From the NCBI GenBank assembly GCA_024275415.1, contig JAJRZD010000005.1, forward strand, positions 30,001-62,000: 32,000 bases of DNA, read 5' to 3'. The stretch comes from an archaeon (GTDB lineage: Archaea > Asgardarchaeota > Thorarchaeia > Thorarchaeales > Thorarchaeaceae). The notes under the pieces were generated by a model, which did no database searches, was not told where the DNA came from, and was given only the letters and a program-made list of their open reading frames with translations. This document shows, one piece after another, positions 1-32,000 of this stretch. Position 1 is the first letter of the stretch. Each line of letters opens with the position of its first letter. The position numbers were made by a program, and so were the translations under genes.

Positions 1-1
1 G

Positions 2-175
2 AATGTCATCCTATGCACACGGCTGGCGACTAAGACTGCTGAGAACCGTCTTGGATGTATCTCTGTACGTGACCCTCAGGACGGACTCGATGTCATAATG
101 CGACTAACCGGAACCAACCCTAGCATTCTCTTATTGCCCAATGCTCCATTTGTGAATCCGATTGAAAACGTCTGA
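2..175 (+). CDS. 3' end of a gene entering from the left edge; possibly the C-terminus of a lactate racemase (LarA)-family protein
   Basis: Not in the ORF track. The frame from nt 2 is open to TGA 173-175: NVILCTRLATKTAENRLGCISVRDPQDGLDVIMRLTGTNPSILLLPNAPFVNPIENV*. The pattern (VIL..., QDGLD, P-ILLLP) resembles remembered LarA C-termini. The family call is weak. Confidence 0.4.
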   Translation, partial: NVILCTRLATKTAENRLGCISVRDPQDGLDVIMRLTGTNPSILLLPNAPFVNPIENV

Positions 176-186
176 CACGATGTTTT

Positions 187-630
187 CTATTTCTTCTTTT
201 TTGAGGTGGTCTTCTTTGTCTTAGCCTTTGGTTTTGCAGGGGTTTTGGTCTTGGGTTTTGCCTTTGTCTTAGTTTTCGCCTTCGACTTGGTGGTACTCTT
301 CTTCTTCTTCTCGGCTTCTCTCTCTATCTCTTGCTCATCCATAAGGGCGTCCACAGCATCGAGAGCTTCTTTTGCTTCAGACTCCGAGAAACCCTCAAGA
401 TCCCCTGGCTTTCCAATCCTGATTGTCACTATCGCGTTCTCTCCGCGCGGACGCATTTCCCAATACATTTCCAATCCAGGCTCATCTGACATGAATTGTC
501 CCAGCATTTCGGTCCACGCGTTCTTCACGTCATCAATGTTCGTGTACAAGAATTCCATGAGAGGGATTGATATCTCGACGTTCAGGACCTTTCCATCGAC
601 TATGTGATAGTTCTCAATGTCCCAAGGCAT
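187..630 (-). CDS. Hypothetical protein: acidic ~100-aa domain plus a 40-aa Lys/Thr/Ala/Pro-rich tail
   Basis: ATG 628-630, TAG 187-189. The last 40 residues contain 21 Lys. It lies on the same strand as the giant gene, 68 nt downstream of it. Confidence 0.75.
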   Translation of the reverse strand: MPWDIENYHIVDGKVLNVEISIPLMEFLYTNIDDVKNAWTEMLGQFMSDEPGLEMYWEMRPRGENAIVTIRIGKPGDLEGFSESEAKEALDAVDALMDEQEIEREAEKKKKSTTKSKAKTKTKAKPKTKTPAKPKAKTKKTTSKKKK

Positions 631-698
631 TTCAATGTCCCTTCAGGATAATTGGCTGCAAGACCAATTGATAAGTGTTCTTTGCTCGGTTTGTCCAT

Positions 699-3600
699 CT
701 ACTCTGAAACATCATCTTTCTTGTCTTTCTTGAGAAGCGACTCCACCTCTGCAATGAATTCATCCTTCGGATCCACTCTCTCTTTTTGTTCGGTTTTCTT
801 CCTTTTCTTGGCAGGTTTTTTCTTTGCTGGTGCTTCGTCCGGCTCAGAGATAGTGTCTGCTTCAATCTCTTCGTCAAGAGTGGTCTCTTCTGATTCGGGG
901 ACTGTCGTAGCTAGTTCCATGTCATGAACATCGGTCAATCCCATGCCCTGTCGTTGTAATATCGTATGGATACCGATGGGTGTGATGATCCCTTTCTCAG
1001 CCATGCTCATGAAAATGTCCAGAACTTCCATTTCTGACTTGTTGAGCAGGTTGGCCACAGGAGCAAGATAGTCTTTCACCTCAAACTCGGTCTGGTCACC
1101 AAGAGAGGCTTGGACATACTTGAACACCCTCATCTCATCCTTCTCTCCCTTGACTGAAGGGTTAAGGGTGTGAGGAATCATCATTTGATAGTTCAGTACT
1201 GTGTAGAGATTTGACACGATCCATTCGGGGTTGAAACAATCGACCAGTCCAGTCCACTTGGCTAGGTCATTCTTGTACTGTGACTCGAAGAGTTCGACGA
1301 AGAACTGCAAGCGGTCTCGTACCTCCTGAGTGATGCTAGAGTCACCAATCAATATCGCAAGGCAGTTCTCTCCTACCCTACTGTTTAGAATGAGGCCCTG
1401 ATAGTTGATTTCCTCAAGAGTGCCCATCTCGCCATTCTGTTTTATCTCACCATACATACTTGTTATGGCAGAGATGAACCCACTGATGAGGTCTGCCTGT
1501 ATCCTCGACTCACCAAAGGGGTGGTAGAAAAGGCATGTCCCTCGACCTCTGTAGACTATCATAAAGTGTCGTAGTGATGCGAGGATGTTGAAGTAGTCAT
1601 ATTGTGCCTTTTTACTGGCGAACATCTTTGCGCGGGACGCCCTGCTTCGTTTGGCCAATAACACTCCTGCAATAAGTCCCCCTAGCATCAAATAGAACAG
1701 TGGGTTATAGAATAGTGATAGTATCTGTATCACCATAACGCCAACTGGGTCTGCTATCACTTCTCGTGTGAGTGTACTTGTGGACATTGGCCACAGGTCA
1801 CGCCTCCCGTGGTACTTTACTACGACGGAAACGGAGGTGGCAGTGCCTTCTTCTTCTGGGACGACATAGCTGAGTTCAGCGACCCCGTTACTGTCCGTGA
1901 CACGGCTCAACGTGACGGTCAGGTTGTGGTCGTCCTCGAAGGTGACAGTGATGACGAACTCCACGGTCTCGTCTTCTAGGGGCTGCTGGACCCCGTCGAG
2001 CAACGTCGCTCGGATGACGATGGGTGCGTCCCTGACCACGTTCCCCACATACTCTACCGACAACGTGGGTGTGCCCTTCTCGTCCACGGTCAGCACCGCA
2101 GATGCAGTCCCTTCGTCACAGCCCTCTGCCACAGCTGAGAATGCGACTACGTACACTCCTGGGGAGTTGGTGATGTGGTAGTCGAGGTAATAGGTCTCGT
2201 CACCCTCCGAATAGGACATCTGGTAGGAAACACCGTCGATCGTGACGTTGACTGTCCCCCAATAGACAGGGAGGTCTCTATCAGAGTCGGTGAAGGTCAC
2301 TACGAACGTGATGGTCTCGTTCTCGTACTCGGTGTAGGTACTCTCTGAGGTGAGGGAGGTATGCAGGGCACGTACAATGATACCTGTGTCTATGACTTGG
2401 GAAGAGTAGTTCTCCTTGGAGAGGGTGAAGGTCAACGTGTGCGTGTCCAGCGACAGCATGACCGCGCTTATCGTGAAGGTGAACCTCCCAGCCACGGGCT
2501 CGGAATACGTGAGTGCTGACCCAGACCATGAGAACGACTCCCCGCTCGGGTCTATTAGTCCGTCCGTGTGGTCGTTGACGTACTCCACAGTGATCTCGAC
2601 CGTCTGGTTGAGGTACAGCACATCCGGGATAGTGTTCTCTGTGAAGACTAACCTCGTGGGGATGGGTTCAACGGTGAGCGATACCTCGCTCTTGAAGACC
2701 ACGTACCCGTGAGTGTAAGCAGAGATGTTACCGTCCAGCGTGGTGACCCCAAGCTCAGAACCCGTGAAGTTGAGGGTGTACGTCCCGTTACCTAGATCCG
2801 TAAGGGGGTGCACAGCCGTGCTGGTGGTCAGGTTCACCTGCATCCCTGGGAGGTAGTTGGAGTCAGTGTCCTGCATGGTAAGCCTGAGCTCGACCCATCC
2901 ATCATAGTAGATGGTCTGTGTGTCGAACCCACCGATGACTGTAATGACCTGTCCAGAGGTGGGGGTCTCTATGACCTCCACGGTGACCGTGAACGTGCGG
3001 TTGATACTGCCGTACCGCCACGTCCATACCTCCATCTGGTATGTCCCCAGCCCGTCCTGCCCGTCGAAGAGGAACTGATAGACCCCTGCACCGACATGGG
3101 CAAGGACATAGTCCGTACTCATATAGGTGGCATTGACAAGGGCATCCGTGATAGGCTGTCCGAAAGAGTCTAACACTGTCACGTCCAACGTCTGCGTGTG
3201 GGTGTAGTATATCTGGGTGGTCGTCCATGATGGCGTCACAGAACCACTGTCTATGACGATATACAATGTGTCTACTTGCCTTCCGGTGTCGTACCCTGTC
3301 TTGTTAGCCATGACCGTGGCGTTCCACGTGCCCAGCCCTATCGCTGAGGCGTCAAGGGTCAGGTGCCAACGCTCGTCTGTTGCCGAGTAGGTGAAGTCGT
3401 ACACGGTCGTGGTGTTGACGTACAGCCTGACTGTTGCCCCAGGGATGGGTAAGCTGTCGAAGGTGTAGATGACAGAGATGTCCACGGTCTCGAAATAAGT
3501 CGCGTTCAGGTCTGATGGGGAGATCCAGTCCACGTAGAACGTGTTCGGTGCGATGGTGATGTTGAGACCTGAAGTGGTGTTTGTCTGTCCCACATAACCG

Positions 3601-6020
3601 AACGACCACGCACTAATAGATGCAGAGTATGTCCCGATACCAATGTCCTCCCCTGGGATAGTGATGTTCCATACCGTGCCCGTATAGGTCAGGTCGTAGG
3701 TCACACCGTCAATGGTCACGTTCACCACCGCAGAGGGCACGTCTCCCCCGCCATAGGCGTAGTCCACCTGGAGGTTCAGGGAGTCCGTGTATATTATCGT
3801 CACGTTGGATGGTGTCCATATGACAGTCAGTGGTGACGTTGGCTCCTTGTGGATGGTCAGGGCCTGTGTGTCGTCGAACCTCGGGACATGTTCGGCCCTC
3901 GATGCAGAGATGTTCAATGCGTGGGTGGCAAACCCGAGCCCGTCAGTCCCGTTGAACTGGACCCAGTAGAAGCCCGCAGGGTCGTACTGTAGTGTCCACG
4001 TGGTCGTGTAGTCAGTGACTGTGACGAGGGCGTTCTGGACGATGGTGCCGTTGGCATAGCTGTATTGCACCGTCAGGTTTGTGTTCCCGATATAGCTGAT
4101 GTTGTCAGTGTTGGACCATGCCACCACGAGGGGTAACGTGTCATAGGTCAGGGTCACGTCAATGGTGATGCTCTGGTTCTCGATAGCGGACCCGCTCCCG
4201 TTCACCCTCACTTGATAGGTTCCAGCAGAGTAGCCTGTTGTGGAGATAGTGGCTGTCCACGTGCCGTTGTTGAGGTCAGTCATCCCTGTCCATGTCCCTC
4301 CATCGAAGGAATACTGGACTATGACCCCTGCGTATGATCCGTCTATCCCCTTCGGTGTGAAGGTATCGTCAAAGTCCACCCTGACCTCGAAGGTGCTGTC
4401 AGTAAAGGCGTCTATTGTCGGGTCTGCCGGGGTCAACGTCGTGGGGTAGAAGACCACGAACTCCTTCGTCAAGTACCCAGCCTCCGTGCCGTTCGTCCAA
4501 TAGACCTCGATGCGGTAAGTCCCGTTGTTGGACGTGTCGAGGTCAATGTCCCATGTGTAGGACGTAGCACCGTTGGTGACGGACTGGTTTGCAGGGTTAT
4601 ATACCACGGATGTAGAGTCCCAGATGGTGAGGTTCGTAGTCCCAGACGTGGCATTGGTCAGCGTACCGTCTTGGATGGTGTTAGTGATGAGGAGGTTGTC
4701 AGTGATGCTCACCGTGTCCAGTGATATGATCCCTGTGACGTAGTTCGGTGCGGTGGACACCAGTGACCACGTGCCGTTGCCCATGCTCGACACCAAGACA
4801 GTGTTCCCATCAAGCAGGTATGTGGTGTGGTTGGTAGGGTCTGTCCCGTTGTATAGCCCAGATGTGGTCCAGTCGTCCTGCTTGGTGAGGTTGAGGTATC
4901 TGCTCTGGGACTGGCTTGGATATGACACAACAGTGGTCAGGTTCCACATCACGTCGCCCCCGCTCACGGGAACGTCCCACACTGACTGTGCAGGAACGTC
5001 TTTCCTGTACCACAACGTGAGGTTGTGGTATATCCCGACGGACTGGTTGGAGTCGAAGGCGATGGAGGAGATGTTGGTGGGGCTCGTCCACGAAACACTG
5101 TTCCCACTGAGAGGGGTGCCGTTCGCACGCAAAGAGACCTCAGCGGGCTGGAACACCATCGGGAGGTTCGAGGACTGGTCCCAGGGCACGTAGGTGTAGT
5201 TCAGCAAAGCCTCGTACGCTTGGTTCTGGCTCCATGCATTTAGCTCTCTCGTGTAGAACCTCGTTTGGAACGCCCCTGTGGAACTCTCGGAGTTCCAGAT
5301 TATCATCGGGAACGCTGGACCACTCTTCTGCAAGGCGTTCCCGTCGATCAGGGCATAGTAGGTGCTGTCCCCCGTGAGGTTAGCGAGGGCTGTTATCGTC
5401 GTCCATACACTGCTACCTTCGTACACTAGTGCCTGTGGGCTGGTGACGTTGGAGGAGGAGAGGGCGTAGTCAGAGCGGACGACGAAGTAGGCATCCCCAT
5501 AGAGGGACGGATTATAAGTCGGTGTGCTGTGGAAGACGGAGTAGTTCAACAGGAGCCCGTCGTGGGGCTGGGCGTAGAAGCCCTGTGCGAGCTGCGTCAC
5601 GTTGGAGAGTGTGTCTTCCCTGATGTAGAAGTTCTGGGTCTGGTCGATGCTCCCGACGACCTCCCTTTCCACGATGGCGGTGAGGTTGTCTATGGTCATG
5701 TCCGCCCTGTACAGCGTCCAGCCTGCCATGTGGAACTGGGTGAGGTCCACTGTCCCGTTGTGCTGTGCGGTGCTGGCGTAGCTGTTCGTGACGGTGAAGG
5801 TCTGCCCTGTCACTTCCCGGGAGAAGTGCTGGACAGCTGTGGATGTGTTACCTTGACCGGAGGCCGAGGAGATAGAATGCACCGAAATGGCGTCCATCTC
5901 GATCACTTCACCATTTGAATCATTGAATAACGACAGTTCTTTGGGTTTGTCTGCAAGAGGAGTGCTCAGAAGAATGAGAAGACACAGTGCTAGTACAGGC
6001 AAGATGGTTTTCTGGTTCAT
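699..6020 (-). CDS. Giant type-I membrane protein: signal peptide, N-terminal domain, about 9-10 Ig-like repeats, one TM helix, cytoplasmic longin domain, winged helix, acidic/basic tail
   Basis: The ORF track starts at 6095, but ATG at 6020 has GGAGG 10 nt upstream and begins a signal peptide (MNQKTILPVLALCLLILLSTPLA). Thr/Val/Tyr-rich ~100-aa beta repeats (e.g. TDLNNGTWTATI, TDLGNGTYTLNF) carry many NxS/T sequons. TM: LFYNPLFYLMLGGLIAGVLLA followed by KRSR. Longin motif: GTCLFYHPF...DLISGFISAITSMY. Confidence 0.9.
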   Translation of the reverse strand: MNQKTILPVLALCLLILLSTPLADKPKELSLFNDSNGEVIEMDAISVHSISSASGQGNTSTAVQHFSREVTGQTFTVTNSYASTAQHNGTVDLTQFHMAGWTLYRADMTIDNLTAIVEREVVGSIDQTQNFYIREDTLSNVTQLAQGFYAQPHDGLLLNYSVFHSTPTYNPSLYGDAYFVVRSDYALSSSNVTSPQALVYEGSSVWTTITALANLTGDSTYYALIDGNALQKSGPAFPMIIWNSESSTGAFQTRFYTRELNAWSQNQAYEALLNYTYVPWDQSSNLPMVFQPAEVSLRANGTPLSGNSVSWTSPTNISSIAFDSNQSVGIYHNLTLWYRKDVPAQSVWDVPVSGGDVMWNLTTVVSYPSQSQSRYLNLTKQDDWTTSGLYNGTDPTNHTTYLLDGNTVLVSSMGNGTWSLVSTAPNYVTGIISLDTVSITDNLLITNTIQDGTLTNATSGTTNLTIWDSTSVVYNPANQSVTNGATSYTWDIDLDTSNNGTYRIEVYWTNGTEAGYLTKEFVVFYPTTLTPADPTIDAFTDSTFEVRVDFDDTFTPKGIDGSYAGVIVQYSFDGGTWTGMTDLNNGTWTATISTTGYSAGTYQVRVNGSGSAIENQSITIDVTLTYDTLPLVVAWSNTDNISYIGNTNLTVQYSYANGTIVQNALVTVTDYTTTWTLQYDPAGFYWVQFNGTDGLGFATHALNISASRAEHVPRFDDTQALTIHKEPTSPLTVIWTPSNVTIIYTDSLNLQVDYAYGGGDVPSAVVNVTIDGVTYDLTYTGTVWNITIPGEDIGIGTYSASISAWSFGYVGQTNTTSGLNITIAPNTFYVDWISPSDLNATYFETVDISVIYTFDSLPIPGATVRLYVNTTTVYDFTYSATDERWHLTLDASAIGLGTWNATVMANKTGYDTGRQVDTLYIVIDSGSVTPSWTTTQIYYTHTQTLDVTVLDSFGQPITDALVNATYMSTDYVLAHVGAGVYQFLFDGQDGLGTYQMEVWTWRYGSINRTFTVTVEVIETPTSGQVITVIGGFDTQTIYYDGWVELRLTMQDTDSNYLPGMQVNLTTSTAVHPLTDLGNGTYTLNFTGSELGVTTLDGNISAYTHGYVVFKSEVSLTVEPIPTRLVFTENTIPDVLYLNQTVEITVEYVNDHTDGLIDPSGESFSWSGSALTYSEPVAGRFTFTISAVMLSLDTHTLTFTLSKENYSSQVIDTGIIVRALHTSLTSESTYTEYENETITFVVTFTDSDRDLPVYWGTVNVTIDGVSYQMSYSEGDETYYLDYHITNSPGVYVVAFSAVAEGCDEGTASAVLTVDEKGTPTLSVEYVGNVVRDAPIVIRATLLDGVQQPLEDETVEFVITVTFEDDHNLTVTLSRVTDSNGVAELSYVVPEEEGTATSVSVVVKYHGRRDLWPMSTSTLTREVIADPVGVMVIQILSLFYNPLFYLMLGGLIAGVLLAKRSRASRAKMFASKKAQYDYFNILASLRHFMIVYRGRGTCLFYHPFGESRIQADLISGFISAITSMYGEIKQNGEMGTLEEINYQGLILNSRVGENCLAILIGDSSITQEVRDRLQFFVELFESQYKNDLAKWTGLVDCFNPEWIVSNLYTVLNYQMMIPHTLNPSVKGEKDEMRVFKYVQASLGDQTEFEVKDYLAPVANLLNKSEMEVLDIFMSMAEKGIITPIGIHTILQRQGMGLTDVHDMELATTVPESEETTLDEEIEADTISEPDEAPAKKKPAKKRKKTEQKERVDPKDEFIAEVESLLKKDKKDDVSE

Positions 6021-6368
6021 AGGTTTGCTTCCTCCATTGTCACCTTTGTTAGTCCCCTGTATGTATCGTGATGGTTGTTCGTGTGTGAAGGGCATATACT
6101 AAATCTATCCAATGGACAAAAATCGCACATCACGATATTTCTTTTGCATTCTCTTATATCATTGTTTAGGGGGAAGGTTCTCATATGAATACCTCAAGTA
6201 GAGGGGTGCCATTGCGATGCTATAGAGCTGTGATGGCAACCGGTTTCCGTGGTTTATTACTCCAACCAGAATGGAAATTGAAGATATATACGTATCTCAA
6301 TTAGCATGCATTCGATTAATCGAGCTGTTGGGATGGACGACCATTCGGTTTTACATCTAGTTAGTGGT

Positions 6369-6887
6369 TCATGTGTAGTACGATGGACCCGCTTCATCCG
6401 ATGAGGGAGGTGTAAGTGCTGGACTTCCCACGACCTCATTTAGTATTGCAATCACCATATCAACTGCTCCGTGTACTCTCCGCATCGTCCGCCACAACCT
6501 GTCATCTGAGAAGGCATCATCATACAATCGGTCTGACACCACGAAGCCTGGTCCCGGAGGTCCTTGTCCTTTTGGCTGGCCAGGTTTCGGCTGTATGAAC
6601 CCAAGGATGATTCCTTGCTGGAAGCTGAACTTGAGGGCTTTCATCTGGAATTGCTTCATCTTCTCTGGAGTAAGTACCTTGAGGTGCTGGGGCGAGATCA
6701 TGACTTGGGACTCGACTTGGATATACCGTTGCTCATTGGGTCTGACCACTGTAAAAAAGAAGCGCATGTATTTTACTTTGAACAAGAATTCCGCTCGTGC
6801 ATTCGAGATGCTTTCGACCTTGACCCCTTCATTAGAGAACCAGTTCTTCACTGAGTTCTTGACCATCTCTGACATATCTTCACTCAT
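6369..6887 (-). CDS. DUF2299-family conserved archaeal protein
   Basis: The pattern VKNWFSNEG...AEFLF...VVRP...ISPQH...RLYDDAFSDDRLWRTMRRV matches the remembered DUF2299 profile. Confidence 0.7.
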   Translation of the reverse strand: MSEDMSEMVKNSVKNWFSNEGVKVESISNARAEFLFKVKYMRFFFTVVRPNEQRYIQVESQVMISPQHLKVLTPEKMKQFQMKALKFSFQQGIILGFIQPKPGQPKGQGPPGPGFVVSDRLYDDAFSDDRLWRTMRRVHGAVDMVIAILNEVVGSPALTPPSSDEAGPSYYT

Positions 6888-6942
6888 TTTCGCACACTCA
6901 GCCTATTGTCTGAACTCTGGGCTACCACTTAATGGTTGTGTT

Positions 6943-7758
6943 CTACTCTCGCATGAACTGGATTTGGTCGTATCGCTCAGGAACCCTGTCCTGCCAGCAT
7001 GTGATTTGCTCTCTCACATCCGATATCATTGAAGTATCCCCTTTATTCACAAAGACCGCCACATCGCTGTTTATACGAGTTCGTCTTACTCCCCATGGAT
7101 CAACGAGCTGGCTGTGTCCGAAGTAGGTCTTCCCATCGAAGCCAAAGCCTACCCTATTCACCGCGGCAAAATACACCTGATTCTCGATAGCCCGTGCCAT
7201 GACCAGAGTGTCCCAGTGTTGTGATCTTGGATCCGGAAATGCAGCGGGCATTATGATCAGTTCAGCACCGTTGGTGGCAAGGCTCCTTGTCAATTCAGGG
7301 AAACGCACATCATAGCAGATTTCCAGTCCTACCTTGATTCCTCCAGCGTCCATGACGACTCCGGTATCGCCCCCTTGAAAAGTATTCTTCTCGTCTTGGA
7401 ATGGGTGCAGTTTCCGATATGTAGCGACAAGATTCCCGTGAGGGTTAGCAACCATGAGGGTGTTGAAGTACTTCTCACCAGCTGATTCGATGTCAGTGGC
7501 TACGACATACGCAGAATGCTCTTCAGCGACCTGCTGGATGAAATCGCTTGTAGCGCCCAAGATTCCCGGCCCTGCTCTTTCATAGTCGCTGTATCTGAAT
7601 CCTATTGCAAAGAGCTCAGGTAGTATGATGAACTCGCGATTGGCCGAAGTCTTATGTTGCGCAAGCATCTCCTTTGCCAATCGAAAATTCTCTTCTCTGT
7701 TCCCTTCCTTGCACGGCATCTGAACAAGTGCAACGCTGAAGTCCAAGGAATCACCCAT
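6943..7758 (-). CDS. Carbon-nitrogen hydrolase (nitrilase superfamily, Nit/omega-amidase-like)
   Basis: Intact Glu-Lys-Cys triad: LPELF, YRKLHPF, EICYDVRFPE; also ARAIENQ and HSQLVDPWG. Start set to ATG 7756-7758; the track uses an upstream GTG. Confidence 0.92.
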   Translation of the reverse strand: MGDSLDFSVALVQMPCKEGNREENFRLAKEMLAQHKTSANREFIILPELFAIGFRYSDYERAGPGILGATSDFIQQVAEEHSAYVVATDIESAGEKYFNTLMVANPHGNLVATYRKLHPFQDEKNTFQGGDTGVVMDAGGIKVGLEICYDVRFPELTRSLATNGAELIIMPAAFPDPRSQHWDTLVMARAIENQVYFAAVNRVGFGFDGKTYFGHSQLVDPWGVRRTRINSDVAVFVNKGDTSMISDVREQITCWQDRVPERYDQIQFMRE

Positions 7759-7887
7759 CAATAACGATGCCACCACTACATCATAAGGCTTATCTTCATC
7801 ATCTTATGAGGCGTAATCGTCTTAGCTCGCACGGACGTGTTGCTTGTGGTCAACGAAGTGAATACTGAGCCTGAAGGTAAACATGAT

Positions 7888-8160
7888 ATGCCCACGACTT
7901 CTTACTCAAAGCCCTCGATTGGTGCTACTGGTAAGACCGGAAGCTGGCGTATCTTTGAGCCGCGTATCGATTATGAGAAGTGCAACCGTTGCAGAACATG
8001 TTGGCTATTTTGTCCCGAGGCCACAATCTCTGTAGATGAAGATGGCACACCGCATATCGATTATGATTATTGCAAGGGTTGTGGTATATGCGCCCAAGTA
8101 TGCCCGCCGAAATGCATCGATATGGTACGAACTGGAGAAGCCTTGGAGGTCGAAACATGA
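7888..8160 (+). CDS. porD: Pyruvate/2-oxoacid:ferredoxin oxidoreductase delta subunit (2x[4Fe-4S])
   Basis: KTGSWR..P, CNRCRTCWLFCP and CKGCGICAQVCP. ATG at 7888; the stop overlaps the next start (ATGA, 8157-8160). Confidence 0.93.
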   Translation: MPTTSYSKPSIGATGKTGSWRIFEPRIDYEKCNRCRTCWLFCPEATISVDEDGTPHIDYDYCKGCGICAQVCPPKCIDMVRTGEALEVET

Positions 8161-9335
8161 AGACTGAATTGATGAGTGCAAACTATGCAGCTGCGAGGGC
8201 TGTCATGTCTGCTAGGGTCGAGGTGGTTGCTGCATATCCGATCACTCCTGCCACTACGGTGCCCGAGCAGGTGGCATACCTGAACGAGAAAGGACTCTGG
8301 AATGGACAATTCATCAGAGTGGAATCTGAGCACTCTGCGATGTTCGCCTGCATTGGAGCCAGCTCGACCGGGGCACGAGCTTTCACAGCCACATCCTCCA
8401 ATGGATTGCTTCTCATGCATGAGGCATTGCATTGGGCCACTGCTGCAAGACTACCAGTTGTTCTTGCAAATATAAACCGGTCAGTTTCGCCAAGTTGGAA
8501 TATCCATGTGACCCATGATGATTCGATGTCACAACGTGACACAGGCTGGATACAGTTCTATGTTGCAAGCGTGGACGAGTTCTATCATACAATCATCCAA
8601 GCATTCAAACTTGCAGAGGACGAGCGGATTCTTCTCCCTGTCATGGTAAACGCGGATGGTTTCGTTCTTAGTCACACCGTGCAACCCTATGATTATCTGG
8701 AACCCGAGGAAGTTGACAAGTTCCTCCCGCCCTACAATCCCCCTCACTGGACAATGGATCCAGAGAATCCTGTTTCTCATGGGAACATTGTCTTTCCAGA
8801 GTTCTATCAAGAGTTCAGGAACCAGATGCATGAGGCGGGCAAGAATGCATTGATGGTCTATGAGGAGATCGAACAGGAATACAAGAAGTTGTTCGGGAAG
8901 TATTTTGGTGGTCCCATTGACTGCTACAGGTGTGATGATGCAGAAGTGATATTCACATCTCAAGGTTCGATGGGTGCTGAAGCCAAGGATGCTGTTGATG
9001 AACTCCGGCAGGAAGGTTACAAGGTGGGAAATGCCCGTATCAGGATGTTTCGTCCATTCCCAGTTGATAAAATAAGAGAACTCGGGTCGAAAGTCAAGGG
9101 GATAGCCGCCTTTGATAGAGGCGTTTCCTATGGGTTCGGAGGACATGTTGCTAGTGAGATTCGTTCTGTCATGTACAATACTGACCATCGACCAATGATT
9201 AAGAGCTATATTGGAGGTCTCGGTGGAAGGGACATGACTGTGAAAGACATCAAGGAAGTGATCTTAGATATGGTCAAGGCTGTCGAGAGTGGAGAAACAG
9301 GTGCCGAAGAAACTTGGCATGCCCTAAAGGAGTGA
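8157..9335 (+). CDS. porA: Pyruvate/2-oxoacid:ferredoxin oxidoreductase alpha subunit
   Basis: AAYPITPAT, VESEHSAM, ATSSNGLLLMHE, IGGLGGRD. True start is ATG 8157, coupled to the porD stop. Confidence 0.95.
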   Translation: MKTELMSANYAAARAVMSARVEVVAAYPITPATTVPEQVAYLNEKGLWNGQFIRVESEHSAMFACIGASSTGARAFTATSSNGLLLMHEALHWATAARLPVVLANINRSVSPSWNIHVTHDDSMSQRDTGWIQFYVASVDEFYHTIIQAFKLAEDERILLPVMVNADGFVLSHTVQPYDYLEPEEVDKFLPPYNPPHWTMDPENPVSHGNIVFPEFYQEFRNQMHEAGKNALMVYEEIEQEYKKLFGKYFGGPIDCYRCDDAEVIFTSQGSMGAEAKDAVDELRQEGYKVGNARIRMFRPFPVDKIRELGSKVKGIAAFDRGVSYGFGGHVASEIRSVMYNTDHRPMIKSYIGGLGGRDMTVKDIKEVILDMVKAVESGETGAEETWHALKE

Positions 9336-9340
9336 TGAGA

Positions 9341-10246
9341 ATGGTCGCGACGAAAGATATGCCATTAAAAGAGTACGTGTTGAAAGGCAATGCAGCCTGT
9401 GCAGGCTGTCAAGACATGGTCGCATTACGACATGCACACAAGGCCCTTGAGGGTGATGTCATTCAGGTTGTCCCTGCTTGCTGCACAAGTGTTGTTCAAT
9501 CTCTTTGGCCAAAATCAGGACTTGGAATCCCCGTGCTCAACACTGCATTCATGGCTGCTGCTGCAACTGCGTCCGGTGTTCGAGCAGCGTTGAAGGCGAA
9601 AGGTCGAGACCACACAACAGTCATGGTCTGGGCTGGGGATGGAGGAACCTTTGATATTGGTCTTCAGGCTCTTAGCGGGGCTTTTGAACGAAGAACCGAT
9701 TTCCTTTATGTTTGCTACAACAATCAGGTCTACAGCAATACGGGAACGCAGCGTTCTGGAGCAACACCCCTTCATGCAGCCACAACTACTACTTGGTTTG
9801 GCAAGACCGAGCCTGAGAAGATGCTTGACCTGATAGTAGCAGCTCACGAACCAGCATATCAGGCAACAGCCAACACCTCTTATCCACGAGACCTGTATGA
9901 TAAGGTCAAGAGGGCCAAGGAAATTGAAGGCCCAAAGTTCCTTCATATTTTCCTACCGTGTCCACAGGCTTGGAACTATCCCGTGGAGAAGGGTGTCGAG
10001 ATTGGGAAGCTCGCAGTTGAAACCGGCTACTGGATCCAGTGGGAACGCATCGGTGACGAGTTCAAGCTGGGTCGGGAGAGCAAGAGGTTCCAAGACCCCG
10101 AGAAACGCAAACCAATTGAGGAGTTCCTCAAGTTACAGGGCAGATTCTCTCATCTCTTCAAACCGACAAAGGATGAGAAGAAGATACAGGAACTTCAGGA
10201 TTACGTCCAACATCGTTGGGATGTAATTATGAGGACCTTCACATAG
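9341..10246 (+). CDS. porB: Pyruvate/2-oxoacid:ferredoxin oxidoreductase beta subunit (TPP-binding)
   Basis: ACAGC, PACC, TPP motif AGDGGTFDIGLQALSG...NNQVYSNTG.Q.S..TP, PCP. AGGAG precedes ATG 9341; ATG 9335 is an alternative start. Confidence 0.95.
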   Translation: MVATKDMPLKEYVLKGNAACAGCQDMVALRHAHKALEGDVIQVVPACCTSVVQSLWPKSGLGIPVLNTAFMAAAATASGVRAALKAKGRDHTTVMVWAGDGGTFDIGLQALSGAFERRTDFLYVCYNNQVYSNTGTQRSGATPLHAATTTTWFGKTEPEKMLDLIVAAHEPAYQATANTSYPRDLYDKVKRAKEIEGPKFLHIFLPCPQAWNYPVEKGVEIGKLAVETGYWIQWERIGDEFKLGRESKRFQDPEKRKPIEEFLKLQGRFSHLFKPTKDEKKIQELQDYVQHRWDVIMRTFT

Positions 10247-10388
10247 GACAACAGGAATGGGCGACACGTTCGCCCTCTCAACTTATTTCCCCGAATTTCC
10301 ATCAAAACGACTCTATTTCCCCATCTTTTGTAGGCTTAACACATAATGGTCAACCTAAAAAGGGGGTAGGTATTGATATTCGTTACCG

Positions 10389-11657
10389 ATGCCGATCACA
10401 GACTTTCCAGTAGTGCTTCAGATCAAAGACCCGCTGCATGGTTATATTGGTGTTTCAGAGATTGAGAAGAAGATCATTGACCTGCGACTAACACAAAGGC
10501 TCCGAAATATCCGTTCTCCTGCAGGAACACATCTTGTATTCCCTGGTGTTGACACCTCGGTGATGGGACGAATGTTTGGTGTCATGTACGTGACTGAGGT
10601 CTTTGTGGAGCATCTTGACGGCTCGCTTGAGGAAGTGGAGAAAGCTCGGCTTGCATCAATGATGTTCATCTTGTCATTTGGCCCTTGGTCTAATGTGATG
10701 GAGGAATACCTGACCACGCGAGGTGATGACAGACGGCGGATGGCAACTCTCATTGCAGAAATAGGTCCTGTTGCCGACATCCTCAATGATAGCAGTTATT
10801 CTGTTACAGAGATAAAGAACCTTATCACAAAAGGAGTACCGATAAAGGGAATCAGAGTAGACCTTCTTACCACCCCTATCAATCCCGAGCTGGTCGACAA
10901 CCTCGAACGCGATGCCTATTTTGCAGGCGTTGAATACGCGCAACTTGAGTTCCGTCGCCTCTTCGATGCGACAAGGATCGCAAAGAACAAGATGGCATTC
11001 CAGAGGGGCGCAATGTACACTCTGGACTCGTACTTGAGCGCTAGTGGTAACATGTTTGATGCGGTGTATTATCACAAGACTGCCCGTGCTGCAGAATTGA
11101 TGTTGTTGAGGATGCTAGATGAGGCTGGCTCCAATTTCATCCCATTCCCCGGAAATGACCTAGAGGGTTTCATGTTTTGTGATGACCTGACATCACACGA
11201 CATCCTACTCTCGGTACAACCAGAAGACCCGGAGAACATGCGGACTGCCCAACGTCTATTCATCGACTACAGAAAACGAAACCTGATAAAGCTTGCAAGT
11301 GCTAGGACTATCGCAAATGAGGAGTTCTTAGCGGGATTGAAGACAGCAGACGGGCTATTCTCTGTGGAGAACGAGATAGCAGAGATGGCGGGCATAGACC
11401 CTCAGAACGTCTTCATTGACTACCCTGACCGTCTTTCTGTCGCGTACTATCCGGGCAGGCATAACATGGACGATTTGGTGTTTTATGAACGTGGGTCGGG
11501 AGGATACGAGTTCTGGCCAGTTGATGATCTAAGCGAGATGGCCCGCGCATTCAAACGAAAACTGAAGACCATCAGAGTCTATACGACTCGTGGATATCGC
11601 AGCAAGGTTCGGAAAGTTGCGGACGAGTTTCTAAAGAATGTTGATGAGCCCATGTAG
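10389..11657 (+). CDS. HD-superfamily dNTP triphosphohydrolase (COG1078/SAMHD1-like) homolog with degenerate active site
   Basis: Scaffold motifs IKDPLHGYI, QRLRNI, LVFPG, DNLERDAYFAG and VYYHKTARAAE are present. The H...HD...D metal ligands are replaced (see findings). Confidence 0.85.
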   Translation: MPITDFPVVLQIKDPLHGYIGVSEIEKKIIDLRLTQRLRNIRSPAGTHLVFPGVDTSVMGRMFGVMYVTEVFVEHLDGSLEEVEKARLASMMFILSFGPWSNVMEEYLTTRGDDRRRMATLIAEIGPVADILNDSSYSVTEIKNLITKGVPIKGIRVDLLTTPINPELVDNLERDAYFAGVEYAQLEFRRLFDATRIAKNKMAFQRGAMYTLDSYLSASGNMFDAVYYHKTARAAELMLLRMLDEAGSNFIPFPGNDLEGFMFCDDLTSHDILLSVQPEDPENMRTAQRLFIDYRKRNLIKLASARTIANEEFLAGLKTADGLFSVENEIAEMAGIDPQNVFIDYPDRLSVAYYPGRHNMDDLVFYERGSGGYEFWPVDDLSEMARAFKRKLKTIRVYTTRGYRSKVRKVADEFLKNVDEPM

Positions 11658-11726
11658 ACACATTGATTTCTCAGAGCCACAGAGTCTTTAAGCAATGTTT
11701 TGTTACCTCGAAGTGAGGTAAGTGCG

Positions 11727-12182
11727 TTGGGAATTGATTCAACAGTTGGACAGATTCAGAGAGACCCGAATTTCGGGATGATTCTTATTGGTGCATTGCT
11801 ATGGCTTGCAGGGTTATATCCTATACCTCTCGTGGCACCATTCCTCTTGACAATTGGCTTTGGCGTTGTTTGTACATCAGCCGCCATTACATCCTTGCAG
11901 CGCCCTACCGAGAATGCAGCCTTTGGATTGCTCCTCGGAGGTATTATTCAGGTCATAGGATACTATCTTCTTTACATCCCCCTTATCGGATGGCTCATCG
12001 CTCCGTTTCCCATAGTCCTTGGGAGTGTTCTCATCATCTATTTCGCTATCCCCTTGGCGATTAAGACAGGGAAAGTCCCGTTCGTCGAGGAGATACAAAA
12101 GAAGATACGAAAAGATAAGGATGGAATCGAGCCTGTTTCTGATTCAGAAGATACATCCGACCAAGACAATCCTAGTTCGTGA
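11727..12182 (+). CDS. Small membrane protein, about 4 TM helices, acidic C-tail
   Basis: Four hydrophobic segments. The track start is TTG 11700; TTG 11727 has GAGGT 7 nt upstream and is preferred. Confidence 0.7.
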   Translation: MGIDSTVGQIQRDPNFGMILIGALLWLAGLYPIPLVAPFLLTIGFGVVCTSAAITSLQRPTENAAFGLLLGGIIQVIGYYLLYIPLIGWLIAPFPIVLGSVLIIYFAIPLAIKTGKVPFVEEIQKKIRKDKDGIEPVSDSEDTSDQDNPSS

Positions 12183-12269
12183 TCCGTTCGACCACCTCAT
12201 ACCCACATTCGCCGAACTTTCATAAGGCTCCTATCATACTCACTGGTGTAAATCAATAGGTGATGATCA

Positions 12270-14546
12270 TTGTTCTCTTGTGGCAAATGTGGGCTCCCCC
12301 TGTTCATCCGTTCAGCATCTCTAAAAGATATGATCCTCAATCTGGATGTGCAGTGTCTGCAGGGACACAAGGGTGTACGCCGAATTGCAGAGCACCAAGT
12401 GGAGGAAGTTGCCCAAGAGATCTTTCGACGGCTCTACACTTGCATCGATTGTGGGTCTAACATGATGATGGTGGGAACTGAAACGCACAAGGGGTCGACC
12501 GAGGGGCTTTTCATCTGTCCAAACCATGGAGCGGAACGGAGAGAGTTCCCTGCACAATTCCTCGGTCATGTCACTCTTGCTGGCTCAGAGGTCAACCCTA
12601 ACACTTCCATCCGAAACTCGTTCAGATGTGATGAGTGCGGTCTAATCTATTCCATCACGGACATCCAAGAGAAAGGAGGCATTCTTGAAGCATCCGTCAA
12701 GTGCGCGAATGGACACAAGGACACGAAATACCTAGCGCCTCACATGGATGAAGGGCTATTGAAATCAATATTGCAACGCATCGCCCACTGCGACAGATGT
12801 GGACTCCCAGGACACCTTTCTGGAGTCGAAGAGCGCAAGAGAAACAGTCGGTTGCATGTGGTCTGCCCCACTCATGGTGTGACAAAGAAACAGGTTCCAA
12901 CCGAGTTCATTGGGAAGATACAGGAATCTGTTGCTGAGATACCTGAAGATGCAGTGATCAGGGCCATGCTGACCTCTTCCAAATGTGAGCGACCACTGGT
13001 GATACGCGAGATCGAGGAGGCACCAAATGGTTACAAGTTCAAGACCCTCTGTCCAGGCCATGGCAATACAGGTGATTTCGTGACACCTGTGGACTGGAGG
13101 GAACGGAATCGCAGGCTCATCACACAGTCCACATTGTCATGCAACGAGTGTGGCTTGCAGACCCAGATACTGGACGCTCGCAAGAAAAAGAAAGGGACTC
13201 AGTTCAGAGTAGTCTGTCCTACTCACGGAGTTATGTTAAGGAATGCACCACACGATGTGTACAGCATCATTGAGGAAACCTCTCATCATCTCGACAAGCT
13301 TCCGTCGCTGATACGGAGTTTGACCTGTGAGAAATGTGGCATCCCGTTGAGCCTCCGTGATGTCGAAACGAAGCGAGGGATTGTCGAATTCGACATGGAC
13401 TGTCGAAATGGGCATAAGACAAAGCGTTTTCTTGCCCCTGATATCAATCAGGCCACACTTGTCGGACTCTACAAGAATCTCTACAAATGTCCTGAATGTT
13501 ATGATCCTGTAGATCTGGTCTATACAAAACCCGAAGGACGTGAAACCCGAGTGGTGCTTCTCTGTCCTCTTCACGGGAAGCAGGTATTGGATGTCCCGGA
13601 TGATCACGCTGAAGCAATGCAGCTTGCCTATGATGAGATAAAGGCGGATCGCCTGAAGCCGCGGATAGAAGCCGTTCATGAGGAACCAGAAGCGGAGTTA
13701 GAGTCATCATCGGAATCTTTGGAGTCCTCATCCAAGGAAGTGCATATAGCACGAGGCTGTGAAGTGGTTGGTGGGAAGTTCGATTTCAAGGTGAAAGTGA
13801 CCAACACTACTGGTTTTGTTATCACGAACGTGACAGTGAGTATCGTTGCCTATCCACAGGACTGCATGGAACTGGGTGGTGAGAGTTCCAAGACAATCTC
13901 GAGGATTGAAGTAGGCGGATTTCGCAGTCCGCTTTTCACATTCTATCCCACTAAAGATTGCGTCCAGGGGAAGGTAGTTGCTACCGTTTCCTATATCGAT
14001 TTCAGAGATCAGCTTCATACGTTGCAGGTCGAACCTTATCTGATACGCTCTGTCTGTGACCTGTTGAAACCGACCAAAGCCACCTCTCAACAGTTCGACC
14101 TCATCCTTGGAAACCTGACCAAGGCTGGTGAGGAACAGATACTAGAGTGGAACCCTCGGATACTCTTCACCAAGGCCGAGAAGCTGCTTCCCGTAAAGAA
14201 TTTCCATATTATCGATACGGACGAGAAGGTTCTCTCTGGTCACTTTATTGGAACCATTCGTGGGTTCGCTGAGGGGAAATACACAGGCAAGAAGGTTGCG
14301 GTCATATTCCTCATCTCTGGCCCCGAGAACGGACGTACAGCCACAGTCAAGATGGAGGCACTGGGTGAGGACATCGCGATGCTTCCGACAACCATTGACG
14401 AACTCTCAGAAACAATTGACTCGTGGATTTGCCTGCGATGTGGAGCCCCGTTGGATCCGGAGCAGGTCGAGGATCTAGGATTGCGAAAACCAATCCGGTG
14501 CAAGTATTGTTCTCATACTCTGACTTTGGGATTATATCTCATGTGA
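12270..14546 (+). CDS. Eight tandem CxxC-x21-C-x2/3-H zinc fingers + acidic/Ser linker + coatomer/adaptin-type appendage (beta-sandwich + platform) + C-terminal C4 zinc ribbon
   Basis: TTG start with GGTGA 6 nt upstream and an in-frame stop just before it. Repeats were counted by hand. Appendage similarity is detailed in findings. The C-terminus is CLRCGAPL...IRCKYCS. Confidence 0.88.
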   Translation: MFSCGKCGLPLFIRSASLKDMILNLDVQCLQGHKGVRRIAEHQVEEVAQEIFRRLYTCIDCGSNMMMVGTETHKGSTEGLFICPNHGAERREFPAQFLGHVTLAGSEVNPNTSIRNSFRCDECGLIYSITDIQEKGGILEASVKCANGHKDTKYLAPHMDEGLLKSILQRIAHCDRCGLPGHLSGVEERKRNSRLHVVCPTHGVTKKQVPTEFIGKIQESVAEIPEDAVIRAMLTSSKCERPLVIREIEEAPNGYKFKTLCPGHGNTGDFVTPVDWRERNRRLITQSTLSCNECGLQTQILDARKKKKGTQFRVVCPTHGVMLRNAPHDVYSIIEETSHHLDKLPSLIRSLTCEKCGIPLSLRDVETKRGIVEFDMDCRNGHKTKRFLAPDINQATLVGLYKNLYKCPECYDPVDLVYTKPEGRETRVVLLCPLHGKQVLDVPDDHAEAMQLAYDEIKADRLKPRIEAVHEEPEAELESSSESLESSSKEVHIARGCEVVGGKFDFKVKVTNTTGFVITNVTVSIVAYPQDCMELGGESSKTISRIEVGGFRSPLFTFYPTKDCVQGKVVATVSYIDFRDQLHTLQVEPYLIRSVCDLLKPTKATSQQFDLILGNLTKAGEEQILEWNPRILFTKAEKLLPVKNFHIIDTDEKVLSGHFIGTIRGFAEGKYTGKKVAVIFLISGPENGRTATVKMEALGEDIAMLPTTIDELSETIDSWICLRCGAPLDPEQVEDLGLRKPIRCKYCSHTLTLGLYLM

Positions 14547-14552
14547 TTTGCA

Positions 14553-15116
14553 TTATTCCTTCCAAGTCACATTGGTTCTCTCACGAGCATGGAGATGTGT
14601 GAGCACTCTATCAATTAATCCATCAATCAGTCCTTCAATCGTAGTAGGCTTGTGCCAGAATGCAGGTGATGCAGGGAACACTGTCGCTCCTGCTGCCGTG
14701 ACGACTTCCATATTCTTGATGTGAATAAGATTCATCGGTGTTTCTCGCACAAGAAGCACCAGCGGTTTCTTTTCTTTCAGGCTACAATCAGCCGCTCTGG
14801 AAATCAGGTTGTCTGCATAGCCGTTAGCGATTCCTGCCAAGGTCTTCATCGAACATGGTGCAATGATCATCGAATCAAGATGAAAGCTACCGCTTGCAGG
14901 GCCCGCAGCCAAGTCGTCCTCGTCATATGTGACATCTACCTTCATTGCCAAGTCCTCAGATGTCATCCCTACCTCATGCTCAAGGGTCTTCTTTCCCCAT
15001 TTGCTTATGATAAGGTGAACTTCGTGGCCGAGATCCTTTAACATGTTGATGGTTCTCACACCATAGATTGCCCCGCTTGCGCCAGTGAGGCATACCAGTA
15101 TTCTCTTTGCACTCAT
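14553..15116 (-). CDS. ubiX: Flavin prenyltransferase
   Basis: TGASGAIYG, ASGSF, IAPCSMKTLAGIANG, LISRAAD..LKE, RETP, PASPAFWHKP. Confidence 0.97.
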   Translation of the reverse strand: MSAKRILVCLTGASGAIYGVRTINMLKDLGHEVHLIISKWGKKTLEHEVGMTSEDLAMKVDVTYDEDDLAAGPASGSFHLDSMIIAPCSMKTLAGIANGYADNLISRAADCSLKEKKPLVLLVRETPMNLIHIKNMEVVTAAGATVFPASPAFWHKPTTIEGLIDGLIDRVLTHLHARERTNVTWKE

Positions 15117-15185
15117 GTGATTGCACGCTCTTGTGACTCAAACGTCCTTGTTCAGAACTGTTATGTTCTTTCCGGAAGGCTCTCA

Positions 15186-17027
15186 TCATGCTAGAATGCT
15201 TAGTACAAGATATGCGATGAATGCCAATCCCCCTGCGATGATTCCTGTCCTCTTCGCAATCTTTGCAGCTTCTGCGACATCCTGTGTCAGCACATCGAAT
15301 CCTTTCTCTCCAAATGTTCTGATCCCCTTTGCTTCGCCGAATGCCAGACCGACCTCGCATTGTGTGAGGTTCTCTTCAGCTCTTGATGTCGCTTGCTTGA
15401 TTGACTCTAATATCTCATCGGGCTTGTATTGTCCCACTGGAGGGTATCCCTTGCTTGATAGGGAAATGGCATTTACGACATGCGTATCGGTAGTAGTCAC
15501 TTCAGCTGTATCGAAACCCATTGACAGAAGGGTTTCCTGAATTCTTTCCCTATATCCTGGCTCGACATTGTTTCCGTCTATGGACACTAGTGCATTCCTT
15601 ACACTGTTGACTTCTAAGATGATTACCGTTATGCCTCCAGGCCCCATCCCTTCCTTTGAGGCGATGTAATCAGGGACGATCTGATGGACTCCTATCGCCA
15701 CTTTCCCTCTCGGATTTCCGAAATTGGATGCTATCGCATCTTTGACTGCCTCGATGTAAGACTCCTCATCAGGATCGCCTGACATAAGGGATACCGCGTC
15801 GTGGTCAATGCAGTTATGTGCGTCTGACAGCGCGACATAGCGTATTCCTGGGGCACTTTCCCGAGCTGTTTCAGCTGCTGCCCTTCCTACCTCAAGCGAT
15901 ATGTCGTCGGTGAACTCTGGGGCACTTGTTGTGATTGCCAGTACATCCTCTCCTACAAAGAATGTCCATACCTTGAATTTCCCATGGTCTGACCAATGAA
16001 GCCCAGATGCTATCTCATGGACTTCAGCACTGCCAATGAGATTATCGATTTCATCGAAAACAATCCGATAGTCCTCCTTGTTCGTCAGGTTCTGGTGATG
16101 TGTGCAGCTACCATGCAGGATAAACGCCTGAACACCATATTTCGTCTTGATGTGCCGGATGATCTCTGAAGGAAGTCCGCTACTACCTATGTCCCTGAAT
16201 GGTCCAGGGTGCACATAAAGAATCACCCCAACGCTGATGAGAGTTTCACCTGACCTGAACACGATAAGTTCCATTGGCACATCTTGTACGACACTTATCT
16301 CCGTGAGTAGGGTTTCCAAGGGTTCTGGATTCTCGACAAGATAGTCATACCCGAATGCCCGTAACAATGCGGGTCCATTTATGCCCAAGTCTCGTTCAAA
16401 TGGCATGCTTACTGATTTGAATATGTGATGGACTGCAATCCCACCGATTACTATTACCACGACAAAGATGATGACCCAGTAATCAGAGAGCGTCAATATC
16501 ATCACGCCCATTGAGGAGAGTGTGCTGATTATAATGGTCCAGACTAATGCGGGCATCATCGCAGCAACAAGATTCCGCACAGGGTGATAGTCACTCAACC
16601 CAGTGACGAGGAATGCAAAGGCAAGATATCCTAGCCCCATCCCAAGAGTCCAGAATTTGACTTCAATATTGGTGGCGAGAATGAAATCAATGATGCCTCC
16701 TAATGTGCCCAAGGAATACCAGAAGATGATGCCGAACTGAACAGACCCCAATGTCCTTCTTGCATCGAGAGGAGACCCTTCTTTTCTGACCAAAGCATAG
16801 AGAATGCCTGACCCTAAGAATGTGGTCACAATCAGCACAACCACATAATAGAAGAATGTTAAGAGTGATTGGCCGGATCCATTCACGATGAATTCCAATA
16901 TTGCTAATATCGATGATGACACCAACGCCATCGCGACCATTCGAATGATGATGCCTCTATAGGTCGGCAGTTGCCAGACCTTGGAATATAGCTTGACCGT
17001 TTCTTTTACTTTGGCTTGCTCGCCCAT
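15186..17027 (-). CDS. DUF2070-family membrane protein (N-terminal TM bundle plus neutral-ceramidase-like domain)
   Basis: About 6 TM helices, then YVHPGPFRDIGSS.LP, HGSCTHHQN, DAHNC, DGNNV.PG.R and TTDTH.VN. ATG 17027 is preferred to TTG 17033. Confidence 0.85.
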   Translation of the reverse strand: MGEQAKVKETVKLYSKVWQLPTYRGIIIRMVAMALVSSSILAILEFIVNGSGQSLLTFFYYVVVLIVTTFLGSGILYALVRKEGSPLDARRTLGSVQFGIIFWYSLGTLGGIIDFILATNIEVKFWTLGMGLGYLAFAFLVTGLSDYHPVRNLVAAMMPALVWTIIISTLSSMGVMILTLSDYWVIIFVVVIVIGGIAVHHIFKSVSMPFERDLGINGPALLRAFGYDYLVENPEPLETLLTEISVVQDVPMELIVFRSGETLISVGVILYVHPGPFRDIGSSGLPSEIIRHIKTKYGVQAFILHGSCTHHQNLTNKEDYRIVFDEIDNLIGSAEVHEIASGLHWSDHGKFKVWTFFVGEDVLAITTSAPEFTDDISLEVGRAAAETARESAPGIRYVALSDAHNCIDHDAVSLMSGDPDEESYIEAVKDAIASNFGNPRGKVAIGVHQIVPDYIASKEGMGPGGITVIILEVNSVRNALVSIDGNNVEPGYRERIQETLLSMGFDTAEVTTTDTHVVNAISLSSKGYPPVGQYKPDEILESIKQATSRAEENLTQCEVGLAFGEAKGIRTFGEKGFDVLTQDVAEAAKIAKRTGIIAGGLAFIAYLVLSILA

Positions 17028-17106
17028 CGACAACCCTCTCGGATTGCCCTAGTCGGGCACCTGAATCTTATCAAACTTACCATCTGTAAGTCCCCTCACC
17101 AGAATA

Positions 17107-17137
17107 TTTATATCACATTCGATAATCGCATTCGATA
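17107..17137 (+). promoter_or_regulatory. TATA box (TTTATAT) followed by two tandem imperfect palindromes; candidate PadR operator
   Basis: TATCA-CATT-CGATA (17111-17124) and AATCG-CATT-CGATA (17124-17137). The 9-mer CATTCGATA repeats with 13-nt period and ends 23 nt before the PadR ATG. Confidence 0.55.
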
Positions 17138-17160
17138 TTAGATGTCCATGAGCTGATATA

Positions 17161-17703
17161 ATGCCCTCTGACAAAGCCCCTCACGAAGAATGTCCCGATA
17201 TGCGGATGCCTCATTCCATGCCTAGAGGGTTCCTTCGGTTGGTTCTCCTTGGACTACTAAAGGGGCGAGAGTTGTCAGGGATGGACATTATGAGAATTCT
17301 TGCAGAACGTACAGATGGTATATGGCAGCCCAGCCCGGGTTCGATCTATCCATTGCTTGCGTCCTTGGAAGATAATGGGGCGATTGAAGTGGCAAGGACA
17401 GAAGGTCGCTCAAAGATATACCGGCTGTCAAAGCAAGGTTTGGGACAACTACGTGCTGCTTTCAAGAAGAAGGGAGCTCTGAGCGAGAAGGCCAATATGG
17501 GGCCCAGGTTATGGGAGAAGCTCCTAGACCCCGTTGAAAGGGCCCGCTTCAATGTAATGGTTTTCACACACCATCTGAGCTCATTGGAAAGCATCCTTGA
17601 CCGACTTACCACTCGACAGAAGCAGAAGCTGTTGAGTCATCTGGAACAGATGTCGGATCACCTAACAACCATCATTGAACATCTTAAGAAGGAGAATCAA
17701 TAG
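17161..17703 (+). CDS. PadR-family transcriptional regulator
   Basis: LRLVLLGLLK...SGMDIM...WQPSPGSIYPLLASLE..G...KIYRLS.QG. Its stop abuts the ABC start at 17704. Confidence 0.92.
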   Translation: MPSDKAPHEECPDMRMPHSMPRGFLRLVLLGLLKGRELSGMDIMRILAERTDGIWQPSPGSIYPLLASLEDNGAIEVARTEGRSKIYRLSKQGLGQLRAAFKKKGALSEKANMGPRLWEKLLDPVERARFNVMVFTHHLSSLESILDRLTTRQKQKLLSHLEQMSDHLTTIIEHLKKENQ

Positions 17704-19560
17704 ATGACCAAAAGCACTCACCAAGAACAAGTAGTAAAATGTAGCCCCCTCCGGTACATGTTCGGAGGTCTCATTAAACATCCATTGTCAATTACCTTCG
17801 CCACGATTCTTACTGTTGTATCCACATTGTTGTTAACAATCCCGACATTGATCATTGGTTGGGCAATCGATGAGCTGAAAGATGCTGGGTTAAGCGAGCA
17901 ATTCGTCTTCTATGTCTGGACAATAATAGCTCTCGCGTTGATATACATGGCTCTCTATTTTCTGGTCGGATACGTCTGGGCCGTTGTCACTCTTCAGTGG
18001 GAGCGTGATGCCAGACAGGACTTCTTTGAGGCGTTACAGGAGTTCAGTATGTCTTTCCATGATGAGGTCGATAGCAAGCGGCTCCTTTCAGTTGCGATGC
18101 AGGATATTAACTGGGTACGCCTGTCATTGAATCCGGCACTGCGGAACATCATAGGCGCGCTCGCCTCTATCGTAATAACAATTGTATTCTTGGGCGCGAT
18201 AGACCAGTCCCCTGGACTAGTCACATTCTTTGTCATTCCTTTCTTCAACGTCAAAGTTGGCATGTTCACGGTAATCATGCTTACTGGAATACCTCTCTAT
18301 CTCTGGTTCGCGTACCGATATGCAAATGCTGTTGAACCAGTCAGACGTAAACGCTCTGAAGATATTGAAACCTTGACATCGATGTCCCAAGGTGTGTTCC
18401 GCGGGATTGAGGTAGTCCGGGCATTTGGCAAAGAGGACGAAGAGAAGCGCAAGTTCAAAGATGCCAGCAAGCAGTATGAGAGGATTGTGGCAAAGGAAGG
18501 CAAGCTAGCAGCATTCTATATTCCTGCACTCGTGTTGATTGCAATGACTACCATTGCTTTCCTGTACGGCGGATTTGCCACATGGTCTCTCCAGATCACT
18601 CAAGGCACCATGATCCAGATACTGGGGTTACTTGTAGCACTAGAGGCGATGAACTTTTTCTTACCACGAATGCTGTTGGTGCTTAGAGGTGGATTTGTGA
18701 ATGCAGCGCGTATAGTCGATATCCTTTCTTGGAAAGACCCATTGATTGAGCCCGAGCAGGAAGCAGGAAGTGTTGAATGGCTGGGTGACATAACATTCGA
18801 GAATGTGAGTTTCACCTATAACAACCCCAACGGTTCGACAGACCACTATGCGCTGAAGGAGTTGAGCATTACTATCCCTGGAGGATCCCGTGTCGCTCTG
18901 ATTGGTGGTCCCGGGGGTGGCAAATCGACCCTTCTCAAATTACTCCTAAGATTGTACGACCCCACAATGGGCACGATTCGTATTGGAGGGACAGACCTGA
19001 GGGATATAACGACAAAGACAGTTCGGGATAATGTGGGACTTGTAGAGCAGGATATCTTCCTTTTCAGGATGAGTGTCCATGATAACATTGCCTTTGGCCG
19101 TACTGATGCAACCCGTGAAGAGGTCGAAGAAGCTGCCAAGAGAGCTCAAGCACATGAGTTCATCATTGAGATGGAGGACGGCTATGACACAATCATCGGT
19201 GAACGAGGGATGACGCTGAGTGGTGGACAGCGCCAGAGACTTGCGATCGCAAGAGCGCTGGTTCAAGACCCAAAGATACTACTTCTGGACGACTCGGTGA
19301 GCGCAGTTGACGCACAGACAGAGTTTTTGATGAGAAAGGCATTGGATGAGGTGATGGTTGGAAGAACCAGCATCACCGTGACCCAGCGACTAAGGACGCT
19401 CATCGAATCTGACCTCGTGATAATACTTGACAAAGGAAGACTCATCGCTGCTGGCTGTCATGAGGACCTGTTAAGAGAATCAGACCACTATCGCAGGATC
19501 TTCGAACGCCTCCCGGGAGCGCAGGCACTTCTGGCTAGTACTTCTGGAGGTGTTCGCTAG
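17704..19560 (+). CDS. ABC exporter half-transporter (TMD+NBD), degenerate-site subunit of a heterodimer
   Basis: Walker A GGPGGGKST, signature LSGGQRQR. Walker B ILLLDDSVS has Asp for the catalytic Glu, and the switch TQR has Gln for His, as in TM287-type subunits. Confidence 0.95.
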   Translation: MTKSTHQEQVVKCSPLRYMFGGLIKHPLSITFATILTVVSTLLLTIPTLIIGWAIDELKDAGLSEQFVFYVWTIIALALIYMALYFLVGYVWAVVTLQWERDARQDFFEALQEFSMSFHDEVDSKRLLSVAMQDINWVRLSLNPALRNIIGALASIVITIVFLGAIDQSPGLVTFFVIPFFNVKVGMFTVIMLTGIPLYLWFAYRYANAVEPVRRKRSEDIETLTSMSQGVFRGIEVVRAFGKEDEEKRKFKDASKQYERIVAKEGKLAAFYIPALVLIAMTTIAFLYGGFATWSLQITQGTMIQILGLLVALEAMNFFLPRMLLVLRGGFVNAARIVDILSWKDPLIEPEQEAGSVEWLGDITFENVSFTYNNPNGSTDHYALKELSITIPGGSRVALIGGPGGGKSTLLKLLLRLYDPTMGTIRIGGTDLRDITTKTVRDNVGLVEQDIFLFRMSVHDNIAFGRTDATREEVEEAAKRAQAHEFIIEMEDGYDTIIGERGMTLSGGQRQRLAIARALVQDPKILLLDDSVSAVDAQTEFLMRKALDEVMVGRTSITVTQRLRTLIESDLVIILDKGRLIAAGCHEDLLRESDHYRRIFERLPGAQALLASTSGGVR

Positions 19561-21614
19561 TGGCGATGCGTGGGCATGGCCCGGGAGGCATGATGGCTAA
19601 GAAAGAGGCGAGGAGCCGTCCTGTTAGACTGCTTCTCAGAAGAATGTTTGGCTATCTGGGAAAGTTCAAACGGATAGTTGCCATTGGTGCGGTCTTCTCA
19701 CTTGTGGCAACAGTGGTATCTATCATTAGTCCAATCGTGCTTCAGGTCGGTATTGATGCCGCCCTTGTGGAGAGTAGCACGTTCCAAACGATTTTCCAGT
19801 TGACGCTTCTGTACGTGTTTCTAAAGACACTATCTTGGATTCTCAACAGCGTCAACACATGGATCCTTGCTGACGCACAAGCTGGGCTTGTTCAGAAGGT
19901 TCAGGAGGATGTCTTCGACCATCTTGTGGAAGCAGACCTGTCCTATCACAAGTCCGAACAAAGCGGGAATGTCACATCACGTGTCACGACCGATGTGGTT
20001 TCTCTTGCCACGGGGATTCAGGTGATTATCGATTTCTCTGCTCAAGTGCTCATGCTGGTTTCTACATTCATCGTGCTATGGCTAGTGGCACCATTGATCG
20101 CATTGACATCGCTAGTGGTCGTCCCTGGTGTGATTCTCATAACCGCACTCTTTGGCACTGTTGGACAAAGAATCATGCTTGCATCTCAAAGGGCATATGG
20201 CAAGGTTTCAGGTCAAATTGCAGAGAACCTGAGTGGAATTCATGTTGCAAAGGCGTTCAACAGGGAAACAGAACTAGCAAAGGAGATGAGTGAACTAAAT
20301 CAGCAAGCGTACCACCATGGGTTCAAATTCATGATACTAATGAGTGCGCTGCAGCCTCTAGTCCGAGGTATTGGTCTGTTTGGTGTTGCGGCAATTCTCT
20401 TTGTAGGAGGGTCTCTTGCTGTAGGCACTCTTGCATTGCTTACGCCTGGACAGGTGTTCCTTGGCGTACTGCTTGTCGGACGGTTTATGTGGCCATTGTT
20501 GTTTCTCTCTATGATGTTTGCTCAGGTGCAGTCATCATTGGCTGCAATGGATCGTATCTCCGATGTACTCGACTCGAAACGAGCAATTGTTGATTCCCCG
20601 GATGCAGTTCCCCTGAAGGATGAGAGTGACGGGATCATTTTTGACGATGTGACATTCTCCTATGTAGACAATGTACAGGTGCTAAAGAATGTCAGTTTCA
20701 CGGTTCAACCAGGGGAGCTTGTAGCGATTGTCGGTCATACAGGTGCTGGAAAGACTACCATTGCTGCGTTGGTTAACCGATTCTATGACCCCGATTCTGG
20801 GAATATCTACATTGGTAACCAGAGTCTGCGTGAGATTACACTCGCATCATTGCATGATAATGTGTCCCTCATCCCACAGGAGCCGTATCTTTTTGATGGC
20901 ACGATCATGGAAAACATCCGCTACGGGAATCCTGATGCCTCTGATGAGGAAATCATTAGTCTGTGTAAGATGATTGGAGCTAACGAGTTCATCGAGGTTC
21001 TTGCTGATGGGTATGATACCCTCATTCTTGAGAGCGGTAAGAACCTGAGCGCTGGCCAACGTCAGATGATCACTATTGCTCGAACCATGCTTGCTAATCC
21101 CAAGATACTCATCCTCGATGAGGCCACGAGTCGTCTGGACGCCTATAGCGAGTCACTGGTTCAGGAAGCCCAGTCAAGGCTTTTTGCAGGTAGGACTACC
21201 ATCGTCATCGCACATAGGTTGACGACAATTGCAAATGCATCTCGAATCTTCGTGTTTGACCACGGGGAACTTATCGAGGAAGGAACTCATGAGGAGTTGT
21301 TGGCACAGGATGGCACCTTCAGGGCACTCTACGAAACTTATTATGCACATCAGGGCATCGAGGAGCTGACAGAGGAAATCGCCGACCATGCTCGCTCTGA
21401 GGTGTCCAAGATCGAACAAAGGGAAATTCCATCTCTAGGGATGGGTATGAGTGCTAGCATGATGGGTGGCATGTCCCCAATGGGTGGTTTCCCAGACCCA
21501 AAAAAGATGGTCGAGATGCTGAAGAAAGTCCCTCCGGATGAACGTGGACACATGTTAGAGATGATGCCTCCACACATACGCGAAAAGGTCATACGCTATC
21601 TGAATGATGAGTAG
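19560..21614 (+). CDS. ABC exporter half-transporter (TMD+NBD), consensus-site subunit, with Met-rich C-terminal extension
   Basis: GHTGAGKTT, non-canonical signature LSAGQRQ, ILDEATS, AHRL (TM288-type pattern). The GTG start overlaps the upstream TAG and has GGAGGTG 7 nt upstream. Confidence 0.95.
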   Translation: MAMRGHGPGGMMAKKEARSRPVRLLLRRMFGYLGKFKRIVAIGAVFSLVATVVSIISPIVLQVGIDAALVESSTFQTIFQLTLLYVFLKTLSWILNSVNTWILADAQAGLVQKVQEDVFDHLVEADLSYHKSEQSGNVTSRVTTDVVSLATGIQVIIDFSAQVLMLVSTFIVLWLVAPLIALTSLVVVPGVILITALFGTVGQRIMLASQRAYGKVSGQIAENLSGIHVAKAFNRETELAKEMSELNQQAYHHGFKFMILMSALQPLVRGIGLFGVAAILFVGGSLAVGTLALLTPGQVFLGVLLVGRFMWPLLFLSMMFAQVQSSLAAMDRISDVLDSKRAIVDSPDAVPLKDESDGIIFDDVTFSYVDNVQVLKNVSFTVQPGELVAIVGHTGAGKTTIAALVNRFYDPDSGNIYIGNQSLREITLASLHDNVSLIPQEPYLFDGTIMENIRYGNPDASDEEIISLCKMIGANEFIEVLADGYDTLILESGKNLSAGQRQMITIARTMLANPKILILDEATSRLDAYSESLVQEAQSRLFAGRTTIVIAHRLTTIANASRIFVFDHGELIEEGTHEELLAQDGTFRALYETYYAHQGIEELTEEIADHARSEVSKIEQREIPSLGMGMSASMMGGMSPMGGFPDPKKMVEMLKKVPPDERGHMLEMMPPHIREKVIRYLNDE

Positions 21615-21617
21615 GTG

Positions 21618-22403
21618 CTACGTGATCGTTCTTATGCGTTCACTCCCGCTCTTCACTAAAAGGAGTGAGAGCCCTATCACCCAGTAGGCGATTGCTCCTG
21701 TCAACTGAAGGATTGGGGAGGAAAACTGAGGGATTACAAAGCACCATGCTATCATTCTAACCAATAGCAGAACCGTCCCGATGAAGGAAAGAATAACAGG
21801 AATGCCAAGATACCCTTTCCTGAAGTGATATCCGATTATCAGCTGGCTGACCAGAATGGCGGTCAGTGCAATCTCGATTGGGATTACAATAAGAAGGTAG
21901 TTGCATACAATGGAGCCAGTAAGTAGGATATACACAAGACCTCCCAAATACGGGAGTGTGGAGAAAACCAGTATCAGTGGGATGACAAGATATTTTTCAG
22001 AAAAGTAAAGTACCGTGTTCGCTGTGTATAGGTAGTGTAATGTCCCTTCGACCCACAAGAGAATCCCAATTAGCAATACCACTCCAATTGCAAGCTGGTA
22101 CGCATCAAGCACGTAAAGGGATCCTGTAATAATGGCCGCACTTTCAGCGATGGCAAAAAAGAGAAGTGCTATTGCGATGCGCGAGTGCATAGATTCGAAT
22201 CTGTCATCTGCTGAACCACCATCTACCAAATGGGAGGTCAGGCTAATGCCTGCGACCACCCATGCTGTCAGGAACGTAGTGCCCGCAACAAGCATGGACA
22301 TAATGTCCTGATTCCCAGACACAATGCCAATAACAGACCCAAGAGGAATCAGTATCCCCAGAACAAGGAACGGCGCATGTTGCTTCTTCATCTGGCGATA
22401 CAA
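21618..22403 (-). CDS. Polytopic membrane protein, 7-8 TM helices, no soluble domain
   Basis: Continuous hydrophobic segments. TTG start with AGGAGG 7 nt upstream (cctcct at 22411-22416). Confidence 0.8.
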   Translation of the reverse strand: MYRQMKKQHAPFLVLGILIPLGSVIGIVSGNQDIMSMLVAGTTFLTAWVVAGISLTSHLVDGGSADDRFESMHSRIAIALLFFAIAESAAIITGSLYVLDAYQLAIGVVLLIGILLWVEGTLHYLYTANTVLYFSEKYLVIPLILVFSTLPYLGGLVYILLTGSIVCNYLLIVIPIEIALTAILVSQLIIGYHFRKGYLGIPVILSFIGTVLLLVRMIAWCFVIPQFSSPILQLTGAIAYWVIGLSLLLVKSGSERIRTIT

Positions 22404-22477
22404 TCACTGTCCTCCTTGGGTTATGACCTTCACTCTTTGATTTGTGTGTTATGTTTTTGTTGACATCATTTGACCTA

Positions 22478-23671
22478 TCACATTGTAAGCTGGTTCCACT
22501 GTACATTCTGAGATATCTTCGGATACACCTGCTTGAGCTCGTGCATGACCTTTGAAATAATCGTGTTCGTAGGCTCTGAGCCAATCAGAATGCTTATTCT
22601 TTTCGTGATGAACTGCATCAAAGCTCTTAAACCATCACTGAGGATATCAGGCAGGATCTTGCCTTTAGTGGCAGCACTGGAAAGGGAACTACGAACCACC
22701 ACATCAATGTCCTCTTCGAGATCGACGAAGGAAAGCCAAGTGTATGTGTCCATCAATGCGTTACGTGACTCCACGAATATGTTCCGTGTCATCTTGTTCC
22801 CTAGCAGTCTTGCGCAGTTGGACAGGATCTCCTGTAGCACACTCGAATGTTGTACCAGAGTGGCTTGTGCCTCCGATACCCTCTCTACCGCATCCTTTTC
22901 CGCAAGCATGGCTATCTCGTCAAGGAACCTTCGCAGGTCACGGGTCTTGACTTTCTCAGCAGCTATCGCGAGGGGTGTTTCTCCATCGAGTTCACTGAGC
23001 GCAGCCGTGGTTTCTGGAGAAACCCCATCGATGACCTTCTCAGTCCTCTCTAAAGAGGTTGTTTGATAGATGTCCTCTGGTCTGACCGGATTGGTAAGCA
23101 CCACTGCCTTTTCCCAAATTGCGTTTGCAACAATGTTCATTGCGACCTCCAAAGGTATCTCAAGGAACTCAGCTGCTTCTCTCACAGAGATAGTTTCCGG
23201 AAGGAGCTTCAGGAATGAGTCCACTTCTGGGTTTTTTACATAAAGATCCCAATTCAGCTTCTGGCGAATAACACTGTCGGGCTTTACCTGGTCTAAGAGT
23301 AGCTCATCGATTACATGTTTCTCGTATCTGCTGTAGACTGCCAAGTCAATGTCGACCCAGCGTAGCAGATTGAATTGTTCCTCGAAGATCTCAATAAGTC
23401 GCCTAAGCTTGTCTCGTAGGATTTCATCATCCATTGACGCGCTGAGCGCACCGATCGTCCATTCTCCAAACTCCACCAGGATCTTGTAGTCCGTGCCTTC
23501 GAACGCCCGCGCTCGTGATGAAATCGATTGGTTCGCCTCGTCGAAGAACGAGGTCATGGCACTGATGAATGAGGAGATGAGGTCTGGGTCGAAGATTGCG
23601 TCAGTGAAATCCTTATGATACATGCATAGACCTGTTTCTCGCTTGATTATGTACAGGCTCTTGATGTTCAT
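22478..23671 (-). CDS. Soluble longin-domain protein with two winged-helix units and a helical C-domain (NPRL2-like architecture)
   Basis: N-terminal longin motif: SLYIIKRETGLCMYHKDF...DPDLISSFISAMTSFF. wHTH units: SVREAAEFLEIPLEVAMNIVANAIWEKAV and LDGETPLAIAAEK...LAEKDAV. Confidence 0.85.
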   Translation of the reverse strand: MNIKSLYIIKRETGLCMYHKDFTDAIFDPDLISSFISAMTSFFDEANQSISSRARAFEGTDYKILVEFGEWTIGALSASMDDEILRDKLRRLIEIFEEQFNLLRWVDIDLAVYSRYEKHVIDELLLDQVKPDSVIRQKLNWDLYVKNPEVDSFLKLLPETISVREAAEFLEIPLEVAMNIVANAIWEKAVVLTNPVRPEDIYQTTSLERTEKVIDGVSPETTAALSELDGETPLAIAAEKVKTRDLRRFLDEIAMLAEKDAVERVSEAQATLVQHSSVLQEILSNCARLLGNKMTRNIFVESRNALMDTYTWLSFVDLEEDIDVVVRSSLSSAATKGKILPDILSDGLRALMQFITKRISILIGSEPTNTIISKVMHELKQVYPKISQNVQWNQLTM

Positions 23672-23819
23672 CGGGGGTCTTCATCTCGCTTACTCGCTCT
23701 GACCGTTTTGCGTGCAGTCCCATTCAATGATAGTACATGGAATACGGAGTTTTAATCTTATTAGGGATGTACCTCGAAATCTATAAGGCTCACAAGACCC
23801 CCAATGTCGGGATGACATC

Positions 23820-24428
23820 ATGACAGAGGAAGACCTTAGCATCCACTGTCCCTCTTGTGGATCTACCAAGTTCCAAGTGTCCTCGCTGCTCTACAATGTG
23901 CCATATTTCAATGAGATTGCCATGTTCACCATGAAATGTCCTGACTGCAATTTCAGTCACAATGATGTCTTCTCAGCAGAAGAACGACCTCCACTGAGAT
24001 GGACACTGGTAGTGGATCGTCCTGCTCTCTTGAAGACGCGGGTCATCCGTTCAGGATCCGGAACCATCCGTTTCCCCGAGTTTGGCATTGACATCGAACC
24101 GGGTCCCACCGCGGAATCCTATATATCAAATGTTGAAGGGGTTCTGTTTCGGACTCGTCCGGTCGTTGAGGCAGCTATCAGGTTCACCGAGGTTGCTAAG
24201 GAGAAAGAACGGGGTCAGGAGATTCTTGACATGATCATAGCAGCTATCAAAGGGGAGTTCACTTTCACTATGATAATTGAGGATCCGATGGGCATGAGCG
24301 GCATCCTCCCAGAGGACATGCGTCTGGTGAAGCGAGAGGAACTGTCAATTGAAGAGGCATCCCTGCTGCGCGGAGCTCCTGCATGGCTTTCCATTGCTCG
24401 GGATCAATATCAAGAGCGTAAGGGTTAA
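23820..24428 (+). CDS. zpr1: ZPR1-type zinc finger protein
   Basis: CPSCG...VPYFNEI...CPDCNFSHNDV, RVIRSGSGTIRFPE.G..IEPG, NVEG, IEDPMGMS. Confidence 0.95.
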   Translation: MTEEDLSIHCPSCGSTKFQVSSLLYNVPYFNEIAMFTMKCPDCNFSHNDVFSAEERPPLRWTLVVDRPALLKTRVIRSGSGTIRFPEFGIDIEPGPTAESYISNVEGVLFRTRPVVEAAIRFTEVAKEKERGQEILDMIIAAIKGEFTFTMIIEDPMGMSGILPEDMRLVKREELSIEEASLLRGAPAWLSIARDQYQERKG

Positions 24429-24459
24429 AACAGGGTCGCGCAGTTTTTTCGTTACTTGT

Positions 24460-24536
24460 GGGCCGGTAGATTAGCCCGGCAGATCGTCTGGTTTGCATCC
24501 AGAAGGCCGCGAGTTCAAATCTCGCCCGGTCCACCA
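24460..24536 (+). tRNA. tRNA-Ala (anticodon UGC), intronless, CCA encoded
   Basis: Acceptor GGGCCGG/CCGGTCC with G3:U70. Anticodon arm TCTGG-TTTGCAT-CCAGA (TGC at 24494-24496). T arm GCGAG-TTCAAAT-CTCGC, then A-CCA. Confidence 0.97.
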
Positions 24537-24927
24537 TTTCTTGTTCTGGAATGACATTGTAATGCTGCATGTTTGCTCTGTTATCTTTTCACTCAAATGA
24601 CAGGAACCACAGTATCACTTGGTGGCGGATTCAAAGGTGGGAGCGGTTCAATTCCGGGAGCAGACGTCTGTTGTCCACGAAGGTCGGAAATGTGGGTTCG
24701 AAAGTTGGAATTGTGTCGCCTTCATGTCCTAAATATGCTTTCAAACTATTCACTAATAGGACTTTTCTCATGATGATTCAAGGACTGTTCGATTTCGTAC
24801 AGGCTTTCTATATCTGTTAGCAACCCTTAAGAGGGGTACTTCTTGGCTCTGTTACCAAATTACACCAGAAGCTAGGCCCTGATAATATGCAGAGTGCCTA
24901 GACAAATCGGGTGGTGAACATAACAAA

Positions 24928-27303
24928 ATGCAGTTATTCGAGACTTTCCTTGGCATGATGATCATTGAACAGGCAATGATATTGACTGTTATTGCAGCTG
25001 CGTTCGTAAGTCTCGTGTATGCATACTGGCTCAGGAAGAATGTTCTCAAGAAGGACAAGGGAACTGAGCAGATGCAGAAGGTTTGGAATGGCATTCGAGA
25101 AGGTGCACTGTCTTACTTGAACCGACAACTCAAGACAATCGTACCGATTCTCGCTGTCCTCTCCGTCCTTCTGTTCTTCACAGTATACATAACTGTGCCA
25201 GAAAGAGGAACTGAGGTGCTATTCGAGGATAACCTCGAGGCCGGCAGAATTATTGTCGGAATCGGGCGATCTCTATCATTCGTACTTGGTGCCAGTTTCT
25301 CGCTCATCGTTGGGCAACTCGGGATGCGCATTGCAGTCGAGTCCAATATCCGAGTGGCACAGGCTACACGAGAAGGCGAAGACAGATACAATCGTGCTTT
25401 GTCAATCTCCTATCATGGTGGGACATTCACTGGCATGCTCACTGATGGATTAGGATTACTTGGAGGCACCATCATCTTCATAATCTTTGGTATTGCAGCA
25501 CCTGACGCACTACTGGGATTTGGACTGGGTGGCACTCTGCTAGCGCTATTCATGCGAGTCGGAGGTGGAATCTATACAAAGGCAGCAGATGTAGGTGCTG
25601 ACCTAGTCGGCAAGGTCGAACACGATCTTCCTGAAGACGATCCACGAAATGCTGCTGTGATTGCAGACCTCGTCGGTGACAATGTGGGTGACTGTGCAGG
25701 AATGGCTGCTGACATCTTCGAGTCCTATGAGGTCACGATTGTTTCAGCGTTGATTCTCGCTATCGTCATCTATTTGGACAATCCAATCACCCTTCTCCCT
25801 GGCGGACTGCTTGCAGTAGTGGTCTTTCCACTCTTCATCAGAGCAATCGGTGTTATCTCATCAATTCTCGGAACCTTCATGGTTCCTGTGTGGCCGCGGA
25901 TTCTCAAGAAGGCGCAGGTCTATGCTGAAAAAGCAATGTTCCTCTCCTATGAGGTTTCAAGTGCCTTTACAATCATACTTTCCCTCCTCCTGTCTTACTT
26001 CTATGTTGGGGATTTGAGATTTGGCATACTGATTGCCGTTGGGGTGATGCTGGCTGTTTCATTCAACCCGATTACCAGCTATTTCACATCTCTGAAAAAA
26101 CCCCCTGTAAAGGAGATTGTTCAATCTGCAGATACAGGTCATGCAACCTTCATCCTTTCAGGACTTGTTGCGGGCTATGAATCAACCGTGGCAGCCGTAG
26201 TTGTCATCGTTGCAAGCTTTGGGATTGCACACGTTCTTTTCATACCCGCAGTCGCAACAGCAGTGCCATTCTTTGTTGATGCAGTTTCAGACTCTGGGGA
26301 CAGCTTCCTTTGGACGCTCTATGGCATAGCTCTGATTGGTATAGGGATGCTATCGCATACAGGTAACAACGTGGCTATGGATTCGTATGGTCCAATCAGC
26401 GACAATGCAGCAGGTATCGGCGAGCTGTCACCTGGTGATTTCGATGAGGAATCGATGAAGACCATGGCAGAGCTCGATGCGGTTGGCAACACCACAAAGG
26501 CAATCACCAAAGGAGTTGCAATTGCTTCTGCAGTAATTGCAGCGGTAAGCCTCTTTGATAGCTATGTCGTCATTAGCGGTTTGGATCACCTTCTACTTGA
26601 CAATCCGATGGTGTTCTCAGGACTCCTACTAGGAGCTGCACTCCCGTGGCTGTTCTCTGCTTTGAATATCAAGGCGGTGACACGAGCAGCAGGTGAGATG
26701 GTACGCGAAGTGCGTCGTCAGTTCAGGATTCCAGGAATTCTCGAGGGAACCAAGAAACCTGACTATGACCGTGCTGTGGACATCTCTACAACGGCAGCCC
26801 AGAAAGAACTGATATCACTGGCGGCAATCACCGTTACAGTACCACTCATCGTTGGTATTATGTTTGGAGTTGCTGCACTCGGAGGGTTCCTTGGAGGCAT
26901 CATTGTTTCAGGACAGCTGTTAGCCGTATTCATGTCGAATGCTGGAGGCGCATGGGATAATGCAAAGAAGGCAATAGAGGATGAGCCTAGAGATATTGCA
27001 AACAATACCGGTAAGGGATCCGAGCGCCACAAATGTGGTGTTGTGGGTGACACAATCGGTGACCCCTTGAAGGATACCGCAGGTCCGGCACTTAATCCTA
27101 TGATCAAGGTCGTAAATCTGCTATCACTCATCCTTGCTCCTCTGTTGTTGACATTCCAGTTCGGGGCAGATCTGACAGTCAATGTCGGACTTCTTGTTGC
27201 TCTCTTCGTGTTGTTCATGATTACAATATGGGCGATAAAGAAAAGCACGAAGCCGGCCGATTTCAAAGCTGCTCCAGACATCCCAGCAGAAGCAATCAAC
27301 TAG
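24928..27303 (+). CDS. hppA: Membrane-bound H+-translocating pyrophosphatase, K+-independent type
   Basis: GGGIYTKAADVGADLVGKVE, EDDPRNAAVIADLVGDNVGDCAG, DSYGPISDNA, GNTTKA (Lys form), GDTIGDPLKDTAGP. Confidence 0.97.
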   Translation: MQLFETFLGMMIIEQAMILTVIAAAFVSLVYAYWLRKNVLKKDKGTEQMQKVWNGIREGALSYLNRQLKTIVPILAVLSVLLFFTVYITVPERGTEVLFEDNLEAGRIIVGIGRSLSFVLGASFSLIVGQLGMRIAVESNIRVAQATREGEDRYNRALSISYHGGTFTGMLTDGLGLLGGTIIFIIFGIAAPDALLGFGLGGTLLALFMRVGGGIYTKAADVGADLVGKVEHDLPEDDPRNAAVIADLVGDNVGDCAGMAADIFESYEVTIVSALILAIVIYLDNPITLLPGGLLAVVVFPLFIRAIGVISSILGTFMVPVWPRILKKAQVYAEKAMFLSYEVSSAFTIILSLLLSYFYVGDLRFGILIAVGVMLAVSFNPITSYFTSLKKPPVKEIVQSADTGHATFILSGLVAGYESTVAAVVVIVASFGIAHVLFIPAVATAVPFFVDAVSDSGDSFLWTLYGIALIGIGMLSHTGNNVAMDSYGPISDNAAGIGELSPGDFDEESMKTMAELDAVGNTTKAITKGVAIASAVIAAVSLFDSYVVISGLDHLLLDNPMVFSGLLLGAALPWLFSALNIKAVTRAAGEMVREVRRQFRIPGILEGTKKPDYDRAVDISTTAAQKELISLAAITVTVPLIVGIMFGVAALGGFLGGIIVSGQLLAVFMSNAGGAWDNAKKAIEDEPRDIANNTGKGSERHKCGVVGDTIGDPLKDTAGPALNPMIKVVNLLSLILAPLLLTFQFGADLTVNVGLLVALFVLFMITIWAIKKSTKPADFKAAPDIPAEAIN

Positions 27304-27311
27304 TTGAATTA

Positions 27312-27344
27312 GGTGGCGCTTACGCCACCCTCCCCTTCTTTTTT
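27312..27344 (+). terminator. Hairpin plus T-rich tract after hppA
   Basis: GGTGGCG-CTTA-CGCCACC (7-bp stem, 27312-27329) followed by CTCCCCTTCTTTTTT. Confidence 0.7.
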
Positions 27345-27498
27345 GAATTGAAATTGCATAGACAAAGGATTAATTAGGCTAATTGTTATAATGCCATTTT
27401 GATAATTGCTGGATTGCTTTGAGAAGGAGAATTTGTTGAGCCCGTTTCGGAGGAAATGGTTGCCGAGGTATTCGCTTTTTTTTCTCATTGTACTAGGC

Positions 27499-27527
27499 AA
27501 AAAAAGAGGAGCTTTGTAGCTCCTCTT
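27499..27527 (-). terminator. Perfect 10-bp hairpin followed by T7 on the minus strand
   Basis: AAGAGGAGCT-TTGT-AGCTCCTCTT (27504-27527), with an A run from 27499 into the left stem arm. Confidence 0.65.
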
Positions 27528-27567
27528 CTAGTAAATCGCTGGTTCCGCACTAGAAACTCAAATTCTT

Positions 27568-27607
27568 ACCGTTTATTGCAAGTTGTACAATCTAGGACAT
27601 CAGAGTG
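27568..27607. repeat. Dispersed 40-bp direct repeat, copy 1
   Basis: accgtttattgcaagttgtacaatctaggacatcagagtg; 33/40 identical to 28960-28999 by hand alignment. Confidence 0.7.
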
Positions 27608-27782
27608 CTGCACACCCCGACAACGGCACTGGGGACGACTCCGTGAGATCCTACGTATGTCATGGATGACCTCATCGAGTGTGTCTTGTTGGAACTATAT
27701 ACACACCTACAACAATATGTCTAGGATCGTCTAGGTTTTGTACAGCTGTTGGCAACCCACTATAACCATCTTTCATTAATGC

Positions 27783-28544
27783 TTACTCTGGCAAATCTCT
27801 GTTTGTGGGGATGGCGAGAATAATACTGAATCCTGCTCCGGCGATTGCAATTGTTTCAATGATTAGCACACTTACTGAATCCGTGAACCGTTGGTCAGCA
27901 TGTCTGAACCGGAGGGTGACTTCGAAGAAGTTATTGAATAGGATAGTATGATTCTGTTCAGTAGAAACCGAGCCGCGGTCTGAAAGGTACTCCAAAGAAA
28001 CCGCCCACATAGCTATCTCACATTTTATGAAGACGGATGTTCCATTGAACCCGGTGACATTTTCCATCGTCAGGAGATCCTCCTCTGCTGAACTCATTAT
28101 GACATGTTCGCCAATCAATGCTTCTGCAAGGGGAGTGGAAAATCTCCATGTGAAGAATTGGTTTCCCATGGTAACCTCATATCCCGTGCGTAGATACAGG
28201 TTCTGCGATAGCTTCTCTGGGATTTCGAAGTGGCGAGCAATCTTCAGCTCAATAGAGTCAAGGCTCTCATTCAACTCCACCCAAGCACCCTGTGAGAAAG
28301 TGGGCATTGTGATATTATACAACCCAGGAGACACCTCTTCAAGAGCACTCTGATGGAATGTATAAGGAGTCCCATTGACGATGCTGAAACTGGCAGTACT
28401 CCATATCACTCTTTTTTCTCGTATCTCGTATGATGTGTCGGACACCGAAAGTGAAAATGCGACCTGCACCCCCGCAATCAATAACAAGGCTACTATCACT
28501 ATTGTCATCTGTACCATTTTAGGACTCAGAAATTGACGGCGCAC
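27783..28544 (-). CDS. Hypothetical exported protein with N-terminal signal/TM and C-terminal TM anchor
   Basis: GTG 28544 has GGAGGA 6 nt upstream and gives MRRQFLSPK plus a hydrophobic stretch (the track start is TTG 28562). NxS/T sequons occur in the middle. C-terminal segment: VLIIETIAIAGAGFSIILAI. Confidence 0.75.
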   Translation of the reverse strand: MRRQFLSPKMVQMTIVIVALLLIAGVQVAFSLSVSDTSYEIREKRVIWSTASFSIVNGTPYTFHQSALEEVSPGLYNITMPTFSQGAWVELNESLDSIELKIARHFEIPEKLSQNLYLRTGYEVTMGNQFFTWRFSTPLAEALIGEHVIMSSAEEDLLTMENVTGFNGTSVFIKCEIAMWAVSLEYLSDRGSVSTEQNHTILFNNFFEVTLRFRHADQRFTDSVSVLIIETIAIAGAGFSIILAIPTNRDLPE

Positions 28545-28734
28545 TTCATATCCTCCATGCAACCTTTATGTTTGAGAAAATTAAAACCTATGTCTGCACG
28601 CTGCAGTTTCTTGCATCGCGTGGAACGGAATCAGATGTAGATATCTCAGAGTTTGAATATGGGCCAGTGAATGGATATCTCGTCTTTAACTCAGGAATTG
28701 AGATATCACAAAATATTATTCGATTCAGCTGTAA

Positions 28735-28909
28735 ATGACATGTATGAAATGCCCCTTTTTCAAGTCAAATTGTTTAGAAAAAGAGTGTGCTCTTTGGATC
28801 GTCAAAGATGATTTGGTACATTGTACTATTTGGTAGAAAGGCAAGAGCAAAGCGTATTGCAGGTGATGGCATATGCGCAATAAAATTCGGCGCGATAATC
28901 TATGGATAA
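28735..28909 (+). pseudogene. Small Cys-rich ORF, either 33 aa as written or 57 aa if one extra T is removed
   Basis: ATG 28735 gives MTCMKCPFFKSNCLEKECALWIVKDDLVHCTIW* (TAG 28834-28836). The +1 frame from 28832 continues GRKARAKRIAGDGICAIKFGAIIYG* (TAA 28907-28909). Confidence 0.45.
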
Positions 28910-28959
28910 TATCACTCTGAGATATGCTCGGGCAATGCCAGATTCTATTTGATAGTTCC

Positions 28960-28999
28960 ACTGTTCATTGTAAGTTGTACAAACTTGTACACCAGAGTG
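28960..28999. repeat. Dispersed 40-bp direct repeat, copy 2
   Basis: actgttcattgtaagttgtacaaacttgtacaccagagtg; 33/40 identical to 27568-27607. Confidence 0.7.
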
Positions 29000-29419
29000 T
29001 ACAAGAGTCCAGTTTCTACGCAGCTGTATGACACCCATATCACAGATGCCTGTGACTACCAGCGAAACATCTGAGGTAGGGCCCGTTCCGGCAGAAAGAG
29101 TTGTAGGTATTCGCGTGGTTAGGAGGGGAGATTTAGCCACCCCCTTAGAGAAGGGAGTGTTTTCGTATCCGAAACGGAACCCTGTGTTTTACTTGAATCA
29201 GGGTATTATAATACTTCTCTTTGATGCAGAAATGAACTGATAGACAGTCATCTCATTGTTTAGAGAATCATTTCGGAAAATCGACCTGATTCTCTTCCTG
29301 TCGAAAGGTCTTGAAATCAAAGAACAGATCCAGATGCATCGATTCTGTGTGGTAAGTCGTTTGTAATGATATTAAAGAGAGTATCCACTAGTTAAAGGGA
29401 GAAATGCCGAATTGGCACT

Positions 29420-29779
29420 CTAATATCCCCATTCTTGTCCTAACCGCTGGCGATACCAGCGTTGTCCCTTCTTAGTCAAAGAGTATTTGCCCATGATTTC
29501 TTGAAGAAGACCCATATTCATCATATTTTGAACCACCGTGAACAGTGATGCGTCAGAGGCGCCAGTTGATTTCTTTAGGCTCTGGAAATCCATCTTACCT
29601 TCACGCTTCAGAACCTGGGCCACATCAAATTTCCCTGTAGATCTTGTTTCTTCCCTGATGATGATATGACCGCAATTTGTGCAGATCATATCGCCTTTGT
29701 GGTCGTCACGGGCAACTTCCTTCGCTCCGCAGATTGGACAGGTTGTCTTTGAGAATCTAAGTGAACGTCGGTGTGACAT
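29420..29779 (-). CDS. TFIIB-type zinc ribbon fused to a winged-helix domain
   Basis: CPICGAKEVARDDHKGDMICTNCGHII, then VAQVLKREGKMDFQSLKKSTGASDASLFTVVQNMMNMGLL...YSLTKKG. Confidence 0.85.
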   Translation of the reverse strand: MSHRRSLRFSKTTCPICGAKEVARDDHKGDMICTNCGHIIIREETRSTGKFDVAQVLKREGKMDFQSLKKSTGASDASLFTVVQNMMNMGLLQEIMGKYSLTKKGQRWYRQRLGQEWGY

Positions 29780-29844
29780 AATTAACGACCTACTGCGAGT
29801 CGCGATTTGTCCTTGATAAAACTAACGAAGTGACGGAATGATAC

Positions 29845-30357
29845 TCAGCTGTCCGGTTCTGTTTCTGCTAGCCTCCTGAAGAAAGTTTCGTAGTCTATCT
29901 CGAACGCAACACGATTCCCGGGTCGTGCTTTTCCTCCTCTGCTGTCAAGTTCGATGTAACCCATGTCGCTCAATTCTCTGAGGTCTGTGAGGACACTCCT
30001 TCTGGCTTTTCTCCTGAACTGCCGGATACGGTCGATGCTCACCCAATCGCCTTCTTGGTATGCAAGTGTGATAACGACAAGCAATGTTGCTGCCAACCTG
30101 TCTGGCAACGGTGAGTCTTTCAAGATGAGATCACTGCTTGTGTCAGTGTCCAAGTAAAACACATGGCTTACCGGATTGTGCCGGATCACGAGTCCTACAG
30201 GAGCGATTCTGCGATGCAGCTCTGACAACCTCTGAAAGAGGACATGCCTGCCTGCATCTTCTGGTAACCCTAACGCATCAAGCATATCATCTACTCCAGC
30301 ACCTATCGGATTGCCGGTTCGTGTAAGCAACCTCATGAGGACAGAATACTCGTTCAT
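29845..30357 (-). CDS. KITE-family tandem winged-helix protein (ScpB/Nse1/Nse3-like)
   Basis: Two wHTH units: LSELHRRIAPVGLVI...FYL and LAATLLVVITLAY...LRELSDMGYIE...GNRVAFEI. It lies directly after the kleisin. ATG 30357; GTG 30360 is an alternative start. Confidence 0.75.
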   Translation of the reverse strand: MNEYSVLMRLLTRTGNPIGAGVDDMLDALGLPEDAGRHVLFQRLSELHRRIAPVGLVIRHNPVSHVFYLDTDTSSDLILKDSPLPDRLAATLLVVITLAYQEGDWVSIDRIRQFRRKARRSVLTDLRELSDMGYIELDSRGGKARPGNRVAFEIDYETFFRRLAETEPDS

Positions 30358-30375
30358 CACGTATCTCTCTCTTCT

Positions 30376-31017
30376 TTATCTGCGCAGTATCTCATTCTCA
30401 TCCCTAAAGTATTCCACATCACCTCTGGAGATGAGCACTACGATGTATAGGAAGTGTCTGAGGAAAAGGTCGAAATCCTTTGCGTCTATAATGTCAGCAA
30501 TCGGTATACGTTTCTTTCTTGGGATTTTCTTCAGGTAGCGCCGCAGGTCTTCAAGGAACACAGAGTCCTCTGAAACGAACTTGAAGTCATCAGGAAGTCC
30601 GCTCAACTCTGGTATCTTTTCTTCCGTGGCCACCCTTGAGAGTGCATCTAAATGCTGCATCACTCGACTGAGTGACTCTGTAAGTGAGCTGTGACTCAGA
30701 CGGGTCATCTTCAGAGGTTGCTTGTATGCTATCAACTTGCTGACCTGACGAGGTTTGAGTTCCTTCAACCGGCTCACGTAAATCTCTGGTGCTGATAGGA
30801 TCCTTGCCAATTCCTGCACGCGGCTAATTTTAACACCGAGAAGGTCGTTCAGCATCTCGTCAATATCGAGTTTCGGTTTGACATCAGCAGCCAACGCTCG
30901 TAGGTCATGATATGCCTCTGAGAGTCCGATGTCAAGAGGATCCATCTCTCCCTTTTCAACTGCACGAACGACCTTTTGTATCTTTGAGAGGAGTTCTTTG
31001 GAACCTGCCATCATCAT
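30376..31017 (-). CDS. scpA: Kleisin (ScpA/Nse4-like)
   Basis: N-terminal GEMDPLDIGL motif (ScpA DPWDI-like) and C-terminal winged helix FLRHFLYIVVLISRGDVEY. It starts 5 nt after the SMC stop. Confidence 0.8.
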   Translation of the reverse strand: MMMAGSKELLSKIQKVVRAVEKGEMDPLDIGLSEAYHDLRALAADVKPKLDIDEMLNDLLGVKISRVQELARILSAPEIYVSRLKELKPRQVSKLIAYKQPLKMTRLSHSSLTESLSRVMQHLDALSRVATEEKIPELSGLPDDFKFVSEDSVFLEDLRRYLKKIPRKKRIPIADIIDAKDFDLFLRHFLYIVVLISRGDVEYFRDENEILRR

Positions 31018-31022
31018 ACCTT

Positions 31023-32000
31023 CTATTGTCCTTCAAACACAGGGCTCTCGACCACCACTGACGGTTCTGTTCCGCCAGGTGATACCACACCCAACCGCTT
31101 GTCAGCATGTCTGAGCAGATGCGTACTTTTCGCTGGAGTAAATAGGATGAACTGGCTCCGTCGAGACGCATCATGAAGTAAGCGGCTCACCATCTCTGTA
31201 TTCGTAGCGTCCAAGAATGTATCAATCTCGTCCATTGCATATACCGGCGCGGGATTGAATCTCTGTAGCGCCAAGATGAGCCCGATGGCGATGAGTGAGC
31301 GTTCGCCACCAGAGCCAGAGCTGAGATTCCTGAACTCTTCCCCTCTTATCTTAGTCTTGAAGTCAACTCCATAGTCTTTGCTGGCCATATCTAATTGAAA
31401 CTTCACCTTGCCTGAGAACTTGACCGAACTCAGGATTCTGTTTTCCTCCTCCTCTACCTTGAGCAGCACCTCATTCATACCGTTACGGTACTGTATTTTT
31501 ATTTCTTTGACAGTCGTTTCTGCTTATTTCAGCTCCTGCCTGATATCTTCGAGTTTTTCATCAAGCTCTGAGAGCCGGTCGCGGAGTTGGCTTTCAGTAT
31601 GAGCAATAGTTTCAGTGACATCCCTGTATTCGTCCAATTGGTGTCGTACTCGTAGCAGCTCTTCTCTGACGACTTCTATAGGTCTTACCCTCTTTGGTCG
31701 CTTGGTCTTCTTCAGCTGCTCCTCGATTACTGCCTTCTGGTGAACGAACGCATCGTGCTGCCGTTTTGCCTGCACCACTTGGATCCTGCTGTTCTTGACC
31801 TGAAGATTAAGTTCTAGCAGACGACCACTAAGTTCTCGTATCATCTCACGGATATCAGCTTGCTGTCCTACAAGTTCAGTATATTTGCTGTTGGTTTTTT
31901 CAAGTCCTTCTTTCAAGGTTTCTAACGTTTCTACGATTGTCGTGCCTTCAGTCCTCACAGAGGATATCTCTTCCCGAAGGTCTGTGACTCTTTCTGAAAG
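31023..32000 (-). CDS. smc: SMC-family ATPase, C-terminal part (coiled coil + head), running off the right edge and interrupted by one in-frame TAA at 31524-31526
   Basis: Track ORFs 31524-31958 and 31023-31478 share a frame, joined by *AETTVKEIKIQYRNG. The frame stays open to nt 32000. Head motifs: SGGERSL, ALQRFNPAPVYAMDEIDTFLD, QFILFTPAK. Confidence 0.92.

Follow-up and report, generated by a model that had tools for sequence, protein, structure and literature searches.

Membrane-held platforms for small GTPases are assembled from roadblock/longin-superfamily domains in the Ragulator (LAMTOR1–5)/Rag GTPase system and in the bacterial MglB–MglA pair. The genomes of Asgard archaea carry dozens of genes for longin and roadblock proteins and for small GTPases, yet the cultured species show no, or infrequent, internal membrane structures; the role of these longin/GTPase sets bears on the origin of the eukaryotic cell. 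Longin domains also have GTPase-independent functions, as in the SNAREs and the SRX domain. Domains of the longin and the roadblock type both serve as dimerisation modules (PMC10933270), and the equivalent of helix α1 lies at the dimer and GTPase-platform face in roadblock/longin dimers (Levine 2013, as cited in that source). In the GAP-type longins (FLCN, SMCR8/C9orf72 and NPRL2), the β1–β2 loop ends in a GP motif (PMC12290439). For the Asgard archaea, the preprint of Liu et al. (bioRxiv 10.1101/2020.10.19.343400) lists families of 'NPRL2-like longin' proteins, along with fusions, from Thor and Loki, in keeping with a remark, in a preliminary description of the gene analysed here, that similar architectures may already be catalogued.

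Here, we describe a surface glycoprotein with a cytoplasmic longin tail from a Thorarchaeaceae archaeon (GCA_024275415.1, contig JAJRZD010000005.1). The window, i.e. the whole stretch of DNA that was analysed, comprises the 32,000 nucleotides at positions 30,001–62,000 of the forward strand; all coordinates below refer to it, and all of the features lie on its (−) strand. Our literature searches found no paper on this surface-protein/longin fusion, which is real and apparently an undescribed variant, the mechanism of which we infer.

The open reading frame

The open reading frame extends over 699..6095 (−) without interruption, with its stop codon at 699–701 (−), and encodes 1798 aa when counted from the first ATG. 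Because an identical database copy (P0153) has 1773 aa, we place the probable true start at M26 (nt 6020), which is also where the preliminary description had ended the gene; nevertheless, all residue numbers used here are counted from the upstream ATG. The only conserved neighbours, at this locus and at three orthologous loci, are DUF2299 and CN-hydrolase genes, and no GTPase, roadblock or longin gene adjoins the gene at any of the four.

The codon composition changes abruptly along the frame: GC3 is 0.72–0.79 in the ectodomain part and 0.53–0.58 in the tail part, the neighbouring genes having values of 0.48–0.57. Such a jump is what might be seen if the frame were a chimera produced by mis-assembly of the metagenome bin, but full-length collinear orthologues are present in dozens of assemblies obtained independently from Thorarchaeota, the collinearity covering the head, repeats, anchor, longin domain, winged helix and end motif. 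Moreover, synteny upstream of the gene is conserved and the reading frame is intact, so that an artefact of this kind can practically be discounted. When a donor was sought for the GC3-rich ectodomain, the sequences nearest to the head shared 54–60% identity with it. The tail has relatives at least as close, so that the data do not demonstrate a recent cassette swap.

The ectodomain

A signal peptide is predicted at aa 26–49 (5949..6020, −) from a hydropathy scan, with a short basic n-region, a hydrophobic core at aa 30–48, in line with the signal peptide first proposed, and a small-residue end that precedes D-K; the orthologues begin with a similar peptide. Between aa 1 and 1440, there are 51 N-x-S/T sequons compared with 19 expected from composition, which bears out the description of the ectodomain as sequon-rich, whereas the tail contains one compared with 1.4 expected. 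The first ~510 aa of the ectodomain (aa ~50–560; 4416..5948, −) constitute a non-repetitive, sequon-rich head, which is 45–60% identical across the Thorarchaeota and contains many invariant W/N/G residues. It has no Pfam match, an ESM Atlas feature search with aa 50–560 gave no usable match, and profile–profile comparison finds it unrelated to the repeats of the stalk.

The stalk itself, at aa ~560–1300 (2196..4415, −), consists of ~7–8 tandem repeats of ~100 aa. Comparison of slices of the orthologue alignment with hhalign matched them to one another at probabilities of 97–99% and E-values of 1e-11 to 2e-20, with register shifts of ~100 aa; these repeats are visible by profile–profile comparison only, and a BLAST search of the ectodomain against itself revealed no internal repeats. 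It is followed by a membrane-proximal region (aa ~1300–1450; 1746..2195, −) that is weakly related to the repeats. In the protein itself, Pfam matches to Ig-like families fall below the respective cut-offs, both for Invasin_D3 at aa 1069–1121 in the stalk (19.4 bits; cut-off 33) and for Big_1 at aa 1359–1411 in the membrane-proximal region (16.4 bits; cut-off 34.9). Among 25 orthologues, Invasin_D3 is matched in seven, Big_1 in six and CarboxypepD_reg in five, with E-values down to 2e-8. The stalk repeats are probably Ig-like β-sandwiches. Of the Ig-repeat ectodomain proposed at the outset, the tandem ~100-aa repeats are thus upheld, but the Ig-like family matches in this protein are below threshold and the repeats do not extend into the head.

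Membrane anchor and topology

The single transmembrane helix suggested at ~1655–1740 corresponds to one long hydrophobic stretch at aa 1451–1481 (1653..1745, −), identified by hydropathy, which we interpret as a single membrane span extended on its outer side by a hydrophobic juxtamembrane stretch; in the homologues, a hydrophobic stretch of 30–37 residues directly precedes the conserved module. We also considered a two-helix hairpin and rejected it: each half of the 31 residues would be only ~15 residues long, and the asymmetry in sequons and charge fits a single span. On the inner side there is a basic juxtamembrane segment (net +6), with a P-K-K-rich consensus over the family, together with a predicted helix, α0 (aa 1482–1507; 1575..1652, −; assigned from the model and the charges). 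A further 317 residues, two folded domains among them, lie C-terminal of the anchor; the helix is, therefore, not at the extreme C-terminus, as it would be in a PGF-CTERM/archaeosortase substrate.

Assignment of the sequence as a type-I membrane protein with a cytoplasmic C-terminal tail is supported by where the sequons lie, by the signal peptide and by the positive-inside rule. The same three features answer the concern, voiced in the preliminary description, that the tail might be placed outside the cell and, taken together with the fold described below, they agree with the receptor-like architecture that it had proposed.

The longin domain

The model, Foldseek, VIA and column conservation together delimit a longin domain at aa 1508–1634 (1194..1574, −), close to where a longin motif had been noted (~1240–1580). 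The model of the cytoplasmic longin and winged-helix domains has a pLDDT of 90.7 and a pTM of 0.84. Its longin part shows the longin order β1-β2-α1-β3-β4-β5-α2-α3, with the extra helix on the C-terminal side, DSSP assigning E26–33, E38–44, H52–69, E80–83, E86–92, E96–102, H108–130 and H141–152 (model residues). The VIA and Foldseek comparisons are both based on this predicted model. Against solved longins, namely, Fuzzy LD1, AP μ/σ, Bet5, Sec22, VAMP7 and sedlin, VIA gave Z-scores of 10–12.7 and rmsd values of 2.8–3.5 Å for 113–130 aligned residues (model residues 25–153). Each of the top Foldseek matches is a GTPase-platform protein of the longin or roadblock type, with a probability of 1.00, and the TM-scores normalized by target are 0.64–0.68 for Bet5/TRAPPC1. 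LAMTOR and MglB chains match the tail with Z-scores of 8.8–11.6. In the roadblock fold, an N-terminal helix covers the sheet where longins have their C-terminal helix; alignments with roadblock proteins (Z = 9.5–11.6 for 94–108 residues) begin at model residues 21–23, leaving out the helix that precedes β1 (model residues 3–24), and stop at 119–131, whereas the longin matches reach 153–159. At the level of the predicted model, the cytoplasmic domain is confirmed as a longin; the preliminary description had regarded the lack of such a fold as the outcome that would speak against it, and the pLDDT and VIA Z-scores point to the longin fold.

At the sequence level, the relationship is scarcely detectable. 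Pfam and NCBIfam searches with the tail returned no family at E-values up to 1, and PDB sequence searches, made with a family profile of the tail and with two soluble paralogues, gave chance-level rows only, with no NPRL2/3; the paralogues show faint matches to Fuz_longin_1 (E = 0.01) and Longin (E = 0.044). Within the family, conservation peaks in helix α1, which carries the signature D-P-D-L-I-S-G-F-I-S-A-I-x-S-F and in which L54, G57, F58 and A61 are each at least 96% conserved. The spacing of small residues in this helix (G57...A61 and S60...S64) is typical of tight helix packing. A homodimer prediction with two copies of the tail reached a score of 0.01, the mark being 0.42, which speaks neither for nor against a dimer. 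There is no GP motif: G37 (98% G) is followed by T (69%), then V or L, and then C (85%), and there is no proline. The candidate arginines, at model positions 97 (R 56%) and 111 (R 62%, K 26%), are only partly conserved, and a conserved arginine finger could not be singled out.

The winged helix and the C-terminal motif

A winged-helix-like domain follows at aa 1636–1715 (951..1190, −), as judged from models, VIA, Pfam and charges, and it coincides with the helix-turn-helix/wing segment first seen at ~960–1150. Modelled alone, it has a pLDDT of 85. Winged helices make up almost all of its 50 highest-ranking VIA matches, with Z-scores that constitute moderate evidence (5.5–8.7); the Foldseek matches are weak (best E = 0.06), and the Pfam family NirdL-like_HTH is found in 21 of 98 family members. 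Since the two-domain model has a pTM of 0.84, the winged helix and the longin domain appear to form one unit in the prediction. Over the full length of the domain, the best structural matches are RiPP recognition elements and the MetAP2/Ebp1 insert, which are winged helices that bind proteins or peptides. In DNA-binding winged helix-turn-helix proteins (Lrp/AsnC, MarR), the recognition helix is basic or polar; the third helix here is acidic (net −3; family mean −1.2), as is the domain as a whole (net −3). Because of this acidic third helix, DNA binding by the winged helix seems unlikely from the sequence.

The two domains are succeeded by a linker (aa 1716–1779; 759..950, −) that is probably disordered, given the low pLDDT of the model past residue 235 and the lack of column conservation. 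It comprises an acidic stretch (net −14) and then a Lys-rich patch (+7), and these, with the conserved motif at the end, make up the charged tail of the preliminary description. This amphipathic motif, F-[VIL]-x-[DE]-V-E-x-L-[LM] (aa 1780–1788; 732..758, −), is kept in 23 of 25 aligned orthologues, with E/D at 1783 in 23, L at 1787 in 22 and L/M at 1788 in 23. As a pattern match, it fits the acidic-dileucine pattern [DE]xxxL[LI] in a cytosolic unstructured tail. It occurs in 104 of the 255 proteins collected, in each case close to the C-terminus and in some of them twice, compared with 0.2 expected after shuffling, and was observed solely in the Thorarchaeota group; the proteins of the Lokiarchaeia group end otherwise.

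Distribution of the cytoplasmic module

The cytoplasmic module is represented by 471 sequences at 50% identity and has matches in 109 of 121 sampled Asgard genomes, including all 52 of those of high quality. In Lokiarchaeia, 'Ca. Lokiarchaeum ossiferum' among them, it lies behind fn3, PKD or propeller ectodomains, and a free-standing copy (P0046) also exists. The module is, therefore, far more widespread than any single ectodomain, and the architecture is found across the Asgard archaea.

The present genome contains ~20 copies of the longin subfamily, a count that the preliminary description had called for. One of these paralogues includes a GTPase domain of the Arf family (Pfam Arf, E = 3e-18), and in others the longin domain follows polytopic membrane domains or TPRs, or precedes tandem winged helices. 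The neighbourhood of the longin-fused Arf-like GTPase, on another contig, contains no surface protein or adaptor. A search of 230 family proteins for P-loop motifs gave none with a matching NKxD, and hence there is no GTPase fusion in the close family.

Possible functions

Our preferred reading, which we regard as plausible rather than probable, is that the tail is a membrane-tethered longin platform that lies under an ectodomain contact site and recruits or regulates an Arf/Rag-like small GTPase. Judged by sequence and models, the protein is a heavily N-glycosylated surface protein, as predicted from its sequons, presenting a conserved head on a stalk of ~7–8 Ig-like repeats; inside the cell, the basic segment and its helix hold the longin/winged-helix unit close beneath the membrane. 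Through the conserved helix α1, this unit could pair with a partner of the longin or roadblock type, be it a second copy or a soluble longin/winged-helix paralogue, of which the genome has many, and the pairing would recruit or regulate the GTPase beneath the contact site. Both the winged helix and the end motif would then be protein-binding, rather than DNA-binding, sites. A contact outside would be coupled to a longin/GTPase module, either as outside-in signalling or as inside-out positioning of the surface protein. For this link to a GTPase, which is indirect, there are the longin fold class and the presence in the genome of a longin paralogue joined to an Arf-like GTPase; against it, there are the lack of a nearby GTPase gene at the four loci and the absence of the GP motif of the GAP longins.

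The tail could, instead, be structural: the family might build the Asgard glycoprotein coat (the 'surface densities'), with the tail oligomerising or tying the protein to the cytoskeleton or membrane and no GTPase being involved. The giant and strongly sequon-rich ectodomains would suit such a role, as would a multi-copy family with matches in nearly all sampled Asgard genomes, the small-residue spacing of helix α1 and the lack of an adjoining GTPase gene. Additionally, Asgard cells have no ordered S-layer and display complex surface proteins in cryo-tomography (PMC9834061), and the tail belongs to a superfamily of dimerisation modules (PMC10933270). However, a simple anchor needs no two-domain unit, nor a conserved winged helix and end motif that persist while the ectodomains swap, and coat anchoring cannot be the role of those members of the longin subfamily that are soluble, linked to TPRs or fused to a GTPase; we, therefore, consider a purely structural role possible but doubtful.

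The end motif raises a different prospect, since in eukaryotes the [DE]xxxL[LI] motifs of cargo tails are bound by AP σ, itself of longin fold. The tail, chiefly its [DE]xxxLL-like helix on a flexible linker, might be a sorting or turnover signal for cytoplasmic adaptors of longin-fold, adaptin-like or ESCRT/Vps4-type, which would send the protein to protrusions, vesicles or removal. The terminal position of the motif, beyond a disordered acidic linker, its retention in 23 of 25 orthologues, its occasional duplication and its rarity by chance (0.2) are consistent with this, and AP σ and μ chains rank with the closest structural matches to the tail. Nevertheless, the motif was observed solely in the Thorarchaeota group, a short pattern match is weak evidence, we know of no Asgard archaeon in which comparable sorting machinery has been demonstrated, and the longin domain within the tail itself would be left unexplained, all of which make the proposal unlikely. 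It is very improbable that the protein is a membrane-tethered transcription regulator, with a winged helix that binds DNA at the membrane or after proteolytic release, as one-component sensors of the ToxR/CadC type do. Lrp/AsnC, LexA and MecI are among the structural matches, HTH Pfam matches occur in family members (weakly and in a minority), JGI names some homologues 'Lrp family transcriptional regulator' and the linker has its Lys-rich patch, but this patch is not conserved, and the acidity of both the presumed recognition helix and the whole domain, as well as the protein- or peptide-binding nature of the best full-length matches, argue against DNA as the ligand.

If we return to the GTPase platform, a broader version of it can be framed, although we think it quite improbable as a whole: the family would be the plasma-membrane end of the Asgard longin/GTPase expansion, i.e. 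receptors with their own longin platform, read by NPRL2-like paralogues and Arf/Rag-like GTPases; in Thorarchaeota, the dileucine-like tail motif would likewise be read by these soluble partners. Were this true, it would amount to a pre-eukaryotic form of cargo-tail–adaptor–GTPase recognition, operating at the cell surface before endomembranes. More generally, a module that links giant glycosylated surface proteins to a submembrane longin platform offers a concrete place to look. Homologues are present in the cultured 'Ca. Lokiarchaeum ossiferum', WP_371805894.1 being one of them, which makes it directly testable what the tail binds, where the proteins are located and what the 'surface densities' seen by cryo-tomography consist of, and the conserved end motif provides a second, cheap experimental handle.

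Comparison with known systems

Outside the cell, the protein resembles the intimin/invasin-type Ig-repeat adhesins (Big_1, Invasin_D3) in presenting a distal head on a rod of ~100-aa β-sandwich repeats. However, those adhesins are autotransporters anchored by an outer-membrane β-barrel and have no cytoplasmic domain, and the corresponding family matches in the Thorarchaeon protein are below the Pfam thresholds.

Inside the cell, the likeness to Ragulator and MglB–MglA lies in the use of roadblock/longin-superfamily domains as a membrane-held platform. The tether of Ragulator is lipidated LAMTOR1 rather than a transmembrane glycoprotein, and there is no ectodomain; moreover, its folds are of the roadblock type, whereas the Thorarchaeon tail has the longin helix order and its GTPase binding is putative. 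NPRL2 and NPRL3 of GATOR1 share the succession of a longin and winged-helix-type domains, and the soluble paralogues in the same genome, which consist of a longin and tandem winged helices, resemble them further, with one faint HTH_NPRL3 match (E = 0.031). Unlike the tail described here, NPRL2/3 are soluble, and eukaryotic GATOR1 is without any such ectodomain or anchor; the tail has no match to NPRL2/3 at the sequence level in Pfam or PDB and lacks the GP motif.

The longin chains of the AP complexes (AP-4, AP-3, AP-5, AP-2 and AP-1) match the tail with Z-scores of 9.7–11.8, and the tail ends in a motif that fits the dileucine pattern. In eukaryotes, the longin resides in the soluble adaptor and the motif in the cargo, whereas here both are in one chain, and no partner equivalent to a large adaptin subunit was identified for the Thorarchaeon protein. 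Finally, the longin SNAREs (VAMP7, Sec22 and Ykt6) also carry a longin in a membrane-anchored protein, and the longins of VAMP7 and Sec22 match with Z-scores of 10.1–11.6. These are tail-anchored proteins with an N-terminal longin and no ectodomain, whereas the Thorarchaeon protein is, by prediction, of type I and has no SNARE heptad motif. Nonetheless, the C-terminal helical segment of the SNAREs can fold back on the longin, and the end motif of the Thorarchaeon tail may be comparable in this respect.

Architecture and topology of the giant protein

The giant gene occupies a single open frame on the minus strand (nt 699–6095; 1798 aa) of a 3.5 Mb genome that is 92.9% complete, and the closest relatives of its product are all labelled Candidatus Thorarchaeota. 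Residues are numbered from the upstream ATG; since the identical protein in the database is 1773 aa long, the most likely translation start is M26 (nt 6020), which yields a classical signal peptide. A hydropathy scan gives only two hydrophobic stretches, aa 30–48 and aa 1451–1481, the latter preceding a segment that carries a net charge of +6. Residues 1–1440 contain 51 N-x-S/T sequons, versus 19 expected by composition; the tail contains one, versus 1.4 expected. The signal peptide, the uneven distribution of sequons and the positive-inside rule all agree on a predicted N-out/C-in topology, which is well supported and places the longin tail in the cytoplasm, as the preliminary description had it.

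The N-terminal ~510 aa make up a distinct head that bears no relation to the repeats and lacks any family match; among Thorarchaeota, it is 45–60% identical, with many invariant W/N/G residues, and is as well conserved as the tail. Self-BLAST detects no internal repeats in the ectodomain, but hhalign comparison of slices of the orthologue alignment identifies aa ~560–1300 as a tandem array with a period of ~100 aa (probability 97–99%, E 1e-11 to 2e-20), to which the final ~145 aa of the ectodomain are weakly related. In Pfam, the giant protein itself has only sub-threshold matches to Ig-like families, namely Big_1 and Invasin_D3 (the latter at 19.4 bits versus a cut-off of 33); among 25 full-length orthologues, Invasin_D3 is found in seven (best E 2e-8), Big_1 in six, CarboxypepD_reg in five and MG4 in three. 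Residues ~514–694 are collinear with the Loki-type member P0051 (25% identity, E 2e-8). The head domain is also carried by proteins of ~3000 aa, and another Thorarchaeon has, between DUF2299 and the orthologue of the giant gene, a 3040-aa gene that lacks Pfam matches (L011/L012:670–9792, plus strand); together, these suggest tandem paralogues of the surface protein.

Genomic context

Directly upstream of the giant gene are DUF2299 and CN-hydrolase genes (window 6369–7776, minus strand). DUF2299, whose only PDB relative is weak and of unknown function (3cxj, E 0.0036), is likewise upstream of the orthologue at L011/L012, and both genes are retained at L013, that is, at two orthologous places on three contigs; judged by this conserved order, the giant gene is a vertically inherited orthologue. 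Directly downstream, a 147-aa ORF (window 187–630, minus strand) with no Pfam match encodes a small acidic domain joined to a tail of 45 residues rich in Lys, Thr and Pro. GC3 is 0.72–0.79 where the giant ORF encodes the ectodomain (window 1750–5950, minus strand), 0.53–0.58 where it encodes the tail and 0.48–0.57 in eleven neighbouring genes. This step is absent from the orthologues at L012 and L013, and no closer donor for the GC3-rich ectodomain was found in the database.

Structure of the cytoplasmic module

The module has no sequence-level match in Pfam, NCBIfam or the PDB. An AlphaFold2 model of aa 1483–1740, built on an alignment of 121 tails (pLDDT 90.7, pTM 0.84), comprises a juxtamembrane helix followed by a β-β-α-β-β-β-α-α domain at aa 1508–1634. 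The best PDB matches from Foldseek are all longin or roadblock proteins: ζ-COP, Fuzzy, Mon1/Ccz1, TRAPPC1/Bet5 and AP σ. In an exhaustive VIA search, longins (among them Fuzzy LD1, AP μ/σ, Bet5, Sec22, VAMP7, sedlin and the solved Lokiarchaeota longin 8yqg) score Z 10–12.7 over 113–130 aligned residues, and roadblock proteins Z 9.5–11.6 over shorter ranges; as the matches covering the C-terminal helices are longins, this is the better label for the modelled domain, and the longin originally read from the sequence is borne out by the predicted fold. A search of the ESM Atlas (model m612812682264) also returned non-Asgard matches to the helix-plus-longin part at TM ~0.5, in bacterial OmpA/BON-family, Chloroflexota SH3_3 and Thermoplasmatota DUF11/CARDB surface proteins; membrane-linked modules of a longin/roadblock-like kind may thus not be confined to Asgard archaea.

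The second domain (aa 1636–1715; pLDDT 85 when modelled alone) matches winged helices almost exclusively (Z 5.5–8.7), the best full-length matches being peptide- or protein-binding types, namely, RiPP recognition elements and the MetAP2/Ebp1 insert. Weak NirdL-like_HTH matches occur in 21 of 98 family members. Past the winged helix, both conservation and model confidence collapse: the linker consists of an acidic stretch (net −14) and then a Lys-rich patch (+7), the latter not conserved among orthologues.

Distribution and paralogues

HMMER detected 471 relatives of the module among 1.84 billion representatives. Most are 1000–3000 aa long, with an N-terminal signal peptide and the module near the C-terminus, directly after a hydrophobic stretch; a free-standing soluble version, P0046, also occurs. 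The close group is thorarchaeal; Lokiarchaeia, among them Ca. Lokiarchaeum ossiferum and Ca. Harpocratesius repetitus, belong to the distant group, whose ectodomains are fn3, PKD or β-propeller. The module was matched (E 1e-10 or better) in 109 of 121 sampled genomes of the phylum, including all 52 of high quality, usually in several copies per genome.

Searching the present genome with the family profile gives 20 longin matches, and the giant ectodomain is confined to the gene at window 699–6095. The other paralogues share the signature D-P-x-L-I-S-G-F... in α1, the central helix of the longin, and are of four kinds. Soluble proteins combine the longin with one to several winged helices; they include P0002 (397 aa; window 22478–23671, minus strand; α1 signature D-P-D-L-I-S-S-F-I-S-A), for which neither Pfam nor the PDB gives a sequence match and whose layout is NPRL2-like, its longin of this subfamily lying at the N-terminus, ahead of helical, winged-helix-like domains. 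Two proteins of ~600 aa (L004:22–1887 and L007:49–1848, both plus strand) carry this longin C-terminal to a long TPR array. Four others of ~355–395 aa (L023:799–1866, plus; L024:1498–2577, minus; L030:718–1899, plus; L033:1402–2502, minus) have it after 3–7 predicted membrane spans, a second way of placing a longin at the membrane. Finally, a 656-aa protein on contig C115 (L034:10569–12539, minus strand) is composed of an N-terminal domain of ~110 aa, an Arf-family GTPase (Pfam Arf, E 3e-18), a long linker, the longin and a faint C-terminal HTH_47 match; its neighbours are NadA, an NAD kinase–MarR fusion, a β-CASP nuclease, DNA methylases and a SAVED-domain ORF.

Possible function of the tail

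Our tentative proposal, to which we give somewhat less than an even chance, is that the tail would sit as a membrane-tethered longin platform, pair with longin or roadblock partners, and recruit or regulate a small GTPase under a point of contact at the surface, from which it might signal. For a link between this longin subfamily and small GTPases, the Arf–longin fusion offers the one direct hint here; it agrees with GTPase–longin fusions published in Asgard archaea (PMC10933270). A strong claim is weakened, however, because no GTPase gene lies near the giant gene or near three orthologues, the neighbourhood of the fusion on C115 contains no surface protein, and the GP motif proposed as a mark of GAP-type longins (PMC12290439) is G-T/C at this position in the family.

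The main rival, that the giant protein is a coat protein whose tail only oligomerizes or anchors it, seems to us less likely, and we would give still less weight to the tail being a sorting signal. The latter would draw on the end motif F-[VIL]-x-[DE]-V-E-x-L-[LM], which is spaced like an amphipathic helix and, as a pattern match alone, conforms to the acidic-dileucine signal [DE]xxxL[LI] of eukaryotes. It is present in 23 of 25 orthologues and in 104 of 255 proteins examined, versus 0.2 after shuffling; in those 104, it always falls within the last few dozen residues, sometimes in two copies. Lokiarchaeia-type members lack it in the C-terminal ~250 columns of our alignment A4, and finish instead with a Lys-rich stretch and an extension that is helical and TPR-like. 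A DNA-binding role, as a winged helix might imply, is unlikely: the acidic third helix (net −3; family mean −1.2) speaks against it. It is also unlikely that the giant ORF is an assembly artefact.

In the incomplete set of texts searched, we found no description of a surface glycoprotein joined via a membrane span to a longin and winged helix. NPRL2-like longin families, and fusions of them, are listed for Thor and Loki by Liu et al. (bioRxiv 10.1101/2020.10.19.343400). Fusions of longins to Vps28-C, TPR, Ig-like and HTH/PCI domains are mentioned by Makarova et al. (PMC10936438), and the cells of Loki bear complex surface proteins, as shown by Rodrigues-Oliveira et al. (PMC9834061).

Follow-up and report, generated by a model that had tools for sequence, protein, structure and literature searches.

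The gene for a giant receptor-like surface protein of a Thorarchaeote carries, between two ends of native composition, a block of strongly raised GC content at third codon positions (GC3) that matches the extracellular part of the protein. Segments of this extracellular part are exchanged among members of the gene family, and in the present gene nearly the whole of it may have been replaced in frame. The gene lies in the window, by which the whole stretch of 32 000 nucleotides analysed here is meant (G000:C45:30001-62000). The window belongs to a Thorarchaeota metagenome-assembled genome (MAG) of 3.53 Mb in 127 contigs (completeness 93%, estimated contamination 4.5%). Homologues of the giant protein are recorded in the source databases as Candidatus Thorarchaeota, and syntenic orthologues of the gene were found in 22 of the 24 searched genomes of the family. 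The features of the locus are collated in Table 1.

Table 1. Features of the giant receptor-like gene and its immediate neighbours (positions within the window).
Feature	Position	Strand	Basis or remark
Small downstream gene, 147 aa, lysine-rich tail	187..630	-	80% identical to G005 copy
ORF for giant surface receptor-like protein, 1798 codons	699..6095	-	ORF list, translation
Charged C-terminal tail, predicted disordered, residues ~1716-1798	702..950	-	Translation; model to 1745
Helical, winged-helix-like module after longin domain, residues ~1623-1715	951..1229	-	Secondary structure of AlphaFold model
Cytoplasmic longin domain (predicted), residues ~1490-1612	1260..1628	-	AlphaFold model and Foldseek
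Single transmembrane helix (predicted), residues 1453-1480	1656..1739	-	Translation; TM helix at same relative place in orthologues
3' composition junction, best change point after codon 1405 (~1880), interval codons 1394-1438	1782..1916	-	
High-GC3 block, codons 64-1405	1881..5906	-	GC3 0.76, uniform composition
Stalk of beta-sandwich repeats (predicted), residues 311-1404	1884..5165	-	Nearest relatives P0003-P0006, 52-70% identity
Distal N-domain, beta jelly-roll (predicted), residues ~110-310	5166..5768	-	Nearest relative the same-genus G006, 64-65% identity, not clade B
5' composition junction, best change point after codon 63 (~5906), interval codons 61-89	5829..5915	-	
Signal peptide (predicted), residues 26-48, then short linker to residue 63	5952..6020	-	Hydrophobic N-terminus in translation
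Upstream neighbour gene, 172 aa	6369..6887	-	Marks syntenic slot; 85% identical to G005 copy

Translation most likely starts at the ATG at 6018-6020 (M26), and the product is on record as P0002 (1773 aa). As read from the sequence, its product is a surface protein of receptor-like build that the Thorarchaeota family has conserved, with a predicted N-glycosylated stalk, one predicted transmembrane (TM) helix and a putative cytoplasmic longin domain joined to a helical module. The extracellular part comprises about 1400 residues and is rich in Thr, Ser, Val and Gly; the protein carries 52 N-x-S/T sequons. Pfam searches returned Ig-like matches that remained below the gathering cut-offs (Big_1, 19.4 bits vs 33; Invasin_D3, 16.4 vs 34.9). 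The distal N-domain was modelled (residues 64-330, pLDDT 87) as a beta jelly-roll with a weak likeness to carbohydrate-binding and adhesin domains, and a Foldseek search of this model against the PDB gave no match below E 1e-3.

The AlphaFold model of residues 1490-1745 (pLDDT 84, pTM 0.78) shows a longin domain followed by the helical module; pLDDT is below 50 from residue 1722 to the model end at 1745, and the disorder of residues 1746-1798 was read from the translation alone. Foldseek matched the longin model to Fuzzy/Inturned, AP sigma subunits, zeta-COP, Mon1-Ccz1 and Sec22b with a probability of 1.00, TM-scores by target of 0.45-0.66 and E values down to 5e-5. The name longin, given to this part in the initial annotation, is thus appropriate at the level of the fold, and no match to the Pfam longin or Robl_LC7 models was obtained at E up to 0.1. 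The tail is homologous to a soluble longin protein encoded in the same window, and paralogous longin proteins occur in the genome.

The composition of the gene was profiled at full length, since the initial annotation had described the ectodomain as GC-rich relative to both gene ends, with switches near 5880-5900 and 1790-1800. In 300-nt windows, plain GC is 0.53-0.60 from about position 1800 to 5900, 0.44-0.48 on both sides within the ORF and 0.43-0.51 in the remainder of the window. In windows of 60 codons, GC3 is 0.42-0.48 over codons 1-90, 0.62-0.90 in the ectodomain and 0.43-0.63 after codon 1411, while GC1 and GC2 are nearly flat along the ORF. Change points were placed by maximum likelihood, with intervals of 2 lnL, and the intervals obtained agree with both of the proposed switches. 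The resulting segments have GC3 values of 0.40 (codons 1-63), 0.758 (codons 64-1405) and 0.54 (codons 1406-1798), to be read against a genome mean of 0.50 with a standard deviation of 0.057; the signal peptide with its linker (0.40) and the longin-domain part (about 0.55) are both native in composition. A three-segment model gained 42-45 lnL, the best of 300 codon shuffles reaching 12.3. The gene ranks second for intragenic GC3 step among the 1342 ORFs of at least 300 codons, and the block is the longest stretch at 0.53 GC or above in the 3.53-Mb assembly. A genome-wide scan also returned further intragenic composition steps in the same MAG, and one such step was noted in a UvrB-like gene.

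At the resolution of single codons, the 5' step is abrupt and lies some 15 codons beyond the signal peptide. The 3' step is gradual, fading across codons 1405-1436; the block ends 17-48 codons before the TM helix, and alignments place this step within the final extracellular domain, at a conserved motif of the clade of nearest relatives (clade B, below). Between the two steps the composition is uniform from the N-domain to the end of the stalk, as is expected for one imported piece.

Amino-acid bias is ruled out as the cause, as had been argued from the start: the GC3 predicted for the block from its amino-acid make-up and the codon usage of the genome is 0.486 vs 0.758 observed (z = +20.6), and the shift is present for every amino acid. 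Both ends of the gene are at the GC3 expected for them (z = -1.7 at the 5' end, +1.3 at the 3' end). The ribosomal-protein operon was sought in the MAG with the Pfam L2 model and gave no match, and the thermosome, EF-1alpha, EF-2 and RNA polymerase genes were used in its place as the highly expressed set. These genes reach GC3 values of only 0.53-0.65 and use GGT or GGC for Gly, GGG making up 15% of their Gly codons; the correlation of relative synonymous codon usage (RSCU) between this set and the block is r = 0.56. High expression or translational selection was rejected as the cause on these grounds. Of the outcomes that the initial annotation had named as refuting its view, neither a profile that lacks a step nor an equal GC3 in highly expressed genes was obtained. 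A general feature of glycosylated ectodomains was likewise ruled out, by a paralogous giant surface protein of the same genome (contig C38, 2599 aa, 67 sequons), whose GC3 is flat at about 0.48, and by 20 orthologues, in which ectodomain GC3 minus tail GC3 ranges from -0.09 to +0.11 vs +0.20 in the window gene.

The codons of the block have a signature of their own. GGG accounts for 52% of Gly codons in the block vs 21% in the genome, AGG for 54% of Arg codons, and NCC codons are preferred, while GGC and TCG fall; GC-rich Thorarchaeota orthologues prefer GGC, not GGG. A likelihood scan of the genome found about 15 genes or gene parts with the same signature, including a TnpB gene, an rve integrase gene, several ORFans and an island on contig C10 whose RSCU correlates with that of the block at r = 0.77. 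The combined share of GGG and AGG separates these islands from native metabolic genes of high GC3. Dinucleotide relative abundance was uninformative, being dominated by amino-acid content; its sole signal was a depletion of GpC in the block that is common to the TnpB and integrase genes. The signature is also carried by the first 480 codons of an M1 peptidase gene on contig C77, although from end to end the encoded protein is closest to that of the same-genus genome G005; a distant import need not, therefore, lie behind the signature.

The encoded protein does not follow the silent sites. Across orthologues GC1 tracks GC3 (r = 0.94), and GARP content, FYMINK content and I/(I+V) do likewise. 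GC1 of the block is 0.481 vs 0.532 predicted at its GC3, 5 residual standard deviations low, and its GARP content is low as well (0.185 vs 0.229). The protein composition of the block fits a background GC3 of about 0.5, and the DNA has therefore not been long resident in an ordinary GC-rich genome. To this extent the cassette of foreign composition that had been proposed must be modified: its amino-acid make-up is unlike that of DNA long kept in a GC-rich genome. Together with the M1 peptidase, this leaves either a donor that is a close relative with recently shifted silent sites, or a local silent-site process acting in place.

The locus sits in a setting typical of its genus. Both flanks of the giant gene are syntenic with G005, the nearest relative genome available, and the flanking genes are closest to that genome (70-95% identity; vs G041, 46-88%). 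The 147-aa gene adjoins the giant gene throughout the family. G005 holds three tandem copies in the slot, its giant gene being only 42-49% identical to the window gene; in G041 the syntenic slot is empty. The nearest relatives of the giant gene are P0003-P0006 (clade B), at 51-55% identity over the full length, which are non-syntenic and lie in other genomes; in G041 and its relatives, clade-B genes are found elsewhere in the genome.

Separate trees were built for the ectodomain and the tail, and the split between them that the idea of a cassette in a resident chassis had foreseen did not appear. The stalk (residues 320-1400) placed the window gene with P0003-P0006 with a support of 100, as did the tail (residues 1453-1745) with a support of 100/99 and a shorter tail (residues 1501-1745) with 99. 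Identity to clade B is 0.56-0.60 in the ectodomain and 0.44-0.49 in the tail, which equals that among the clade-B members themselves. Stalk and tail thus appear, from these sequences, to have diverged in proportion and to bear no positive sign of different histories, and since both fall in the same clade the trees do not separate cassette from chassis. Constraining the tail to group with its same-genus orthologues was rejected (AU p = 0.013), although the flanks are closest to G005. The tail can therefore be called resident, as had been assumed, only if a clade-B paralogue already occupied the slot. The distal N-domain behaves differently. In the tree of residues 110-310 the window gene groups with G006 (support 97) and the clade-B members are scattered, monophyly of clade B being rejected (AU p = 1.8e-13). 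Only this domain is phylogenetically incongruent with the tail, and its shuffling extends to the family as a whole.

Exchange of ectodomain segments can be seen directly in two sister genes of clade B, P0004 and P0005, which show the pattern of conserved ends and unrelated middle that the initial annotation had suggested looking for in close relatives. Their loci are syntenic, and the DNA of their flanks is 86-90% identical. Between the two genes, identity is 81% over codons 1-60; the following stretch of about 430 codons (61-490) is unrelated at silent sites, with a third-position identity of 0.30-0.40; the remaining ectodomain is 74-94% identical and the last 225 codons are 98-100% identical. 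The 5' breakpoint at about codon 61 is in the same place as the 5' step of the window gene. GC3 in the N-domain of P0005 is foreign and low (about 0.3), and the domain clusters with those of low-GC lineages. Members of this family do exchange segments of their ectodomains.

The reading that we prefer, and to which we give about an even chance, is that a clade-B gene already stood in the slot and that its extracellular block was replaced, in frame and by homologous exchange, with DNA of an unsampled GC3-rich source. About 4.0 kb (codons 64-1405), nearly the whole extracellular part, would have been overwritten by homologous recombination, the incoming allele having come either from a mobile gene pool or from a Thorarchaeote not yet sampled; the recipient's signal peptide, TM helix and longin tail would have been retained. 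The source would have had a GC3 of about 0.76 and a preference for GGG, AGG and NCC codons. Donor and recipient would both have belonged to clade B, as homologous exchange requires, and the donor allele would already have joined a G006-type N-domain to a clade-B stalk. We infer that the step was made by import, and likewise the direction of the import and its donor. The proposal of the initial annotation, a cassette recombined in frame, is supported by the foreign composition, the frame, the topological bounds and the mobile-element signature, and it lacks the split in the trees and a donor. Ectodomain swapping of a surface receptor, its wider claim, holds for the scrambled N-domain and for P0004/P0005, and gains no support from the placement of stalk and tail in one clade.

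Candidate donors were sought widely. The best ectodomain identity was 59% (P0003), and nothing closer was present in a set of 5.8 billion proteins, among short fragments, in JGI metagenomes or in GTDB genomes; nor did the searched collections hold an independent assembly of the allele, which one assembly alone carries. Neither a source for the proposed cassette nor a second assembly was recovered from these collections. The GC-rich Thorarchaeotes G010, G018, G019 and G021 were rejected as donors (ectodomain identity 34-45%, GGC preferred), and so were P0003-P0006, which are nearest (56-60%) but have a GC3 of about 0.5-0.6 in genomes of 46-48% GC. Within the same genome (93% complete), a search for silent or orphan ectodomain copies returned only the 25%-identical C38 protein by tblastn and only the gene itself by blastn. 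In the literature searched, no paper was found that treats the receptor family or describes a block of this kind from Asgard archaea.

The strongest competing explanation, which we consider unlikely, is a synonymous drive acting in place: at a recombination hot spot limited to the ectodomain, kept active by within-population exchange under diversifying selection on the outside part, GC-biased conversion or repair would have recoded the silent sites of 1340 codons (GC3 from 0.5 to 0.76) with no foreign donor. Such a process would also mark other segments, for example the N-terminal part of the M1 peptidase, where the signature is indeed shared by a protein that looks vertical. It would suit the amino-acid composition, GC1 and GC2, which are as for a background GC3 of about 0.5; the identical composition of N-domain and stalk, which differ in phylogenetic affinity; the coincidence of the block limits with the topological limits of the protein; and the local rise of GC3 to 0.67-0.77 in P0004-P0006 where their ectodomain is most conserved. 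In bacteria, GC3 has been proposed to be linked to recombination (PMC4450053). Prokaryotic GC-biased gene conversion (Lassalle et al. 2015, PMC4450053) resembles the block in that recombining regions gain GC at silent sites while the protein composition does not shift in step; the block differs from it in a GC3 jump of +0.26, in sharp edges over 4 kb and in a specific GGG/AGG/NCC preference. Against a drive in place, the signature is common to islands that carry TnpB, an integrase or ORFans, and such islands are by their nature imported; GGG goes up while GGC goes down, unlike a plain push from AT to GC; the effect is absent from the 20 orthologues and from the C38 surface protein; and the steps are sharp. 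A silent-site conversion or repair drive of this kind is not known from archaea.

That the block is a chimera of the assembly, the assembler having strayed into a co-occurring relative of higher GC3 for the length of the variable ectodomain before coming back, seems quite improbable, although the MAG consists of 127 contigs with 4.5% estimated contamination, the allele is present in a single assembly of the searched collections and several other intragenic composition steps occur in the MAG. Two in-frame switches would be required that yield a topologically sensible protein and regain the same syntenic context, and sequences with GC3 values of 0.4-0.55 and 0.76 would have few long exact k-mers in common. 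The bin contains no second, low-GC version of the ectodomain, and mosaics of the same layout are real in independent assemblies of relatives, one of them on a contig of 1.55 Mb. Because both flanks are syntenic with G005 and closest to it, the block is not accounted for by a simple misjoin on one side. Since intragenic composition steps recur in the MAG, a check at the level of the reads is due before evolutionary claims are made.

Least probable of all is displacement of the whole gene, in which an entire clade-B gene, signal peptide and tail included, would have come from another lineage with its GC3 heterogeneity already in place: stalk and tail are clade B between flanks of the genus type, clade-B genes lie elsewhere in G041 and its relatives while the slot of G041 is empty, and clade-B genes are themselves patchy in GC3, but the question of the step is merely shifted to the donor, the signal peptide and tail match the codon usage of the host exactly (z values above), and differential loss among tandem paralogues, of which G005 has three, explains a clade-B gene in the slot without transfer.

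Mosaic surface-protein genes are well known in bacteria, pneumococcal and neisserial surface proteins being among the examples; here they are met among Asgard archaea, in a family of receptor-like proteins with a tail of the longin type. Partial horizontal transfer with homologous recombination has produced mosaic adhesin genes in Fusobacterium (PMC10995627), and the definition of mosaic genes and a method for them are given in PMC3241670. Like the window gene on the reading preferred here, bacterial mosaic surface-protein and adhesin genes have an in-frame internal segment of differing composition or ancestry between retained ends, with the exposed part exchanged and the breakpoints near domain borders. 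The window gene differs from them in being Asgard, in encoding a single-pass receptor-like protein with a predicted cytoplasmic longin module, in the failure of the searches to find a donor and in the congruence of the main stalk tree with the tail. Silent copies of the pilin or VSG type and the orphan modules of polymorphic toxins and CDI systems share with the family the in-frame exchange of surface-protein parts at conserved junctions; the window genome departs from such cassette switching in having no silent or orphan ectodomain copy by tblastn or blastn, and in the family the exchange runs between lineages, not within a cell. The tail shares the longin fold with eukaryotic and Asgard proteins (the N-terminal domains of AP sigma and mu, zeta-COP, Mon1-Ccz1, Fuzzy-Inturned, Sec22b and NPRL2/3) and is set apart from them by being fused to a giant extracellular domain, from which a TM helix separates it, and by the lack of a Pfam longin or roadblock match.

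Asgard archaea have been studied mainly for their eukaryote-like intracellular proteins, and the present receptor family joins a longin module to a very large outside domain that is predicted to be glycosylated. The family-wide scrambling of the N-domain is solid evidence that the outside part is exchanged, and the GC-rich block would be the largest and freshest event of this kind. Had the block instead arisen in place, it would be a rare example, from an archaeon, of a drive on silent sites that acts locally. Provided that the outside part is swapped and the inside part kept, the putative signalling wiring on the inside would stay constant while the cells diversify what they bind or expose to partners, viruses and surfaces, as bacteria do with their adhesins.

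The slot occupied by the giant surface-protein gene, between a 147-aa gene and a 172-aa gene, was compared in two relatives. In the more distant genome G041 (C1:1286000-1303000, fetched as L039, positions 5995-6894), the 147-aa and 172-aa genes are direct neighbours and no giant gene lies between them; its clade-B gene, P0005, is located about 670 kb from this pair in a different context. Three tandem giant surface-protein genes are kept in the corresponding slot of G005, the closest, same-genus genome (C1:164500-193499, L013 and L040), and differential loss of paralogues could therefore account for the window's gene not being of the genus type. The orthologue in genome G001 (C64:3000-9000, L028) is split into two overlapping open reading frames (24-2913, 959 aa, and 2842-4507, 546 aa); the gene could be broken or carry a frameshift, or the split could come from an error in sequencing.

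Alignment of P0005 (L032:10001-15397) with P0004 (L036:10001-15403), both relatives of the window's gene in clade B, gave a mosaic of three parts: codons 61-490 are replaced, the middle part is 74-94% identical, and identity rises to 98-100% over the last 225 codons. Because these last codons are more alike than the flanks (86-90%), the sequences suggest a second, recent exchange in the tail.

Further composition steps were located in the window's own genome. A GC-rich island on contig C10 (C10:60000-71000, L042, positions about 3600-7200; GC 0.56-0.63) spans a 1027-aa ORFan and runs on through about 170 codons at the start of the gene that follows, which encodes 1243 aa and has no match in Pfam; the island's edge is therefore another intragenic composition step. 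In the M1 aminopeptidase gene on C77, codons 1-480 carry the GGG/AGG signature and reach 0.74 in GC3, which falls to about 0.55 in later codons; despite this step, the nearest relative of the protein over its full length is found in G005. In four other open reading frames, a GC3 of 0.87-0.95 is confined to the first 40-60 codons. The coordinates are collated below.

Coordinates of composition-step genes, a longin-related gene and the neighbouring 147-aa gene
Feature	Location	Strand	Remark
M1 aminopeptidase gene	L045:1371-4004 (G000:C77)		
ORF with GC3-rich start	G000 C39:5950-6892		
ORF with GC3-rich start	G000 C39:2774-3731		
ORF with GC3-rich start	G000 C53:2797-3709		
ORF with GC3-rich start	G000 C110:84238-85219		
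Soluble 397-aa protein	window 22478-23671	-	N-terminal domain resembles longin part of giant tail
147-aa gene	window 187-630	-	lysine-rich tail; directly 3' of giant gene

The N-terminal domain of the soluble protein shares 30% identity with the longin region of the giant protein's tail, and four further paralogues of this kind are encoded in the genome. Among the fetched loci, a homologue of the 147-aa gene (46-80% identity) adjoins the giant gene in 19 other genomes of the family; its product may be a partner of the giant protein's cytoplasmic tail.

Follow-up and report, generated by a model that had tools for sequence, protein, structure and literature searches.

A zinc-ribbon array joined to a predicted adaptin/COPI-type ear in a soluble protein of Thorarchaeia, and the wider Asgard family of ear-plus-ribbon proteins

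The appendages, or ears, of COPI beta- and gamma-COP, AP-2 alpha and beta2, AP-3 delta and beta, AP-4, TPLATE and BBS9 share a two-part layout in which an Ig-like beta-sandwich is followed by an alpha/beta platform. In the adaptins and COPI this unit sits at the C-terminus behind a flexible hinge, and the trunk of the heterotetrameric adaptors is an alpha-solenoid (adaptin N). Related domains have been reported from Asgard archaea, as the original prediction for the gene described here had noted. Eme et al. 2023 (PMC10307638) recorded that Asgard genomes encode alpha-adaptin C-terminal and beta2-appendage domains that were "not fused to each other". Makarova et al. 2024 (10.1101/2024.02.06.579148) described Ig-like plus TBP-like "adaptin appendage regions" that archaeal ESCRT loci encode; one of these regions has a Zn ribbon, and another connects to a GOLD ectodomain through a membrane linker. 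The same study described appendage regions in Asgard Vps28-C/longin proteins, proposed that such regions act as interaction hubs, and reported Asgard ESCRT proteins with three Zn ribbons.

The protein analyzed here resembles those of Makarova et al. 2024 in its Ig-like plus TBP-like region and its Zn ribbon, and many of its relatives resemble them in carrying a membrane linker. Those proteins, however, were defined by ESCRT neighborhoods or through Vps28-C, longin or steadiness-box domains fused to them, none of which occurs in the present protein, and a Zn-ribbon trunk of eight repeats is not described in the main text of that paper. The domains of Eme et al. 2023 were found by sequence families, whereas our protein matches none of those Pfam families and has a different architecture, restricted to one order. 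Appendage domains go unmentioned in a 2026 structural survey in Nat Microbiol (PMC12962969) and in a 2026 structural-clustering preprint (PMC13734099). We found no paper describing a protein that combines a Zn-ribbon array with an ear, in agreement with the earlier statement that such a fusion was not known. Archaeal and Asgard ears are already published; the present contribution lies in the architecture and in how broad the family is.

The window, by which we mean the whole 32,000-nucleotide stretch of DNA analyzed, carries the gene as a single ORF of 758 aa (Table 1). The encoded protein runs from a rigid array of eight Zn-ribbon repeats through an acidic Ser-rich hinge into a domain of ~230 aa and ends in a C4 Zn ribbon. 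It is a soluble protein with no membrane helix predicted, and a Pfam search with the whole 758-aa protein gave nothing significant and detected no catalytic family. The database gene call is 738 aa long, begins at Met21 and loses the first CxxC knuckle. Because the starts of the orthologues coincide with the TTG at 12270 and the orthologues keep this first knuckle, the database call is probably truncated at its N-terminus.

Table 1. Coordinates of the array-ear gene and its parts within the window.
Feature	Window position	Strand	Basis
Whole gene, TTG start	12270..14546	+	ORF list, translation; start backed by orthologue alignment keeping first Zn knuckle
Eight Zn-ribbon repeats, aa 1-462	12270..13655	+	Motif positions, ligand conservation, AF2 model
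Repeat 5, degenerate, aa 237-289	12978-13136	+	Two ligands lost; only C239 and C261 left
Acidic Ser-rich flexible hinge, aa ~463-488	13656..13733	+	Low pLDDT, charge, poor conservation in orthologue alignment
Ear subdomain 1, predicted Ig-like beta-sandwich, aa 489-597	13734..14060	+	AF2 strands, GAE/Ig-type matches
Ear subdomain 2, predicted alpha/beta platform, aa 598-718	14061..14423	+	AF2, AP-4 beta platform match
C4 Zn ribbon (CxxC at aa 721 and 744) and stop codon	14424..14546	+	Motifs, alignment, AF2

The N-terminal array consists of eight copies of a repeat ~54-64 aa long. The eight zinc fingers read from the DNA in the original prediction hold as a count of repeats but not of intact sites, one repeat being degenerate and seven retaining a site of the form CxxC-x21-22-C-x2-3-H, with the first Cys at aa 4, 58, 120, 174, 291, 353 and 407. 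Across 28 orthologues of 40-70% identity, each of the four ligands in the seven intact sites is either unchanged throughout or conserved in 90% or more, so the repeated Zn sites are not due to chance. An AF2 model of the array built from the 28-sequence alignment (pLDDT 90.2, pTM 0.76) shows each unit as a knuckle, a three-stranded sheet and a helix, so that a beta-beta-beta-alpha pattern is repeated eight times; the model thus bears out the claim that a Zn array, and not an alpha-solenoid, forms the N-terminal part. No convincing match to a known fold was obtained for the array, the best VIA-align Z being 5.4 and Foldseek TM values lying at ~0.1. The Foldseek rows are spurious propeller-like 3Di matches from which no fold was assigned, and scores of at most 0.80 in an ESM Atlas feature search were treated as noise. 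A predicted complex of array and ear scored 0.25, below the mark of 0.32, and was counted neither for nor against any reading.

Many Zn ribbons bind nucleic acids, and the protein could in principle be a regulator whose array binds DNA or RNA while the ear serves only as a dimerization or partner-binding end. We consider this quite improbable: single repeats do bear a weak resemblance to the NrdR Zn ribbon (Z 5.1-5.2) and homologues are annotated as "RPC12/RpoP", "Elf1" or "topoisomerase Zn-ribbon", but the array is near neutral (pI 7.8, net charge +2 over 455 aa), its structural matches are at noise level with none at Z of 8 or more, and the ear module occurs mainly on membrane proteins. The ear is also better conserved than the array. 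Among closer orthologues it is 71-80% identical, as against 40-70% for the array, and by this measure of sequence identity it is the more constrained part of the protein.

Between the two lies the acidic Ser-rich linker that had been noted from the sequence, with a net charge of −6 over aa ~456-488 and a pLDDT below 50 at aa 476-486. At the other end, the C-terminal domain is capped by a feature absent from the original prediction, a C4 Zn ribbon at aa 721-747 (CxxC…CxxC) whose Cys residues are invariant at 4/4 positions in 37 aligned sequences and which is modeled at a pLDDT of ~92.

The ear was modeled with AF2 from aa 487-758 using an alignment of 37 homologous C-termini, giving a pLDDT of 90.7 and a pTM of 0.75. 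In the model an all-beta sandwich (model residues 5-108) is followed by an alpha/beta platform (113-230) and then by the ribbon. The most conserved motif of the family, SVCDLLxP, lies at the junction of sandwich and platform, where the platform begins, and the platform itself contains a near-invariant Trp-Asn pair (W141-N142 of the alignment, aa 627-628). In a Foldseek search of the PDB, the top 15 matches were all appendages (AP-2 alpha, AP-2 beta2, gamma-COP and COPI coat chains), with E values from 9e-11 to 5e-7 over 224-251 columns. VIA-align, run against 48,161 PDB representatives, returned the alpha-adaptin ear (1w80, Z 17.2, 211 aligned residues), the beta2 ear (3h1z, Z 14.6, 207 aligned residues), the gamma-COP ear (1r4x, Z 14.3, 212 aligned residues) and BBS9 (6vbu_9, Z 12.0, 189 aligned residues), as well as the AP-4 beta platform alone (2mj7, Z 13.3, rmsd 2.4, 112 aligned residues). 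In the AlphaFold DB Swiss-Prot set, the best 30 matches were all AP-3 delta/beta, beta-COP, TPLATE, gamma-COP, AP-1 beta or AP-4 epsilon, with TM values of 0.59-0.67 and rmsd of 3.5-4.3 for beta-COP. Over the PDB and Swiss-Prot searches together, TM was 0.63-0.69 with beta-COP and a COPI-leaf chain. A cluster of eukaryotic alpha-adaptin ears was matched in the ESM Atlas (TM 0.64/0.72, rmsd 3.1 over 209 aa).

From this agreement of model and fold searches, aa 489-718 are predicted with high confidence to adopt the sandwich-plus-platform fold of adaptin/COPI appendages, as had been proposed from peptide blocks correctly placed at nt ~13735-14420. The likeness is one of predicted structure only. 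Identity to eukaryotic ears in the structural matches is 10-16%, and no sequence similarity to adaptin or COPI ears was detected: none of the Pfam ear families (Alpha_adaptinC2, Alpha_adaptin_C, B2-adapt-app_C and the beta-/gamma-COP appendage families) matched the 758-aa protein at E<=10, a profile of the 37 C-termini found no ear among PDB sequences, and a sequence search of the PDB likewise gave nothing relevant. When 132 relatives were searched, no ear family appeared among the 25 Pfam families listed of the 58 matched at E<=1. GAE_BBS1 was a weak but recurrent Pfam match in 17 of these 132 family members (best E 0.0027), alongside other weak, sub-threshold matches to Zn-ribbon, TRAPPC13_C and TRAP_beta. 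The ligand-binding aromatic motif FxxxW of the beta/gamma-COP platform (PMC2262067) is not visible in the platform sequence. The protein differs from the eukaryotic ears in the C4 ribbon added after the platform and in conserved Cys residues that, together with the SVCDLLxP junction, are specific to the archaeal family.

Low identity of this order leaves room for a resemblance of fold without shared function, in which an Ig-like sandwich on a helix-grip domain would be a structural or oligomerization module, for instance one that clusters membrane proteins. Each subdomain fold is common on its own: many Ig domains match at Z 9-12, a KA1 domain matches at Z 9.7, and the sandwich alone draws GAE and Ig-type matches at Z ~10-12.7, the best Ig-only match being 9fyo (Z 12.7, ~100 aligned residues). 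Tandem arrays of ear paralogues and double-ear proteins would also suit self-association. We nevertheless regard this explanation as unlikely, since the matches that take in both subdomains, with order and packing preserved, come solely from appendage families and score above single-domain matches (Z 14.3-17.2 for the whole ear, with the platform recognized in its own right by 2mj7). The outcomes named beforehand as counting against the original prediction, a model lacking the platform or best matches to generic Ig folds alone, did not occur. The genomic context of a HEAT-fused paralogue, described below, is moreover coat-like.

The ear-plus-ribbon module forms a large Asgard family. An exhaustive profile search with the alignment of 37 C-termini recovered 651 representative clusters at E<=0.001, 164 of them at E<=1e-30. 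Family proteins range from 240 to 2867 aa and carry the ear at or near the C-terminus; the long members bear exported-type domains, including SBBP propellers, NosD-type beta-helices, PKD domains, family-5 solute-binding domains and TSP3 repeats. Members that carry a name stem from MAGs of Thorarchaeota and Lokiarchaeota, two groups in which many surface proteins and multipass membrane proteins end in this module. In 132 representatives with a full ear, a hydrophobic helix lies upstream of the ear in 98, within 150 aa of it in 89, and the C4 ribbon follows the ear in 91. From these counts, the usual form of the family is an ectodomain or multipass membrane part, followed by a linker and then by ear and ribbon, and in ~70% of representatives ear and ribbon form a tail behind a membrane helix. 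Judging by the Zn ribbon and the topology, this membrane-anchored tail presumably lies on the cytoplasmic side.

Distribution was assessed in a sample of 201 genomes of the phylum Asgardarchaeota, 92 of which matched the ear profile. Matches occurred in 41/43 genomes of the family to which our genome belongs (1-8 copies each), in 39/40 genomes of a second family at weaker scores and in a few others; several of the remaining families searched gave no match to the profile. The genome analyzed here encodes a second ear protein on another contig, in which a multipass membrane region and a coiled coil precede the ear, and a helical region and a last, hydrophobic helix come after it. Soluble relatives also exist, among them proteins with two ear-ribbon modules in tandem and proteins of ~405-420 aa in which HEAT repeats precede the ear. 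A WD40 propeller protein adjoins the HEAT-ear gene in 3/3 loci checked and a Ras-like GTPase in 2/3.

The survey of architecture and neighbors that had been proposed with the original prediction places the eight-repeat array in 32 of the 43 sampled genomes of its own family, mostly in one or two copies each, and in the one genome sampled from a sister family. In another Asgard family, free-standing proteins of ~165 aa match about two array repeats. Gene order is preserved in 30/30 related loci longer than 12 kb, running from an HD-associated protein through the array-ear gene to a UbiX-type flavoprotein and DUF2070, and continuing with PadR and two ABC transporters where the locus reaches that far; in the window, the neighbors are PFOR, the HD-associated protein, UbiX, DUF2070, PadR and the ABC transporters. 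The 758-aa gene is a soluble form of the ear family, conserved with synteny across Thorarchaeia. In many genomes it is followed by a tandem paralogue, absent in this window, that shares the eight-repeat array at 34% identity over 454 aa; beyond the array, this paralogue has the ribbon but just the latter half of the platform (hhalign probability 92.5%). A four-helix membrane protein of 160 aa is encoded directly upstream in about two thirds of the loci. It was considered as a split-off anchor and dropped as a partner, since phmmer gave no match between it and the membrane parts of fused paralogues and about one in three related loci lacks its gene.

None of these neighbors gives a trafficking context. 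No mu/sigma subunit genes lie near the array-ear gene, and neither the window nor the syntenic block of the 30 loci showed Vps4, ESCRT-III or ubiquitin-system genes. The latter observation bears on the possibility that the protein is an ESCRT- or ubiquitin-linked cargo adaptor, with Zn ribbons that bind ubiquitin-like modifiers or ESCRT subunits in the manner of the Vps36 NZF and an ear that recruits factors, making it an analogue of ESCRT-0. Makarova et al. 2024 (10.1101/2024.02.06.579148) proposed such a role for other Asgard ear proteins, and the ties they reported between archaeal appendages, one with a Zn ribbon, and ESCRT loci, together with the Asgard ESCRT proteins bearing three Zn ribbons, speak in its favor. 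Pfam also places Vps36-NZF-N in the 758-aa protein (E 0.23) and zf_UBZ in a relative, but both matches are far below threshold and the array repeat, a C2-C-H ribbon that includes a helix, is not an NZF. With ESCRT and ubiquitin-system genes missing from window and synteny block alike, we think this role doubtful for the present protein.

We lean, with modest confidence, toward a different role, in which the 758-aa protein would be a cytoplasmic docking scaffold or adaptor within a network of membrane-anchored ear proteins. This functional reading draws on the predicted ear fold, the trunk-hinge-ear layout, the constraint on the ear, the membrane-anchored family and its soluble relatives, the conservation of the gene and the lack of a match to any enzyme family. 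The ear would dock partner proteins on a flexible tether, as eukaryotic ears do, the Zn-ribbon rod would provide a second, multivalent binding or spacing element, and the soluble protein would share its interaction network with the membrane-anchored ear proteins. Counting against the docking scaffold are the missing sequence-level link to eukaryotic ears and neighbors devoid of trafficking context.

A bolder extension, which we put forward as speculative and improbable as it stands, is that the family makes up a membrane-proximal sorting network. Surface receptors would carry cytoplasmic ears, and soluble ear proteins, namely the Zn-ribbon rod, the double-ear proteins and the HEAT-ear protein beside its WD40 propeller and Ras-like GTPase, would be primitive coat adaptors, clustering or sorting these receptors. 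The ear would then predate the solenoid trunk as an organizer of coats.

Appendage domains are the interaction hubs of two kinds of coat, clathrin-adaptor and COPI, whose origin is an open problem in eukaryogenesis. Within one Asgard class, the two-part ear, predicted with confidence, is a widely reused module that spans 651 clusters and mostly forms the tail of membrane proteins, behind the membrane helix. The same ear is present on a conserved soluble Zn-ribbon protein, the putative scaffold described here, and on a HEAT-repeat protein whose gene neighbors encode a propeller and a small GTPase, and these proteins are candidates for testing whether archaeal ears bind partners as coat ears do.

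The type of ear carried by the main gene is also found behind N-terminal HEAT repeats, in proteins of about 405 to 420 aa encoded at 3 loci of other Thorarchaeota genomes. The ear matches an ESM-Atlas cluster of this kind at a TM score of 0.82 (rmsd 1.5 over 234 aa), and 80% of the members of that cluster contain HEAT_2. The HEAT-ear gene is adjoined by a WD40 beta-propeller gene at all 3 loci (L085, L086, and L087), and a Ras/Rab-like small GTPase gene occupies the opposite flank at L085 and L087; the GTPase ORF at L086 is a candidate only. Taken together, solenoid-ear protein, propeller, and GTPase make up a coat-like set, but the genome that contains the window (92.9% complete) yielded no such set.

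Ears also occur in other architectures. The second ear protein of the window's own genome, to which no Pfam family was matched, has a multipass membrane N-terminus, followed by a coiled-coil region, a Ser-rich linker, and an ear that lacks the C4 ribbon. Beyond the ear the chain is helical and then closes with a hydrophobic helix. In the double-ear proteins, a helical N-terminus precedes 2 complete ear-plus-C4-ribbon modules in tandem, an arrangement defined by 2 matched stretches in the ear profile search together with the positions of the motifs.

Features discussed in the text, with positions in the window or in related loci (L0xx)
Feature	Location	Strand	Length	Remarks
1798-aa protein	window 699-6095	-	1798 aa	weak Ig-like Pfam matches only
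HD-associated protein	window 10389-11657	+	422 aa	Pfam
Predicted four-helix membrane protein	window 11700-12182	+	160 aa	
397-aa protein	window 22478-23671	-	397 aa	no Pfam family
Tandem paralogue	L042:8895-10757			directly 3' of main gene's orthologue
HEAT-ear locus	L085:2369-5441			other Thorarchaeota genome
HEAT-ear locus	L086:3652-6243			other Thorarchaeota genome
HEAT-ear locus	L087:3360-6458			other Thorarchaeota genome
Second ear protein, own genome	L002:61-2607, contig C38		848 aa	
Double-ear proteins	P0002-P0031 (proteins)		~690-805 aa	soluble; other Thorarchaeota MAGs

At roughly two thirds of the related loci, the main gene's orthologue is directly followed by a tandem paralogue, whose Zn array likewise has eight repeats and is 34% identical over 454 aa. 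The C-terminus of the paralogue lacks the sandwich and retains just the latter half of the platform, together with the C4 ribbon. This paralogue is not present in the window, where 7 nt separate the stop of the main gene from the start of the next. Around 2 of the Zn-array repeats are matched by free-standing proteins of 155 to 195 aa from another Asgard family (genomes G011, G022, G043, and others), which align at profile positions ~230-338 with E values of ~1e-11 to 1e-13. The repeat unit may thus have relatives beyond Thorarchaeia in these proteins.

The predicted four-helix membrane protein is encoded 88 nt upstream of the main gene on the same strand, and some two thirds of the related loci have it. 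Its conserved juxtamembrane motif, G-K/E-V/I-P-F/I-V-E/K-E/D, is followed by a tail that is first Lys-rich and then acidic. Comparison with the membrane parts of the fused ear proteins, in which the ear forms the tail behind a membrane helix, revealed no homology.

Elsewhere in the window, the sole family match of the 422-aa protein is to the "HD associated region," with no match to the HD domain itself; the protein may be a homologue of dNTPases in which the metal ligands are no longer present. The 1798-aa protein may be a surface receptor whose cytoplasmic tail is of longin/winged-helix type, and the 397-aa protein may be an NPRL2-like longin protein. If true, these last 2 candidate readings would add more trafficking-like parts to the window.

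Follow-up and report, generated by a model that had tools for sequence, protein, structure and literature searches.

An SMC gene followed by genes for a kleisin, a KITE protein and a small zinc-ribbon protein lies at the end of a 32,000-nt stretch of thorarchaeal DNA (hereafter, the window) and raises the question of whether these genes encode an archaeal relative of the eukaryotic Smc5/6 complex, and whether the fourth gene belongs to it. The host is a Thorarchaeota MAG (Asgard) with a genome of 3.5 Mb, and positions 29420-32000 of the window comprise four co-oriented genes on the minus strand, namely the C-terminal part of the SMC gene, the kleisin, the KITE and a Zn-ribbon/winged helix-turn-helix (wHTH) gene. 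All open reading frames of this layout were found where the original prediction had placed them, with gaps of 5, 15 and 65 nt, and the motifs SSGSGGERS, QFILFTPAK, GYIE and GNRVAFEI were all read in the translations. With conserved homologs numbering from dozens to hundreds per gene, and with the order recurring in other genomes, the pattern is not due to chance. A search for a separate canonical smc-scpA-scpB set, proposed as a check, identified a Pfam-recognizable one elsewhere in the genome (contig C120, positions 13073-17833), and the set in the window is therefore a second SMC system. In a search of the whole genome, the kleisin and KITE profiles match the window copy only.

Of the 1123-codon SMC gene, the window covers no more than approximately the final 320 codons, while the remainder lies past the end of its contig (C45) on another contig (C71, positions 1-2418). 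The two parts overlap by 106 aa with one mismatch, and C71 supplies the N-terminal 806 aa, which match SMC_N, AAA_23 and SMC_hinge (5e-11) in Pfam. Within the window, an open frame joined to the C71 part by this overlap encodes the coiled-coil arm returning to the head (31527..32000, minus strand), and the C-terminal head lobe (31023..31523, minus strand; Pfam SMC_N, 1.1e-19) carries the signature SGSGGERS, the Walker B/D-loop VYAMDEIDT and the H-loop region QFILFTPAK. The protein thereby exhibits the Walker A, Q-loop, signature and Walker B motifs, the long coiled coil and the hinge of an SMC protein, and its motifs are invariant in 17 thorarchaeal orthologs. Between arm and lobe, an in-frame TAA is found at codon 957 of 1123 (31524..31526, minus strand; read as QELK-stop-AETTV). 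At this position, the 18 orthologous SMC rows, all of them uninterrupted, have E (15/18), A (2/18) or D (1/18). This codon, the continuation of the gene on C71 and an AAA+ gene preceding it had been missed in the original prediction.

The SMC of the second set is clearly non-canonical. A “TP” at the H-switch is a signature of Smc5 and Smc6, whereas canonical prokaryotic Smc has QFIxIT-H/L; a 35-aa H-loop peptide gave no useful match in the PDB. The scores of the N-terminal part are about level across families (Smc2 48, Rad50 46, Smc6 45, Smc5 39.5 and P. furiosus Smc 37.5 bits). Its canonical paralog, in contrast, reaches 224 bits to P. furiosus Smc and shows no Smc5/6 among its top 60 matches. 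The C-terminal lobe matches the NCBIfam model SMC_prok_A at 9.5e-26, far under the cut-off, and is closest to canonical Smc (69 bits vs. 41 for Smc5 and 31 for Smc6), which counts against an SMC5/6 reading. An Atlas feature search with an intact SMC ortholog returned archaeal SMC clusters and some eukaryotic Smc6-like or Rad50-like clusters, which serve as leads only. SMC5/6-related SMC-kleisin-kite operons in TACK and Asgard archaea are an already published kind, as the second archaeal SMC set was assigned to the SMC5/6-related lineage and two independent phylogenies group it with Smc5/6, Nse4 and Nse1/3 (Yoshinaga and Inagaki, 2021; van Hooff et al., 2025). One Thorarchaeaceae genome is listed with SMC5/6-related SMCs and two kites, one ScpB-like and the other Nse1/3-related (Yoshinaga and Inagaki, 2021; van Hooff, Raas, Tromer and Eme, bioRxiv 2024/2025). 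The SMC5/6 affinity of the locus thus rests on published trees and elimination. Of the proposal that it is an archaeal Smc5/6 relative, the existence of an SMC-kleisin-KITE set apart from the canonical one stands and the literature places such second sets in that lineage, but the C-terminal lobe favors canonical Smc.

The putative kleisin gene (213 aa; 30376..31017, minus strand) is located between the SMC and KITE genes, 5 nt after the SMC stop codon, and both this position and the size are conserved across loci. No Pfam family was matched by the protein, and its profile yielded no significant match in the PDB. Its C-terminal FLYvviLisrG aligns to the C-terminal winged helix of P. furiosus ScpA (4i99_C), albeit weakly (E 0.78), and an HMM built from thorarchaeal kleisins finds the same-position gene in Loki-type genomes. 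The identification as a kleisin rests on position, size and the one weak C-terminal match. The published work on these operons reported no Nse4-related kleisin in the representative of Thorarchaeota (Yoshinaga and Inagaki, 2021; van Hooff et al., 2025); in contrast to that result, a putative kleisin is present in this thorarchaeal locus, though a very divergent one.

The third gene (29845..30360, minus strand; 170-171 aa) starts either 15 nt after the kleisin at a GTG or 18 nt after it at the ATG at 30357, the latter being the start used by orthologs. Judging from an AF2 model (pLDDT 76) and Foldseek, which point to two tandem winged-helix domains, its product is a KITE protein. Six PDB matches, all to KITE proteins, were obtained at E <= 1e-3, the best being MAGE-A3 (4.6e-5), then ScpB (from 3e-4; four chains in all) and JetB (4.8e-4); Nse3, MAGE-A4, MukE and Nse1 come next at E 1e-3 to 5e-3. 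The KITE of the window has no Pfam match. Among its relatives, ScpB is the only Pfam KITE family matched (10/48 members, best 1.5e-6, a weak score), and neither Nse1 nor MAGE is found among the 25 most-matched Pfam families. A VIA-align and Atlas structure search with the model mainly yielded winged-helix proteins of a generic kind and drew no line between ScpB and Nse1/3. The suggestion that this KITE is closer to Nse1/MAGE than to ScpB finds no clear support: MAGE-A3 ranks at the top, but ScpB and JetB are near behind and the Pfam matches of the relatives are to ScpB. The family is small, with 56 clusters at 50% identity.

Synteny was analyzed in 20 Thorarchaeales loci, which represent 16 genera of the family to which the window belongs together with its sister family. 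The genes are contiguous in 14/20 loci, while four loci carry an insertion of 1.8-10.8 kb between kleisin and KITE, one has an inversion and one is missing the KITE. The KITE and Zn-ribbon genes are adjacent in 19/20, and this adjacency persists where insertions or the inversion part the KITE from SMC and kleisin. The synteny of the fourth gene, which had been named as a check, is hence observed with respect to the KITE. The four-gene operon as a unit does not hold: in all six loci investigated from Asgard archaea outside the Thorarchaeales, the order is AAA-like gene, SMC, kleisin and KITE without a Zn-ribbon gene, which makes these four the Asgard-wide unit, whereas the Zn-ribbon gene is confined to Thorarchaeales and has its own promoter.

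The AAA+ gene of this unit (356 aa) is located on C71, 4 nt upstream of the SMC gene, and an AAA-like gene precedes SMC in all Asgard loci whose upstream sequence is long enough. Its AAA fold is recognized (PF00004, 2.7e-12; NVL/VAT/Cdc48, 1e-15). The Walker A position reads G-P-P-G-T-D-F instead of an intact GxxGxGK[TS], the acidic pair of Walker B is not conserved in 15 thorarchaeal orthologs, and one homolog from outside this group retains GTGKT. By its sequence, the gene is a degenerate AAA+ derivative that is presumably mostly ATPase-dead. A profile of its C-terminal domain yielded no significant match in the PDB, and a GGCGCGRAA box upstream of the gene shows no enrichment in the genome.

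The fourth gene (119 aa; 29420..29779, minus strand) follows the KITE gene after a 65-nt gap. Its product begins with a TFB/TFIIB-type C4 ribbon (C14, C17, C33 and C36, spaced C-x2-C-x15-C-x2-C) that matches PF08271 (1.3e-7; 31.5 bits, cut-off 29) and, on residues 10-42, the TFB model NF001658 (1.9e-5). The ribbon is followed by a winged helix (about residues 47-101) and a C-terminal helix with the invariant tail WYRQRLGQEWGY. In Foldseek searches with the AF2 model (pLDDT 79), the wHTH part matches MarR/PadR-type proteins, AspA and Sso10a with a TM of about 0.5 and an rmsd of 1.3-2.5 Å over approximately 72 residues, all at E > 1e-3, and by sequence it falls into no assigned family. The 89 homologs share 62-86% identity and are nearly all labeled Thorarchaeota. 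Across 400 Asgard genomes, full-length matches are confined to the window's order, and the matches of the gene's profile outside it are only the ribbons of TFB genes of 310-350 aa. A search for fused forms revealed no fusion to a KITE; a single 319-aa protein from a 2.9-kb contig, in which an unrelated GC-rich N-terminus precedes the ribbon-wHTH sequence, has no KITE part and was rejected as a probable chimera. The predicted complex of KITE and Zn-ribbon protein scores 0.29 against a mark of 0.32, which is evidence neither way.

A promoter element, TTCGTTAGTTTTATCA, composed of a BRE-like box and a TATA box, the latter at 29814-29821, lies at 29814..29829 (minus strand) and ends 34 nt short of the fourth gene's ATG. 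In 18/19 of the other loci listed, TTCGYTAGTTTTATC(A) or a variant with one to two base changes is found 30-38 nt before the start, the sister-family locus L042 being the one without it, and the spacer outside the element is not conserved. The exact element occurs as a single copy in the 3.5-Mb genome, and its box TTCGYTAGTTTTATCA is unlike those preceding the AAA-SMC genes. This conservation indicates that the Zn-ribbon gene is transcribed from a promoter of its own.

We consider it reasonably probable that the end of the window contains the distal genes of the second, non-condensin SMC-kleisin-KITE complex of this thorarchaeote, i.e., an operon of the SMC5/6-related type with an AAA+/SMC/kleisin/KITE core and an added Thorarchaeales ribbon gene that works with the KITE, and that the TAA is an artifact. 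The TAA at 31524-31526, which occurs where relatives have a sense codon and formally breaks the SMC reading frame in the assembly, might instead indicate that the system is dead in this genome, with the SMC cut before its signature, Walker B and H-loop and the operon decaying. This is very unlikely, as the 166 codons after the TAA and the three genes that follow are undamaged and strongly conserved, in-frame TAA codons also occur in the canonical smc (C120:15176-15178) and the essential rpoB (C117:12139-12141) of this MAG, and the SMC gene crosses a contig break with strain variation; together, these observations suggest noise in the assembly or consensus. A genome-wide excess of in-frame TAA codons was also looked for with a crude codon score, which did not discriminate. 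Given the TAA in rpoB in particular, the codon in the SMC frame is probably a consensus or assembly error or a minor allele and not the death of the gene. The cluster might also be simply a fast-evolving paralog of condensin-type Smc-ScpAB, without any special tie to eukaryotic Smc5/6. We judge this unlikely, since the two published phylogenies place the second archaeal set with the Smc5/6 components, the N-terminal lobe ranks Smc6 and Smc5 level with other SMCs while the canonical paralog lists neither, and the best Foldseek match of the KITE is a MAGE domain.

For the added gene of this SMC5/6-related operon, the main alternative is a stand-alone transcription factor, possibly docking on RNA polymerase in the manner of TFB3, whose adjacency to the KITE reflects neighborhood or regulation of the locus and not a role as SMC subunit or targeting factor. 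The conserved BRE/TATA element, unique in the genome and unlike the boxes upstream of the AAA-SMC genes, fits an independent regulator equally well, the ribbon and wHTH match the TFIIB/TFB family and MarR/PadR regulators, respectively, and the operon is kept without the ribbon gene in other Asgard lineages. However, the adjacency to the KITE outlasts insertions and an inversion across 16 genera and the sister family, the ribbon protein, with a mean column identity of 75%, is better conserved than the KITE (65%) and the kleisin (45%), and the promoter motif recurs at no other gene, which leaves no regulon visible. We thus view a stand-alone factor as a serious but somewhat unlikely option. The combination of an SMC-like ATPase, a kleisin, a KITE and one further gene had also suggested an analogy to Wadjet/MksBEFG with the extra gene as effector, and PADLOC indeed gives generic ABC-head matches, including a weak one to JetC. 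A defense system of this kind is nevertheless extremely improbable: PADLOC returns no match, Jet or Mks included, for any of the kleisin, KITE and fourth genes, and the fourth gene encodes a 119-aa ribbon-wHTH protein that lacks any Toprim or nuclease domain. In addition, the SMC contains a true hinge, and the locus, which lies on the chromosome in nearly all members of the family and keeps its synteny there, is unlike a mobile defense island.

The reading as an SMC5/6-related operon with added genes can be compared with several known systems. Like the operons described by Yoshinaga and Inagaki and by van Hooff et al., the locus is a second set beside a canonical one in an Asgard host, with one SMC and one kite in the order SMC-kleisin-kite. 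Those operons comprise three genes, whereas the Asgard loci analyzed here add a preceding AAA+ gene and those of Thorarchaeales also a Zn-ribbon/wHTH gene after the kite. With eukaryotic Smc5/6, it shares the combination of SMC, kleisin and KITE, a KITE model whose best PDB match is the MAGE homology domain, and an SMC N-terminal lobe that matches Smc6 and Smc5 as well as other SMCs. The eukaryotic complex contains Smc5-Smc6 and Nse1-Nse3 heterodimers, but here each operon has one SMC gene, for which a homodimer is expected, and one KITE gene, whose 170-aa product lacks a RING or zinc-finger extension. The locus has neither an Nse2-like SUMO ligase nor an Nse5/6-like solenoid, and its extras are the AAA+ relic and the ribbon/wHTH protein. 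Smc-ScpAB is likewise built of three parts encoded in the same order, and weak sequence links connect the kleisin C-terminus to ScpA and the KITE relatives to ScpB; the kleisin and KITE of the window, however, have no Pfam match and the SMC is far under the NCBIfam SMC cut-offs. The C4 ribbon of the fourth protein resembles those of TFB/TFIIB and of truncated TFB paralogs, which exist, for example, as TFB3 in Sulfolobales. Unlike TFB/TFIIB, the protein lacks the B-reader, the linker and the cyclin folds, and residues 47-117 form a PadR/MarR-like winged helix and a helix instead. The winged helix followed by a C-terminal helix is shared with PadR-like and AspA-type binders (pNOB8 AspA, Sso10a), from which the protein differs by its extra N-terminal ribbon.

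By analogy with Smc-ScpAB and Smc5/6, the SMC would homodimerize at the hinge, the kleisin would use its C-terminal winged helix to bridge one head's neck and the other head's cap, and a KITE dimer would sit on the central part of the kleisin. DNA entrapment or loop extrusion would be driven by the heads as they bind and hydrolyze ATP. Thorarchaeales appear to have gained a fifth gene directly after the KITE, whose product joins a TFB-type ribbon to a PadR/MarR-like winged helix and ends in a helix with a probable role in dimerization. We read the ribbon protein as a putative dimeric DNA-binding factor associated with the KITE module that targets or regulates the complex and does not act as an enzymatic effector. 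Less probably, it could form a second, asymmetric winged-helix subunit that parallels in function the zinc-binding Nse1 next to Nse3, or a tether docking the complex on RNA polymerase via its TFB-type ribbon, while the AAA-like pseudo-ATPase could be a loader or regulator with a role comparable to that of Nse5/6.

Two features of the locus look new, namely the Zn-ribbon/wHTH gene that is constantly found beside the KITE in Thorarchaeales and the degenerate AAA+ gene before SMC across Asgard archaea. It is tempting to propose, though we hold this to be rather unlikely, that three-gene descriptions overlook dedicated additional subunits of the Asgard SMC5/6-like complex: an Asgard-wide, AAA+-derived pseudo-ATPase with a conserved C-terminal domain and a Zn-ribbon/wHTH protein that pairs with the KITE in Thorarchaeales. 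If the extra genes are mere neighbors, the locus is an ordinary example of the published operon type. No known organisms are more closely related to eukaryotes than Asgard archaea, whose second SMC complex has been proposed as the ancestor of Smc5/6. Should the accessory proteins prove to be conserved parts of it, the subunit set for reconstituting the pre-eukaryotic complex would change, and the AAA+ relic and the ribbon/wHTH protein would be candidates for the loading and targeting of this complex before Nse2 and Nse5/6.

Four same-direction ORFs on the minus strand occupy positions 29420-32000, separated by gaps of 5, about 15 and 65 nt, and all motifs quoted in the original prediction were found in them. 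In a Pfam search, the SMC head fragment (SMC_N, 1.1e-19) and the fourth ORF (29420-29779; PF08271, TFIIB-type zinc ribbon, 1.3e-7) were recognized, while the second and third ORFs, assigned to the kleisin and the KITE, gave no family match. Only the last third of the SMC gene lies in the window. It covers positions 30001-62000 of contig C45, which ends 294 nt further on, and contig C71 of the same genome starts within the same gene: the two share about 315 nt (window position 32000 to the end of C45; C71:1-315), or 106 aa with one mismatch (K/E), which indicates that the assembly broke on strain variation within the SMC gene. Past this overlap, C71 supplies 806 codons for the N-terminal head, the coiled coil and the hinge (PF06470, 5e-11). 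The joined gene comprises 1123 codons, in agreement with the 1122-1145 residues of intact orthologues, and contains all ATPase motifs. Elsewhere in the window, an ORF of 1798 aa (699-6095, minus strand) has no Pfam match and lies in a stretch richer in G+C (0.56 vs about 0.48 in the rest of the window).

The SMC frame is interrupted by a TAA codon at 31524-31526; neither this nor the truncation of the gene by the window edge is mentioned in the original prediction. All 18 orthologous rows of the alignment carry a sense residue at this site (E in 15, A in two, D in one); a single, unconserved GAA-to-TAA change therefore explains the stop. In this metagenome-assembled genome (127 contigs, 92.9% complete, 4.5% contamination), several long genes each contain one in-frame TAA, including the canonical smc (C120:15176-15178), a PAS sensor gene (C119:57484-57486) and rpoB, where it replaces the conserved Ser of the GRT-S-PPRFLEE motif (C117:12139-12141). 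A crude test revealed no clear genome-wide excess restricted to TAA, and these codons are most simply explained as consensus errors or minor alleles. Since the essential rpoB bears the same defect, the SMC gene, which also spans the contig break with its strain variation, is probably not dead.

As the original prediction had asked, a separate smc-scpA-scpB set was looked for, and a Pfam-recognizable one is present on contig C120. Searches of the genome with profiles of the window-type kleisin and KITE, at a cut-off as loose as E <= 1, recovered no copy other than the window's; the genome thus encodes exactly two SMC-kleisin-KITE sets, of which the window's is the non-canonical one. The SMC is clearly non-canonical. 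Its signature motif, its Walker B motif and the QFIxFTPAKS stretch show no variation in 17 Thorarchaeal orthologues, and the canonical paralogue reads QFIVVSLR at the latter position. The TP dipeptide is a putative signature of Smc5/6. Against PDB sequences, the N-terminal part obtains similar scores with Smc2 (48 bits), Rad50 (46), Smc6 (45), Smc5 (39.5) and P. furiosus Smc (37.5), and the C-terminal lobe matches canonical Smc best (69 bits; Smc5 41, Smc6 31). The canonical paralogue yields 224 bits with P. furiosus Smc and 120-193 with Smc1-4, and Smc5/6 are absent from its top 60 matches. The kleisin is highly divergent (mean column identity 45%), and its sole outside link is a C-terminal FLYvviLisrG motif resembling the winged helix of P. 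furiosus ScpA (E 0.78).

The third gene encodes a true KITE, consisting of two winged helices (AF2 model, pLDDT 76) and belonging to a family of only 56 clusters in an exhaustive profile search. Its closer proximity to Nse1/MAGE than to ScpB, as originally proposed, gained no independent support: the best Foldseek matches are all KITEs (MAGE-A3 4.6e-5, ScpB 3e-4, JetB 4.8e-4, Nse3 1.1e-3, followed by MukE), and the Pfam link is to ScpB, with weak matches in 10 of 48 family members (best 1.5e-6), Nse1 and MAGE being absent from the 25 Pfam families most often matched. The operon type itself is already known. Archaeal SMC5/6-related SMCs coexisting with canonical ones were defined by Yoshinaga and Inagaki, and complete SMC5/6-related SMC-kleisin-kite operons were described in TACK and Asgard archaea by van Hooff et al., who reported for one Thorarchaeaceae genome SMC5/6-related SMCs, one kite that is ScpB-like and another that is Nse1/3-related, with no Nse4-related kleisin detected. 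As Thorarchaeal genomes contain only two KITE types, the window KITE would correspond, by elimination, to their Nse1/3-related one.

Comparison of 20 loci, which cover 16 genera in the family of the window together with its sister family, revealed a usual layout, in which a divergent MoxR-like AAA_5 gene is followed by co-oriented genes for an AAA protein (340-370 aa), SMC, kleisin, KITE and the zinc-ribbon protein. The arrangement is contiguous in 14 loci; in four, unrelated genes lie between kleisin and KITE, in one the KITE/zinc-ribbon pair is inverted, and in one, from a genome that is 88% complete and has part of its sequence masked, the KITE is missing. The fourth gene, whose synteny had been put up for testing, thus adjoins the KITE in 19 of 20 loci. 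The kleisin-KITE junction is an exact, recurrent insertion point (L023 in genome G328, L024 in genome G327, L035 and L036), receiving 1.8 to 10.8 kb that encode an MFS transporter, an FAD oxidoreductase, a beta-lactamase fold and other unrelated proteins; such inserts occur in two genomes that belong to the same genus as the window. In a search of 400 Asgard genomes, the fourth gene was matched over its full length only within the window's order; elsewhere the matches were limited to the ribbons of TFB genes of 310-350 aa. Nearly all homologues of the KITE and of the fourth gene bear the label Candidatus Thorarchaeota, and a few are labelled Hod-, Loki- or Promethearchaeota. In six non-Thorarchaeal Asgard loci, including three in closed Loki-type genomes, Thorarchaeal HMMs detect the order AAA-like, SMC, kleisin, KITE, and none has a zinc-ribbon gene after the KITE.

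The AAA-like gene (L016, the locus part on C71, 2423-3493, minus strand) lies directly upstream of SMC, outside the window, and homologues occupy this position in all 17 Thorarchaeal loci reaching far enough and in all six non-Thorarchaeal ones. Its product has a classical-clade AAA+ fold (PF00004, 2.7e-12; NVL/VAT/Cdc48 D2 down to 1e-15). Other residues stand in for the lysine and threonine of Walker A in Thorarchaeal orthologues (GPPGTDF), which have not retained the acidic pair of Walker B either; one non-Thorarchaeal homologue keeps GTGKT. Conservation is highest in a C-terminal domain of roughly 90 aa that is common to all Asgard homologues and has no PDB or Pfam match. Between this gene and the divergent gene for a MoxR-like AAA_5 ATPase of 571 aa (L016:3646-5361, plus strand; identity 65-74% in the 16 loci of the same family that cover it, 49% in the sister-family locus L042), many Thorarchaeal loci share conserved boxes (L016:3494-3645), GGCGCGRAA and, about 17 nt further, CCGAAGAnGTAATAT. 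GGCGCGRAA resembles an E2F-type site and is not enriched in the genome.

A different box precedes the fourth gene. The spacer of 52-91 nt is unconserved except for TTCGYTAGTTTTATCA, situated 30-38 nt upstream of the start, unique in the genome and present, exactly or with one or two base changes, in 18 of the 19 other loci listed, L042 being the one without it. We read TTCGYTAGTTTTATCA as a BRE/TATA promoter, which would give the fourth gene its own transcription start. The product (AF2 model, pLDDT 79) comprises a C4 ribbon (C14, C17, C33, C36), a winged helix (about residues 47-101) and a C-terminal helix that closes with an invariant tail, WYRQRLGQEWGY. Its winged helix resembles MarR/PadR regulators, AspA, a plasmid centromere-binding protein, and Sso10a (TM about 0.5, E-values from 4e-3), and shows a weak alignment to the KITE's second winged helix (79% in hhalign). 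No fusion of the two genes was found in a search for fused forms.

A Wadjet-type reading, with the fourth gene as effector, is ruled out, PADLOC returning nothing for kleisin, KITE or fourth gene. The core would work like other SMC-kleisin-KITE rings, and the fourth protein would most likely bind DNA in dimeric form, by way of its winged helix and C-terminal helix, and use the ribbon for a protein contact. Its linkage to the KITE gene survives rearrangements that separate the KITE from SMC and kleisin, which argues that the protein works with the KITE module. Its putative promoter and restricted distribution would also suit an independent regulator. Neither the KITE-linked ribbon/wHTH gene of Thorarchaeales nor the Asgard-wide AAA+ relic was found described in the searchable literature, and the system would become more interesting should either protein turn out to be a subunit of the SMC complex.
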